From IMG/VR virus record IMGVR_UViG_2908959467_000003, positions 1 through 50,755 of that record: a stretch of 50,755 nucleotides of DNA; one strand, written 5' to 3'. The stretch is from a virus (lineage: Duplodnaviria; Heunggongvirae; Uroviricota; Caudoviricetes). The notes under the pieces are model-generated. The model saw only the letters and a program-made list of their open reading frames with translations, did not search any database and was not told the DNA's origin. Below, in pieces: positions 1-50,755 of the stretch. Each line of letters opens with the position of its first letter. Positions within the stretch are counted from its first letter, which is position 1. The position numbers were made by a program, and so were the translations under genes.

Positions 1-1158
1 ATGCTCACCGTTAAGCAGATTGAAGCAGCAAAGCCGAAAGAAAAACCATACCGCCTACTCGATGGTAATGGCCTGTACCTTTATGTCCCTGTATCCGGAA
101 AAAAGGTCTGGCAGCTTCGCTACAAGATTGACGGTAAGGAGAAAATCCTGACCGTCGGAAAATATCCGCTAATGACTTTGCAGGAGGCAAGGGATAAAGC
201 ATGGACCGCGAGGAAAGATATCTCGGTTGGCATCGATCCGGTAAAGGCAAAAAAGGCTTCGTCTAACAACAATTCCTTTAGTGCGATTTACAAGGAATGG
301 TACGAGCACAAGAAGCAAGTCTGGTCAGTAGGCTATGCAACTGAACTTGCAAAAATGTTTGACGACGACATTTTACCTATCATTGGCGGCCTTGAAATTC
401 ATGATATTGAGCCGATGCAACTGCTGGAAGTAATCCGCAGATTTGAAGATCGCGGTGCAATGGAGCGAGCAAATAAAGCCCGCAGAAGATGCGGCGAGGT
501 TTTCCGTTACGCTATTGTCACTGGTAGGGCTAAATATAACCCGGCACCTGACCTTGCTGACGCCATGAAGGGATACCGCAAGAAAAACTTCCCGTTTCTT
601 CCAGCAGACCAGATCCCGGCATTCAACAAAGCACTTGCAACATTTTCAGGAAGTATCGTATCGCTCATTGCGACCAAAGTTTTACGCTACACAGCCCTCA
701 GAACGAAAGAGCTTCGTTCTATGCTATGGAAGAACGTCGATTTTGAAAACAGGATTATCACCATCGACGCCAGTGTGATGAAGGGACGCAAAATTCATGT
801 GGTCCCGATGTCAGACCAGGTGGTTGAACTTCTCACTACGCTAAGCTCCATCACTAAACCAGTATCAGAATTTGTTTTTGCCGGGCGCAACGATAAGAAG
901 AAGCCAATCTGCGAGAACGCGGTGCTACTTGTGATCAAACAAATCGGCTATGAGGGTCTGGAAAGCGGTCACGGATTCAGGCATGAATTCAGCACGATTA
1001 TGAACGAGCACGAATGGCCTTCTGACGCTATTGAAGTGCAACTGGCACATGCCAACGGCGGATCTGTGCGCGGTATTTACAACCATGCTCAGTATCTCGA
1101 TAAGCGCAGAGAAATGATGCAGTGGTGGGCGGATTGGCTTGATGAAAAAACTGAGTGA
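1..1158 (+). CDS. intS: Tyrosine integrase, P4 family (385 aa), IntS-like
   Basis: N-terminal KPYRLLDGNGLYL arm-binding-like region, C-terminal catalytic region (..HGFRHEF..IYNHAQY); recalled similarity to KplE1/CPS-53 IntS. Begins at window position 1. Confidence 0.8.
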   Translation: MLTVKQIEAAKPKEKPYRLLDGNGLYLYVPVSGKKVWQLRYKIDGKEKILTVGKYPLMTLQEARDKAWTARKDISVGIDPVKAKKASSNNNSFSAIYKEWYEHKKQVWSVGYATELAKMFDDDILPIIGGLEIHDIEPMQLLEVIRRFEDRGAMERANKARRRCGEVFRYAIVTGRAKYNPAPDLADAMKGYRKKNFPFLPADQIPAFNKALATFSGSIVSLIATKVLRYTALRTKELRSMLWKNVDFENRIITIDASVMKGRKIHVVPMSDQVVELLTTLSSITKPVSEFVFAGRNDKKKPICENAVLLVIKQIGYEGLESGHGFRHEFSTIMNEHEWPSDAIEVQLAHANGGSVRGIYNHAQYLDKRREMMQWWADWLDEKTE

Positions 1159-1182
1159 CCCACCTTAACAACTATCGAATAG

Positions 1183-1230
1183 CACAAAGCCTTGTAATCA
1201 AGTGCAAGGCTTTGTGTATCCCGTTTTCGC
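1183..1230 (+). terminator. Hairpin terminator downstream of integrase
   Basis: 12-bp inverted repeat CACAAAGCCTTG / CAAGGCTTTGTG (1183..1216) followed by a T-rich tract. Confidence 0.5.
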
Positions 1231-1312
1231 CTAGTTACCACTTCAAAAGTCGATCGGTGGCGATGTCAGTGCTAATATCAGCACAGCAAAAAAGAATGAA
1301 TACGGATGAATA

Positions 1313-3268
1313 ATGAGCTTTCTTTTGAAGACTGACAAAACATTGTCTAAAAATTACCAGCCAGGAGTTGATGGACTCCGTGCTGTTGCCGTCATTTTAG
1401 TTCTTATATTCCATGTAGGGTTCAGTAGTGTTCCAGGAGGGTTTGTTGGCGTTGATGTATTTTTTGTTATTTCTGGTTATCTGATAACTGGAATAATTTT
1501 TAATCAAACTGAGAAGGGAACTTTCAGTTACATTAATTTCATGTTAGCCAGGATAGCAAGACTGTACCCGGCTCTTATAGCAACGCTGATCGCCGTTTTT
1601 GCTGGATGCTTTATTCTGTACTCCCCTTCTGATTTTGTTAGCGTATCTAAATCAGCAATCTATGCTTTGTACTCAGCATCAAATATATTTTTTGCACAAA
1701 GCGTTGGTTATTTCGATACATCATCAGAAATAAATCCATTGTTGCACACATGGTCTCTTGGTGTAGAACAGCAGTTCTATCTTGCATGGCCTCTGATTAT
1801 CGGAGCAGCATATTTAGTAAAAAAGAGCCTTGTGCCATGGGTTCTGGTTATTATTAGTATTGCTTCTCTGGCATCCTCTCAGTGGGCAACTATAAACATG
1901 CAGACTGAAGCGTACTACTGGATGCCGTTCAGGGTTTTTGAGTTGTCTTTCGGCGGACTTGCATTCTTCATTTCTCGATGGATAAAACCATCTGAACTAA
2001 TGAAGGAGTCTATGATGGCTGCGGGACTTGCGATGATAGTATCATCTGCGTTGCTTTACTCATCATCAACTCAGTTCCCTGGTTTGCATGCCATGATTCC
2101 CGTATTGGGTGCCATGCTTTGCATTCTTTCACATGATGCAAAATACGCTGGCTTCGCTGTGAATAACAGGGTCAGCGTTACGATAGGCCTGATATCGTAT
2201 TCAGTTTATCTAATTCACTGGCCTATTATTGTGTTTTACAAATACTGGATATATAGAGAGTTAAATGATATCGAGAAAGCATCATTGATTTTATCTTCGC
2301 TGGCTGTTGGATTCTTAATGTACAACGCAATAGAAAATAAATTCAGAAAGATAAAAATAAATGAGTTTTGCTACAAATCAGTATTGCTTTTATCATTAAC
2401 TATATTGGTTATGATTTCGTATTCATCTTCAATAAAAGACAACGGATTTGCATTTAGAATACAAAATTATAAAGAAAACATGGAAATGCTCAAGCCTGGA
2501 TTTAAAGAATATTTATTCGGAGGCTTTGGGGTTAAGCAAGGTGAAATGGTAGTTCTTGGAGATAAAACCAAAAAGCCATCATTTGTTTTCATGGGTGACA
2601 GTTATGCAAGACAGTATTCATTAGCCATGAGTGAATTTCTTGCAAAGAGAAATCTATCAGCAGCAGCATTTTTCGCTGATGGAGCATATCTATCAAATAG
2701 CGTTTACGTTACAGAAAAAGGGAAGGTTTCTGTATATGGTGTGAAGATAGGAACAAAAGCGATAGATTACTCTAGATATAATAAGATACCACTTGTTTAT
2801 GCACAATCATGGCTTAGGTACATGGGGATGCTATCTGATAAAGATGGTAATGTGTATAAATTCAACGGAGACCATGATTATATGAAATTCAATGCTTCCG
2901 TTATTAACAATATTCAAGAGTACACAAATCAGAAAGTAATTGTTATTGGAAACCACCCGGCAGCAATAGGCTCTGACGGAGGTCTTTCTTGTGTGAGCCG
3001 ACCTTCATATGTTGAAAAGAAATGCATTGATAGTATTTTCAGCACAGAAAGCGGTGATAGGTTAGATAGCAATAATTATTTAAATAAATGGCTATCAGAT
3101 AACGGAAGTATAAAGTTTATAAACCCTTATGATTTCATGTGTAGGAATGGGAGATGTAACCTAGTATCTGACAAAGGTGACGTTATGTATTCTGATGAGT
3201 ATCATCTATCAAGATATGGAGCAAGAAAGGCAATTGAAGGGTTTGGAAATATAATTATCGATATATAA
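1313..3268 (+). CDS. Fused acyltransferase-3 / SGNH-hydrolase membrane protein (651 aa), O-antigen acetyltransferase-like
   Basis: N-terminal multi-TM region with AT3-like motifs (..VDGLRAVAVILV..FFVISGYLITG..), soluble C-terminal domain; AT-rich; sits between int and tailspike where conversion genes are found. Confidence 0.7.
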   Translation: MSFLLKTDKTLSKNYQPGVDGLRAVAVILVLIFHVGFSSVPGGFVGVDVFFVISGYLITGIIFNQTEKGTFSYINFMLARIARLYPALIATLIAVFAGCFILYSPSDFVSVSKSAIYALYSASNIFFAQSVGYFDTSSEINPLLHTWSLGVEQQFYLAWPLIIGAAYLVKKSLVPWVLVIISIASLASSQWATINMQTEAYYWMPFRVFELSFGGLAFFISRWIKPSELMKESMMAAGLAMIVSSALLYSSSTQFPGLHAMIPVLGAMLCILSHDAKYAGFAVNNRVSVTIGLISYSVYLIHWPIIVFYKYWIYRELNDIEKASLILSSLAVGFLMYNAIENKFRKIKINEFCYKSVLLLSLTILVMISYSSSIKDNGFAFRIQNYKENMEMLKPGFKEYLFGGFGVKQGEMVVLGDKTKKPSFVFMGDSYARQYSLAMSEFLAKRNLSAAAFFADGAYLSNSVYVTEKGKVSVYGVKIGTKAIDYSRYNKIPLVYAQSWLRYMGMLSDKDGNVYKFNGDHDYMKFNASVINNIQEYTNQKVIVIGNHPAAIGSDGGLSCVSRPSYVEKKCIDSIFSTESGDRLDSNNYLNKWLSDNGSIKFINPYDFMCRNGRCNLVSDKGDVMYSDEYHLSRYGARKAIEGFGNIIIDI

Positions 3269-3277
3269 TATAAATAA

Positions 3278-3314
3278 TTGTGCGCACTATTTAACTTTTT
3301 CATAGTGCGCACAA
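3278..3314. terminator. Bidirectional hairpin between convergent acyltransferase and tailspike genes
   Basis: 13-bp perfect inverted repeat TTGTGCGCACTAT / ATAGTGCGCACAA with 11-nt loop. Confidence 0.6.
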
Positions 3315-3316
3315 AT

Positions 3317-5473
3317 TTACAGCGTTGGGAAGTTTGTTGATAATGGTACTATTGCATATTCAAGTTTTGTTGGCGGATTATTTGCAGCGCTGTATGTTGA
3401 AAGAGCCTCAAGCACAATATACCCACTCCCGTTGTACCCTGCTTTGAAGCAACTTTGCAGGTTTGCTATGGATGTGTCTCCTGGATTTAACCGCTGATCA
3501 ATGGGTGATTTAAGGTCAGTTGCATCTGCCCTGTCCGTTGCGTCATGCGCACCGGAAGACATGATATAAGTAGCATAATTATTTTTTACACCTCCAGTCA
3601 CTTTTATGTGGAGAAGGTAAAGAGTGCGATCAGATGTAGAACCAGTCAATATCTGTTTATCAAGAGTAATTCGTACCTTTGAGCCATCAGATAACACAGG
3701 TAAAGACTTGCTTAACATTGCTACGCCATTAACAGTATTATCATAACCATTTCCGATATAGTTACCTGAACCTACAAAAGCTGAGTTCATTCGCCAGATA
3801 TCTTCTGCCGTAAATAACCCTGACGTAATGAAGTTACCTGTCCATACGTTTCTGTTTCTTTCTGGTCTTGCATTAAGCACCATTCCAACACCCCCGGCCA
3901 TGAAGTTGCCAGATATAACTGCTCCTGACATATCGGTAGTGTTGATGCATTGGAGTCTTAGGTCTTTGTTAACGCCAGGATCAAGAACCATTTGCATGGT
4001 ATTGCTGTTGATACTAATTCCGGCACACCACATGCCATTAAAACCGTTGTTATTGTTGTTTAACGCCTGTGAAGCGATGAAATTAAATATCCTCTGTTCT
4101 GAAGGATTTGTAGCACCTTTATAGTAGAAAACATTATTAGATATGCTAACAAGTGAGGTGCGCAAGAATATCGCAAAGTCATTTAACGGGTTTTCTTCAA
4201 AATGAAATACGTTGTTCGATATAGAAGATCTGCCACCTAATCCGACGCGAGTGCTGCTATCAAATTGCAATGACATCATCTTAATAGCAGTGTTAACAAA
4301 ACGGTTTGATGTTAAAGATACTTCAAGGCCGCCGGTAAAAGTATCAAATTCACATGCGCATTCCGTATTCCTGTTGAAGAAAAGATTGCCGTTAACATTC
4401 CCACCTACGGTAGCGCCACCAATTTTACCTAAGTCAGAGTTAGCTCCACTCTGCATAAAAACATCAAAGGTGTTATTCGTTACATGGAACATTGACTTGC
4501 GAGGCGTTCCAATGTCGACTGATGCAGTCGTGTTGCCAAGAATCATCAGATATGGATATACCTCACCCTGTTCACCTGACATTCCTGCATCAGAGATATA
4601 CTGATCTGTGTTGTCATCAGTCTTGCAGTAGTTATTATCAACTGAGATATGTACGCTGGTTGGGTCCTGACAGTTAACCATGATGTAGCCAACACCGCAG
4701 TTAAAGCATTGCATATCTTTTATCACCACTCGCGTTGGCAAATTCGCCAGCCCATCAGGGTAATCATTGAAAATTACCTGAGGACGCTGGGTGTGGTATG
4801 CATTTGCGGTGAACTTACCGCCGATAATCTCTACTGATTTTGCGCCAAGCGGATGGAAAATATAATCAATGCCATTGAAGGTAAATTCTCCAGTAGAAGC
4901 ATCGATAATGATGTCTCCTGGGATGGTGACGGGGGCCGTTACATCGTACACACCTGATGCTACAACTCTCGTTTTGTTTGCAACCGCATAATTTACAGCT
5001 GCCTGTAATTTTTCTGACGCATTACTTCCGGGGAATACCTCGGGGACAACCCATTTGATGGCATCCTGTACCGTGCCATATGGCATAATCCCAACAAGAC
5101 CAGCGCCGTCTTGATTAGAAAGCCTAATCTCAAATTGATCAGGGTCGTACTTCAGCACATTAGGGAAATAGAACTGCTGTGATCCATATGCATCGTACAC
5201 AGACATAGAATGACCTTGCACAGTTACAAACTTGGCAATCTGTCCGTTATATACCGGATATCCAGCAGCATTAATGATGATTGGTTGCGAAACAGGAACG
5301 TGAGAGCCATCTTCGTTCTCTACATAAACCTGAATCTGGTTTTCTGGATTTACGGGGTCCGTGTCAATTTTACCGATATAAATTTTGCCATTGGCAACCG
5401 CTTTAAAAGAACGCGCCATAGTGAAAAGTTGCGAAGGCATCGATACGATCACATTGGCTGTAATGTCTGTCAT
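3317..5473 (-). CDS. Tailspike protein (718 aa), P22 gp9-type head-binding domain with divergent receptor-binding domain
   Basis: N-terminus MTDITANVIVSMPSQLFTMARSFKAVANGKIYIGKIDTDPVNP.. matches the recalled P22 tailspike head-binding domain; remainder is G/N-rich beta-helix-like and unlike P22. Confidence 0.85.
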   Translation of the reverse strand: MTDITANVIVSMPSQLFTMARSFKAVANGKIYIGKIDTDPVNPENQIQVYVENEDGSHVPVSQPIIINAAGYPVYNGQIAKFVTVQGHSMSVYDAYGSQQFYFPNVLKYDPDQFEIRLSNQDGAGLVGIMPYGTVQDAIKWVVPEVFPGSNASEKLQAAVNYAVANKTRVVASGVYDVTAPVTIPGDIIIDASTGEFTFNGIDYIFHPLGAKSVEIIGGKFTANAYHTQRPQVIFNDYPDGLANLPTRVVIKDMQCFNCGVGYIMVNCQDPTSVHISVDNNYCKTDDNTDQYISDAGMSGEQGEVYPYLMILGNTTASVDIGTPRKSMFHVTNNTFDVFMQSGANSDLGKIGGATVGGNVNGNLFFNRNTECACEFDTFTGGLEVSLTSNRFVNTAIKMMSLQFDSSTRVGLGGRSSISNNVFHFEENPLNDFAIFLRTSLVSISNNVFYYKGATNPSEQRIFNFIASQALNNNNNGFNGMWCAGISINSNTMQMVLDPGVNKDLRLQCINTTDMSGAVISGNFMAGGVGMVLNARPERNRNVWTGNFITSGLFTAEDIWRMNSAFVGSGNYIGNGYDNTVNGVAMLSKSLPVLSDGSKVRITLDKQILTGSTSDRTLYLLHIKVTGGVKNNYATYIMSSGAHDATDRADATDLKSPIDQRLNPGDTSIANLQSCFKAGYNGSGYIVLEALSTYSAANNPPTKLEYAIVPLSTNFPTL

Positions 5474-5608
5474 TTAATTTGCTCCAGATACAAGGAATCG
5501 CCGCAGCGTGGCTACGGTTGGTGTTTGTTGCATACCGAAACGGTACGATTGTTGATTTGTACAGTAGGTTTTACGATGCCATTCCACCCAACTGGTGAGG
5601 CATCAAGG

Positions 5609-5869
5609 ATGTACAGCAAATACGACGAGGCGCAGTTTCACTTGAGACTTCCGCATGAACTTCACGCGAAAATTAAGCAGCGTGCGAAGATGAATAACAG
5701 GTCGCTGAACTCAGAGATAATTGCAGCGATTGAAGAATCATTGGCTAAACAAAGCTCTGCATCCGGTTACATTGACGATGCAGAGCGTATGGCAGAACAA
5801 CAATCCGATATGGTAAAGAAAATTGTCTTTGATACGCTCAAAGAGCTATATAAAAAAGACAGCAGCTAA
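5609..5869 (+). CDS. mnt: Mnt-like ribbon-helix-helix repressor (86 aa)
   Basis: MYSKYDEAQFHLRLPHELHAKIKQRAKMNNRSLNSEII.. resembles P22 Mnt; ATG at 5609 preceded by GGTGAGG. The longer track ORF from 5210 is an upstream extension. Confidence 0.7.
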   Translation: MYSKYDEAQFHLRLPHELHAKIKQRAKMNNRSLNSEIIAAIEESLAKQSSASGYIDDAERMAEQQSDMVKKIVFDTLKELYKKDSS

Positions 5870-5958
5870 CTATCAGTTACGGAGGATTTATGCAAAGAGA
5901 TATGATGAATATTGCATTCTACATATTTGGTTTTTGCACTTTCCTGGTGTTTGCAAAG

Positions 5959-7956
5959 CTATTCTGACAACGCATCAGACTTAGCCCCCTGCGTCAGAGC
6001 GTTAATGGCCTTTTGCGCCTGCTGCATGGCTTTCTCAAACGCTGTTGATCCGCGTGGGGTATTTGCCATTCGTAGCATTGCATTTCTGAATGGCTCACTC
6101 TCATAGGCGCGAGCAAGAAGTCCGTAGCTTACTGCTGCTCCAGTTGTCGCCGGGTTCATTGCCGTACCATACCCGATAATGAACGGGATGGTTTGCTGCC
6201 CTGTTGGTGTTGTTACTGCCGCTTTTGCAGCCTGCTGCGTGGATTGCAGATAGTTTTTTAATCCTTTCAGATAAGCAGCGTCCTGCCCCTTAAATGTGAT
6301 GCCAGTCTGGTTTTGCAGGATGTTAAGCTGTCGAAGGAACTGGTCAGGGGATCCACCTGATTTCTCCATCGCCTTCCCAATGATGCCATTGCGCATTTGC
6401 GCCCTACCAACACGACCAACTGAGTTATACAGCGTCTTAATTTCCGATTTGTTCTTGCTGAATAGCATGTTGTTGACAACTTCCGGCGTCAGGTCGCCTT
6501 TCATGAGAACATTCTTCAGCCTTGTATTCTTTAATTTCGCCGCTTCGTCAGCGTAGACGGCATTGGCCTGCTGATATTTACGGAGAGTATCGTTGCCAAG
6601 ATTCTGACCAATGGCACCATTGATATCGTCTGTCATCGCCTTGTAAACGCGCTGAATGGCAGCATCGGAACGGTTTGGTAACACTGGTCGTTCCCCCTTC
6701 ACGTCCATTCTGAACTGGCTGCGCAGATCGCTTAATTGCTTCAAATCCAGATTTACCGGACCATCAGGACCAGCATTGCGAACAAGCTCATCACGATAGG
6801 ACTGAAGTTTTGAAATAGTCTCGTTATCAGCAACCTTACCAAGCTTCTGCAGGTTAGATATTTCTGTATCAATCTGCTGAATTGCTCGCGCAGGCTGGAT
6901 ATTGACTCCCGCCATTGCATTCTGAACCTGCTCAAGACGGTTCCCTGCAGCACGACGAATTCCTGATGTTTTCGCTTTAAGGCTGTCAATAACAACAGCT
7001 GGATCATACTCACCGAATTTATCAGAAAATCTCTGCACCAACTGGCTTCTCGCTTCCTGTTGCGTTGCTCTCATTCCGCTTGTGCCAGCCAGGGGGATAT
7101 TTTCCGCTGTCGTCTGCGCCATTTTCCCGACGCGGGAAGTAGGCTGTAACAGGTCTGTGGTGTGCAGAGGAACTCCTTCACGCTCTGCAAATCTGATAGC
7201 CTGCTGCGCTTCTGGCGCAATAGCACCACGAACGCCACGATAAGCAGCACCTAATCCACGCCCGGCAGCGTTAATAGCGCCGCCTGCCAGAACGCCAACA
7301 CCTAAATCGGTAGCGAGGGCTTCCGCATCATCTTTCATACTGTTTGCAGCAAGTGATCCAACTGCGTTTTCTGCGAGAAGGCGAGTTGCCCCCCGAGCAA
7401 TTCGACCAGCAAGTGTTGGTGCCTGTGCTGCCGCTCTCTCAACGCCAGCAGGAGTGAGGTAAGGCAATGCTTCAGCAAACACCCTTCCCTCTGTCGTTTG
7501 TGGAGTGAGCGCGCCTTGCTGAAAGCCAAAGTCCTGCTCTAACCCCTGCGTTGTTACTCGTGGCGCTGGTTGATATGTACCATCGCCAATGCCGAGTTTA
7601 CCGCCAGCCCATGCCGCTGCGCTTGTTACAGCATCGGCAACTGATGCAGGTATGTTTGCCACGTTCACACCAGCCTGCACCAGTCCGCGACCAGTCTCTT
7701 TTACTGCTTCGCCAAGATCAGACATAAATCCACTTTGCTGTGGTTGATGCTGTGCTACTGGTTGTTGTGTCTCCACTGGCTGCACAGATGGCAATGGATA
7801 GGCAGCATAGAAAGCTTGCTTAGCCTGCTCTGCATTTTCTCCGGCTTGCGGGGCCACGACTTCATTGAAGTATTGCTCCTGAGCCTGCGCTTTTTGTTCT
7901 GGTGCTAACGCCTGATACTGTGGAGAGGCGATAACATCTTTCCATGCTTTAGCCAT
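5959..7956 (-). CDS. Ejection/internal protein, P22 gp16-like (665 aa)
   Basis: Position and size in the P22 order after gp20; A/Q/G-rich ejection-protein composition. Confidence 0.75.
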   Translation of the reverse strand: MAKAWKDVIASPQYQALAPEQKAQAQEQYFNEVVAPQAGENAEQAKQAFYAAYPLPSVQPVETQQPVAQHQPQQSGFMSDLGEAVKETGRGLVQAGVNVANIPASVADAVTSAAAWAGGKLGIGDGTYQPAPRVTTQGLEQDFGFQQGALTPQTTEGRVFAEALPYLTPAGVERAAAQAPTLAGRIARGATRLLAENAVGSLAANSMKDDAEALATDLGVGVLAGGAINAAGRGLGAAYRGVRGAIAPEAQQAIRFAEREGVPLHTTDLLQPTSRVGKMAQTTAENIPLAGTSGMRATQQEARSQLVQRFSDKFGEYDPAVVIDSLKAKTSGIRRAAGNRLEQVQNAMAGVNIQPARAIQQIDTEISNLQKLGKVADNETISKLQSYRDELVRNAGPDGPVNLDLKQLSDLRSQFRMDVKGERPVLPNRSDAAIQRVYKAMTDDINGAIGQNLGNDTLRKYQQANAVYADEAAKLKNTRLKNVLMKGDLTPEVVNNMLFSKNKSEIKTLYNSVGRVGRAQMRNGIIGKAMEKSGGSPDQFLRQLNILQNQTGITFKGQDAAYLKGLKNYLQSTQQAAKAAVTTPTGQQTIPFIIGYGTAMNPATTGAAVSYGLLARAYESEPFRNAMLRMANTPRGSTAFEKAMQQAQKAINALTQGAKSDALSE

Positions 7957-9344
7957 TAATCACCCCATAGTGAAGAAAAATTACTGCTGGCTGCTGGTTG
8001 TGATACCTGTGCAGGTTGAGATTGCTGCCGCTGAGATTTACCAACATTAACGTTATATTGTTGGTTGTAATTGTTGGTGTATTCCTGAATCTCACGAATC
8101 GACTGCTGCATAGCCTCCGGGCTTGAATAGTCAACCTGCGGCATCCCCTGAAAATACATCTTCGCTTCTGCAACGGTGTTAATACCACTGGCACCCATGT
8201 CCCTTGCTGCCGCCACACCCTGATTCTGCATTCTGCCCTGAATCCGTTGTGCTGAGTTATATAACTGGCGCTGCTCTTTTCCTGTTAATCTGCTGCGAAC
8301 ATCAGCACCAATTGCTGGATTACCTGCACCGCCTGTCATTCCTGTCATGAAATCGAGAGCAGAAGCGTCTGCATTTGCGATCGCGTCGATATCCTTCTTC
8401 ATGGCATAGTTTTGTGCTGATGCAGACGATGTTGCAGGCGCAGCGATTGAACTGGCAGGGACGCGAACCATATTCCCCTCGTTGTCGATGCCTTCGTAGA
8501 ACGCATTAGCCCCAGCGCCGTGAAGTTTCCCGCCTACCGTTACAGTTCTGCCATCTGATAACTGAACTGTACGCTCATCATTCCCAGCGGTTCCTCTTGT
8601 TGACGCTCGCTGCATTGCCAAATCCTGCCCGCGTCTCGCAGTAGAAGCAGATAAGTCCTGACCGCGCATCGTGATGTTCTGGCCTCGTGCTGTTAGCGCC
8701 TCGCCAGCCTGATTGCTGCGGATTGTCTCTGCCAGCCTGCCTCGGTCAATCTCACGACCTGCCATCTTGTCCTGAACATTGAAGTAATCAATCGGACCAA
8801 GAGCAGCCATCCCAAGGTGATCAACAAACTCACCAAATCCTGAAGGGTTCTGCTGATACATCTGAGCAACGCTGTTAGGGTCAACACCGACGCGAGTCAG
8901 TTCCTTGGCGTTGTTTTGCAGCCATGATTGCATTGCTTCTGGAGACGATGACGCAAGGCGTGCGCCAGCCGCTAAGGTGCCGATAGAATTACGCTGCTCT
9001 TCATCAATGAATCCCATGCCTTTACGAACGGATTCAATCTGGTCTGGATATTGAGTAGCCAACTGACGCAAAGCACCGCGATCACCAGACGCATAAGCAT
9101 TAGCGTATGCCTGCTGAAATTCTTTCTGCCGCTGAGCCTGCTTTTCCTGCTGAAAAACACCCGCAATACCTGAAAGACCTTGCAAGGCCGTCAGTCCAAC
9201 ATTGTTAGCGCCTGAACGCTCAATATCATTGTTCTGCCTGATAAGCTGAAGCGTATTTCCGATGTCATTTACGCTAGGGGCGTTTGAGTTGACGCCACCG
9301 ATACCAGCCAACAATCCGCCATTTGTTCCTTGCCAAGTAGCCAT
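7956..9344 (-). CDS. Ejection/internal protein, P22 gp20-like (462 aa)
   Basis: Synteny between gp7 and gp16 homologues; size matches. Confidence 0.75.
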
Positions 9345-9353
9345 GATTACCCC

Positions 9354-10046
9354 TTAAAACAACGAGCCAAGCAATCCGATACCAGCACCAATGCCAGCGC
9401 CCCAAGGTGTTGATGTTCCCAAAAGGCTGGCAAGACCTGCACCGGCAATCGCACCAGACGTGCCACCGCTAATTGCAGTCTGAAGACTTGATGGTTTATT
9501 GGCATTAGCAGCGGCAAGAGCTGCGCTTTGCTGTGCAATGCTGCTCATGTTGTTGGCGTACGTCTGCCCGGCGTTTGCCTGACCTTGCAGCGCACCAAGC
9601 CCAACGTTTGCCAGATTGTTGTAATTGCTCATCTGGTTTGATAACCAAGACTGACCGAGAGTCGGCGCGATTGTAGCCAGTTGATTGCTTGTGGCTGTCG
9701 AACCAAGTCCACCCGTCGCCTCCGCAGCAGCAAGACTCTGGTAGCGAGCCTGACCTGCAAGGTCTTTATACTGCTGAGAGTTGTAATACTGATTAAGTGC
9801 CTTCCCCTGACCTTCTAAACTGGAAAGATTCTGAAGCTGGTTAACATACTGCTCCGCAAGCGGCGTGAACAGAGCAAGGTTTTTCATGATCGTCTGCCAC
9901 TGCTGATTTTGCAGGTCTGCGGCATACTTCTGGGCTTCTGCTGCATACTTTGCGCTTTTATCAGAGCTACCACCTTTCCCGCCTTTTTCATGGCACCAAG
10001 GTTCCTCGCCGCGCAGTTTTCTGCCCAGCTTAAATGCATATAACAT
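9354..10046 (-). CDS. Ejection protein, P22 gp7-like (230 aa)
   Basis: Synteny and size; G/A-rich C-terminal tail. Confidence 0.75.
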   Translation of the reverse strand: MLYAFKLGRKLRGEEPWCHEKGGKGGSSDKSAKYAAEAQKYAADLQNQQWQTIMKNLALFTPLAEQYVNQLQNLSSLEGQGKALNQYYNSQQYKDLAGQARYQSLAAAEATGGLGSTATSNQLATIAPTLGQSWLSNQMSNYNNLANVGLGALQGQANAGQTYANNMSSIAQQSAALAAANANKPSSLQTAISGGTSGAIAGAGLASLLGTSTPWGAGIGAGIGLLGSLF

Positions 10047-10048
10047 GG

Positions 10049-10507
10049 CTATCTCCCGTGATTCAGGAAGTCGATTAGTTCTTCGCGTGTGGCGCTGTAA
10101 AACGTCACGTCATCCACGCCTTTGAAGTATTTCTTGATGGTTCCTACACGCTTAAGGCCAATCATTGCGCAGTACATCTGACCGTGGCGGAATTTGCGTG
10201 CAGCGAACGATGTTACGCACTGAACGGTGGTGTTAGTCAGAATGTATCGCCAGAACGACAGCCCGATTTCCTTGCTGAAGCCGCGAATCTCTGGCAGGTA
10301 CATGGCGTGGCAATCAAAGGTCAGCGGCTGAATCTCCTGATAGTAAACAATTCCGCCGAACTGCCCGTGCACGTTCACCTCAAAGTAACGGCATTCAGGC
10401 TTGTAGTCGTATCCATCGCCGTTGTTGCTCCCGGCGATAATGTCAGGGTGATTTCCTACTGCTTCGATCAGGTCGATGTTTCGCGTTGGTTTGAAATGAA
10501 TCATCAC
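10049..10507 (-). CDS. Head completion / tail accessory protein, P22 gp14-like (152 aa)
   Basis: Synteny between tail needle and gp7. Confidence 0.7.
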
Positions 10508-11352
10508 TGCTCCGCGATTATCTTGATGGTTGTGGCAGTAAACGCCGCACCATTCGACTGAATGGTTAACGTACTGCCATTTGTGGCAAGAAAGCCGTCT
10601 TTATCCACGCTGAAGAATGTAGCTAACAGGATGTTGTCGGTTGTTGTCGCCGCATTACGACTGCTGACCAGTGTGTCAGGAACAGAGCCGGAAAAGGTTA
10701 GCTGCATTGATCTGTTGGTGGTTCCGCTGGGCCACGTCCCGACAATCGACAGCTTGAAGAACAAGGTTTTGTTCTCGTTGAACACAACCATCTTGTTGTT
10801 AACGGTGTCGAAGAATGGTGCCAACGTGCCGGATGACGGCGTGAGCGTTTTCAGCAGGCTAACAAGGTTGGTCGGCGCTGTCGGGATGGTTACAGATACG
10901 CCAGAGTAAACAACCTCTGACTTCTTGCGAGTAGTGGCATACTCCAGAGCATCGATGCGCGTTTCATGGTCTGAAACCTGCGATTCCAGCGACTGAACTC
11001 TGGTATCAAGCGACGCAATATCGCTTTCATTCTGAGCGATTCGCGTTTCATGTTCCTGAAGAGTTGATTCTGCCTGGCTGATTCGCTCCTCATGATTAAC
11101 AAGCGTTGCTTCCGCAGCAGAAATTCGCTGCTCATGGTCAGCGAGAATCACATCCTGCTCATCGTTCCTGACTTGTGCGTCATAAGCGCCCTGTCCGGCC
11201 TCGTTGGCCTTGTTAGCCACGTTACCAACATCAGTGCCCTGTGCGATAACGTAAAGCAGATACGACTGCGAGAAGATATTGCGTGGAAGAACTGATGTAT
11301 CGAGCCGCGTAGCTTGGATGATTACCGGCACATTGAGATTCGAATCCGCCAT
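10504..11352 (-). CDS. Tail needle, P22 gp26-like with extra C-terminal knob domain (282 aa)
   Basis: N-terminus [43 protein letters not shown].. matches recalled gp26; heptad coiled coil; about 100 extra C-terminal residues as in Sf6-type needles. Confidence 0.8.
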
Positions 11353-12770
11353 TACTCAATCCTTATCTGGCAGCCAGACAGAGTGACAGGTGACTTCGTG
11401 ATAACGCGCAATTTGAAGCCAATGTTTTTCCTGATGCGCCCTACTCTCTTCCACAAAACGCGTTTGTCGTAAACGAACGGTTCATTCTGCTCAATCATCT
11501 GCTCACGTCCGTAATTGATTCCGTCAGTGGTTGCAGAGAGAAAAAGGCGGTCGGCGTACTGCGCAACGCCAGTTGACGATTCAACCTCAAAGTCAAACAC
11601 CCTGGCGTTATCCGCTTTGAACAACGGAGTAAACAGCAGGTGTTCCTGTTGCTTGTCGTACTGGCTGCTGATGTCGAACTGCAATTTCCCGGTCACGGAT
11701 TCCAGCTTATCTCCGCACGTTATCTGATTGCCTTCGTAAATGAAGTCGATAGCGCGGTACACATCGTCATACAGGCCTGTTTTCAGTACACACCATTGCG
11801 GACCATTGGCGCTTGAAGATGCGTCGTACACCAGAACATGGCGCGGAAGATGGATAATCAGAAGCTCATGCGCATCAAATCGCAGAGATTCCATCACGCC
11901 ATCAGCCAGTTCATCAGCAGTGTAGGAGCGGAGTATTTTCTCAATGCTCGCGCTGGCGATTGGTGACACCTGACCGGAGCCGATGATGTATACAGACGGC
12001 GCACCCGTTGCCGGATTGCTGATGAACGCATACGAATCAGCAAACTGCGTTTTGCAGTAGGTTCCGGCAATGCCTTTCTGCACCATTAACGATGGCTGGG
12101 CGACATACAAAGCAGCACCAACGGTGGTTGCCCCAGTCAGGGAAAAATACTCAATCGTCGATGAACCAAAACAGACGATGAAGTCTCGCCATGTTCCGAT
12201 GCCAATGATGCCGTCAGGCTGCGATTCTGCACGATATTGTGCGCTGTAGCGGTCAGGATGCGATTCGTCTTCAAGGTCAGTGATAAACCATGAATCAGTT
12301 CCGTCTTTTGACCACGCATAACGCCCACGTAAACGCGTAATGTCGCGAACCGAACCTAACTCATACTGAGTGAATCCGCTGTCTGTAGGCCAGTTTGAGA
12401 CTGTTTTAACCGTGCCATCATAGCGATACTCGACCAGTTGACCATTAACACCTACCGCCTGTGATGTTCGACCATGCGCCATTGATACGCGACCACTTCC
12501 GGCGACGTCACCGACTTCGCTTTCTCCTTTGTACAGTTTGCCACCACACACGCGATAAACAGCATTCTGCGCCATGTTGTACTCGACGCCGCGAGATACA
12601 CCGTTCACATCAGAGCGTTTGGCAATGCCAGGGAATGAGCGAAGATATCCGCTGCTGTTCAGGATTTCTTTGGGTGTAGCCAGCATATTCACTGGCAGAT
12701 AGTCGATATAGTCGGCGTTTCGAAAGTCTTTGCCGACACCTTTCATAAGCGGAAGTTGCTGAATCGGCAT
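11352..12770 (-). CDS. Tail accessory factor, P22 gp10-like (472 aa)
   Basis: Size and synteny identical to P22 gp10. Confidence 0.8.
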
Positions 12771-13248
12771 TTATTCGCCCCCGTTATCGCAAGGTTCCTT
12801 CCGGTGGAAGTAATTCCAACCATTCCACTTCGCCAACTGGTTACCGCTACCAACAGGCATACGGTTTGGATAACCGGACTTACATTTAGCGGCTTTTGCT
12901 CTGTCCATTGCAGACAGTTTGACGAGTCGCTCTTTCCCGTATCTGGCAGTGGTTATAAGTTTTGCTGGCGCTTCCAGCGCATAATCCGGAGCAATGCGGC
13001 AGGCAAGGTTGAAAATGACGGCATTGATGGCGTTATTTGATAAACCGTGCTCATCGCCCTGATCCGGAGCGACATCTGCATCAGCAAAAATGTAGCCAAC
13101 GTTGATACCAGGTGACGCATCACCGCCAAGCCATTCAGCCATCATCATTTCAAGGTCGTTGACGCCGTCTTCCATAGACTGCGGTTCGACATCGGTTAAC
13201 GTGGCATTTGATGCCACACCGAGCTTACGTAATGCCGCAAGAACTAAA

Positions 13249-13271
<23 letters not shown>
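12771..13271 (-). CDS. Tail accessory factor, P22 gp4-like (166 aa)
   Basis: [33 protein letters not shown].. resembles recalled gp4; start taken at the internal Met (13271) rather than the QS-repeat extension. Confidence 0.75.
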
Positions 13272-13503
<232 letters not shown>

Positions 13504-13511
13504 GCTTGTCT

Positions 13512-13539
13512 CCAGATAAAAAGGGAGCCGAAGCTCCCT
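13512..13539 (-). terminator. Rho-independent terminator-like hairpin after coat gene
   Basis: Minus-strand AGGGAGC-TTCG-GCTCCCT followed by a U-run. Confidence 0.5.
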
Positions 13540-13546
13540 CTGGTTA

Positions 13547-14842
13547 TCACGCGGTCTGATTAGGCAGACCAACACCAATTGCTTCTGGTCGTACAGCACA
13601 TGCTGAATACCACACAGCAATACGGCACTTACCAGACAGAGTGTTGATATCACCCTGCGTTGCGAAGATGCCGTTAACACCAATACCAGGAATGCTGAAG
13701 GAAGACGTTTTCATGCCAGCAAACAGTTCATGGGTTACCGGGATCGGCTGAGACAGAAGGCGGATTGAGTCATCAGCCCAGAACACGTTAGCGGTGGTTG
13801 TTGCCACGTTCAGAACGTTTACCGGAGTGGTATCAGCAAGAGAGGTGTTTACGTTAGCGTAAGCCTTCTCTTCTTTTGTCAGTGACGCGTCATCCAGTGC
13901 AATCGGCTTCGGCGTGATTTCGATGTGAGTACTATCGATCACACGGGTGATTGAGAAAGTTGCATCATCAGTCAGCACGTTCTTCGCCATCTGAGACAGG
14001 AATTTCACACCAGTGAAACTGATTTTGTCGCCGCGCTTAAATCCGGTGGTGGAGGATACGGTCACCGTTGCAACACGGTTGTCGACGTTCTCTTTGTTAC
14101 CATCGGTATCAAGGGTGTATGCCTGCGGCTTAAACTTCTGCGCGCCAGAAACAGTTACACCAGTAGCGGTTGACTTGGTAACTGCCGGAAGTTTCGGTGA
14201 GCGAAGAATTTCATCAAAGCCAGCAATCTGACGCTGAATAGTACCGTTGCGATACGTATCTTCAGGAACGCGCCCGAAGATGTCACCATCTACAAGATTG
14301 CGGCCTGCTTTGCGGTAATCGTCAGGGTTCAGGAAGTAACTGATACCCATGTCGCGGTTGAGTTCGCGGGAGAACATCAGTCGCTCTGCATCAGACACAA
14401 AATCCCAGCCAGACAGGCCAGTAGATGGACCAATTGCGCGGGTATCGTGAACAACAAGTGAGCCCATTTCGGTTGCCTGTTTGGCAATTGCTGACTCAAT
14501 GTTATTCGCCAGTTTTTTGGCGGATGCCTGGATGCGGCGACGGTAAGAACGCTCATCACGCAGGTCATCTGCACGAAGCTCGAAGAAATCGTTATCCGGA
14601 TCGCCCATGTTGCACTTCACGGAGAGTTCCAGAATCCCGGTTGCGTTGCCAGTTAAATCCCAGCCAGTCTGAGTTGGCGCTTCCTGCTCAACAGGCATCC
14701 ACACGGTGTTGCTTGAACGTTGCATGGATTCTGCCGGAGGGGTGTATTTTGTCACTTTGGACGCCATTGGCGTCAGGTTCTGGACGGTTTCGATGATTTC
14801 ATCGATAGCGTAAGTAACCAACTGCCCTTCTTTGAGAGTCAT
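13547..14842 (-). CDS. Major coat protein, P22 gp5-like (431 aa)
   Basis: Strong similarity to recalled P22 coat ([20 protein letters not shown].., ..[15 protein letters not shown].., ..[14 protein letters not shown]..). Confidence 0.9.
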
Positions 14843-14909
14843 ATATTGAATACCTTACTTTCTTTATGTGCTATACTATTGTTATATCAACATATAGCGC
14901 ATTAGGGTT

Positions 14910-15431
14910 ATGAGCATGGAACTGAATGAATACTTCGAATACCGCGATGGTTCTTTGGTTTGGAAAGCCAGAAGCTCTGAGTTTTTCAACAACAAAAAGA
15001 ATCGCAACTATCACAACGTTTGGAATGCAAAACACGCTGGGAAAGTTGCTGGTCTTTTAGAAAGCAATGGATATATCCGCATAAGAATTAACGGCATTAA
15101 GTGGCTAGCACACCGCATCGTATGGGTAATGTTTAACGGAGATATTCCAGAAGGCATGGAAATTGACCATATAAATGGGATTCGCCACGACAACAGAATT
15201 GAAAATCTTCGTCTTGTGAAAAAATCAGCAAACCAAAGGAATAGAATCAAACTATCTAAAAATAACTCCAGCGGAATATCTGGAGTTTACTTTTGCAACA
15301 CGCGGAAAAGATGGATCGCTCATAAGCGACTGCTTAATGCAAGAGTGCAAAAAGTATGTTCTTCATTCGAAGAGGCGAAAGAAGTAATCAGAAAGTTTGA
15401 CGAGGAAAACAACATCACGATATCGAAATAA
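14910..15431 (+). CDS. HNH homing endonuclease with AP2-like DNA-binding domain (173 aa)
   Basis: EIDHINGIRHDNRIENLRLV HNH core; GISGVYF..RWIAHKR AP2-like; AT-rich; antisense to the late operon between scaffold and coat genes. Confidence 0.75.
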   Translation: MSMELNEYFEYRDGSLVWKARSSEFFNNKKNRNYHNVWNAKHAGKVAGLLESNGYIRIRINGIKWLAHRIVWVMFNGDIPEGMEIDHINGIRHDNRIENLRLVKKSANQRNRIKLSKNNSSGISGVYFCNTRKRWIAHKRLLNARVQKVCSSFEEAKEVIRKFDEENNITISK

Positions 15432-16343
15432 TTATCGAATTCCTTTATTCAGTTGCGCCTTGAGCTTGCGGTATGTCTCTACATCCCCTTTGTTTGCTGC
15501 TGCTTCCATCTGCTTTTCAATCGCAGAGATATTTGCAGCAACAGCGTGTCCCTGAATGGGTTCATCAGGTAACGGGGCTTCTGAAACAGGTTTGGCTCGA
15601 GGCTTGAGAGTTAAACGTTCTGACAGTCGAGTGAGTTCAATCAGCGCGGATTGCCCGTCCATCGCCAGCAACTGGCGTGTTTTCTCAGGATTAGCACCAA
15701 GGTGATACATGAGAGCGGCGGATTTCTCCGGGAAGAGGCGCATGATGTCGGCACCGACTGCTGGCGGCACCAGTTGCATGAATGCATCCTCTTTCTCCTG
15801 ATAGTCAGGGATATTGAGCTTTTCCGCTGCGTCGTAGTGCTTACGGGCTGCCTCGACGTATTGCGCTGATTGCTGGGTGAACTCCTGAGTTTTGCGACCC
15901 TGCTCGGCGACAGCCTGGCTTCGTGCGTCCATAGCCTTGATCTGCCATTCACTGTTTGCCTGCTGGAAGGCAGCCAGTGCGCGGCTCTGGTCATAGTCGT
16001 ACTTAGCCAGCGCATCTTCGGAAAGATAATCGTTAGGGTCTGGTTGTTTTGGTAACTCAGGGTTCACCCGCAGGTGCTCCGGCAACTCTCCACGCTTAAC
16101 CGCTTCCATCTGCTGCTCAAGCTCACGCTGGCGTTTGCGTTCGATGCGGCGACGGGCAAATTCAGCATTAGTTGCCGGGTCTTGTTTTGGTTTCTCATCG
16201 TCTTTCAGGACAATCTCGAAGCCTTCTTCCTGACCTGCGATGTCGTTGGCATTATCGACAACTAAGCCATCAGCAGATGCCGCTGCATGATTGCCGGGCA
16301 GGGTTAATTCTTCAGAAGCCTGAATGTCGGTGGTTTGGTCCAT
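15432..16343 (-). CDS. Scaffolding protein, P22 gp8-like (303 aa)
   Basis: Size 303 aa and position between portal and coat. Confidence 0.85.
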
Positions 16344-16356
16344 GGTTAACTCTCTC

Positions 16357-18522
16357 TTATTGAGGTGTCTCGGCTACTCCGCCGGAGGGGATTTGAACTT
16401 GACGCATAAGATTCGCGAAATCCATGCGTTGTGAATGAGTCTGGTCTGCATCTTTAAGAAGCAGCTCAGCGTTAGCACGAGCATCTTTGCTGCGCTGTTG
16501 CTGGAATTGACCTACGAGCTTGAGGTACTCACGCAGTTCTGCCTGCTTGTCGAGGTCCATATTGTTGAAGATTTCTGCAATCTTCGCGGCGTTGAGTTGG
16601 TTTTGGGCTTCAACCTTGGCGGCTTCAACCTGAATCTGCGCCTGTTGGTTCTCTGCCTTGAGCAATTCAGCCTGACCTTGCAGAAGGATACCCTGCGCCT
16701 GAATTTGCTCTGCTGATGGCTGCTGCGGCTGCTGTTGAGCATGCTGTACCATCTCCATCTCTTCAGGTGTTTCTGGTTTCTTCAGCCCCATCATCACCAG
16801 TTGCTTGTTCGCGTACTCTCGCATCATCTCGACGCCTTTACCGTCAAGCAGCGTGAAGTATTGCAGCATCAGCATCTGGAACTCTGGAGTACCTTGCGGA
16901 ACCTTGGTGAGTAACTCCTGAATCTCTGCGCGGTTCTGTTCCTTCATGCTCTGGAAGGATGGCCCAACGTCCGTATAGCACTCATAGCGACCACGAATGT
17001 CGTTGAGTGTGACCACATTACCGGACTGGTAATCGACAACTTGCGCGTAGAGTTGAACGTCTTTCTCGCTACCATCTTCAAGTGTCAGCGTTACATGACG
17101 AGGAACGTCATAAATATCGTTGACCATTGAGGCATAAATCTCGCCATCACGTCGCATTGCGGTAGCCAGGTTATCCTGAAACACGTATGTCTCAAGGTCT
17201 GCCCGCATGTTCAGTTGATTGACGGTATCGAAAGCGACCTGACCGTTTGCTGCCTGCGCATCCACACCAAGACTAGCCACCTCTTTCACTGCGTTGGTGG
17301 CAGCCTCAAGCATGTAAGCGTTGGCTTGCGGCACTTCAGGGTTTTCCATGTAGGAGATTGGACCAATCGGCAGGTCGTTACCGTTTTCATCGGTCCTGTT
17401 CTGCAGATAGTACGGATAGTCATCATTTCCACCGTACATGTATTCGTAGCCTTCGATTTGCTCAGGGAAGAAGGTCGGTTTCTTCTTCGGTGAACGAGCA
17501 ACAATATCGGCGTTGAACGACATGATCATGTTACGAAGGCGTTGACCGTCTTTCGTCAGCCTTACCACGCCCTCGTAGCACTCCTTGTCACCAGCGAATG
17601 ACCATTCGCCGTACACAGGAACGATTGGGATATGCTCTCCAGCTATCTTCTCGCGGTCTTTCAGTATCTGCGTGCAGGTGATGATCGACTTATACACACG
17701 CCGACGCTTCACCTTGCGCTCTGCTACCTTAATGAATCCACGATTAGCCAGGTCGTCGATGACGTCTTTGATATCCTGCTGGTAATAGCTGACCGGCTCA
17801 CCTGTCAGCGGGTCGCGGTAGATGAAGACTTTCTCCTTCTTCTCTTCTACCTCGTAATACTCAGCGACGTAGACGACATCATTCGATACCCACGGAAACA
17901 GCCATGTATCGTTCGGATTCTGGAAAGATGGCAAGGTATCCGGATCAATACCGTAATCCTCTGCGAACTCTTTCCAGCCATTGCGTGACAAGGCGTTAAT
18001 CACCGTGCAGTGCTTAGCGTCGCTCTTATCCATCTGCTTGCTGTTGGCGTCCCATATGACGTGTGAGCAGGCTTCATGGATTGGAAGGCGTCGGATTACC
18101 TGATTGTTGCTTGTTGGGTCGTTGTCTTCGTACTGCGTGACCAGACGCCATGCGCCAACGCCAGACTCTATCTGCTCACGAACGCCAACGTTAACGGCAA
18201 TTTTTGCCGTGTTATGGCGCATATCAGTACGATACATCCCCATCAGCACATCGGCAGCATCAGGATTAGCTCCGTCTTTTGGTCTGAATAGAACGTCGAT
18301 AGGGTTCCGGCGCATCTCTGCGACCAGCTTCCTGACCACCGGGCGAACAACATCAAATTGTCCGCGATATTGCAGGGTGGTGTAGTTTGATAGCCAGTCA
18401 TCCCATTGCGACACTCGGCTAAAATACAGGTCATTTGTCGCCTCGGTTCTGGCTTCATCGCTCGCCATCCAGTCTGCGTCAAACTTACACAGAATGGAAT
18501 TGAGTCTGTTTTCGTCGGCCAT
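16357..18522 (-). CDS. Portal protein, P22 gp1-like (721 aa)
   Basis: Long-range similarity to recalled P22 portal, including the C-terminal Q/A-rich barrel region. Confidence 0.9.
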
Positions 18523-20022
18523 TTAAGTTCTCCGTGCGATGGGCCTGATTGGGGCTGGTATCTTTTTCTCTTTTGGTTTTTTGATGTCGCGCATCATTTT
18601 TGCGAAGCGGCGCATCATGTATGCATAGCGAACGGCGGATAGCACGTCGTCGTTAAGCTTGACGATTTTCCCGTTTTCATCACGGTGATAGAGGCGGAAC
18701 TCCTCAAAGAATGGCTCACAGGTGTTGAATACTTTGAAGCGACCATCAAGCATCATGTCGCGCAATTCAGTGATTCCAGGCTCAACAGCATTACCGCCAT
18801 CAGGCCATGTCGCATGATCCTGCAACATCATAAATCCAGCGTCTGCATACTGCCCTTTGAGCTGCTCACCGCCGCCCTTCTCGTGCTGGTTTCCGTCATG
18901 AGGCCATGCGGTTGGCACTTTATGCGCCCATGATTTAACAGCTCCCCATGCCTGAACAGCTGTTTTTTCTTTCGCCTTCCACACGCGTGAAACGTAGATT
19001 GTGTCTGCGTCCTTATCCCACCAAAGCTGAACCTGCGCCTGTGGGTGATCCCATCCGAAATCCATCCCGCCAATTACGTAGAAGTGATCAGGGCACTCGA
19101 ACGGCTGACACTTAATCGTCTCTTCCGGTATCTGGAAGATTCGACCACTACCCATCGTAGGAATACCGCGAGCACGCGCCTCTCTCTCATGCTCAGGATA
19201 AGATGCGATGATTTGCTCTTTCTGCTCGTCGGTATAGTGCTCAGCGTCGTAGATGGTCATGTTGACCACTTTCTGCGACTTGCTGGGATTCTTCAGGAAC
19301 TTGGTAACAACGTCAGACATCCCCATCAGAGGGGTAAACGTCAGAATTGAGAATTGCCCGTATTTGTTGGTACGGGTAAGGCCTTCGCCATAAATGCTAT
19401 ATGGTGGTTCTTCGTCAAACCACACGCCGTGGATTGTGTCACCCTGCCAGCGAGCACGGCCTTGCGAGTATGGTTTGAAGTAGCAGATTGAAATGCCATC
19501 TTCAACGCCATCAGCCGTGTGATGCTTAACCAGAAGATGATCAACAAGGTTCGGAAAGAAAGGAGACTTCTTCCAGCTAATGATGTCCTCTTTCGGTATT
19601 GAACCGTAGCCCGGCTCATCATTCTCTTCAATACGACCGCACAGGATGCGTTGAGTCGTTTTGGTTACCGTCTCGTTTGTCTCTCCACCAATCCAGAAGA
19701 CAACAGGCTCATAGAAACGCTTACCTTTCCACTCACCGCCATATTTACCATCAGCAGGATAGCCTTTTGTGCCCGGATAACGCCCTGTAAGGTGAAACGC
19801 GACTTCGGCAGCACCGGTAAATGACTTACCAAGCTGGTTACCAGCCATAAAACAGCGCTCTGGATAGTCATGCCCGGCGTCGATGAACTCACGCTGTTTG
19901 CTGTATGGCGTAAATTCATATAGCAGGTGTGTGTTACGGTAGTTCTCTTCTTCTTCGAGTAGCTCGAGCAATTCGATTTGCTCTTCGTCGCTCAGGTTAT
20001 CAAGAATCGCGTCCAGTTCCAC
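18523..20022 (-). CDS. Terminase large subunit, P22 gp2-like (499 aa)
   Basis: Size and synteny downstream of terS; overlaps terS stop. Confidence 0.9.
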
Positions 20023-20488
20023 GGTTGAATAGCTCCTTGATACGAGAGCGCCGCTTATCGCGATCTCCCTTATCAGGTGTCACGTCTTCAACTTGCGACT
20101 GCTCTTTGAGGCCCAAATCACGGGCGATGATGTTAGCGTTGAGAAGGTCAGCGGCTGCGCCAGAGAATTTCTGGTCGTAGATGATGTCTTCCGCTCGTGA
20201 TGTGACGTCAGAAAAACCTTCCATTGACCGGAAGGTTCCCCATGTTTGCCTGGTGATATCAAGGAAGGTACACAATCCTGAAATAGTCATGGCTCGCATC
20301 TTAGGGACATTAGCCTTAATTATTTCTCCCTGATATGAAAATACCTTACCCTCCCATAGTGGGTTATCATCAGCCCACTCGAAGTATTCACAACAAGCAG
20401 CCCACAGCGCCTCAGGCGATTCGAATTTAGGATTTCGCCCATGACTACTGCGGGCCTCCCAAAATCGGTTGCCCTTTGGTGCTGCCAT
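20000..20488 (-). CDS. Terminase small subunit, P22 gp3-like (162 aa)
   Basis: [48 protein letters not shown].. matches recalled P22 gp3. Confidence 0.9.
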
Positions 20489-20567
20489 ATTGATTATTTC
20501 CCTTCTGCTTGCTTATCCCATTCATCGCGGAATTTGGATGGGTTGTCGAAACCTTGAGTTGCCATGT

Positions 20568-20810
20568 TTACGCTCCGGTAGTGAACAGGTCTAACGCTTC
20601 CTTCGATTTACGCACCGCTTCGATAGTGCGGGTCGTGATATCTGAATTAGCGCCGCCTGACTGGAAGTGAATTTTGAATAGCTCAAGCTTCAGTTCGTCA
20701 GTGCCAATAAATTGAAATGCTTCCTCTGCGGCTGCGTTCTGGTTCATGACCAGCTTGTAAATCTCTAACTGGAATTTCGATTCTTCAGTCATGGGAATAA
20801 TCTCTGCCAT
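20568..20810 (-). CDS. Hypothetical protein (80 aa), P22 orf80-like position
   Basis: 80-aa ORF immediately upstream of terS. Confidence 0.4.
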   Translation of the reverse strand: MAEIIPMTEESKFQLEIYKLVMNQNAAAEEAFQFIGTDELKLELFKIHFQSGGANSDITTRTIEAVRKSKEALDLFTTGA

Positions 20811-20913
20811 TGTTGGCTCCGTTTATCCGTTAAAAGGGATATCAGTTAAGATATCCCGTGTAGGGTATAAGCCATTATCAAAGCCACTCAGTAAGGAATG
20901 GCTTTTGTAATAA

Positions 20914-21270
20914 CTACTGTTCGCTTAGCTTCTGCTTCAGCAAGTAACCTTCGAGCATCCAGATTTTGTTTACAGCATTTTGCCGGGCAATCTTCCGACC
21001 AATTTCTGCATCAAAGTTTTCCGGGCTTGCACAGGCACTCTCTCCGGTGACGGTGAAGCCATTCTTCAGCACCAGTACGCAGAAAGTAAGGAGGTCTGTA
21101 GATTTATGCGCTGTCCACGCATCGCCAACGCCCATATTGGCGGCACGAATACCGTCATAAGCAGTAAAGAAATGCTCTTCAAGAATGATGCTTTCGATAT
21201 ATTGGGGCGTAACGCGCGGTGCCGTTTTGCCTTTCTCAACGATTTCTTTTTCGATTTGCTGGTCGTTCAT
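20914..21270 (-). CDS. Hypothetical phage protein (118 aa)
   Basis: Plausible ORF between lysis cassette and terminase; no recognised motif. Confidence 0.4.
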   Translation of the reverse strand: MNDQQIEKEIVEKGKTAPRVTPQYIESIILEEHFFTAYDGIRAANMGVGDAWTAHKSTDLLTFCVLVLKNGFTVTGESACASPENFDAEIGRKIARQNAVNKIWMLEGYLLKQKLSEQ

Positions 21271-21457
21271 AATTATGACCCTGTGGAGTGGTTGCTTGAT
21301 TAGGATGTCTTTCCATCAGTCCGCCACCACAAAGAATCTTTTTTGCCATAAGGCTGGAGGTTCATCTTTCAGTGGCTGCCAGTGTTATTTCCCCACTTTC
21401 TGGCTTGGGTTGTTTCGCTGTACTGCCGTAATGCAAAAACTGGATTAACCTGCGAAA

Positions 21458-21988
21458 TCACACCATTCCGGGCAAATACATTTGCACTTCATTTGCCGCT
21501 CTCTCACGTGCAACATGAAGCAATCTTTTTCGCCCACCAACGCCCCACTTAGCCATTTGGCTTGCGCACTGGCTTATCGCTTTGGTTTCAGTATTGATGA
21601 TGTGATCGATTCTATTCAGACGGGACATTGCGCCAACGCCGAGACGGACAACCGTTTTGAAAACTTCATAAACTTCGATTTCAAATTCCGGCTTAATCCA
21701 TGCTGCATATCTGATTGCCAGAAGTTCAACGCCCCACACACCTGGTTCTGCACCACCTTTGATTATTTTAAGTGGTTGAATTTGTTCCAAAGTGCTTTTT
21801 TGCACTTTGGCCTCCAGTGCTTTTATGAAGCGTTTTATCTGCGAGCTACGCAAAAACTGGCTTGGGCGCTGTTGCTCTGTAGCCTCTCCGTTTGCAACTG
21901 CTGCTGCATGGAGATCGTTTAAGTTGTAGCGTCCGTCCTCATCAACACGAACGGACACACCATTGACAATAACTGTTGGGTACTTCAT
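21458..21988 (-). CDS. KilA-N domain protein (176 aa)
   Basis: N-terminal ..DGRYNLNDLHAAA..RPSQFLRS.QIKRFIKALE resembles the KilA-N signature. Confidence 0.5.
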   Translation of the reverse strand: MKYPTVIVNGVSVRVDEDGRYNLNDLHAAAVANGEATEQQRPSQFLRSSQIKRFIKALEAKVQKSTLEQIQPLKIIKGGAEPGVWGVELLAIRYAAWIKPEFEIEVYEVFKTVVRLGVGAMSRLNRIDHIINTETKAISQCASQMAKWGVGGRKRLLHVARERAANEVQMYLPGMV

Positions 21989-22130
21989 CAGTGATTACCT
22001 TTTAGTGATGAACCTTGTCACACAGGATTCCGGCCCACAGAAAGGCACCGATCACCAAACCGGCATCCTCAAGGGTCATCCTGAAAGGTTCTGTGTTCAG
22101 AAGTCGCGCGTGTGAAGCGCGTTTGTTGCA

Positions 22131-22160
22131 GATATAAAAAAGCCCCGCTAATGCGAGGCT
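22131..22160 (-). terminator. Rho-independent terminator downstream of lysis cassette
   Basis: Minus-strand GCCUCGC-AUUA-GCGGGGC followed by UUUUUU. Confidence 0.5.
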
Positions 22161-22333
22161 AAATCCTGGTGTTTGTGATGACTGGCTCTTATCTCAACGC
22201 AGCCCCTTACCGCGCGCCATATGCTCAATATCAAGCATCAGCAATGAGATGTTTAATCTGGATTCACTCCAGAAGTGATCATTACCCTGTCTACAGAGCC
22301 AGATGTGAAGGATGATGAGTAAAATTATCGCTA

Positions 22334-22771
22334 TCATCGAAGGCATTGCGTCCTGATGTATTCCTGCAGGTAGTTAACCTGCGCGGTTATCCTGTCGATT
22401 CCACTTCGGAGACGGTAATAATTGAGTTCAGCATCTGCTGTAAGTCTTGGGCTTTCTCCATCGCCCATGCCGCTGGCTCCGGTCGTTGACTTTGCACAGG
22501 TGGCGGCGACCTGCAGGCGCTTACGCCCAGCAGAAACATCAGCGCGGAGACTTTCGATAGTCGCGTTAGCATCAGCAAGCTCCTTTGTATATCTGGCATC
22601 GAGTTCTGCTACATCACGTTGACGCTTCTGCATGTCAGCGATGATGGATGCGGCCTTATCGCGCTGCTCTTTGTAGGTCATGGCGTTATCACGGTAATGA
22701 TTAACCGCCCATGACAGACAGACGATGATGCAGATAACCAGAGCGGAGATAATCGCGGTTACTCTGCTCAT
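22334..22771 (-). CDS. Rz: Rz i-spanin (145 aa)
   Basis: N-terminal TM helix then coiled coil; lambda-like position after R. Confidence 0.85.
22387..22572 (-). CDS. Rz1: Rz1 o-spanin lipoprotein, embedded in Rz (+1 frame)
   Basis: [20 protein letters not shown] lipobox then proline-rich segment; start chosen at the Met before the signal peptide. Confidence 0.7.
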
Positions 22772-23244
22772 ACCTCAATCTCTCTGACCGTTCCGCCAGC
22801 CTCTTTGAATTTTGCAATCAGGCTGTCAGCCTTATGCTCGAACTGGCCATAACCAGCACCCGGCAGTGAAGCCCAGATATTGCTGCAACGGTCGATAGCC
22901 TGACGGATATCACCGCGATCAATCATCGGTAAAGCGCCACGCTCTTTAATCTGTTGCAGTGCCACAGCGTCCTGGCTTTTGGGAGAGAAGTCTTTCAGGC
23001 CAAGTTGCTTGCGGTAGGCATCCCACCAACGGGAAAGAAGCTGGTAACGTCCGGCTGCTGTTGATTTGAGTTTTGGGTTTATCGTGACAAGTTTGCGAGG
23101 GTGATCGGAGTAATCAGTGAATAGCTCTCCGCCTACAATGACGTCATAACCATGATTTCTGGTTTTCTGTCGTCCGTTATCAGTTCCCTCTGACCACGCC
23201 AGCATATCGAGGAACGCCTTACGTTGATTATTGATTTCCACCAT
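22768..23244 (-). CDS. R: Endolysin, lambda R-type lytic transglycosylase (158 aa)
   Basis: [39 protein letters not shown].. near-identical to recalled lambda R. Confidence 0.9.
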
Positions 23245-23551
23245 CTTCTACTCCGGCTTTTTTAGCAGCGAAGCGTTTGATAAGCGAACCAATCGAGTCA
23301 GTACCGATATAGCCGATGAACACGCTCGTTATATAAGCGAGATTGCTACTTAGTCCTGCGAAGTCGAGAAGGTCCCGAATGAACCAGGCGATAATGGCGC
23401 ACATCGTTGCGTCGATTACTGTTTTTGTAAACGCACCGCCATTATATCTGCCACGAAGGTACGCCATTGCAAACGCAAGGATTGCCCCGATGCCTTGTTC
23501 CTTTGCCGCGAGAATGGCGGCTAACAGGTCATGTTTTTCTGGCATCTTCAT
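23228..23551 (-). CDS. S: Holin/antiholin, lambda S-type (107 aa)
   Basis: [34 protein letters not shown].. with the dual-start Met1-Lys2-Met3 motif. Confidence 0.9.
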
Positions 23552-23840
23552 GTCTTACCCCCAATAAGGGGATTTGCTCTATTTAATTAGGAATAAGGTC
23601 GATTACTGATAGAACAAATCCAGGCTACTGTGTTTAGTAATCAGATTTGTTCGTGACCGATATGCACGGGCAAAACGGCATGAGGTTGTTAGCGCAACCT
23701 CCTGCCACCCGCTTTCACGAAGCCAGCCATTGAGCTGGTTTTCTTTTATGCAAAGCACACCGCACCGTAGCCACAGCGGATAAGGTGATTATTTTTGTCT
23801 GTCTGGTATTTGGTTTGATGTGCTTTCAGAAAGGCCGTGC

Positions 23841-23877
23841 TTAAAACGCAAAAAGCCCCGAGCTATTAACTCAGGGC
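23841..23877 (-). terminator. tR'-like terminator downstream of the late promoter
   Basis: Minus-strand GCCCUGAG-UUAAUAG-CUCGGGGC followed by UUUUUGCGUUUU. Confidence 0.55.
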
Positions 23878-23913
23878 TTTATTTAACGAGTGCATTTATC
23901 CATCGTTGAGTCA

Positions 23914-23942
23914 AATTTACCCAACTTTATTCAAAAAGTCAA
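23914..23942 (-). promoter_or_regulatory. Late promoter PR'-like (-35 TTGACT, 17-bp spacer, -10 TAAATT)
   Basis: Minus strand reads TTGACTTTTTGAATAAAGTTGGGTAAATT, as in recalled lambda PR'; just downstream of Q. Confidence 0.6.
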
Positions 23943-23984
23943 TATTATGCCGTTAATATGTTGCCATCCGTGGCAATCATGCTG

Positions 23985-24608
23985 CTAACGTGTGACCGCG
24001 TTCAAAATGTTGTCTGCGATTGACTCTTCTTTGTGGCATTGCACCACCAGTGCGTCATACAGCGGCTTAACAGTGCGTGACCAGGTGGGTTGAGTAAGGT
24101 TTGGGATTAGCATCGTTACAGCGCGATATGCGGCGCTTGCTGGCATTCTTGAATAGCCGACACCTTTGCATCTTCCGCATTCTTTCTCAACAACTCTCCC
24201 CCACAGCTCTGTTTTGGCAATATCAACCGCACGGCCTGTACCGTGGCAATCTCTGCATCTTGCGCCCGGCGTCGCGGCACTACGGCAATAATCCGCATAA
24301 GCGAATGTTGCGAGCACTTGCAGTACCTTTGCCTTAGTATTTCCTTCGAGCTTTGCCACACCACGGTATTTCCCCGATACCTTGTGTGCAAATTGCATCA
24401 GATAGTTGATAGCCTTTTGTTTGTCGTTCTGGCTGAGTTCGTGCTTACCACAGAATGCAGCCATTCCGAATCCGGCCTGTGATTGTGCCATCCCCATAGC
24501 AGCCATCACATCAGTACCGGAAAGAGAGTCAGAAGCCGTGGCCCGTGGTGAGTCGCTCATCATCGGGCTTTTTGGCGAATGAAATTTAGCTACGCTTTCG
24601 AGTCTCAT
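23985..24608 (-). CDS. Q: Late antiterminator Q, lambda-type (207 aa)
   Basis: [44 protein letters not shown].. matches recalled lambda Q. Confidence 0.9.
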
Positions 24609-25270
24609 GAGCCTTCTCCCTGTACCTGAATCAATGTGAGGTTTCCGCAGAACACTGCGCCGGTATCGATATACATCTGGTTGGCAAATTTGAGTGGTTT
24701 CACTGCTGGCGTATGACCAAAGATGAACGTGTCCGCGCCTTTGATTTCTTTCACGATCCCGTCTTGTGAGTTGCTGATTCGTTCGCGGTTCCAGATTACC
24801 TGCTGATGATCAACTGGCTTTCCAAACTCGTATTCGTCACAAGGATAATCGGCGTGGCAGATGACATATTTTTTACCTTTGCTCACCAGTTCAATGATTA
24901 ACGGAAGTTCATCTGCTTTATGGGCAAGAGCTTTAGCCAGAATTTCTTTGTCGTAATCGAGATTAAAGAACCAGCCGCCGCCATTAAGCAGCCAGTGATT
25001 GACGTTTCCGCGCTCTGATAAGCCATCAATCATCATTTGCTCATGGTTTCCACGTACAGCTCTGAACCAGTGGAATGTGATTAATTCCAGGCATTCAACG
25101 TTCTCTGTACCGCGATCGACCAAATCGCCAACCGAGATAAGCAGGTCTTTTTTGGTGTCGAATCCTATCGTCTCCAGTTTTTTCATCAGGTTCGTGTAGC
25201 ATCCGTGCAGATCGCCAACTACCCAAATATTTCGGTATTTGCTGCCATCAATTCTTTCGTAATAGCGCAT
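24605..25270 (-). CDS. Ser/Thr protein phosphatase, lambda PPase/NinI-like (221 aa)
   Basis: GDLHGCY..GDLVDRG..GNHE metallophosphatase motifs; start at internal Met 25270. Confidence 0.85.
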
Positions 25271-25454
25271 CTCTTTCACTCCATCCGCGATGAACCATGA
25301 GAACGTCGTTGACGATGGCGTGCATTTTCCCGTCTTTATCATCAACGTATTTTCTGACCGTGCCGCGACTACATTTCAGTCTGCGTGCTACTTCTGTCTG
25401 GTTTCCGTATGCTTCAACGAGCATGTCTGGAATGGTTTTTACTGAGAACGTCAT
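25248..25454 (-). CDS. ninH: NinH-like protein (68 aa)
   Basis: Size and position between NinG and the phosphatase. Confidence 0.75.
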
Positions 25455-26062
25455 GCGGCCTCACTTCTGCTATTTCGCAGGTCTTTGAGTTTCTGTTGGT
25501 ACTCTGCCTTGATCGCCTTGCACTCTTCGATAGTCCAGCGATGGCGGTTATGGTTTGATTCGATTTCGTCTACTGCTTCCTGCCCGATTCGGTTAATCAG
25601 TTCGACGCGATACGGAACGAGATTTCCGCTTTTGTGTTGGTTGCACACCACGCATTGCTTGTGAATATTGCGTTCATCAAATCGGAGTTGAGGTGCCGCA
25701 GCAGTTGTCCGGTAATGTCCGGCATCCCACTGAGCAGACGTGAGCGTTCCGCACGAGATACATGGTAAGTCGCGGTCTCTTTCTCTGATGAAGGCGTTTA
25801 CGGCTTGTTGGGCTTGTTTAATCCAGTAACTGCGGGGCTTTAAGGCGAGTTTTCGAATCTTCAGTTTATCTTTCTGTTTCTGCTCCTCTCGTCGTCGTTT
25901 CTTCTCTGCTGCTTTTTCCGCTTTTTCGCGTTCTTTACTTCGTCGTTCTAGTGCTATCTTGGTTCCACACTCTGGAGAGCACCACCACTGATTAGCGAAT
26001 GCAGGGTGAAACCATTCCTGACATTCATCGTTTTTACATCGTCTTCGCGCTGGTTTAGCCAT
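25451..26062 (-). CDS. ninG: NinG/Rap-like recombination protein (203 aa)
   Basis: N-terminal Cys cluster ([17 protein letters not shown]), basic K/R/E-rich linker, lambda-like position. Confidence 0.8.
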
Positions 26063-26231
26063 CGTCTTCTTCCTCGTATATTGAGCTATTCGGATCGCTC
26101 ATCAGTTCTGCGCAGCAGTGCTCACACACGTGAACTTCCAGCACATGCAGCTTCTGACCGCAGTTAGCGCACGTTAAAGCCCGCTCGACGCTTTCTTTCT
26201 GGTATTGAAGGGATTGGGATGGGCTAAGCAT
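26055..26231 (-). CDS. ninF: NinF-like protein (58 aa)
   Basis: [40 protein letters not shown].. zinc-ribbon; start at internal Met. Confidence 0.7.
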
Positions 26232-26667
26232 GGCTTTCACCATTAAAAAGTCGCTTGTAAGCATCAATGTCTCGTTTTGCTTCACCAAGCTTTCGTCTTA
26301 ATTCCATGTTTTCTGATTCAAGCTTTTCCATGTCTTGCTGGTATCGATCGCGGTGTTCTTTCCATGCTTTTTGATACGCCTTCATGTATGTCATGTTGGC
26401 CTTTCTCTTTGCCTGACGAACTGCGTGGTGGTTTTTCACAAACCAGTCAGGGTCGTTAAATGCTGCTCTGGCGCATGTATACCAATAATTTGTTGCCTCC
26501 CTGTTTAGCCAATAAATACTGATAAATGGCAACCGGATAGACACCATTTTTCGTTGTGACTCTTTCTCGCCAAACATGTGGCCTTTTTTGATGCTAAGTC
26601 CAAATCCAGGTTGAATTAAAAGCATTGTCATTTCCTCGCACGATGTCTTAGCCACCGGATATCCCAC
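26224..26667 (-). CDS. Hypothetical protein between ninE and ninF (up to 147 aa; start uncertain), possibly YbcN-like
   Basis: ORF at a position that is empty in lambda; similarity to DLP12 YbcN is recalled, not verified. Confidence 0.35.
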
Positions 26668-26804
26668 AGGTGAGCCGTGTAGTTGAAGGTTTTTACGTCA
26701 GATTCTTTTGGGATTGGCTTGCGTTTATTTCTGGAGCGTTTCGTTGGAAGGTATTTGCAGTTTTCACAGATTATGTCGGTGATACTTCGTCGCTGTCTCG
26801 CCAC
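26628..26804 (-). CDS. ninE: NinE-like protein (58 aa, GTG start)
   Basis: Manual translation (V)[57 protein letters not shown]; AAGGAGG 4 nt upstream of GTG; missed by ATG-only logic. Confidence 0.6.
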
Positions 26805-26944
26805 ACGTCCTCCTTTTCCTGCGGTAGTGGTAACACCCCTGTTGGTGTTCTTTCACACCGGAGACACCATCGATTCCAGTAAGGTTGCCCGGGTCGAAAG
26901 CGATCGCCTTCCTTTCGCTCTCCACATCGATAACAGTGCTTCAT
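26771..26944 (-). CDS. ninD: NinD-like zinc-ribbon protein (57 aa)
   Basis: [31 protein letters not shown]; ATG overlaps the methyltransferase stop (ATGA). Confidence 0.5.
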
Positions 26945-27531
26945 GCGATCACCATTTTGCATGGTTTAATCGCCATGCCGGTAGCCAGTTCAAAATCGGA
27001 GTCGCACTGATTGCCCCACATATCCCACCCGGTCACTTTGTCGCGGCTAAATAACTCACAGCGCGGCACGTCGCCAAGCAACTTAGCTAACATGTCTCTT
27101 ACGATCGGTGGTTTTGCACTGTGCTCCATTCTCGGTGCGGTAAAGTGCTGGCATATGGAAGCGTCCATTCTCTCAGGCAACCGCCCTCGAACAGCAAACA
27201 AGCAATCCTCGCTATTTGCCCTGGTCATATGCCCCATTCCGATCGCACTGTTTCCTTTGTGCTTATTGGTTTTATGCCAGGTAAAGCCTTTCATAGTCAT
27301 CAACCTGAATCCCCACGCCTCAACTACCTTTAGCGCTTCGGCTGGCTGTGTCGGCACCCACCACATCGCTAACAAGCAAGATTCTGGATCCGCTAAATCC
27401 CATACTGGCAGTCGGCAAATGTCCTGAACATTCATAACATCGTATTTATGTCCAGCACCGCGATTGCCATCGTTGGCTTTGTCGCGATATTGCCAAGGCG
27501 GATCTGCGTAAATAAGTCGGTATTTGTTCAT
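26941..27531 (-). CDS. DNA N6-adenine methyltransferase, MT-A70 family (196 aa)
   Basis: N-terminal ..[10 protein letters not shown].. (DPPW catalytic motif); nin-region position. Confidence 0.8.
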
Positions 27532-27968
27532 TCAGTTTTATCTCCCCATCTCGCTTTCCACTCCAGAGCCAGTCGCGCTTCGTCTGACCACTTAACGCCA
27601 TGTTCTGTACCGAATGCCTGTATAAGCTCTAATAGCTCCGCAAATTCGCTTACACGCATCCTGCTGGTTGACTGTCCTATTACCACAAAGCCATTCCCGG
27701 CAAGGTTAGGAACAACGTCCTGCTGCTTTAATGCTGCGGTAAACACACACTTCCAGCTTCCTGCATCCAGCCAGCGACCATGCCATTCAACCTGACGCGA
27801 AACGTCACCAAGGCAAGCCCAAAGCTTCCGATTTTGGTCTAAGCTGCGGTTGCGCTCCTGAATGGTTACTACGATTGGTTTGGTTGGGTCTGGAAGGATT
27901 TGCTGGATGGCTTGAATGGCGTTCTGCTGATGGATGGGGCTTCTTAGTTCAAACGTTAGTTTCCTCAT
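27528..27968 (-). CDS. ninB: NinB recombination protein (146 aa)
   Basis: MRKLTFELRSPIHQQNAIQAIQQILPDPTKPIVVTIQERNRSLDQNRKLWACLGDVS.. matches recalled lambda NinB. Confidence 0.85.
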   Translation of the reverse strand: MRKLTFELRSPIHQQNAIQAIQQILPDPTKPIVVTIQERNRSLDQNRKLWACLGDVSRQVEWHGRWLDAGSWKCVFTAALKQQDVVPNLAGNGFVVIGQSTSRMRVSEFAELLELIQAFGTEHGVKWSDEARLALEWKARWGDKTE

Positions 27969-28185
27969 GGGATGAACTCCAGTGTGTGATGTTAAATTCC
28001 CATTTAATTACCTTTGCATACCCAATTTTGAACCCATCAATACCTATCCACCGCTTGCCACTCCAATAAGCTGTACCACTTTGCTTGAAATGATGTGGAT
28101 GCTTAGATTGAGTGGTCACTGTTACAGGTAAATATGGCTTCGGGTATTCCCCATTTCCTGGATAACCAGATTTAATTCTGCTCAT
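27949..28185 (-). CDS. Hypothetical protein (78 aa)
   Basis: ORF between helicase and ninB; no motif recognised. Confidence 0.35.
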   Translation of the reverse strand: MSRIKSGYPGNGEYPKPYLPVTVTTQSKHPHHFKQSGTAYWSGKRWIGIDGFKIGYAKVIKWEFNITHWSSSHEETNV

Positions 28186-28508
28186 TGATACCCTCTCTCA
28201 CTTAATCGCCTCCACGCTTCGTTAAACTCTTCTCGAGTTGCGCCGGATTTTCTTTCTTCAAACATCATGCATTCGCTGATGTCTCCCCATGACTTTGGTC
28301 GCTTTTCAGCAAACAGATCATCCCATTCGAATACCCAGCGGCCTGATTTTCGGTAGTGGTAAATGGTCAGCCATGTTGTGCAGTTCGCTGGATACCCATA
28401 GAGAACTTCGACTTTTTGATCACGGTCTTTATGCTTTTTCAGCAGGATAAAGCCAGCAACCAGCGAAGCTCCGGCAAGAATGATGATTGGAATTTGCCAG
28501 TCAGCCAC
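28182..28508 (-). CDS. Hypothetical membrane-anchored protein (108 aa)
   Basis: N-terminal hydrophobic helix (IPIIILAGASLVAGFILL); lambda ren-like position but unlike Ren. Confidence 0.4.
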   Translation of the reverse strand: MADWQIPIIILAGASLVAGFILLKKHKDRDQKVEVLYGYPANCTTWLTIYHYRKSGRWVFEWDDLFAEKRPKSWGDISECMMFEERKSGATREEFNEAWRRLSERGYQ

Positions 28509-28583
28509 ACTTCCCTCTCCCCCAAATAAAAAGGCCTGCGATTACCAGCAGGCCTGTTATTAGCTCAGTGATGTAGATGGTCA

Positions 28584-30020
28584 TCAGAATCCTCCTTTCT
28601 TCTTGGACTGCGGTTCCTCGCGTTCACGGCGGCGCATTTCAGCAGACTGTTGGTCTGTGTCATAAATAGCGCCATTTGCCTGAATGCAATACACCGTGCC
28701 GGTATTGCCATGACGATTGAGACGAAGGATTAGTTCGGTTTCACCAGGTGGAACACTGTCATCAAAAGCACCTTCACGATGGATCCCCACCCAATAATCG
28801 CAATCCTGTTCAATCTGCCCTGTATCTCGTGAGTCACTTGGTAATGGGCGTTTATTGGTTCGACTTTCCAGTGCGCGGTTAAGCTGCGTCAGAAGCACAA
28901 CAACGCAATCAAGCTCTTTGGCAAGGCTCTTCAGTCCTTTGGTGATCATGCCGTAGGCAAGGTCGTTACGATCGGCCTTTTCAGCGGTCATTAGTGTCAG
29001 GTAATCGACAAGAATCATGCCAACGCATCCTTTTTCTCGTTTGATTCGACGGCTTTCGCTGACGATTTGAGCCAGAGATAATCCCGGCGTGTCGTCGATG
29101 TAAAGCAGGTCGATTTCACTCAAGCGATTGGCTGTTTCGATCGCCCTGTTGAAGTCACCATCGTAATCACCCTGATAGCCGTCATCAGCGTCATTTGTCG
29201 CCGGAAGGTAAAAAATATTCGGGTTAACACCAGACTTCTGCCCTACCAGTTTTTCCAGTATCTGATCACCTGGCATTTCAAGGCTGAACATCAAAGCGGG
29301 CTTTTTCTCATGCACTGCGCAATTGATTGCCATCTGGCTGTATAGCGTCGTTTTCCCCATCTTAGGGCGAGCGCCAATGACAAACAGAGAGCCTTTCACC
29401 AGACCTTTCGGTGACAGCATCCTGTCCAGCGATGGGATCCCTGTGCTCATTCCCCGTTGTTCGCCTGATGGGTCAAATCGCTTCTCAAGGTCGCTAACCC
29501 AGTCTTCCATGACCTCACCAAATGAACGAAGGCCGCGACGCGATCCGGTTTTTGCATGGTCTGTCAGTTGCGTGAAAATCGACTGAATAGCTTCGTACTT
29601 CTGCGTTGCAGTCATTCCGTTGCGGGAATAGAGCAATTCCGTCGCTTCAGTCATGCGGTTGATGGCGTAGCGTTCCATTGCGGTTTCACGAACCTGCATT
29701 GCATAGGCAACGATGTTTGCTGCGCTTGGCGTGTTCTTTGCGATCTCAGCGATATAAGCAAAACCGCCAACAGACACAGTTAACGATTTACGCTCCAGTT
29801 CATCGAAAAGCGTCAGCCCATCTACTGGCTTTTGCTCCCGGTGCATTCTGGTTATTTCTTCGAAAAGGATTTTGTGTGGTCGGCTGTAAAATGAATCAGG
29901 CTTCAGCATCGCCAGAACTTTCCGGACGCGCTCACTGCTGTCATCATCCAGAAGCAATCCACCAATCACCGCCTGCTCTGCCTCGATGCTATGGGGCGGC
30001 GCATAAAAATTATCGGTCAT
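28584..30020 (-). CDS. Replicative DNA helicase, DnaB-like (P22 gene 12-type, 478 aa)
   Basis: Walker A GARPKMGKTTL and DnaB N-terminal region; ATG at 30020 with GAGGGTGA RBS (track start at 30035 is GTG). Confidence 0.85.
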   Translation of the reverse strand: MTDNFYAPPHSIEAEQAVIGGLLLDDDSSERVRKVLAMLKPDSFYSRPHKILFEEITRMHREQKPVDGLTLFDELERKSLTVSVGGFAYIAEIAKNTPSAANIVAYAMQVRETAMERYAINRMTEATELLYSRNGMTATQKYEAIQSIFTQLTDHAKTGSRRGLRSFGEVMEDWVSDLEKRFDPSGEQRGMSTGIPSLDRMLSPKGLVKGSLFVIGARPKMGKTTLYSQMAINCAVHEKKPALMFSLEMPGDQILEKLVGQKSGVNPNIFYLPATNDADDGYQGDYDGDFNRAIETANRLSEIDLLYIDDTPGLSLAQIVSESRRIKREKGCVGMILVDYLTLMTAEKADRNDLAYGMITKGLKSLAKELDCVVVLLTQLNRALESRTNKRPLPSDSRDTGQIEQDCDYWVGIHREGAFDDSVPPGETELILRLNRHGNTGTVYCIQANGAIYDTDQQSAEMRRREREEPQSKKKGGF

Positions 30021-30900
30021 CGTGTTCACCCTCACGAACTTTCAGGTAGGTATTATCGTTAAGCAGGAAATCAAATCCCTTTTTGTGCCAGACGGTTCCG
30101 CGTTGATGGTTTGGACGCTCTTCGAACATCCATCGGCAATTTTCGCCTACGTAGCTCAAATAATTTCTCCAGTCCTGCATCGTGAACCCATGCCCGTCAA
30201 GCTGGCGGGTTATCACTCCGGCTTTGCGCCAGAACGTTCGGATCTGGTTTTTACGCTTGTCATTCAGTGCGCGGATTTTTGGCGCTTCAGGAAGGATTTC
30301 GTGGTAAGCATCGACAACATCCTGACAGCTAACGGAAGGTTTTTTCTTGTCAGACTTTTTGTCTGCTGCGGTACTCTCTAATACGTCAGTATTAGAGATA
30401 TTATTTATATTATTGTTTATGGACAACCGTTGGACAACCGTTGGACAATCTCCGCTGAGAGGCGCGCCATTACTGGTGTTTGCGTTGGACAACCGTTGGA
30501 CAACCGTTGGACAATTTTTTGCCTGAAAATCGTCATATTTAACGATTGTAAACAGGCTAAATTTCTTCCCCATCGAGCAAATATTAAGCATCCCTTTCGA
30601 CTCAAAAGTCCGTAATAAGCTCCGAACTTTGTTGTCGGGGATGAATGTTTCTCTGACCAGCGACGGGCGTCCAGTTATCATCTGACCGCGATCAACAGTT
30701 ATCGTACCGATATCCGTATTGACGACAGTAGATTCGTGATTAGCCTTGAGGATTAAGTGAAGCCAAAGATGTACTGCCTGAGAGTCCTTATAGAGCCTGC
30801 TGTCCATAAACTGGCGGTGTATAGAGACATACCCCATACTGGATGCCTCCTGATGTTGTACAGGGTTATGCCTGTAATCAGCTAACTTAACGACGCCCAT
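30010..30900 (-). CDS. Replication initiator, lambda O / P22 gene 18-like (296 aa), contains ori
   Basis: Position upstream of helicase; the gene encodes the iteron cluster (protein repeat CPTVVQRLSN x2). Confidence 0.7.
   Translation of the reverse strand: MGVVKLADYRHNPVQHQEASSMGYVSIHRQFMDSRLYKDSQAVHLWLHLILKANHESTVVNTDIGTITVDRGQMITGRPSLVRETFIPDNKVRSLLRTFESKGMLNICSMGKKFSLFTIVKYDDFQAKNCPTVVQRLSNANTSNGAPLSGDCPTVVQRLSINNNINNISNTDVLESTAADKKSDKKKPSVSCQDVVDAYHEILPEAPKIRALNDKRKNQIRTFWRKAGVITRQLDGHGFTMQDWRNYLSYVGENCRWMFEERPNHQRGTVWHKKGFDFLLNDNTYLKVREGEHDDR
30385..30514. repeat. Origin-like iteron array: 11-bp TTGGACAACCG repeats in two triplets plus adjacent AT-rich tract
   Basis: ggacaaccgttggacaaccgttggacaa (30421..30448) and the same again at 30485..30514; AT-rich 30385..30420. 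Confidence 0.7.
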
Positions 30901-31048
30901 GTTTCACTCCTGCTTTGGCTAGTCTGTAAACACCAACAAGGCGCTCTGCGAACGCCCTGTTATTTGCTGCGGCTACCACTAATCCCTCAGGTGAATCAGG
31001 GTGTCGAATCTCTTCTTTTTCCTGGTATTTCTTACGACGTTTTGTCAT
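30887..31048 (-). CDS. Possible small basic protein (53 aa) between cII and O
   Basis: ATG at 31048 with AGGAG 6 nt upstream; MTKRRKKYQEKEEIRHPDSPEGLVVAAANNRAFAERLVGVYRLAKAGVKHGRR; overlaps O start by 14 nt. Confidence 0.25.
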   Translation of the reverse strand: MTKRRKKYQEKEEIRHPDSPEGLVVAAANNRAFAERLVGVYRLAKAGVKHGRR

Positions 31049-31082
31049 AATTACTCCTGTGGATTGATCCAGTCTTTCTACA

Positions 31083-31361
31083 TCAGGCCTCGAAGAATTC
31101 GCCGTTCTTCGGGGCTTTTTCTTTTGTCAGCATTCTGGCTACTTTCTTAGCCAGTTCCGCCAACTCCTCGTCTTCAACACCCCATTCAAGAACAGCCAGA
31201 AGCATTCCCATTTTTGGGATGAAGCTATCTTTCCATCGAGAAATTTGCGATTCATTAATCCCTAACGCGTCGGCAACCTTTCGCTGACCACGTACAGCAA
31301 TTCGATTCAGGATGTTGCTTGTAATTGCATTCGCTTTCTTGCGAGTACTTGTAAGTTCCAT
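31083..31361 (-). CDS. cII: CII-like transcriptional activator (92 aa)
   Basis: ..GINESQISRWKDSFIPKMGMLLAVLEWGV.. matches the recalled lambda CII core; start at internal Met. Confidence 0.8.
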   Translation of the reverse strand: MELTSTRKKANAITSNILNRIAVRGQRKVADALGINESQISRWKDSFIPKMGMLLAVLEWGVEDEELAELAKKVARMLTKEKAPKNGEFFEA

Positions 31362-31419
31362 ATGTAAGTATTTCCTTAACAAATAAGAAGTTATGCGCAT
31401 CAACTTATGCGCGTTGTAT

Positions 31420-31463
31420 TCCCGCATTTCGGCGGGAATGAGGACCATGACTGTTAAAGAGCG
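31420..31463 (-). promoter_or_regulatory. nutR-like site (boxA CGCTCTTTAACA + boxB hairpin)
   Basis: Minus strand CGCTCTTTAACA then UCCCGCCGAAAUGCGGGA hairpin, between cro and cII. Confidence 0.6.
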
Positions 31464-31469
31464 GTGTTA

Positions 31470-31664
31470 CTATTTGTTTTTCTTGTTGCTTGGGAAAGGA
31501 CGAACTTCCTCTCCAATCACACTGCCATCAGGCTTTACCGTAACCATGATGTTACGGCCTGCCAGAATGGCCTTGCTGATAGCGCACTGGATTACACCAA
31601 AGTCACTGGCTGCTTTAGCCTGTCCATGGATTTTGGCGTAATCGGCAAGTGTCATTCGAATCAT
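31470..31664 (-). CDS. cro: Cro-like repressor (64 aa)
   Basis: ..[42 protein letters not shown] resembles lambda Cro; ATG 31664 with GGAGAG RBS. Confidence 0.75.
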
Positions 31665-31695
31665 ATGCACTCTCCGTTATTAACCATGAACAAAG

Positions 31696-31735
31696 AATAC
31701 TACAGGTATTCAAAGCAATCAATACTCAGGGTATT
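31696..31735. promoter_or_regulatory. OR operator sites: two 15-bp palindromes AATAC-N5-GTATT in the cro/cI divergent promoter region
   Basis: AATACTACAGGTATT (31696..31710) and AATACTCAGGGTATT (31721..31735), centres 25 bp apart. Confidence 0.55.
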
Positions 31736-31770
31736 TTTAGTTTAAGTACCTTAGCTATTAGAATTAAGCT

Positions 31771-32487
31771 ATGGAAAATAAAAAATCACTGACGACAGAA
31801 CAGCTGGAAGACGCTAAGCGGCTTAAGGCTTTGTATGAGTCAAAAAAGAAAGAATTGGGGATAACCCAATACTCAATCGCTGATGAACTGGGTATCACCC
31901 AAGGAGCGGTAGGGCATTATCTTAATGGCAGAAATGCGCTAAACGTTGAGGTTGCATCTGGTTTTGCACGATTGTTGCAAGTCTCAATTGCTGATTTTAG
32001 CCAGTCAATTGCTGCCAAGGTTGCAGAACAGGCAGAAAGCCTTAAGAGCGATGCCAACGTAAGGTATGCAGGGGAATACAGAGCAGGAAAGAGGTATCCG
32101 GTGTTAAGCAGTATCCAGGCTGGCTCGTGGTGTGAAGCATGCGAACCATACACCATTAAAGACATAGATGTTTGGCTTGAGTCTGACGCGCATATTCAAG
32201 GTAATGCGTTTTGGCTTAAAGTGGAAGGTGATTCAATGACGGCACCGGTTGGGTTAAGCATTCCAGAGGGAACATTCGTTCTTTTCGATACCGGAAGGGA
32301 GGCGATCAACGGCAGCTTGGTCATAGCAAAACTTTCTGACTCTAACGAAGCAACATTCAAGAAGCTGATAATCGACGGCGGGAATAAATACCTCAAGGGA
32401 CTTAACCCTGCATGGCCTCTCGTGCCAATCAATGGAAACTGCAAGATTATAGGCGTTGCAATTGAGACAAAACTAAGGCTGGTTTGA
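31771..32487 (+). CDS. cI: CI-type prophage repressor with S24 peptidase domain (238 aa)
   Basis: N-terminal HTH (ITQYSIADELGITQGAVGHYLNG), C-terminal autocleavage domain (..VEGDSM..KK..). Confidence 0.85.
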   Translation: MENKKSLTTEQLEDAKRLKALYESKKKELGITQYSIADELGITQGAVGHYLNGRNALNVEVASGFARLLQVSIADFSQSIAAKVAEQAESLKSDANVRYAGEYRAGKRYPVLSSIQAGSWCEACEPYTIKDIDVWLESDAHIQGNAFWLKVEGDSMTAPVGLSIPEGTFVLFDTGREAINGSLVIAKLSDSNEATFKKLIIDGGNKYLKGLNPAWPLVPINGNCKIIGVAIETKLRLV

Positions 32488-32506
32488 TCACGCAAGGGGG
32501 ACGCTT

Positions 32507-32875
32507 ATGGTTGGAACCGCTATAGCAAGCTTTTTTGGGATGTTGGCAATCTCAACAATTTACGGCTTAGCGCATGCTTTTATTACGAAATCTCTATCAG
32601 AAAAAATAAGCCAGGCTTGGACGCATAGATCGGCTCGTTTCATGATTCTAGTGGTCATAGCAATACAAGGGATATCTGCATTTATCCTCTATGGATCAAG
32701 CTTATACCTATTGTATCAAGGCGCGACATTTACGCCTTACACCAGTGATTACGGAACTCTATACGATGGTAGTGAAGACATCTCTATGGCTTGGATCGTC
32801 TTTGGTTTATCTATGGCCGTGTCTGTTGTAGCAGACATCATTAAGGTAATTCTCGTCTTAACCTTCGCTGACTAA
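32507..32875 (+). CDS. Small multi-pass membrane protein (122 aa) co-oriented downstream of cI
   Basis: About 4 hydrophobic segments; AAGGGGGA RBS; occupies the slot where lambda has rexAB. Confidence 0.5.
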   Translation: MVGTAIASFFGMLAISTIYGLAHAFITKSLSEKISQAWTHRSARFMILVVIAIQGISAFILYGSSLYLLYQGATFTPYTSDYGTLYDGSEDISMAWIVFGLSMAVSVVADIIKVILVLTFAD

Positions 32876-33006
32876 CCCATAATCCCGGCAGCAATAGCTA
32901 TCGGGATCCACTTCACATATCCCGCATAAAAATCACTGAACAAGCAGACACCGAAAAAATAAATATCCTTTGTATTCATTTGTTTATCATTATTTCATCA
33001 AAAATA

Positions 33007-33046
33007 AATACCTTGGGTATTTACACAATAAAATACCTACAGTATT
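33007..33046. promoter_or_regulatory. OL operator sites (same AATAC-N5-GTATT family)
   Basis: AATACCTTGGGTATT (33007..33021) and AATACCTACAGTATT (33032..33046), centres 25 bp apart; degenerate third copy at 32962..32976. Confidence 0.55.
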
Positions 33047-33094
33047 CTTTAGCCATCAGCAGGACGCTGGAAGCCAAACGGAACAGATTGGCAG

Positions 33095-33135
33095 GCTCTT
33101 TAACATTGATGGGATTGTCCCGCCGAAATGCGGGA
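33095..33135 (+). promoter_or_regulatory. nutL-like site (boxA GCTCTTTAACA + boxB hairpin)
   Basis: boxB TCCCGCCGAAATGCGGGA identical to nutR on the other strand. Confidence 0.6.
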
Positions 33136-33242
33136 ACCAAAGAGTAGTTGGCTTTGGGGTGACGTGAAGTGCAGATGCACGACGGCAACCGGAAGATAAG
33201 CACCCGGCGCGTCACCGCCAAAGTCAATCATCGGAGGTCAAC

Positions 33243-33542
33243 ATGACAGTAGTCATTACATATCTGGCTGACGATAACGCCAGAAATCGCCGCAGAGCAC
33301 GCAGACAGGCTCAACGTGAACAGGCAATGCAAGAGCAGCGACTGGCGCGAAAAATTGAGCTAAAGCTCTCTGGTTGCGTCAGAGCAGATAAAGCAGCATC
33401 ACTCGGAAGCCTTCGCTGCAAGAAGGCAGAAGAAGTCGAGCGTAAACAGAACCGTATTTACTACCGCAAGCCACGCAGTGAAATGGGTGTGACTTGTGTT
33501 GGTCGCCAGAAAATGAAATTAGGCAGCAAACCACTTATTTGA
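33243..33542 (+). CDS. N: N-like antiterminator (99 aa)
   Basis: Arginine-rich motif NARNRRRARRQAQ; C-terminus ..RIYYRKPRSEMGVTCVGRQKMKLGSKPLI parallels lambda N. Confidence 0.8.
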   Translation: MTVVITYLADDNARNRRRARRQAQREQAMQEQRLARKIELKLSGCVRADKAASLGSLRCKKAEEVERKQNRIYYRKPRSEMGVTCVGRQKMKLGSKPLI

Positions 33543-33550
33543 GGTGATAT

Positions 33551-33874
33551 ATGGAAGCATTAGTAGTAGAGCGAAGCGAGGATGGCTACTGGACGCACCC
33601 AGAATACGCCAACCTGTTTGGGGATAGAGAGGTAATTTCAGCTGATGAGTTCAGATCTTTCTGCAAGCAGCATGGCATTGAATCATCAATTGTTGAAATG
33701 GAAAACGACAACAATCAAACGGTAATTGACTCGTATTTTGAAGATGGGAATCCAAACATCAGTGGATGGGAGCCAAGCATGCCAGATGGAGAAGGATGGT
33801 TTGTTGGTTCGATTCACGATACAGAAGACGGTCCGATCTGCGTTTGGTTCAGGAATGTAGATAAGGCCGCATAG
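33551..33874 (+). CDS. Hypothetical acidic protein (107 aa)
   Basis: First gene after N; pI clearly acidic; no recognised motif. Confidence 0.45.
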   Translation: MEALVVERSEDGYWTHPEYANLFGDREVISADEFRSFCKQHGIESSIVEMENDNNQTVIDSYFEDGNPNISGWEPSMPDGEGWFVGSIHDTEDGPICVWFRNVDKAA

Positions 33875-33890
33875 TCGGCCTTTATTTTTG
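33864..33890 (+). terminator. Rho-independent terminator (tL1-like)
   Basis: AGGCCG-CATAGT-CGGCCT followed by TTATTTTTG. Confidence 0.55.
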
Positions 33891-33911
33891 GCATAAACAA
33901 CAGAGGTGAAT

Positions 33912-34046
33912 ATGAACGCAGTTGAATTTACAAAATGGATGGCAGAGCAAGATATCACAGGATCCGACGAAAAGGCTGTGTACTACATGGCTCTGCTATG
34001 GATTCACAAAGCAAAAGAGGCTGCAAATGCTCTTGGAGGTGAGTGA
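33912..34046 (+). CDS. Small hypothetical protein (44 aa)
   Basis: ATG with GAGGTG RBS; stop overlaps next start (TGATG). Confidence 0.3.
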   Translation: MNAVEFTKWMAEQDITGSDEKAVYYMALLWIHKAKEAANALGGE

Positions 34047-34246
34047 TGTGCGAGTTTTATGAAGCAGATATCAAACGCCCAGAAATGGCAAGTGATGCAA
34101 CATTACGTGATTACTTCGCGGCAAAGGCTATGCAAGCAATGATTAGCAATCCATCGATTATCGATAATGATTCTGATGGAGCTGTTAATTATGCAGCAAG
34201 CGCTGCATATAAGTTTGCAGACGCAATGCTCAAAGCTCGCGAATAA
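34046..34246 (+). CDS. Hypothetical protein (66 aa)
   Basis: ATG 34046 preceded by GGAGGTGA. Confidence 0.35.
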   Translation: MCEFYEADIKRPEMASDATLRDYFAAKAMQAMISNPSIIDNDSDGAVNYAASAAYKFADAMLKARE

Positions 34247-34341
34247 GCACTGTGTATTCATTCCAACGAGTGAATACACGGAGCAATGTCGCTCGTAACT
34301 AAACAGGAGCCGACTTGTTCTGATTATTGGAAATCTTCTTT

Positions 34342-34368
34342 GCCCTCCAGTGTGAGGGCAATTTTTTT
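34342..34368 (+). terminator. Rho-independent terminator within the PL operon
   Basis: GCCCTC-CAGTGT-GAGGGC followed by AATTTTTTT; preceded by a second 9-bp-stem hairpin at 34252..34279. Confidence 0.5.
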
Positions 34369-34380
34369 GATGGAGGATAT

Positions 34381-35349
34381 ATGAGTGAAGTAACAGATTT
34401 AGTTGTTATTGAAAAATCAAATGCAATGACTGTATTTCAGTCTGCCGACCAGATTGAAGAAATCCTTCAAAAGGTTGAACGTGAAGTTATGTCCTTTGTG
34501 CCTGATATCACCACGGCAAAGGGCAGAAAGGAGATCGCTTCTCTGGCGTATAAAGTTGCGCAGACGAAAACATATCTCGATGGTCTTGGCAAAGACCTTG
34601 TTGCTGAACTGAAGGAAATTCCAAAGCTAATTGATGCCAACCGCAAGACAGTGCGCGATCGCCTTGATGAACTGAAAGCCAAGGCGCGCCAGCCTCTTAC
34701 TGATTATGAGGAAGAACAGGCGCTGATTAAAGCCGAAGAAGAAGCTAAGGCAGCAGCTGAAGCTCTCGCAAAGCAAATTGAGTCTGACCATGAAATAGCG
34801 ATTTTGATGGATCGCGAATTTGACCGCCAAAGAGAAGAGGCAAGACTCAAAGCGGAGCAGGAAAAGCGAGAGCATGAAGAACGCTTAAAAAGAGAAGCTG
34901 AAGAGAAAGCCAGAGCAGAAGCCGAAGCAAAGGCAAAAGCCGAAATTGAAGCAGCAGCAAGGCGAGAAGCAGAAGCTAAGGCCGCAGCGGAACGTGCAGA
35001 GCGTGAACGCATTGAAGCCGAGCAACGAGCACAGCGCGAAGCAAAAGAGGCGGCGGAACGAGCTGAAAGAGAAAAGCATGCGGCAATTGAAGCAGAACGC
35101 AGAAAAGCACAGGAGGAGGCTGAACGAATCCGTCGCGAGGCTGAAGCAAAAGAGCAAGCCAGAATAGCAGAAGAAAAAAGAATCAAGGACGAAGAAGAGC
35201 GTAGAGCAAAAGATAAAGCTCACCGGAAAGAAGTAAATAACAAAATACTTGCTGACCTTATCAAGGTTGGTGCATCAGAAGATGTTGCTAAAAATATCAT
35301 AACAGCCATCGTAAAAGGCGAAGTATTCGCAACAAAAATAACCTACTAA
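34381..35349 (+). CDS. Charged coiled-coil protein (322 aa), unknown function
   Basis: ATG 34381 with GGAGGA RBS; central approximately 150 aa of A/E/K/R repeats; globular ends. Confidence 0.5.
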   Translation: MSEVTDLVVIEKSNAMTVFQSADQIEEILQKVEREVMSFVPDITTAKGRKEIASLAYKVAQTKTYLDGLGKDLVAELKEIPKLIDANRKTVRDRLDELKAKARQPLTDYEEEQALIKAEEEAKAAAEALAKQIESDHEIAILMDREFDRQREEARLKAEQEKREHEERLKREAEEKARAEAEAKAKAEIEAAARREAEAKAAAERAERERIEAEQRAQREAKEAAERAEREKHAAIEAERRKAQEEAERIRREAEAKEQARIAEEKRIKDEEERRAKDKAHRKEVNNKILADLIKVGASEDVAKNIITAIVKGEVFATKITY

Positions 35350-35373
35350 TAAAACCAATATAAGGAACCACCC

Positions 35374-35505
35374 ATGATTTACGCAATCGCGGGAGGCGCT
35401 CGCATGGGTGCCTTCCAACTAAATGAATCTTTACTTGAGCGAATCACCCGTAAATTACGTGACGGATGGAAAAGAGTTGAGGTCTTATTATGCGCAATGA
35501 AATAG
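35374..35505 (+). CDS. Small hypothetical protein (43 aa)
   Basis: ATG with AAGGAA RBS; early-left region. Confidence 0.3.
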   Translation: MIYAIAGGARMGAFQLNESLLERITRKLRDGWKRVEVLLCAMK

Positions 35506-35642
35506 CCATCAATCACCAGATGCTTCGTGCTGCACAGAACAAAGCAGTAATAGCCAGATTTATTGGTGATTCAAAAATGTGGCTTGAAGCAAATAAAGCG
35601 ATGAAATCAGCTATCAACCTTCCGTGGTATCGCAGGAAATGA
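35490..35642 (+). CDS. Small hypothetical protein (50 aa)
   Basis: Overlapping ORF in a different frame. Confidence 0.25.
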   Translation: MRNEIAINHQMLRAAQNKAVIARFIGDSKMWLEANKAMKSAINLPWYRRK

Positions 35643-35809
35643 GTTTTACAGATAACTGGTCAGACGAAGAATTCATTCATCAGATGAAAGAATTAATCGG
35701 TAACGAAGGAGATATTCATGTCACTTGCAACCACAGTGAAGGAGAGCAAGTTACAGAGACGCATGTACACGCAGCAGGCGTTAATGTATCGCCAGAAGGG
35801 AGATCGTGA
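35639..35809 (+). CDS. Small hypothetical acidic protein (56 aa)
   Basis: ATG 35639 (MSFTDNWSDEEF..). Confidence 0.3.
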   Translation: MSFTDNWSDEEFIHQMKELIGNEGDIHVTCNHSEGEQVTETHVHAAGVNVSPEGRS

Positions 35810-35898
35810 AGGTGTTCGCGTATTTTTAAATGCGGCAAAGACTGAAGTATTAAATCAGCGTTATTTCCTTGGGCCGTGTCCATTCTGAGAACAATCAT

Positions 35899-36504
35899 AT
35901 GAGCAAAGAATTTTACGCAAGACTGGCAGCTATTCAGGAGAATCTGAACGCGCCAAAGAATCAGTACAACTCATTCGGCAAATATAAATACAGAAGCTGC
36001 GAAGACATTCTTGAAGGCGTTAAGCCGTTACTGAATGGCCTGTTTTTATCAATCAGCGATGAAGTTGTGTTGATTGGTGATCGGTATTACGTGAAAGCCA
36101 CGGCAACTATTACTGATGGCGAAAACAGTCATACAGCAACCGCTCTTGCACGAGAGGAAGAAAGCAAGAAAGGAATGGATTCTGCACAAGTTACGGGAGC
36201 TACAAGCTCTTATGCACGCAAGTATTGCCTCAATGGTTTGTTCGGCATTGATGATGCGAAAGATGCAGATACAGACGAGCATAAACATCAGCAGAACGCA
36301 GCAGCAAAGCAATCAAAACCATCACCTACACCTGAACAGGTTCTAAAAGCATTCACTGACGCAGCAATGCAGAAAAACACCGTGGAAGAGCTTAAACAGG
36401 CGTTCGCCAAAGCGTGGAAGATGCTCGAAGGCACACCGGAGCAGCACAAAGCGCAGGACGTTTACAACATCAGACGAGACGAATTAGAAGGAGCGGCTGC
36501 TTAA
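35899..36504 (+). CDS. erf: Erf single-strand annealing recombinase (201 aa)
   Basis: MSKEFYARLAAIQENLNAPKNQYNSFGKYKYRSCEDILEGVKPLL.. matches recalled P22 Erf; start at internal ATG. Confidence 0.85.
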   Translation: MSKEFYARLAAIQENLNAPKNQYNSFGKYKYRSCEDILEGVKPLLNGLFLSISDEVVLIGDRYYVKATATITDGENSHTATALAREEESKKGMDSAQVTGATSSYARKYCLNGLFGIDDAKDADTDEHKHQQNAAAKQSKPSPTPEQVLKAFTDAAMQKNTVEELKQAFAKAWKMLEGTPEQHKAQDVYNIRRDELEGAAA

Positions 36505-36887
36505 TGGCACATTCGATTACTGTAAGGCTAAACAAGCCCGCAAGAGAGTTTCAGGCCGGGGAAAATATCGGATTCAACATCCGTGCTGGCGTTCAGTATT
36601 ACGATCGCCAGACAAAAAAGAAAGAATGGACAAACTACAGCGCCGTTGTATTTGCCAAGCCGGGAGCGCAAGCGGATTACTACCGTAGTGTTCTTGTTGA
36701 AGGTGGCATTGTAGAAATTACCGGAGAAAACATCAGGGTTGATGTTTATCAGGGGCAAAATGGTCAATCAATCACTCTTGAATTACTGAATGCAAAGATT
36801 GGATTTGCAGCTTCAGGAAATGGCTCGCAGCAGCAAAGTAGTAACCAGCAGAACACTCCTGTATACGACGATTCCATCCCATTCTGA
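36504..36887 (+). CDS. SSB-like single-stranded DNA-binding protein (127 aa)
   Basis: OB-fold-like pattern and SSB-type acidic tail ..VYDDSIPF; start overlaps erf stop (TAATG). Confidence 0.65.
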   Translation: MAHSITVRLNKPAREFQAGENIGFNIRAGVQYYDRQTKKKEWTNYSAVVFAKPGAQADYYRSVLVEGGIVEITGENIRVDVYQGQNGQSITLELLNAKIGFAASGNGSQQQSSNQQNTPVYDDSIPF

Positions 36888-36910
36888 TTCAGAAAAATAA
36901 GGATTCCATT

Positions 36911-37207
36911 ATGCCAGCGCCTCTGCATGGTGCGGATGACCCGCGCCGCTGTTCCGGCAATTCCGTATCGGAGGTGCTGGATAAATTCAGGAAAAACTAC
37001 GACCGGATAATGTCGCTACCGCAGGAAACGAAAGAGGAAAAGGAATTTCGCCATTGTATATGGCTTGCAGAGAAAGAAGAACGCGAGCGAATTTACCAGA
37101 CATCAATCCGACCATTCCGCAAAGCCACATATACCCACTTCCCTGAATATATCGACCCACGCCTGCGTAATTACTTCTCACGCTATGGCGCTATCAGTAA
37201 TGACTGA
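36911..37207 (+). CDS. Hypothetical protein (98 aa)
   Basis: Early-left ORF, no motif recognised. Confidence 0.4.
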
Positions 37208-37217
37208 GGAATTTACA

Positions 37218-37382
37218 ATGAGAGGACTTGCATACAATCCCGGCATTCTTCCGGCAGAAATGATTATTCGCCAACGCGTAAAGCCAATGCCATCGAGAGA
37301 GGAATTGCTTAAGAGAAATTCTTTTCCATCAGTGAATCAAAACAAATATCTGAATGCGATGTGGCGGAGTGGGAAGAAATGA
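37218..37382 (+). CDS. Small hypothetical protein (54 aa)
   Basis: ATG with GAGGAA RBS. Confidence 0.3.
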
Positions 37383-37402
37383 AACAAATGTAACTAATTG
37401 AG

Positions 37403-37810
37403 ATGGATGGTTTTCTGAAAGGTAAATGCTTCCCACGAGATTTAAAGGTTAACGAAACAAACGCTGAATATCTGGTGCGTAAGTTCGGTGAGCTTGAATC
37501 AAAACTGGAAACGGCGTTGCGGGAGTGTCGTTCTGCTGGAATCACGATTGATAACCTTGAGGCTAAATGCGCGAAGATGGCTGCAGAAAATACCTCGCTT
37601 AAGCAATCTGAGAAGGAATTTAATGACTTTTGTCGTGAGGAGTTTGGCGAATGGGAAGATGATGTTACTGAAACCCCAGCCACCGATGCTTTCCTGGCTG
37701 AAGTACGGGCGCAGGGGGTAGAGATGTTTGCTGACCATCTGTTGTGCCCAGACCTTGATGACACTATCCGTGACTTTGCTGCCCAGCTTCGCAAAGGAGG
37801 CAACCAGTGA
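37403..37810 (+). CDS. Hypothetical protein (135 aa)
   Basis: Early-left ORF. Confidence 0.4.
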   Translation: MDGFLKGKCFPRDLKVNETNAEYLVRKFGELESKLETALRECRSAGITIDNLEAKCAKMAAENTSLKQSEKEFNDFCREEFGEWEDDVTETPATDAFLAEVRAQGVEMFADHLLCPDLDDTIRDFAAQLRKGGNQ

Positions 37811-37974
37811 GCGAAATTAATTACCAGGCACTGCGTGAGGTGGCGGAACGTGCAATTCCAGCAATGGAACGCCTGTTAATGTTGCCAGATGATGATGATT
37901 TGTTAAGTGAACAGGAACTTAAAGATTACGGTGTGGATATTGATGCGCTCAACGCCTTCAAATTTCTGACCTGA
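37807..37974 (+). CDS. Small hypothetical acidic protein (55 aa, GTG start)
   Basis: GTG preceded by AAGGAGG 7 nt upstream. Confidence 0.3.
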   Translation: MSEINYQALREVAERAIPAMERLLMLPDDDDLLSEQELKDYGVDIDALNAFKFLT

Positions 37975-37983
37975 CCAGAAACC

Positions 37984-38517
37984 GTGCTGGCGCTGCTGGA
38001 TGAGCTGGAAAGAAACCAGCAATACATCAAACGCCGCGACCAGGAGAACGAGGATATTGCGCTTACGGTTGGGAAGCTGCGCGTTGAGCTTGAAGCAGCA
38101 GAGAACAACCTTATTGATAGTGAATGCCATGTTGCTGAACTGGAAGAAGCGCTACGCGATAAGCAGGCGTTACTTGAAGCCTCTGAAAAGCGCAACGCAA
38201 AATTACAAAGCGAGAATGCATACATCCGCAACCGGTTCAAAGAACTGGACCTGTTAATCGGGAAAAACATTCTGGTCATGCAGGCTGCCATTATCGAATG
38301 GCAGGCAACTGGCGACGCTAAGAGCGGACTGGCATGGATTTATAACACACTGTTTGGCCCTGGCGAATTACCGGACGAATCTGAGAAAGATGCTCAGGCC
38401 TACTTTAATCGCAAATATGCACCGATTGACGAAAAGCTTATGGCGCTTCACAAGTGGTTTTGGGAACAAAGTGAAGCCGAGCGCGCCGCCGCCAACATTG
38501 GTGTGAAGGGGAAGTGA
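37984..38517 (+). CDS. Hypothetical coiled-coil protein (177 aa; start uncertain)
   Basis: Heptad-rich N-terminal half; the track start is a non-ATG codon with no good RBS. Confidence 0.4.
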   Translation: MLALLDELERNQQYIKRRDQENEDIALTVGKLRVELEAAENNLIDSECHVAELEEALRDKQALLEASEKRNAKLQSENAYIRNRFKELDLLIGKNILVMQAAIIEWQATGDAKSGLAWIYNTLFGPGELPDESEKDAQAYFNRKYAPIDEKLMALHKWFWEQSEAERAAANIGVKGK

Positions 38518-38518
38518 G

Positions 38519-38710
38519 ATGAACGGACAAATCTCAATTGTTCGACCGGGAGCATGTGACGATCGCGAGATACGCATGATTATTCGTCTGGCGATGGGGA
38601 AAACAATAACTGTTCTCATTACTCCTGAAAATCTCGCATTAGCATTAACAGGAAAGTCAGACCTTCCAGTAGAGCTAAAGCTGCGAAATATTGAGATTAA
38701 AGTGAAATAG
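38519..38710 (+). CDS. Hypothetical protein (63 aa)
   Basis: ATG with GAAGGGGAAG RBS. Confidence 0.4.
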   Translation: MNGQISIVRPGACDDREIRMIIRLAMGKTITVLITPENLALALTGKSDLPVELKLRNIEIKVK

Positions 38711-38712
38711 TT

Positions 38713-39099
38713 ATGAATACTCTTACCAAAGAATGGTTACAGAACACGATTACCAGCATTGAGTCAGCACGGGATGAAATACCGTTCGGACTCGATGAAG
38801 ATCAAAACAACATGCTTACCGCATTAAAAATTGCACTGGCATCACTGGGAGCAGAACCAGTTGCTTATATTTTCAAACATCCGGCCGGGAAATTATTCTG
38901 GGCTTTAACGGATGAAAGCAATAAAGATCAATCGGACGTTATTCCTGTTTATGCCGCCCCTCCAGTGCCAGTAGTACCTGAAGAAAAACCAATGCCTAAC
39001 CCTCTTAAAATGTACGCGGTCGATGCTGTTGCCGCTATTGCAGAGGTGAGAGGCTGGAACTCCTGCCGCGCCGCCATGCTTAAGGGAGATAAATCATGA
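38713..39099 (+). CDS. Hypothetical protein (128 aa)
   Basis: Early-left ORF; proline-rich linker. Confidence 0.4.
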   Translation: MNTLTKEWLQNTITSIESARDEIPFGLDEDQNNMLTALKIALASLGAEPVAYIFKHPAGKLFWALTDESNKDQSDVIPVYAAPPVPVVPEEKPMPNPLKMYAVDAVAAIAEVRGWNSCRAAMLKGDKS

Positions 39100-39377
39100 T
39101 TAATCGTACCAAGCTGGAGCACATCCTCGAATATGCCAGACAGCAGAGGCGCTTTGGTCAGCATTGCAAAATTCCGCCAGGAGATATGGTTGAAATCGTG
39201 GAGATTGCCATGCGCAAGGCTGGCAACTCTCCGGTAACTCCGGATGGCTATGCGGACATGCTGCAGCGCTGGCTGGTGTTTGGGATAGGCATGCTAAAAG
39301 CGGGTAGCCAGTTACCACGAAATCTAATCGCTGAAACCAAAGCCATGGTTGCAGCATTACAGCAGGAGGATGAATGA
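39096..39377 (+). CDS. Hypothetical protein (93 aa)
   Basis: ATG with AAGGGAGA RBS. Confidence 0.4.
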   Translation: MINRTKLEHILEYARQQRRFGQHCKIPPGDMVEIVEIAMRKAGNSPVTPDGYADMLQRWLVFGIGMLKAGSQLPRNLIAETKAMVAALQQEDE

Positions 39378-39604
39378 TGAGACGCTCAAGTTGGGATGCT
39401 CGCCTTGATAAGCGCATGAATATCGAGAAGCTAGAAGAACAAGGTCTTATCGCTGACAGTATGGAAGTTAGAAGGAGTCTTGTTGAACGAGTTATGAGAG
39501 GAGAAATAACTCCAGAGCAGTCCAGGGAAGAACTGAAACGGATTCAGAGAAATGCCAAGCGCAATGGACTTAAAACCAGAAACCAGGCATGGAGAGAAGG
39601 TTGA
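39374..39604 (+). CDS. Hypothetical basic protein (76 aa)
   Basis: Last sizeable gene of the early-left operon. Confidence 0.4.
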   Translation: MMRRSSWDARLDKRMNIEKLEEQGLIADSMEVRRSLVERVMRGEITPEQSREELKRIQRNAKRNGLKTRNQAWREG

Positions 39605-39637
39605 TGGCTAAATCCGCAGCAGAACGCAACTAACAAA

Positions 39638-39692
39638 CCTCGCACCGTCGAGGTTTTCTTTTATCTGAACTCGCTACGGCGAGTTTTGTTTT
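39638..39692 (+). terminator. Tandem terminator hairpins at the end of the early-left operon
   Basis: CCTCG-CACCGT-CGAGG + TTTTCTTTT, then AACTCGC-TACG-GCGAGTT + TTGTTTT. Confidence 0.5.
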
Positions 39693-39705
39693 ATGGAGAT
39701 GATAA

Positions 39706-39873
39706 ATGCACTTCCGAGTCACAGGTGAATGGAATGGAGAACCATTCAACAGAGTTATCGAAGCAGAGAACATCAACGACTGCTATGACCACTGGATGAT
39801 ATGGGCGCAGATAGCACATGCAGACGTAACCAATATTCGAATTGAAGAACTGAAAGAACACCAAGCCGCCTGA
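39706..39873 (+). CDS. Small hypothetical protein (55 aa) bracketed by terminators
   Basis: ATG with GGAGATGA RBS. Confidence 0.35.
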   Translation: MHFRVTGEWNGEPFNRVIEAENINDCYDHWMIWAQIAHADVTNIRIEELKEHQAA

Positions 39874-39888
39874 TGGCGGTTTTTTTAT
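39865..39888 (+). terminator. Rho-independent terminator
   Basis: GCCGCC-TGAT-GGCGGT followed by T7. Confidence 0.55.
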
Positions 39889-39896
39889 TACCTGAT

Positions 39897-39912
39897 TTGC
39901 AGGTTCGATTCC
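39897..39912 (+). other. 16-nt match to the T-arm region of tRNA-Arg (argW): TTGCAGGTTCGATTCC
   Basis: Sequence read directly; argW comparison is from memory. tRNA similarity stops on both sides, so not a tRNA gene. Confidence 0.55.
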
Positions 39913-39931
39913 CTATTCGGAGATAGCACTC

Positions 39932-40132
39932 ATGCAACACGAACTACAACCTGATTCACTGGTTGATTTGAAATTCATCATGGCCGATACTGGCTTCGGT
40001 AAAACCTTCATCTATGACCGGATTAAGTCCGGCGACCTGCCTAAAGCCAAAGTTATCCACGGGCGAGCAAGATGGTTATATCGTGACCATTGTGAATTCA
40101 AAAATAAGCTCTTAAGCCGCGCCAATGGGTAA
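39932..40132 (+). CDS. torI: Excisionase / recombination directionality factor, TorI/AlpA-like (66 aa)
   Basis: 66-aa winged-helix-type protein (..IMADTGFGKTFIYDRIKSGDLPKAKV..RARWLYRD..) between the two argW-like segments. Confidence 0.65.
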   Translation: MQHELQPDSLVDLKFIMADTGFGKTFIYDRIKSGDLPKAKVIHGRARWLYRDHCEFKNKLLSRANG

Positions 40133-40205
40133 AATAGCGGGTAAAATTTTTTTCACATCTAAAAAACACCATTCCAATCAATCCCCTGCCGCTTCAAGTA
40201 GATGT

Positions 40206-40220
40206 CTGCAGGGGACACCA
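40206..40220 (+). other. Putative att core: 15-nt match to the 3' terminus of argW (CTGCAGGGGACACCA)
   Basis: Exact 3'-terminal tRNA-Arg sequence including CCA; no tRNA body upstream; 160 bp upstream of the second integrase. Confidence 0.6.
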
Positions 40221-40380
40221 TGAACACTTCTCACTAAGTCCAATTAATTCCATAACTCACTGTTTTAACTGATATCATCTCCTTATACTCGTCCAGCAAA
40301 GTACCATTATTTCTAATGGAATCTATACATCTTTGCGTATAACATTGTGTATAACTGAGTTCGATCTTTTTTCTATACAC

Positions 40381-41556
40381 ATGCTGCTATCTGACATCCA
40401 AATAAAAAGAGCAAAACCGAAGGACAAACCCTATACGCTTAACGATGGTATGGGGCTATCACTCCTGATCGACACAGCGGGCAGTAAAGGCTGGCGTTTT
40501 CGCTATCGCTTTGCAGGTAAGCCTAAGATGATTTCCTTTGGCGTATATGGCGATGTGTCGTTGGCACAGGCACGTACCAAACGTGATGAAGCGCGTTCGA
40601 TGTTAGCCAAAGGGATAAACCCAAGTGAAGCCAGAAAAGCAGATAAGATTGCTTTGCAGTTCGCGCATGAGAACAGCTTTGAGTCTGTGGCCAGAGAATG
40701 GCACTCATCGAAAAAAGCCACCTGGTCAGAGGGTTATGCAAAAGAGGTTCTCAATTGTATGGAAAAGGATATTTTTCCTTTTATCGGCCAGCGCCCAATT
40801 GAGCAGATTGAACCATTAGAACTGCTAACCGTCCTGCAAAAAATAGAGAAAAGAGGTGCGCTAGAGCAAACCAGTAAGATCCGCCGCCGCTGTGGTGAAG
40901 TGCTTCGTTATGCTGTTGCCACTGGTAGAGCAAAGTATAATTTTGCACCCGATTTAGCTATCGCACTCAACAAACCTAAAACCCAACACTTCCCGTTCCT
41001 GACTGAAAGCGAGTTGCCCGAGTTCGTTAATGCTCTGGATAACTATCAGGGCAGTTTAGTTACCAAATACGCCACGCAGCTGTTGATGCTAACAGGCGTG
41101 CGAACAATTGAACTACGTGCAGCGGAATGGGCTGAGTTTGATTTAGATAATGCCTTATGGGAGATCCCCAAAGAACGGATGAAGAAACGCCGCCCCCATC
41201 TGGTTCCGTTATCAACTCAGGCGATCAATATCCTGAAAAAGCTGCAAGAAATAACAGGGAATTACAGCCTCGTTTTCCCTGGCCGAAATGACGTCAGGAA
41301 ACCAATGAGCGAAGCCAGCATCAACAAAGTGATAAAACTACTGGGTTATCACGGTCGGTTAACGGGTCACGGTTTCAGGCATACCATGAGCACCATCTTG
41401 CATGAGCATGGGTTTGAAAGTGCCTGGATTGAAATGCAGCTTGCGCATGTTGATAAGAACTCTATTCGAGGTACTTACAATCATGCGCAATATATTAAAG
41501 ATCGACAAGTAATGATGGAATGGTACGCTAGCTTATTAAATACGACCTGCTATTAA
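40381..41556 (+). CDS. Tyrosine integrase, P4 family (391 aa)
   Basis: MLLSDIQIKRAKPKDKPYTLNDGMGL.., ..RRRCGEVLRYAVATGRAKYNFAPDLA.., ..HGFRHTMST..; paralogous to the int at 1..1158. Confidence 0.85.
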   Translation: MLLSDIQIKRAKPKDKPYTLNDGMGLSLLIDTAGSKGWRFRYRFAGKPKMISFGVYGDVSLAQARTKRDEARSMLAKGINPSEARKADKIALQFAHENSFESVAREWHSSKKATWSEGYAKEVLNCMEKDIFPFIGQRPIEQIEPLELLTVLQKIEKRGALEQTSKIRRRCGEVLRYAVATGRAKYNFAPDLAIALNKPKTQHFPFLTESELPEFVNALDNYQGSLVTKYATQLLMLTGVRTIELRAAEWAEFDLDNALWEIPKERMKKRRPHLVPLSTQAINILKKLQEITGNYSLVFPGRNDVRKPMSEASINKVIKLLGYHGRLTGHGFRHTMSTILHEHGFESAWIEMQLAHVDKNSIRGTYNHAQYIKDRQVMMEWYASLLNTTCY

Positions 41557-42486
41557 ATCCAGCATGAAACAAATATGGTGAGTAATTTGATACTGTTTGT
41601 TTTTTGGCAACCCAGGGAAATGCCTTACAGTTGGTTGACTATTGTAATAATAATAGTTAAGACCAATGTTGCTGCCAAACTGGGTTGGATGTTGGGGAAC
41701 AAGATTTGTAATTTGATCTGAAACATCTAAAAATTTTGCAGTAACATTTGAACTTCCTCGTTGCGTGTTGCTTGATACAAAATGACGAATCCAAACTGTA
41801 TTCGCTTGTAAATTCTTGAACACCAAATGTGCGGCAACAGCAGAAGGTTGACCACCTCCAAGATCTAGTACCTGGCCAGTAATTGTATAATCGCCAAATC
41901 CTAAGTAATTTTGTCCCACGAATTGATGTGCGTGCGTGAAAAGTTCCGGCCCATTATAATCAGCATTTTTTGCTAACTTTCTAAAGTTATCGCTAATAAT
42001 AATTAACTTCGACAAAGGAAGAAGAGCGCACTGATTAGGAAGCATTTTATTATTTAAAACAACATGATAACTAATCAATTGATTTGTCGCCAACAACTGA
42101 ATATCAGAGTTGGATAATGATGGATTATCATATAGAAGTGCAACTCGTCTATTTAAGTTAGCATTCAACCAATTATTAATATCATTAATCGTTGTATTGG
42201 GCTGAATAAGATATCCAGAGATGATATTGTTTTTATTTGTTAATACACTTGATAAATTTTGATTTAAAGTTAAGACGTTATTGTGTGAAGAAAAATCTTC
42301 CTGATAAGGATTAAGGATAACAATTATGTCAGAATTCCAAACATTTAAACATGTTAATAAATTTCTCGTATTGACGTTAATTGGTTCTAAAATTGGTAGC
42401 AGACCATTTAGGCTAACTCCCTTCGCAACGAGGTCCCTAAGGCATAATAACTCTGTACTTCTCGCATACAAATATGGGCTATACAT
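41536..42486 (-). CDS. Cargo protein B (316 aa), unknown function; second gene of an AT-rich two-gene operon
   Basis: N/S/L-rich low-GC ORF, 21 nt after gene A; no recognised motif; 3' end overlaps the convergent int by 21 bp. Confidence 0.6.
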   Translation of the reverse strand: MYSPYLYARSTELLCLRDLVAKGVSLNGLLPILEPINVNTRNLLTCLNVWNSDIIVILNPYQEDFSSHNNVLTLNQNLSSVLTNKNNIISGYLIQPNTTINDINNWLNANLNRRVALLYDNPSLSNSDIQLLATNQLISYHVVLNNKMLPNQCALLPLSKLIIISDNFRKLAKNADYNGPELFTHAHQFVGQNYLGFGDYTITGQVLDLGGGQPSAVAAHLVFKNLQANTVWIRHFVSSNTQRGSSNVTAKFLDVSDQITNLVPQHPTQFGSNIGLNYYYYNSQPTVRHFPGLPKNKQYQITHHICFMLDLIAGRI

Positions 42487-42507
42487 AACTTACAACTCCT
42501 GAGGATA

Positions 42508-43389
42508 TCAACAAATTTTAATTTTTACATCCATCAAATTCATGATGAATTCTTTTTGCTTTCTTGATAATGGTGTTGCATAACCTAAAACACGTAAACA
42601 TGCTGGAAGAGAATAAATATAATCCAAAAAAACTTTGTCGTTACATCTTTTTTTCATAGCAGAGATAAAGTATTTATTTGCTATGTTTAATGGCATCTGC
42701 ATGAATATCTCTTTACAATATTCATAAACCAATCCATTAGGCATATTTATTTTAGTTGAAGTGTAATCTTCTATTATAGCTAAGAACTCTTCCTTTCTAA
42801 GAACTGAAAACAAGCTGTCACTTTTAATATAATCAATATTTGAATCTGCCTCCTTAATGACACTCAATTGATCTTTTTTATTCAAAACCATAACTCCCAC
42901 TCTGGGGAGATTTAAAGCACAATATTTACTTGCATACTCTGGATGTGTAACTATATACACTTTATCAAAAACATCCAAATAATCAGGGGCTTGAGTAATC
43001 AACCTTTTTGGTGAATCATACTCTGTCTTAATCTCGTAAGCTGTAGACGTACCATTAAACACCGCAACATCCACTATAGAGTTTTTAATTGGTAACTCTA
43101 TGGACGACGAACTTGTTTTTGGGCTGTGCTTACCGAATATTATTTTATTGACAAGTGCTGTCTTATAAACATATTCATTTCTATAATTCAGACGCAAAAA
43201 ATCATATAATGATGTAAATAAATCCCTTAGTGAAATCTCATGTTCATTATTATCATTGTTTGAAAACAGTGTTTCATAGCAGTAAGAATCAAAACTCCCA
43301 AATAAATCCGAAATATCCTTACCTTTTGCTAAGGATGAAAAAATGGGGCGACGGAAAAATTTAGCATATTCCTTTTTATTATGACTCAT
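42508..43389 (-). CDS. Cargo protein A (293 aa), putative PD-(D/E)xK nuclease-fold protein
   Basis: ..SIELPIKNSIVDVAVFNGTSTAYEIKTEYD.. gives the E / hydrophobic-D / E-x-K arrangement; AT-rich. Confidence 0.6.
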   Translation of the reverse strand: MSHNKKEYAKFFRRPIFSSLAKGKDISDLFGSFDSYCYETLFSNNDNNEHEISLRDLFTSLYDFLRLNYRNEYVYKTALVNKIIFGKHSPKTSSSSIELPIKNSIVDVAVFNGTSTAYEIKTEYDSPKRLITQAPDYLDVFDKVYIVTHPEYASKYCALNLPRVGVMVLNKKDQLSVIKEADSNIDYIKSDSLFSVLRKEEFLAIIEDYTSTKINMPNGLVYEYCKEIFMQMPLNIANKYFISAMKKRCNDKVFLDYIYSLPACLRVLGYATPLSRKQKEFIMNLMDVKIKIC

Positions 43390-44069
43390 TACTCATACTC
43401 TATAAACATCATGCAATTTGATAAGTTATGACGAATTCTCACCATCCAGTTACTACCTGTACATACTAATCAAAAAAAACGAGTACGCAAGATACGAAAG
43501 TACTTTTCTTGTTCACCAGTTAGCTTACCTTGATCCTCACCAGCGACTGGAAGATAGGTAGCAGTATATGTGGAAACCTTCCCCTAGCTAGGTCTACAAA
43601 CGTAGTTTGGGCATTTAGGCTCCACGATTCACGGTTTGACACGGCCTGATATCTGCACATTCGTTTTGATATGCAGCAATCGTGAAAAAGGGAAAATATA
43701 CGCTCGACAGACCAAAACGGCACTACACCGCACCCGCCTGCGGTTTTCATATCACTAAAAATTTTCAGCCTGGATTTTTTACAAACGATACCGCCAGTCC
43801 GTGCCAGTCCTCGAGATGTACTGCGATACAGGAACTGAAAAGAATGAAAAGAAATTCATTTTTTTTCAGTTTTACTGTCCGTCGAATCTATGGCCTGAAT
43901 ACGCAACTCTATGATATTAAATGGATAATTAATTTTAGGTGTGTGATTTTATGAAGGTTTGTGAAACATGAAGAAGATAACCAGTTGAAAAATAATAATT
44001 TTATGACCGTATAAACTGAAATCCTGTGTTCAGGTTCCGGGAACAGATCGGCCATTCCCGACGCATACT

Positions 44070-44342
44070 TTACCCATTCTTTTGCGCAGCCAGCAGCAAC
44101 TTTAAAGCCTTTTCCCGTTCCTCGGGTGGAATTGCATCAATCAGCTCTTTAACCCTTCCCTGCCCGTTCAGCGCGCTTGGACTAACGGAATGGGAGAAAG
44201 CAACATTCATCACAAACGAGTGACCGCACTCCACATTAGAGCAATAGCAGTACACATCGTACAGTTGTGGGTGTTTCCTGTTTGTTTTACCTATCCGTGC
44301 TACTGCCTGACATGTGGGGCAGTACATTCTCATCATCTTCAT
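44070..44342 (-). CDS. ogr: Ogr/Delta-family zinc-finger late-gene activator (90 aa; start may be an internal Met)
   Basis: C-x2-C...C-x4-C pattern (MYCPTCQ..CYCSNVEC) as in P2 Ogr / P4 Delta. Confidence 0.7.
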   Translation of the reverse strand: MKMMRMYCPTCQAVARIGKTNRKHPQLYDVYCYCSNVECGHSFVMNVAFSHSVSPSALNGQGRVKELIDAIPPEEREKALKLLLAAQKNG

Positions 44343-44408
44343 CGTTCTGTGCCCTATACTGTTGCCCGCCAGAAGAAGGGATTTGGATCCCTACCTCTTG
44401 TTCTGAAC

Positions 44409-44598
44409 GTGTAACACTGGTAACACGTGTAACGCTATTGATTTAAAAGGATTTAATCTGTTACCAGTTAGCAAAATCAAGAGGTAACGCGTGGTAACAC
44501 ACCATTTTTTGTTACCTCTGTTACCAGTCAGTATTTTTGACTGGTAACACTGAAGAACCGCATCAGTAACGGGTGTTACCTCTGTTACCAGTGTTACC
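44409..44598. repeat. Iteron cluster: at least 12 copies of (G)GTAACAC / GTGTTACC in about 190 bp, P4 crr/ori-like
   Basis: Repeats read directly; motif TGTTACC is one base from the recalled P4 alpha-binding octamer TGTTCACC. Confidence 0.65.
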
Positions 44599-44624
44599 TC
44601 ATAAAAATAAGACTCACGCGATAA

Positions 44625-47312
44625 TCACTCAGGTTCAGCGCTTCCCAGTACCTGTGTATTGAACTGGTACACACGTTTAAGCCCTATTTCTGGCAGGCGA
44701 ATGCTGTTTTGCGTCCGGCCATCTTCACCGGGTTTCAGCCAGCCCGCGTCCACACACAACCTGGCCACCTTACGCGAGTCAAATCCCTTACAGATCTCCT
44801 TCCAGCCTGACGGGAGAACGTAGAACGTCACAACCGGCTCTGTCACGTTGTCTCCTTTATCGACTTTTCTGAATCCCATCATTGAAACAGGCCGGTTCCT
44901 GTCGTCATTCCAGTCAGCAAACCGACTGAACTGATTACGCGTCATGAAGTCCCGAACCTGTTCAAGTGCCGCTTTATCTTCCTGATTAGCTGTATGGCCC
45001 CGGTCAGCCATCCATGCAGCCAGACAGCTTTGAGCGGCACGAAAGGCCTCTCCCTCCGGCCATCCTGTGATGCCCGCTTTTGTGGCCAGCTCCCCGGCCA
45101 TCGCAACCAGAGCAAAACGGGTAACAGCCCGGCCAACCTGATTCCCGGCATTTTCCGGCGTCAGCCTTCGGGTATACTCTTTCAATAAGGCTTTCGCCTG
45201 ACTGGTCAGTTCCGGCAGATCAGCGGTCAGGCAATACAGCCAGTCGCGGAATGGTGCACCATGATAATGCGCTACGTGCTGCTCAAGATGCTCAGCCAGG
45301 GTTTTCCCGCTACTGAAGCCATGAAGTTCTTCAAACACGCCATACTTGCCCGAATCGCTTGGGATCTGGATCATTCTGACCTCAACCCCGGCATACGTAC
45401 GTTCCCCGGCGCTTGCCGCATGCTCTACCAGTGACAGTTCCCCGGTAGACAGAAACAACAGATTCCAGCGGTTGGTTTCCCTTACCGAACCATCTGTTCT
45501 GGCTCTGGCTTTGCCCTGCCCGTTAGCCAGCATATAAGCGATATTCCCCGCCTCCCTGCCGTCAACCTCCCGGATTTCATCCAGCATCAGCGTGGCATCA
45601 TTGCGGCGGCTCGCCGTTCCTTCTAAGGCATTCCCCGTCGCCCGCCACGTATGCCAGAAATCTGTTCCACCACATACTGATGCAGCCACTTTCATCGTCG
45701 TGGTTTTACCGTCTGTGGATTCCCCTTTGAGGTGATAACCTCCACCGCCGATACCAACCAGTTTCAGAAGGGGGGCAGCAAATGCCAGACTCACCGCAAA
45801 GGCAAGACGGGCATTCTTTATGCAATAACGGCCTATATTTTCACGCCAGCCCTCTGATGTGCCGCTGACACGAAAATCACGCCCCTGCACACTCGATGTT
45901 TGTAAGATGACTGACTGGGCTTCGCGCCCTATCACTTCATCCTGGAGAACGTAAACCCCGCCGTGCCAGCCAGTTTTATTCACACAGGTTACTTTTCTGT
46001 CCGGTTTACACAGCGAGATATATTCCATCAGGAATGCTCTGGCCATGCCATTAATGTTGATGTAAGAAAGCCCGTTAACCAGCAGAACGCGGCGCAGTTC
46101 TTCCCCGCTACCGCCCAGCATCTCCATCGGCATTGCCCATTTACGGCTGTTTCCGTTGGTATCTTCCCATTCCAGCAAACGCCCGTAATTACTTCCATCA
46201 GCATCACTGGTGATTGCCGTCACCCGCAACGGACTGCAAATTTTGATATTACGTATCTCTGTATCACCATCAGACTTATTAACCAGCTTGTCGTACCACA
46301 AATATTCTTTTGTCAGCCGGAACCCTTCTGGTAAACGGGTCTGCCCTTTGCCATGCAGCGTCATTTCTTCACGAAAGGCATCTCTCGCCCGTTCTTTCCC
46401 CACTTCCTGCCGATAATCATCCCAGTCAGCCTTATGGCGTACCGGAGGGAGCGTTACCCAGCCATCCACCGCTTTGGCGGCTTTCTCTGCCTGAATACGC
46501 CCGGTGTTTTCTTTGCCGTCAGCCAGATCATTATCTCCGGCCAGAATGATCCGAGTTTCCGGCCAGCGTTTTCGGATCTGCTCCGTCACCTTCAGTAAAT
46601 TGGTGGCAGCGACAGCCGCCACGATCCATCCTTCAGTCAGCAGACTGACGGTAAGCGCCGTGGCAAAACCCTCAGTGATAATCACCTGTTCAGGTGTTTC
46701 AGCGGGTATATCGGTCAGGGCAATGAATGCGCCAGACAGCTGGCTACCGGGCAGCAGACTTTTATCCCCGTCAGGATTGATAAGCTGGCCACCAGTAATA
46801 TTCCCGGAAATATCCGTCAAAGGCAGCAGTAATGAACCGGTGGAAAATGTTATTCCGGCCAGATTCAAAGGCTGTGACAGCAAGGGAAGTGAATACCCGT
46901 GTAAGCCCTTATTTGTCAGATAGACCGGCTCACCATTGCAGGACTGCTGTCTGAGTCTGGTATATCGCTCCGCGCCCGCTTCTTTTCCTGCGGCCTTTTT
47001 CCTGGCTGGCAATGCGGGCTTCTCCTGTATTTCTGGTAATGCAAGCGCCTCAGATACCATCCCGGCGACTTCTTTTATCTTTCTTCCTGTCACCAGACGA
47101 ACCAGATCAAGACCATCGCCATGACCGCACTGATTACAAAACCACGTCCCTCGCCCCGCTTTATCGTCCAGTCGAAAACGATCTTTTCCACCACAGGCAG
47201 GGCAAGCCCCATGATGTCCTGCGGACGGTACTTTAATACCTAATGCTGACAGGATATAAGGCCAGCGCCCAATTGCAGCTCCGGAAATCGTGGATACAGA
47301 CGGTGTTTTCAC
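44625..47312 (-). CDS. Primase-helicase, P4 alpha-type (895 aa)
   Basis: N-terminal zinc-binding primase motif (CPACGGKDRFRLDD..WFCNQCGHGDG), central P-loop (GESTDGKTTT). Confidence 0.85.
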   Translation of the reverse strand: MKTPSVSTISGAAIGRWPYILSALGIKVPSAGHHGACPACGGKDRFRLDDKAGRGTWFCNQCGHGDGLDLVRLVTGRKIKEVAGMVSEALALPEIQEKPALPARKKAAGKEAGAERYTRLRQQSCNGEPVYLTNKGLHGYSLPLLSQPLNLAGITFSTGSLLLPLTDISGNITGGQLINPDGDKSLLPGSQLSGAFIALTDIPAETPEQVIITEGFATALTVSLLTEGWIVAAVAATNLLKVTEQIRKRWPETRIILAGDNDLADGKENTGRIQAEKAAKAVDGWVTLPPVRHKADWDDYRQEVGKERARDAFREEMTLHGKGQTRLPEGFRLTKEYLWYDKLVNKSDGDTEIRNIKICSPLRVTAITSDADGSNYGRLLEWEDTNGNSRKWAMPMEMLGGSGEELRRVLLVNGLSYININGMARAFLMEYISLCKPDRKVTCVNKTGWHGGVYVLQDEVIGREAQSVILQTSSVQGRDFRVSGTSEGWRENIGRYCIKNARLAFAVSLAFAAPLLKLVGIGGGGYHLKGESTDGKTTTMKVAASVCGGTDFWHTWRATGNALEGTASRRNDATLMLDEIREVDGREAGNIAYMLANGQGKARARTDGSVRETNRWNLLFLSTGELSLVEHAASAGERTYAGVEVRMIQIPSDSGKYGVFEELHGFSSGKTLAEHLEQHVAHYHGAPFRDWLYCLTADLPELTSQAKALLKEYTRRLTPENAGNQVGRAVTRFALVAMAGELATKAGITGWPEGEAFRAAQSCLAAWMADRGHTANQEDKAALEQVRDFMTRNQFSRFADWNDDRNRPVSMMGFRKVDKGDNVTEPVVTFYVLPSGWKEICKGFDSRKVARLCVDAGWLKPGEDGRTQNSIRLPEIGLKRVYQFNTQVLGSAEPE

Positions 47313-47719
47313 AGCAGCACCTCCTGACCTTCCGGCTTCACAAATTCAAAACCTTCGGGTAGTTCGCCATCAGGTGCTCCGAAAATAATATCCCGGTAAA
47401 CCTCACGCATCTCTGTGACACCAAAAACTGACAGGCGAATATTTTCTGACATAAAGCCTGGTTTAAGCATTTTTTCCAGTTTCTCTGCGGCCAGTATGCA
47501 ACCAGCATCAGCCCCAAACTCATTCACCCACGGCATTTCAATATGGTAAATAATATTACTCACCACTTTTTCGTGGGAGAGTTCTATTCGTTCGCCATCT
47601 TCAATATAAACAGGTTCATTATGAACACGCACCATTAAGGAAATGAATGCATCAGCAATGTAGTAGCGTAAGACTGCTGTTCGTAAAGCATGCGCCTTTA
47701 AATTTTGATTATTATTCAT
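47309..47719 (-). CDS. Hypothetical protein (136 aa) upstream of the primase
   Basis: Overlaps primase start; position analogous to P4 epsilon/orf151. Confidence 0.45.
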   Translation of the reverse strand: MNNNQNLKAHALRTAVLRYYIADAFISLMVRVHNEPVYIEDGERIELSHEKVVSNIIYHIEMPWVNEFGADAGCILAAEKLEKMLKPGFMSENIRLSVFGVTEMREVYRDIIFGAPDGELPEGFEFVKPEGQEVLL

Positions 47720-47948
47720 CGCGCATCACTCCCTTAATTGTGCTGGTTTCCTTAACAACGCCATCCAGTTGTTCGGCAATACAGGCCACTAAAGCCGCAG
47801 CGCCTTCCGCTGAAACAGTTCTCGCTCCATTCACTGTGGGCACGGACAAGACCTCTGCAAGAAACTCACTGGCCAGTGCCGCCCGTAACAGACGACTCTC
47901 CCCCTGTTCACTCAATATGCAGCCTTGCTTAAAATTCATGGATTTCAT
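47712..47948 (-). CDS. Hypothetical protein (78 aa)
   Basis: Operon member; no motif. Confidence 0.4.
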   Translation of the reverse strand: MKSMNFKQGCILSEQGESRLLRAALASEFLAEVLSVPTVNGARTVSAEGAAALVACIAEQLDGVVKETSTIKGVMRDE

Positions 47949-48148
47949 GCAACCACCTCCCCGGCTCTTTTCACAGGGATACGGGCAGCAAAGCTCAGGA
48001 TAAATTCAGTGGCAAGTTTAAGGCGTGCAGCATGCTCGCATTCTGCGATTACACGCACAGGGCGTGGACGGGCATCACGGTCTGTACGGCGGACAGCCAG
48101 AAAGACAAAGGTAAATTCAGGGTGAGATAAAGCAGGGACTGTAGCCAT
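47945..48148 (-). CDS. Small hypothetical protein (67 aa), first gene of the alpha operon
   Basis: ATG at 48148 with GAAGGAGG RBS; the longer track ORF to 48535 is an unsupported extension. Confidence 0.4.
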   Translation of the reverse strand: MATVPALSHPEFTFVFLAVRRTDRDARPRPVRVIAECEHAARLKLATEFILSFAARIPVKRAGEVVA

Positions 48149-48160
48149 AATGGCAACCTC

Positions 48161-48425
48161 CTTCAGATAGCGGGTAACGCTACCACCGGAGTTCCTACGC
48201 TCATGGGTGGTAGCCCAGACGGGGGTAGGAATACCGGCTCTGAAGGATACCGGCCAGCCCGAAAGCTGCCCCGCCTGGACTACCATAATTCTGATGATGT
48301 GGCGTAAAAAATAAAAAAATACAATCAGCCACCACACCATAAATTTTAGGTGAGTCAAAGCTGCGACACAAAAAAACACGCCTGGCGCGTGTAGTATCGC
48401 CTTCAGATAACACGGGTTCCTACGC
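48161..48425 (-). promoter_or_regulatory. Candidate RNA immunity region (P4 seqA/cI/seqC-like) with internal terminator
   Basis: Two direct copies of CTTCAGATA..GTTCCTACGC (48401..48425, 48161..48200) flank a reverse-complement copy (48225..48247); hairpin + U7 at 48370..48392. Confidence 0.4.
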
Positions 48426-48577
48426 CCGGCTGCCGATTTTGCGGCAACCTTTAAACTATATCCCGCGCATTCCTGGTGAGGCAAGAAATTTATAACCGAA
48501 AACTGATCATTGCCTGGATTAATTAACGCTGGCATGCTTAAGCCTCTGCTTAAAAATAGTTCTTCATTTTTCCTGAT

Positions 48578-48608
48578 GCTGTAAACGAGACCCGCCTCTG
48601 AGCGGGTC
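48578..48608 (-). terminator. Hairpin terminator after capsid-like gene
   Basis: Minus-strand GACCCGC-UCAGAG-GCGGGUC followed by UCGUUUAC. Confidence 0.45.
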
Positions 48609-48622
48609 TTTCTGTCGCTAAG

Positions 48623-49627
48623 TCAATCCGCAAACGTCAGGGCGCTCTCATCGACAGCCGCGTACAGTTCAGGTTCACCGAGTGCATAACCTTCATTGCG
48701 CAGGTAGGAATGCACGTATTCACTGCTTTCATCATCAAACTCAGCACGAAACCAGCGTGTTATCGCCTGAGTGTAAATATGCAGATTATCCAGCGTCGTT
48801 ACTGCCAGACGCTTACCCGGCATAAACGGGGGAATAAACGCAAAGCGGCCAGCAACAGAACTTGTAGCCATCTGTGCCGCATTCACATCAGACGGGCGGT
48901 CTGCGGCATTAAATAACTTCAGGCGTTGATGTGCTGCCAGCTCTGCCCCAACCAGTACAACCAGACGAGGATCTTCACGAAACTGCTCAGCAATAAGCTC
49001 TGTAATCAGATGGTTGGCCAGAGCATCAATATTTTTCCAGGTGCCAGTCTCTCCCAGAGTGACAGGCTCAGAGATGATTTGCTTTCCGTTCCCGTAGGCT
49101 TTCGCCAGTGCATGCCAGCCAATATTGACATCCTCGCCTTTTTTATTGATTTCCGGGTTTGTAGTATTTGCAATCGACACACCATTGAAACCGACCCGCA
49201 GCATGTCCAGCGCATATGCCTGGGCAAAAAAGCTCTCAACCGTTTTCTCAAACTCATCCGGCACGCCGGTATGGTAAATATGAGACATATCGGAATAGCT
49301 GATCCGGGCGCAGGTATCCGTCTCTGTCAGAAAGAACTCCGTACCATTGATTGCCATTTTTTTGTGGAAACGGCCACCATCCACACGTCCGGTATACAGT
49401 TCACTGGCACCAATATTGACGGCATTACCTGACACGGCGTTAACATCACGTAGGGTAATATTTTTAATAAGCCACCCGGATTCCAGAATTGAGGTACGCA
49501 GTATATTTTCAGTAGGTTCGCTTAATGCAAAGCGTCTGTTTGATTCTTCCTGATAGTTAGTGCCAGTGACGAATTTATTATGATAACGACGTGCTGCGTC
49601 CGGCCTTTCAGTTTTGAAGGCATACAT
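48623..49627 (-). CDS. P2 gpN-family major capsid-like protein (334 aa)
   Basis: Blocks alignable to recalled P2 gpN (GFNGV, ..IGW.., DALANHLITELIAEQFREDPRLVVLVG, LDNLHIY); from memory, unverified. Confidence 0.5.
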   Translation of the reverse strand: MYAFKTERPDAARRYHNKFVTGTNYQEESNRRFALSEPTENILRTSILESGWLIKNITLRDVNAVSGNAVNIGASELYTGRVDGGRFHKKMAINGTEFFLTETDTCARISYSDMSHIYHTGVPDEFEKTVESFFAQAYALDMLRVGFNGVSIANTTNPEINKKGEDVNIGWHALAKAYGNGKQIISEPVTLGETGTWKNIDALANHLITELIAEQFREDPRLVVLVGAELAAHQRLKLFNAADRPSDVNAAQMATSSVAGRFAFIPPFMPGKRLAVTTLDNLHIYTQAITRWFRAEFDDESSEYVHSYLRNEGYALGEPELYAAVDESALTFAD

Positions 49628-49649
49628 AGTTTTTCACCTTTTTAAGTAT

Positions 49650-50510
49650 TTAAGAAAAGATTTTATTTTTGTACTCAGTAACCAGATTGTATTTCATTAC
49701 ATGCTCAACATAATCCCGGTCACTTACGACTGAACGTAATACATAATTATCTGCTCGATAGTACTCCCTGTAAGCCATAGCTCTTGCCATTCCACCGTTA
49801 TTTAATACATAACGATCAGTTGGAACGCTACAACGACTAATAATTTCACTCACGGAATCAGATAAAGACTTGAGTGCATCAGTAATAAATTTAATATCAC
49901 GGACAACGTCACTGTCATTAAATACAGAAATAAAATCAGCAGGGATCTGGCCGGATTGAGGAAATATATTCAGTAAACGCTTATCGATTCCCTTCCCAAT
50001 GTAGTTTCCTTCATCGGCCAGTACTCCCGGCAAAAGCTTGATCGTGCTCAATCGACTATGTTGTTCATTCAACCGGGAAACAGCCAGATGGTAATACCGT
50101 TCAGCATCCGCTCGTTCAGCATGCCCCATTTTATTCGTTTTGGCTTCAGCAATGCTACTGACGCCGTTTTTTGAGAATGTGCTTTTCCATGCAACTTCCG
50201 CATTTGTCACTTCACGCTGCCGGAAAGATAACTCTTCCTCTTCCTGACGACACAACTGGGCATAACGGCTCAGGAGCAGGTTGATCTCATTCGCCACAGT
50301 TTCCGTATCAGGTACTGTTAACCCCGTAAGTGAATACAGCTTTTCACCTTTAGCTCGCAGCTTATTCAGTGAATATATTTCAATAATACGCACAATACAG
50401 GCCGTGTCGCTATGAGTCTCTTTAAATGATCTTACTTTGTAACTATCTAACACCGACACATGTTCGTTCTTAATTGATGCCAATTTCTTCTTAAAAACAT
50501 TGTCAACCAT
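49650..50510 (-). CDS. Hypothetical protein (286 aa), AT-rich, unknown function
   Basis: Low-GC ORF between AlpA and the capsid-like gene; no recognised motif. Confidence 0.5.
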   Translation of the reverse strand: MVDNVFKKKLASIKNEHVSVLDSYKVRSFKETHSDTACIVRIIEIYSLNKLRAKGEKLYSLTGLTVPDTETVANEINLLLSRYAQLCRQEEEELSFRQREVTNAEVAWKSTFSKNGVSSIAEAKTNKMGHAERADAERYYHLAVSRLNEQHSRLSTIKLLPGVLADEGNYIGKGIDKRLLNIFPQSGQIPADFISVFNDSDVVRDIKFITDALKSLSDSVSEIISRCSVPTDRYVLNNGGMARAMAYREYYRADNYVLRSVVSDRDYVEHVMKYNLVTEYKNKIFS

Positions 50511-50527
50511 ATATTTGCCACCTCAAT

Positions 50528-50755
50528 TTAGGAGTTTAATTTTCTATTGAGAATATTCTTCTCTATCCATTCATTAACTTCATGCTCCACCCATGCAACA
50601 GAACGAGAACCGATAGAAACTTGGTTCGGAAATTCATCATTCTTTATCTTTAGATAAATTGTTGACTTGGGTAAGCCAGTCAAATTAATCACTTCTGATA
50701 TTCTCAGAAGTCTATATCTTTTTTGGGGTGCGTTTTCCCGAGGCAATAAGCTCAT
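50528..50755 (-). CDS. alpA: AlpA-family transcriptional regulator (75 aa)
   Basis: ..RLLRISEVINLTGLPKSTIYLKIKNDEFPNQVSIGSRSVAWVEHEVNEWI matches the AlpA HTH signature; start codon is the last 3 nt of the window. Confidence 0.75.
   Translation of the reverse strand: MSLLPRENAPQKRYRLLRISEVINLTGLPKSTIYLKIKNDEFPNQVSIGSRSVAWVEHEVNEWIEKNILNRKLNS

Follow-up and report, generated by a model that had tools for sequence, protein, structure and literature searches.

A P2-family major capsid protein gene in an 11-kb satellite with a P4-type regulatory backbone

The stretch of viral DNA analysed here (50,755 nucleotides, hereafter the window) ends inside an 11.0-kb integrative element that carries a full-length P2-family major capsid protein (MCP) gene. 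That this gene encodes an HK97-fold MCP and is not a remnant is confirmed. We favour, with moderate confidence, the reading that it is a working capsid gene of a satellite of ESSI-2-like P2-type phages, which shares the regulatory backbone of P4 and makes or redirects small capsids. P4 and P2 are the textbook case of capsid piracy: P4 encodes no capsid protein, and it shrinks and decorates the helper capsid via Sid and Psu. The satellite described here lacks both of these proteins and has a capsid gene of its own.

Identity of the capsid gene and its partner

The earlier note on this DNA had claimed a capsid gene of the P2 gpN family between AlpA and an immunity region, and both its identity and its place were borne out (Table 1). 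The reading frame runs from start to stop exactly over 48623-49627 on the minus strand, with an AAGGTG Shine-Dalgarno sequence 8 nt 5' of the ATG. Its 334-aa product matches Pfam PF05125 (Phage_cap_P2; E 1.1e-66, 225.6 bits, cut-off 27) over profile positions 16-325 of 327, that is, over the full length, and PHROG 70, 'major head protein', at 2.6e-86. The TIGR01551 score of 204.7 bits lies slightly below the equivalog cut-off of 219.65, and the protein is a P2-family member beyond the curated equivalog range. Sequence matches in the PDB are the phiRSA1 capsid (7OZ4, 2.5e-21) and P2 gpN in the P4 procapsid (7JW1, 2.8e-16). The AlphaFold model is of modest confidence (pLDDT 62); a Foldseek search with it ranks 7JW1 highest (1.9e-15), then 7OZ4, and after these come encapsulins and other HK97-fold capsids. 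Capsid-fold homology is thus present by sequence and by model, as the note had proposed to check. gpO cleaves P2 gpN after F31 (PMC7552001), and the residue aligned with F31 is invariant. The name 'gpN family' holds for Pfam family and fold, but P2 gpN itself is just 25% identical to the MCP, and the nearest phage relatives are the MCPs of ESSI-2-like phages (49% for ESSI-2).

With the ESSI-2-like MCPs and gpN, the satellite MCP shares family, fold and approximate length. Unlike the ESSI-2-like genes, it is located outside any head module, flanked by orf286 and the RNA immunity region, and belongs to a separate and more divergent clade. In a survey of 80 species loci, the order scaffold-MCP-TerS was found in all 52 phage-context loci (with a gpO-type match in one), bar contigs ending there, and in no satellite locus. 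A GC-rich hairpin, AGACCCGC-N6-GCGGGTCT, lies 14 nt past the MCP stop and is a candidate terminator of the alpA-orf286-MCP unit, as judged from the sequence; the terminator scan made no call there, and the T-tract is weak.

Immediately 5' of the MCP gene lies orf286, and it keeps this place in every family member. Its 105 homologues all come from Enterobacterales and none is annotated; 53 cluster representatives were found among 1.84 billion proteins. The AlphaFold model (pLDDT 87.6) is helical throughout. Searches by fold and by sequence linked it neither to Sid, Psu or gpO nor to any solved structure, and hhalign comparison of the orf286 profile with P4 Sid and Psu gave probabilities below 1%. 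The missing likeness to any scaffold was counted against the capsid-building explanation. Purely from its linkage to the MCP gene, orf286 is a candidate scaffold or size-determination partner. The statement that the element has only one capsid-type gene is correct for the window, but family-wide orf286 is an obligate partner and some relatives add a gpO protease domain.

Table 1. Features of the satellite element in window coordinates
Feature	Position	Strand	Basis
attL-side attachment-site copy	40202..40221	.	ATTCCTGCAGGGGACACCAT with 2 mismatches; 0 chance matches expected
Tyrosine integrase	40333..41556	+	Pfam Arm-DNA-bind_3, Phage_int_M, Phage_integrase
Variable cargo hotspot beside cos: sce7725 family (41536-42486), sce7726 family (42508-43389)	41536..43389	-	NCBIfam, PADLOC
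cos-like region; invariant 19-nt core GCAGGCGGGTGCGGTGTAG at 43723-43741 (-)	43693..43870	-	Match to ESSI-2-like phages
Ogr/Delta-type zinc-finger late-gene activator	44070..44342	-	PF04606, 5e-14
Iteron-like direct repeats (TGTTACCTCTGTTACCAGT and a related repeat) between Ogr/Delta and primase genes	44457..44592	.	Repeat families D2, D4
Primase-helicase (alpha-like)	44625..47312	-	Zn_Ribbon_Prim, Toprim_3, DUF927
Conserved small ORFs: orf136 (47309-47719), orf78 (47712-47948)	47309..47948	-	PHROG 5991, PHROG 38507
P4/P1-type RNA immunity module: C4 antisense RNA (48203-48290), isrK (48371-48448), a1/b1 targets (48409-48461)	48203..48461	-	Rfam
GC-rich hairpin, candidate terminator	48588..48609	-	Read off sequence
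MCP gene, P2 family, HK97 fold, 334 aa	48623..49627	-	Profile and structure matches
orf286, all-alpha protein, satellite-restricted family	49650..50510	-	Homologue search, AlphaFold
AlpA/Vis-type regulator and excisionase, first gene of alpA-orf286-MCP unit	50528..50755	-	PF05930, 5e-20

Borders, regulation and cos site of the element

The satellite is integrated at tRNA-Arg with the gene order int, sce7725/7726 cargo, cos, Ogr/Delta, primase-helicase, two small ORFs, C4/isrK RNA immunity, MCP, orf286, AlpA. E. coli D6 holds an identical element, in which the 20-nt direct repeat ATTCCTGCAGGGGACACCAT, covering the 3' end of tRNA-Arg, stands at both ends exactly 11,000 bp apart. In RefSeq, the D6 integrase adjoins tRNA-Arg and starts at the equivalent of window position 40381. 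The attL copy in the window is a hybrid with the att site of the adjoining P22-like prophage, and the right copy lies ~450 bp past the window end. The earlier note had suggested looking there for further morphogenesis genes; in D6 the region holds nothing but these ~450 bp and attR. No portal, terminase, protease, head-tail adaptor or connector gene lies between the att sites in the window or in the D6 copy, and a search of the window for a GPO_N remnant found none. The claim of a lone recognisable head gene is true for the window.

The cargo genes match NCBIfam NF033831 (1e-71) and NF033832 (1e-51) and the PADLOC model 'cll' (1e-18). The hotspot is low in GC (0.30-0.36), and relatives hold Kiwa, DndB or HATPase genes in the same slot. 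The N-terminal 320 aa of the primase-helicase are 39% identical to P4 alpha, whereas its C-terminal half, a DUF927 domain, shows no similarity to it. The direct repeats in front of it, found at 10058-10193 of locus L001 and shifted by +34399 to window coordinates, may be the replication origin. Both small ORFs are kept in most satellite loci; BLASTP found nothing between orf78 and P4 epsilon and nothing significant between orf136 and P4 orf151. Nor did any ORF of the element match Sid or Psu in Pfam or PHROGs.

Like P4, the element is ~11 kb long, encodes a tyrosine integrase, occupies a tRNA-gene site, and has an AlpA/Vis regulator 5' of a C4/CI-type RNA immunity region, an alpha-like primase domain, an Ogr/Delta-type activator, a helper-type cos with an adjoining defence hotspot, and a candidate helper in the Peduoviridae. 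It departs from P4 in having no sid, psu or epsilon, a DUF927-type helicase half, and an MCP gene with orf286; all its genes except int are co-directional, with Ogr/Delta placed after the primase gene. The cos sequences also differ, the satellite core GCAGGCGGGTGCGGTGTAG, identical to the ESSI-2 termini, standing against the P2/P4 end sequence GGCGAGGCGGGGAAAGCAC. The label 'P4-like element' therefore fits the integrase, regulators, RNA immunity and primase domain, and fails for capsid-size genes, epsilon, helicase domain and cos. SatelliteFinder defines P4-like satellites by seven core components (PMC10085698). Of these, Pfam identifies integrase, AlpA and the Delta-type activator here, and with at most four of the seven the satellite is below Type C (N-2). 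It therefore appears below current satellite-finder thresholds, and satellite censuses and defence-hotspot surveys may undercount such elements.

In the RNA immunity module, the C4 RNA (RF01695, 81 bits) and isrK (RF01394, 69.5 bits) each score above their gathering thresholds, and the a1b1 targets (RF03163, 43.8 bits) lie slightly below theirs (46.7) in the window. A promoter scan placed a promoter-like site at 48455-48484 beside the module, which recurs in six of seven related satellites tested. The genes of the alpA-orf286-MCP unit are separated by gaps of 17 and 22 nt and overlap in relatives. An Ogr-type TGT-N12-ACA late promoter 5' of alpA or the MCP gene is not conserved across members; instead, a sigma-70-like TTTAC-N17-TATAAG motif is conserved 5' of the alpA operon. 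The location of the MCP gene in an alpA operon with such a promoter was counted against the capsid-building explanation. The satellite's Ogr/Delta gene has ~69% nucleotide identity to ESSI-2 gp32, and the Ogr/Delta homologue beside the portal gene in phage loci is 52-66% identical to that of the Yersinia satellite.

Among GenBank phages, the cos-like region matches ESSI-2-like phages only, at 72-90% identity, and the match bridges the junction of both ends of the linear ESSI-2 record. The same 15 nt stand at either end of that record, and the ESSI2_ev015 record is broken within the 19-nt core. Of 24 satellite loci, 22 contain the core; the two without it are truncated contigs. Among GenBank phages the core is restricted to the termini of ESSI-2-like genomes. 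The core also occurs in many unclassified metagenome contigs, which was counted against the explanation as a satellite of ESSI-2-like phages.

The satellite family and its likely helpers

Homologous elements, whose survey the earlier note had recommended, form a coherent family. In a neighbour-joining tree of the 80 species loci (100 bootstraps), MCPs in the context AlpA-orf286-MCP-primase-Ogr/Delta make up one clade (100/100), sister to the MCPs of complete ESSI-2-like head modules, with intermediates absent. Identity between satellite and helper-type MCPs is 46-49%. Within clades, the median is 56% for satellites and 72% for phages, family members having diverged down to ~50% identity, and 82 alignment columns are conserved and identical in both clades. 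Synteny is kept in 24 or more species, and every untruncated member has a full-length MCP frame. Both proteins are under purifying selection (dN/dS 0.05-0.18 for the MCP, 0.09-0.27 for orf286). The size of the element stays within 10.9-12.1 kb across seven genera, although the cargo varies. In the Yersinia/Pectobacterium/Xenorhabdus/Proteus/Providencia branch, a gpO protease domain whose scaffolding half is absent follows the MCP gene, and the columns equivalent to D19/H48/S107 are invariant in this fragment. Of the two alternatives that the earlier note had left standing, a satellite supplying its own capsid protein is supported by clade, synteny, selection, helper-type cos and constrained size, and the same evidence rules out the other, a mosaic that carries a remnant of a P2-type head gene.

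In P2/P4, the gpN 'sir loop' governs capsid size (PMC7552001). Satellite-specific substitutions in this loop were ruled out: it carries no fixed satellite-specific change, since the nine fixed differences between satellite and phage MCPs, four of them in one helix (residues 229-239), fall at gpN-equivalent positions 239-329, outside 183-224. The unchanged loop was counted against the capsid-building explanation.

The likely helpers, as far as the capsid and cos sequences indicate, are ESSI-2-like phages (Seongnamvirus, Quadragintavirus) and not P2. P2 was rejected on its 25% MCP identity and different cos sequence, and the neighbouring prophage (window ~1-40200) on its P22/IME10-like rather than P2-type character. 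ESSI-2-like genomes measure 28.8-30.9 kb, of which the satellite would make up ~37%, close to the P4/P2 ratio. Six genomes hold the satellite and an ESSI-2-like prophage together. Among 5426 complete E. coli genomes, ESSI-2-like prophages are present in 29-48 and the satellite in 439-718, a ~15-fold difference. This rarity of the prophages, which would leave helper contact mostly to infection, was counted against the explanation as a satellite of such phages. No satellite member was found among deposited phage records, and no sign of packaged monomers in the retrieved IMG/VR entries (prophage-region predictions) or metagenome contigs, the latter showing no terminal repeats and no informative cos-ended 11-kb contigs; both results were counted against it as well.

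Proposed capsid function and alternatives

We propose that helper infection or induction would trigger expression of the alpA-orf286-MCP unit together with the primase and Ogr/Delta genes downstream of it. The element would then excise and replicate, and its own Ogr/Delta protein would turn on the helper late genes. The helper would contribute its portal and terminase, the proteins for head completion, tail and lysis, and, in the E. coli branch, the gpO scaffold-protease; its terminase would recognise the helper-type cos of the satellite. Instead of a Sid-type external cage, the MCP paralogue, probably together with orf286, would build or redirect a small capsid. This function is read from genes and their arrangement. 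The small-capsid reading has indirect support from the element size compared with that of the helpers: a capsid of T=4, by analogy with P4, would hold 11-12 kb and exclude the ~29-31-kb helper genome. The satellite MCP might form the whole shell or occupy particular positions such as the pentons.

The latter option has a precedent in SaPIbov5, whose MCP homologue Ccm sits at pentons and leads to T=4 capsids (PMC8569155); PmCI172, which likewise codes for an MCP homologue, produces small capsids (PMC6092414). As proposed for our element, SaPIbov5 is cos-packaged and encodes a paralogue of the helper HK97-fold MCP without portal or terminase (PMC8569155, PMC5052747). It belongs to an unrelated lineage with a Gram-positive host and a siphovirus helper, its MCP is of another family, and Ccm acts by occupying pentons; the present system always adds the partner orf286 and, in some members, a protease. 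In the cf-PICIs, the satellite itself encodes the complete head (MCP, portal, protease, head-tail adaptors and connectors, TerS and TerL), and the helper contributes nothing but tails (PMC10085698). They resemble our element as enterobacterial satellites with int, AlpA, primase and their own capsid protein, whereas the head genes here are a P2-family MCP only, or MCP and protease domain in relatives.

The same gene could serve purely to interfere with the helper. The satellite MCP would then be a poison subunit or decoy that joins helper MCP in assembly, so that helper capsids abort or come out at the wrong size; it would protect the host population and contribute nothing to a satellite-carrying shell. 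Satellites commonly hamper their helpers, interference was the activity through which Ccm was discovered (PMC5052747, PMC8569155), the 46-49% identity to helper MCP makes co-assembly plausible, the element also bears a defence hotspot, and purifying selection is equally expected. The conserved helper-type cos and the tight 11-12-kb size, however, point to packaging in a defined small capsid, the co-inherited orf286 and, in one branch, maturation protease resemble an assembly module more than a lone poison subunit, and neither MCP nor orf286 matches any PADLOC defence model. We regard interference as the sole function as unlikely, though interference and self-packaging are not exclusive and coincide in Ccm.

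Exaptation outside the virion, with MCP and orf286 forming an encapsulin-like compartment or acting as a sensor or bait for defence or satellite induction, seems to us improbable. Encapsulins do come next in the fold search after the two capsid entries, as with any HK97-fold protein, the gene is co-transcribed with the regulator alpA with no obvious late operon, and orf286 has no known relatives; but the MCP is complete in P2-family architecture, down to its N-arm and the residue that aligns with the site of gpO cleavage, one branch retains the capsid maturation protease beside it, and cos, Ogr/Delta and size are those of a packaged satellite. A lone head gene with neither portal nor terminase beside it, scoring slightly under the TIGR01551 cut-off, might be taken for a functionless, decaying leftover of a P2-type prophage in a mosaic island. 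This reading is extremely improbable and effectively already refuted by the intact frames, the low dN/dS, the fully supported clade with one gene order in more than 20 species, spanning Escherichia to Xenorhabdus, and the occurrence of the module in 718 of 5426 complete E. coli genomes, in 420 of which its identity is at least 99%.

The preferred reading, a capsid gene at work in a packaged satellite, would have wider meaning. The cos copy and own MCP, without Sid or Psu, suggest an undescribed way of hijacking P2-type phages. More tentatively, these 'capsid-encoding P4-relatives' of ESSI-2-like Peduoviridae may constitute an undescribed satellite family, in which size would be set by an MCP paralogue and a new-fold scaffold, orf286, and not by a Sid cage. 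If so, they would be an evolutionary intermediate between whole-head thieves such as P4 and full head builders such as cf-PICIs. A satellite with its own MCP and partner, which dropped Sid and Psu or never had them, would be a second solution to capsid piracy in the same phage family and a Gram-negative parallel to Ccm of SaPIbov5. Our literature search returned no description of a P2-family MCP in P4-type satellites, an absence that is no proof of novelty. The capsid module is found across Enterobacterales and in ~13% of complete E. coli genomes; the satellite thus resides in E. coli, and candidate helpers have already been isolated.

The capsid protein and its lineage

Profile and structure searches bear out the capsid-like gene of the P2 gpN family that the earlier note had placed at 48623-49627. 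PF05125 (Phage_cap_P2) covers the major capsid protein (MCP) near full length in the Pfam search (E 1.1e-66), PHROG 70 'major head protein' matches it at 2.6e-86, and among solved capsids its sequence matches phiRSA1 (7OZ4, 2.5e-21) and P2 gpN in the P4 procapsid (7JW1, 2.8e-16). The AlphaFold model, of modest confidence (pLDDT 62), has the same two structures as top fold matches, followed by encapsulins and other HK97-fold capsids. Capsid-fold homology therefore emerges from sequence and model alike. At 204.7 bits against a cut-off of 219.65, the protein falls just under the NCBIfam equivalog threshold for P2-type MCPs. In P2, gpO cuts off the first 31 residues of gpN (PMC7552001); the satellite MCPs aligned all have the same residue at the position matching gpN F31.

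Such a gene could be the satellite's own capsid gene or a P2-type head-gene remnant in a mosaic. The nearest phage MCPs, from Cronobacter phage ESSI-2 and the Escherichia ESSI2_ev phages, are 49% identical over the full length (P2 gpN, 25%), and relatives closer than these are abundant in Enterobacterales genomes. The best 80 of 147 loci, surveyed as species representatives and sorted by marker proteins, fall cleanly into satellite and phage contexts. About 24 of these 80 have the satellite order (AlpA)-orf286 family-MCP-(orf78/orf136)-primase-Ogr/Delta, with variable cargo and, where the contig reaches that far, an integrase; their MCPs are 51-99% identical to that of the window. The ESSI-2-type order, ogr-portal-TerL and then scaffold-MCP-TerS-head completion-sheath, is found in 52 of the 80, with MCP identities of 45-53%. 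Satellite MCPs are monophyletic in 100/100 bootstraps (neighbour-joining, 78 sequences, rooted on P2 gpN). In pairwise comparisons the MCP has dN/dS values of 0.05-0.18; those of orf286 are 0.09-0.27, one close pair excepted. The alpA-orf286-MCP segment occurs in 718/5426 complete E. coli genomes. Phylogeny, context split, dN/dS and prevalence thus indicate that selection has kept the gene in a satellite lineage extending from Escherichia to Xenorhabdus, Proteus and Providencia. A head-gene remnant is effectively excluded by the monophyletic clade, dN/dS, gene order and prevalence; the capsid finding is real, and a satellite supplying its own capsid protein is the right alternative.

Partners of the capsid gene

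The earlier note recognised one capsid-type gene and no portal or terminase. This holds for the window; as a description of the family it does not, since orf286 always pairs with the MCP and a gpO protease accompanies it in one branch. Judged from these neighbours, the MCP belongs to a capsid module and is not a lone gene. Always immediately upstream of the MCP gene, orf286 has homologues confined to these satellites: 105 matches, none of them annotated, and, in a set of 1.84 billion proteins, no more than 53 cluster representatives. Profile alignment (hhalign 99.5% and 99.3%) confirms the Yersinia and Providencia versions as true family members. A confident structure prediction (pLDDT 87.6) makes the protein all-alpha. 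No relative emerged by fold or by sequence, and comparisons with P4 Sid, P4 Psu, P2 gpO and the ESSI-2 scaffold were equally negative. The outlying dN/dS pair, the Kosakonia and Phytobacter satellites L016 and L017, stands at 0.82 for orf286 and 0.18 for the adjacent MCP; from this single pair, orf286 may be evolving rapidly or under diversifying selection.

In the branch of Yersinia, Pectobacterium, Brenneria, Rahnella, Xenorhabdus, Proteus and Providencia, the MCP gene is followed by a 173-177-aa gene equivalent to gpO without its C-terminal scaffolding half, so that only the N-terminal protease half is present. The columns matching P2 gpO D19, H48 and S107, which we take to be the catalytic triad, are invariant in these fragments. 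The Enterobacteriaceae branch (E. coli, this window) is without the fragment.

The cos site, the likely helper and a proposed mechanism

Among 50,697 GenBank phage records, the non-coding stretch at 43693-43870 matches only ESSI-2-like phages (72-90% identity). The match crosses the junction of both ends of the linear ESSI-2 record, where 15 nt (GCGGGTGCGGTGTAG) are repeated at both ends, and the independently assembled ESSI2_ev015 record breaks within the same cos sequence. The 19-nt core GCAGGCGGGTGCGGTGTAG (43723-43741, minus strand) sits ~600 bp downstream of Ogr/Delta and is invariant in 22 of the 24 satellite loci among the best 80 of 147, the other two being contigs that end earlier. 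Besides chance-level matches, a short-query search with the core returned ESSI-2-like phages only; the P2/P4 cos GGCGAGGCGGGGAAAGCAC is related yet different. The satellite Ogr/Delta gene has ~69% nucleotide identity to ESSI-2 gp32, and the Yersinia satellite protein is 52-66% identical to the portal-adjacent ogr of phage loci. Within the best 80 of 147 loci, six genomes have both a satellite and an ESSI-2-like prophage; across complete E. coli genomes these prophages (29-48/5426) are rarer than the satellite. From att to att the elements measure 10.9-12.1 kb in seven genera, with varying cargo, and the helper genomes 28.8-30.9 kb, a ratio close to P4/P2.

On paper, the element would be a cos-packaged satellite of an ESSI-2-like helper. 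The helper would supply portal, terminase, head-completion proteins, tail and lysis functions and, in the E. coli branch, the gpO scaffold-protease as well; the satellite would contribute its own MCP and orf286. The most economical reading is that these two form or redirect a small capsid fitted to 11-12 kb, standing in for the Sid/Psu strategy of P4. The MCP might build the entire shell or part of it, with orf286 as internal scaffold, external scaffold or something else. The main rival is that the MCP serves only to interfere with the helper. A small-capsid role would resemble that of SaPIbov5 Ccm, an MCP paralogue at pentons that yields T=4 capsids (PMC8569155). It would also resemble a minimal cf-PICI; the element is not one, because cf-PICIs encode portal, adaptor and terminase genes and it has none of these.

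SatelliteFinder defines seven core components for P4-like satellites (PMC10085698), and the element scores at most 4/7, below the Type C class (PMC10085698). It has int, AlpA and Delta in common with P4-like satellites, but only the primase half of alpha, and Sid, Psu and epsilon are absent. C4-type RNA immunity (the same module in 6/7 related satellites tested) and a hotspot beside cos are common to it and P4, whose cII is annotated as sce7726-family. The literature searched, of partial coverage, yielded no description of a P2-family MCP in P4-type satellites, a weak sign of novelty. The finding suggests a widespread and apparently undescribed satellite variant, and the hypothesis is clear and testable.

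The exact core also occurs in >120 metagenome contigs (L114-L193), most without satellite or ESSI-2 head markers in the fetched stretch; further phage or satellite lineages may therefore use it. P2 Q/P-like genes lie near the core in L126 and L164. The RefSeq/GenBank record of ESSI2_ev015 (NC_049395.1; L113 1-48) opens with Nextera transposase adapter sequence (…TCGTCGGCAGCGTCAGATGTGTATAAGAGACAG). Its phage sequence starts only within the cos core, so the contaminating adapter marks a physical end of the DNA.

Element layout and surroundings

Along the minus strand the element runs AlpA, orf286, MCP, hairpin, promoter-like site with RNA immunity, orf78, orf136, primase-helicase, Ogr/Delta, non-coding stretch and cargo.

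Features of the satellite, its relatives and the adjoining prophage
Feature	Coordinates	Strand	Remarks
Prophage integrase	1-1158		385 aa
TorI-like excisionase	39932-40132		66 aa; read by eye
att-repeat copy	40202-40221		2 mismatches vs D6 repeat
Satellite integrase		+	opposite to other listed satellite genes
sce7725/sce7726-family cargo pair	41536-43389		adjoins cos; GC 30-36%
Non-coding stretch			680 bp, between Ogr/Delta and sce7726/sce7725 cargo
Ogr/Delta zinc-finger gene		-	after primase-helicase gene
Primase-helicase		-	Zn-ribbon, Toprim, DUF927 domains
orf78 + orf136		-	between RNA immunity module and primase-helicase
Promoter-like site + isrK, a1b1, C4 RNA immunity module	48203-48484	-	
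GC-rich hairpin		-	after MCP gene
MCP ORF	48623-49627	-	334 aa; AAGGTG ribosome-binding site 8 nt upstream of ATG
orf286	49650-50510	-	
AlpA	50528-50755	-	
Protease-only gpO fragment	L004 11011-11532; L006 11017-11550		also loci with GPO_N matches

The window is E. coli DNA, and strain D6 carries an identical element (L001), flanked by 20-nt direct repeats with a spacing of exactly 11,000 bp; the 3' end of tRNA-Arg forms the left repeat. Beyond the window the D6 copy has only ~450 bp and attR, so the further morphogenesis genes that might have been sought to the right are absent there. In D6, a (GGGCT)n microsatellite of ~12 units (L001 16620-16684) lies between the alpA promoter region and attR, ~270 bp past the right edge of the window.

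The sce7726 cargo member matches PADLOC 'cll'. In related satellites this slot is occupied by Kiwa (KwaAB), DndB or a HATPase, and it is therefore a defence hotspot like that of P4. Between the Ogr/Delta and primase genes, iteron-like direct repeats (44457-44592; TGTTACCTCTGTTACCAGT twice, 64 bp apart, and a related 32-nt pair) may serve as an origin or cis-replication region. The RefSeq 'Icd-like' ORF of 196 aa (47945-48535) overlaps the C4 and isrK RNA genes, and the 48-residue Icd-like model matches its residues 141-188 alone; the ORF is probably over-called, the true peptide being its C-terminal part (~47969-48115).

An integrase ~60% identical to that of the window lies upstream of alpA, co-directional and by a tRNA gene, in L012, L013, L015, L017, L022, L023, L026 and L028 (about 6680, +). 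The window integrase instead converges from the far end, and some related loci have integrases at both ends; integration modules may therefore have been swapped, or satellites may stand in tandem.

The satellite stands in tandem with a P22/IME10-like prophage of ~40 kb (window 1-40221), the two sharing one argW-type att site. This prophage is 96.6% identical to phage IME10 across 79% of a 25-kb query, and being P22/IME10-like it is ruled out as a P2-type helper. Its 66-aa ORF at 39932-40132 had no NCBIfam match. The order in D6 is unlike that of the window: tRNA-Arg, satellite, IntS/CPS-53 remnant.
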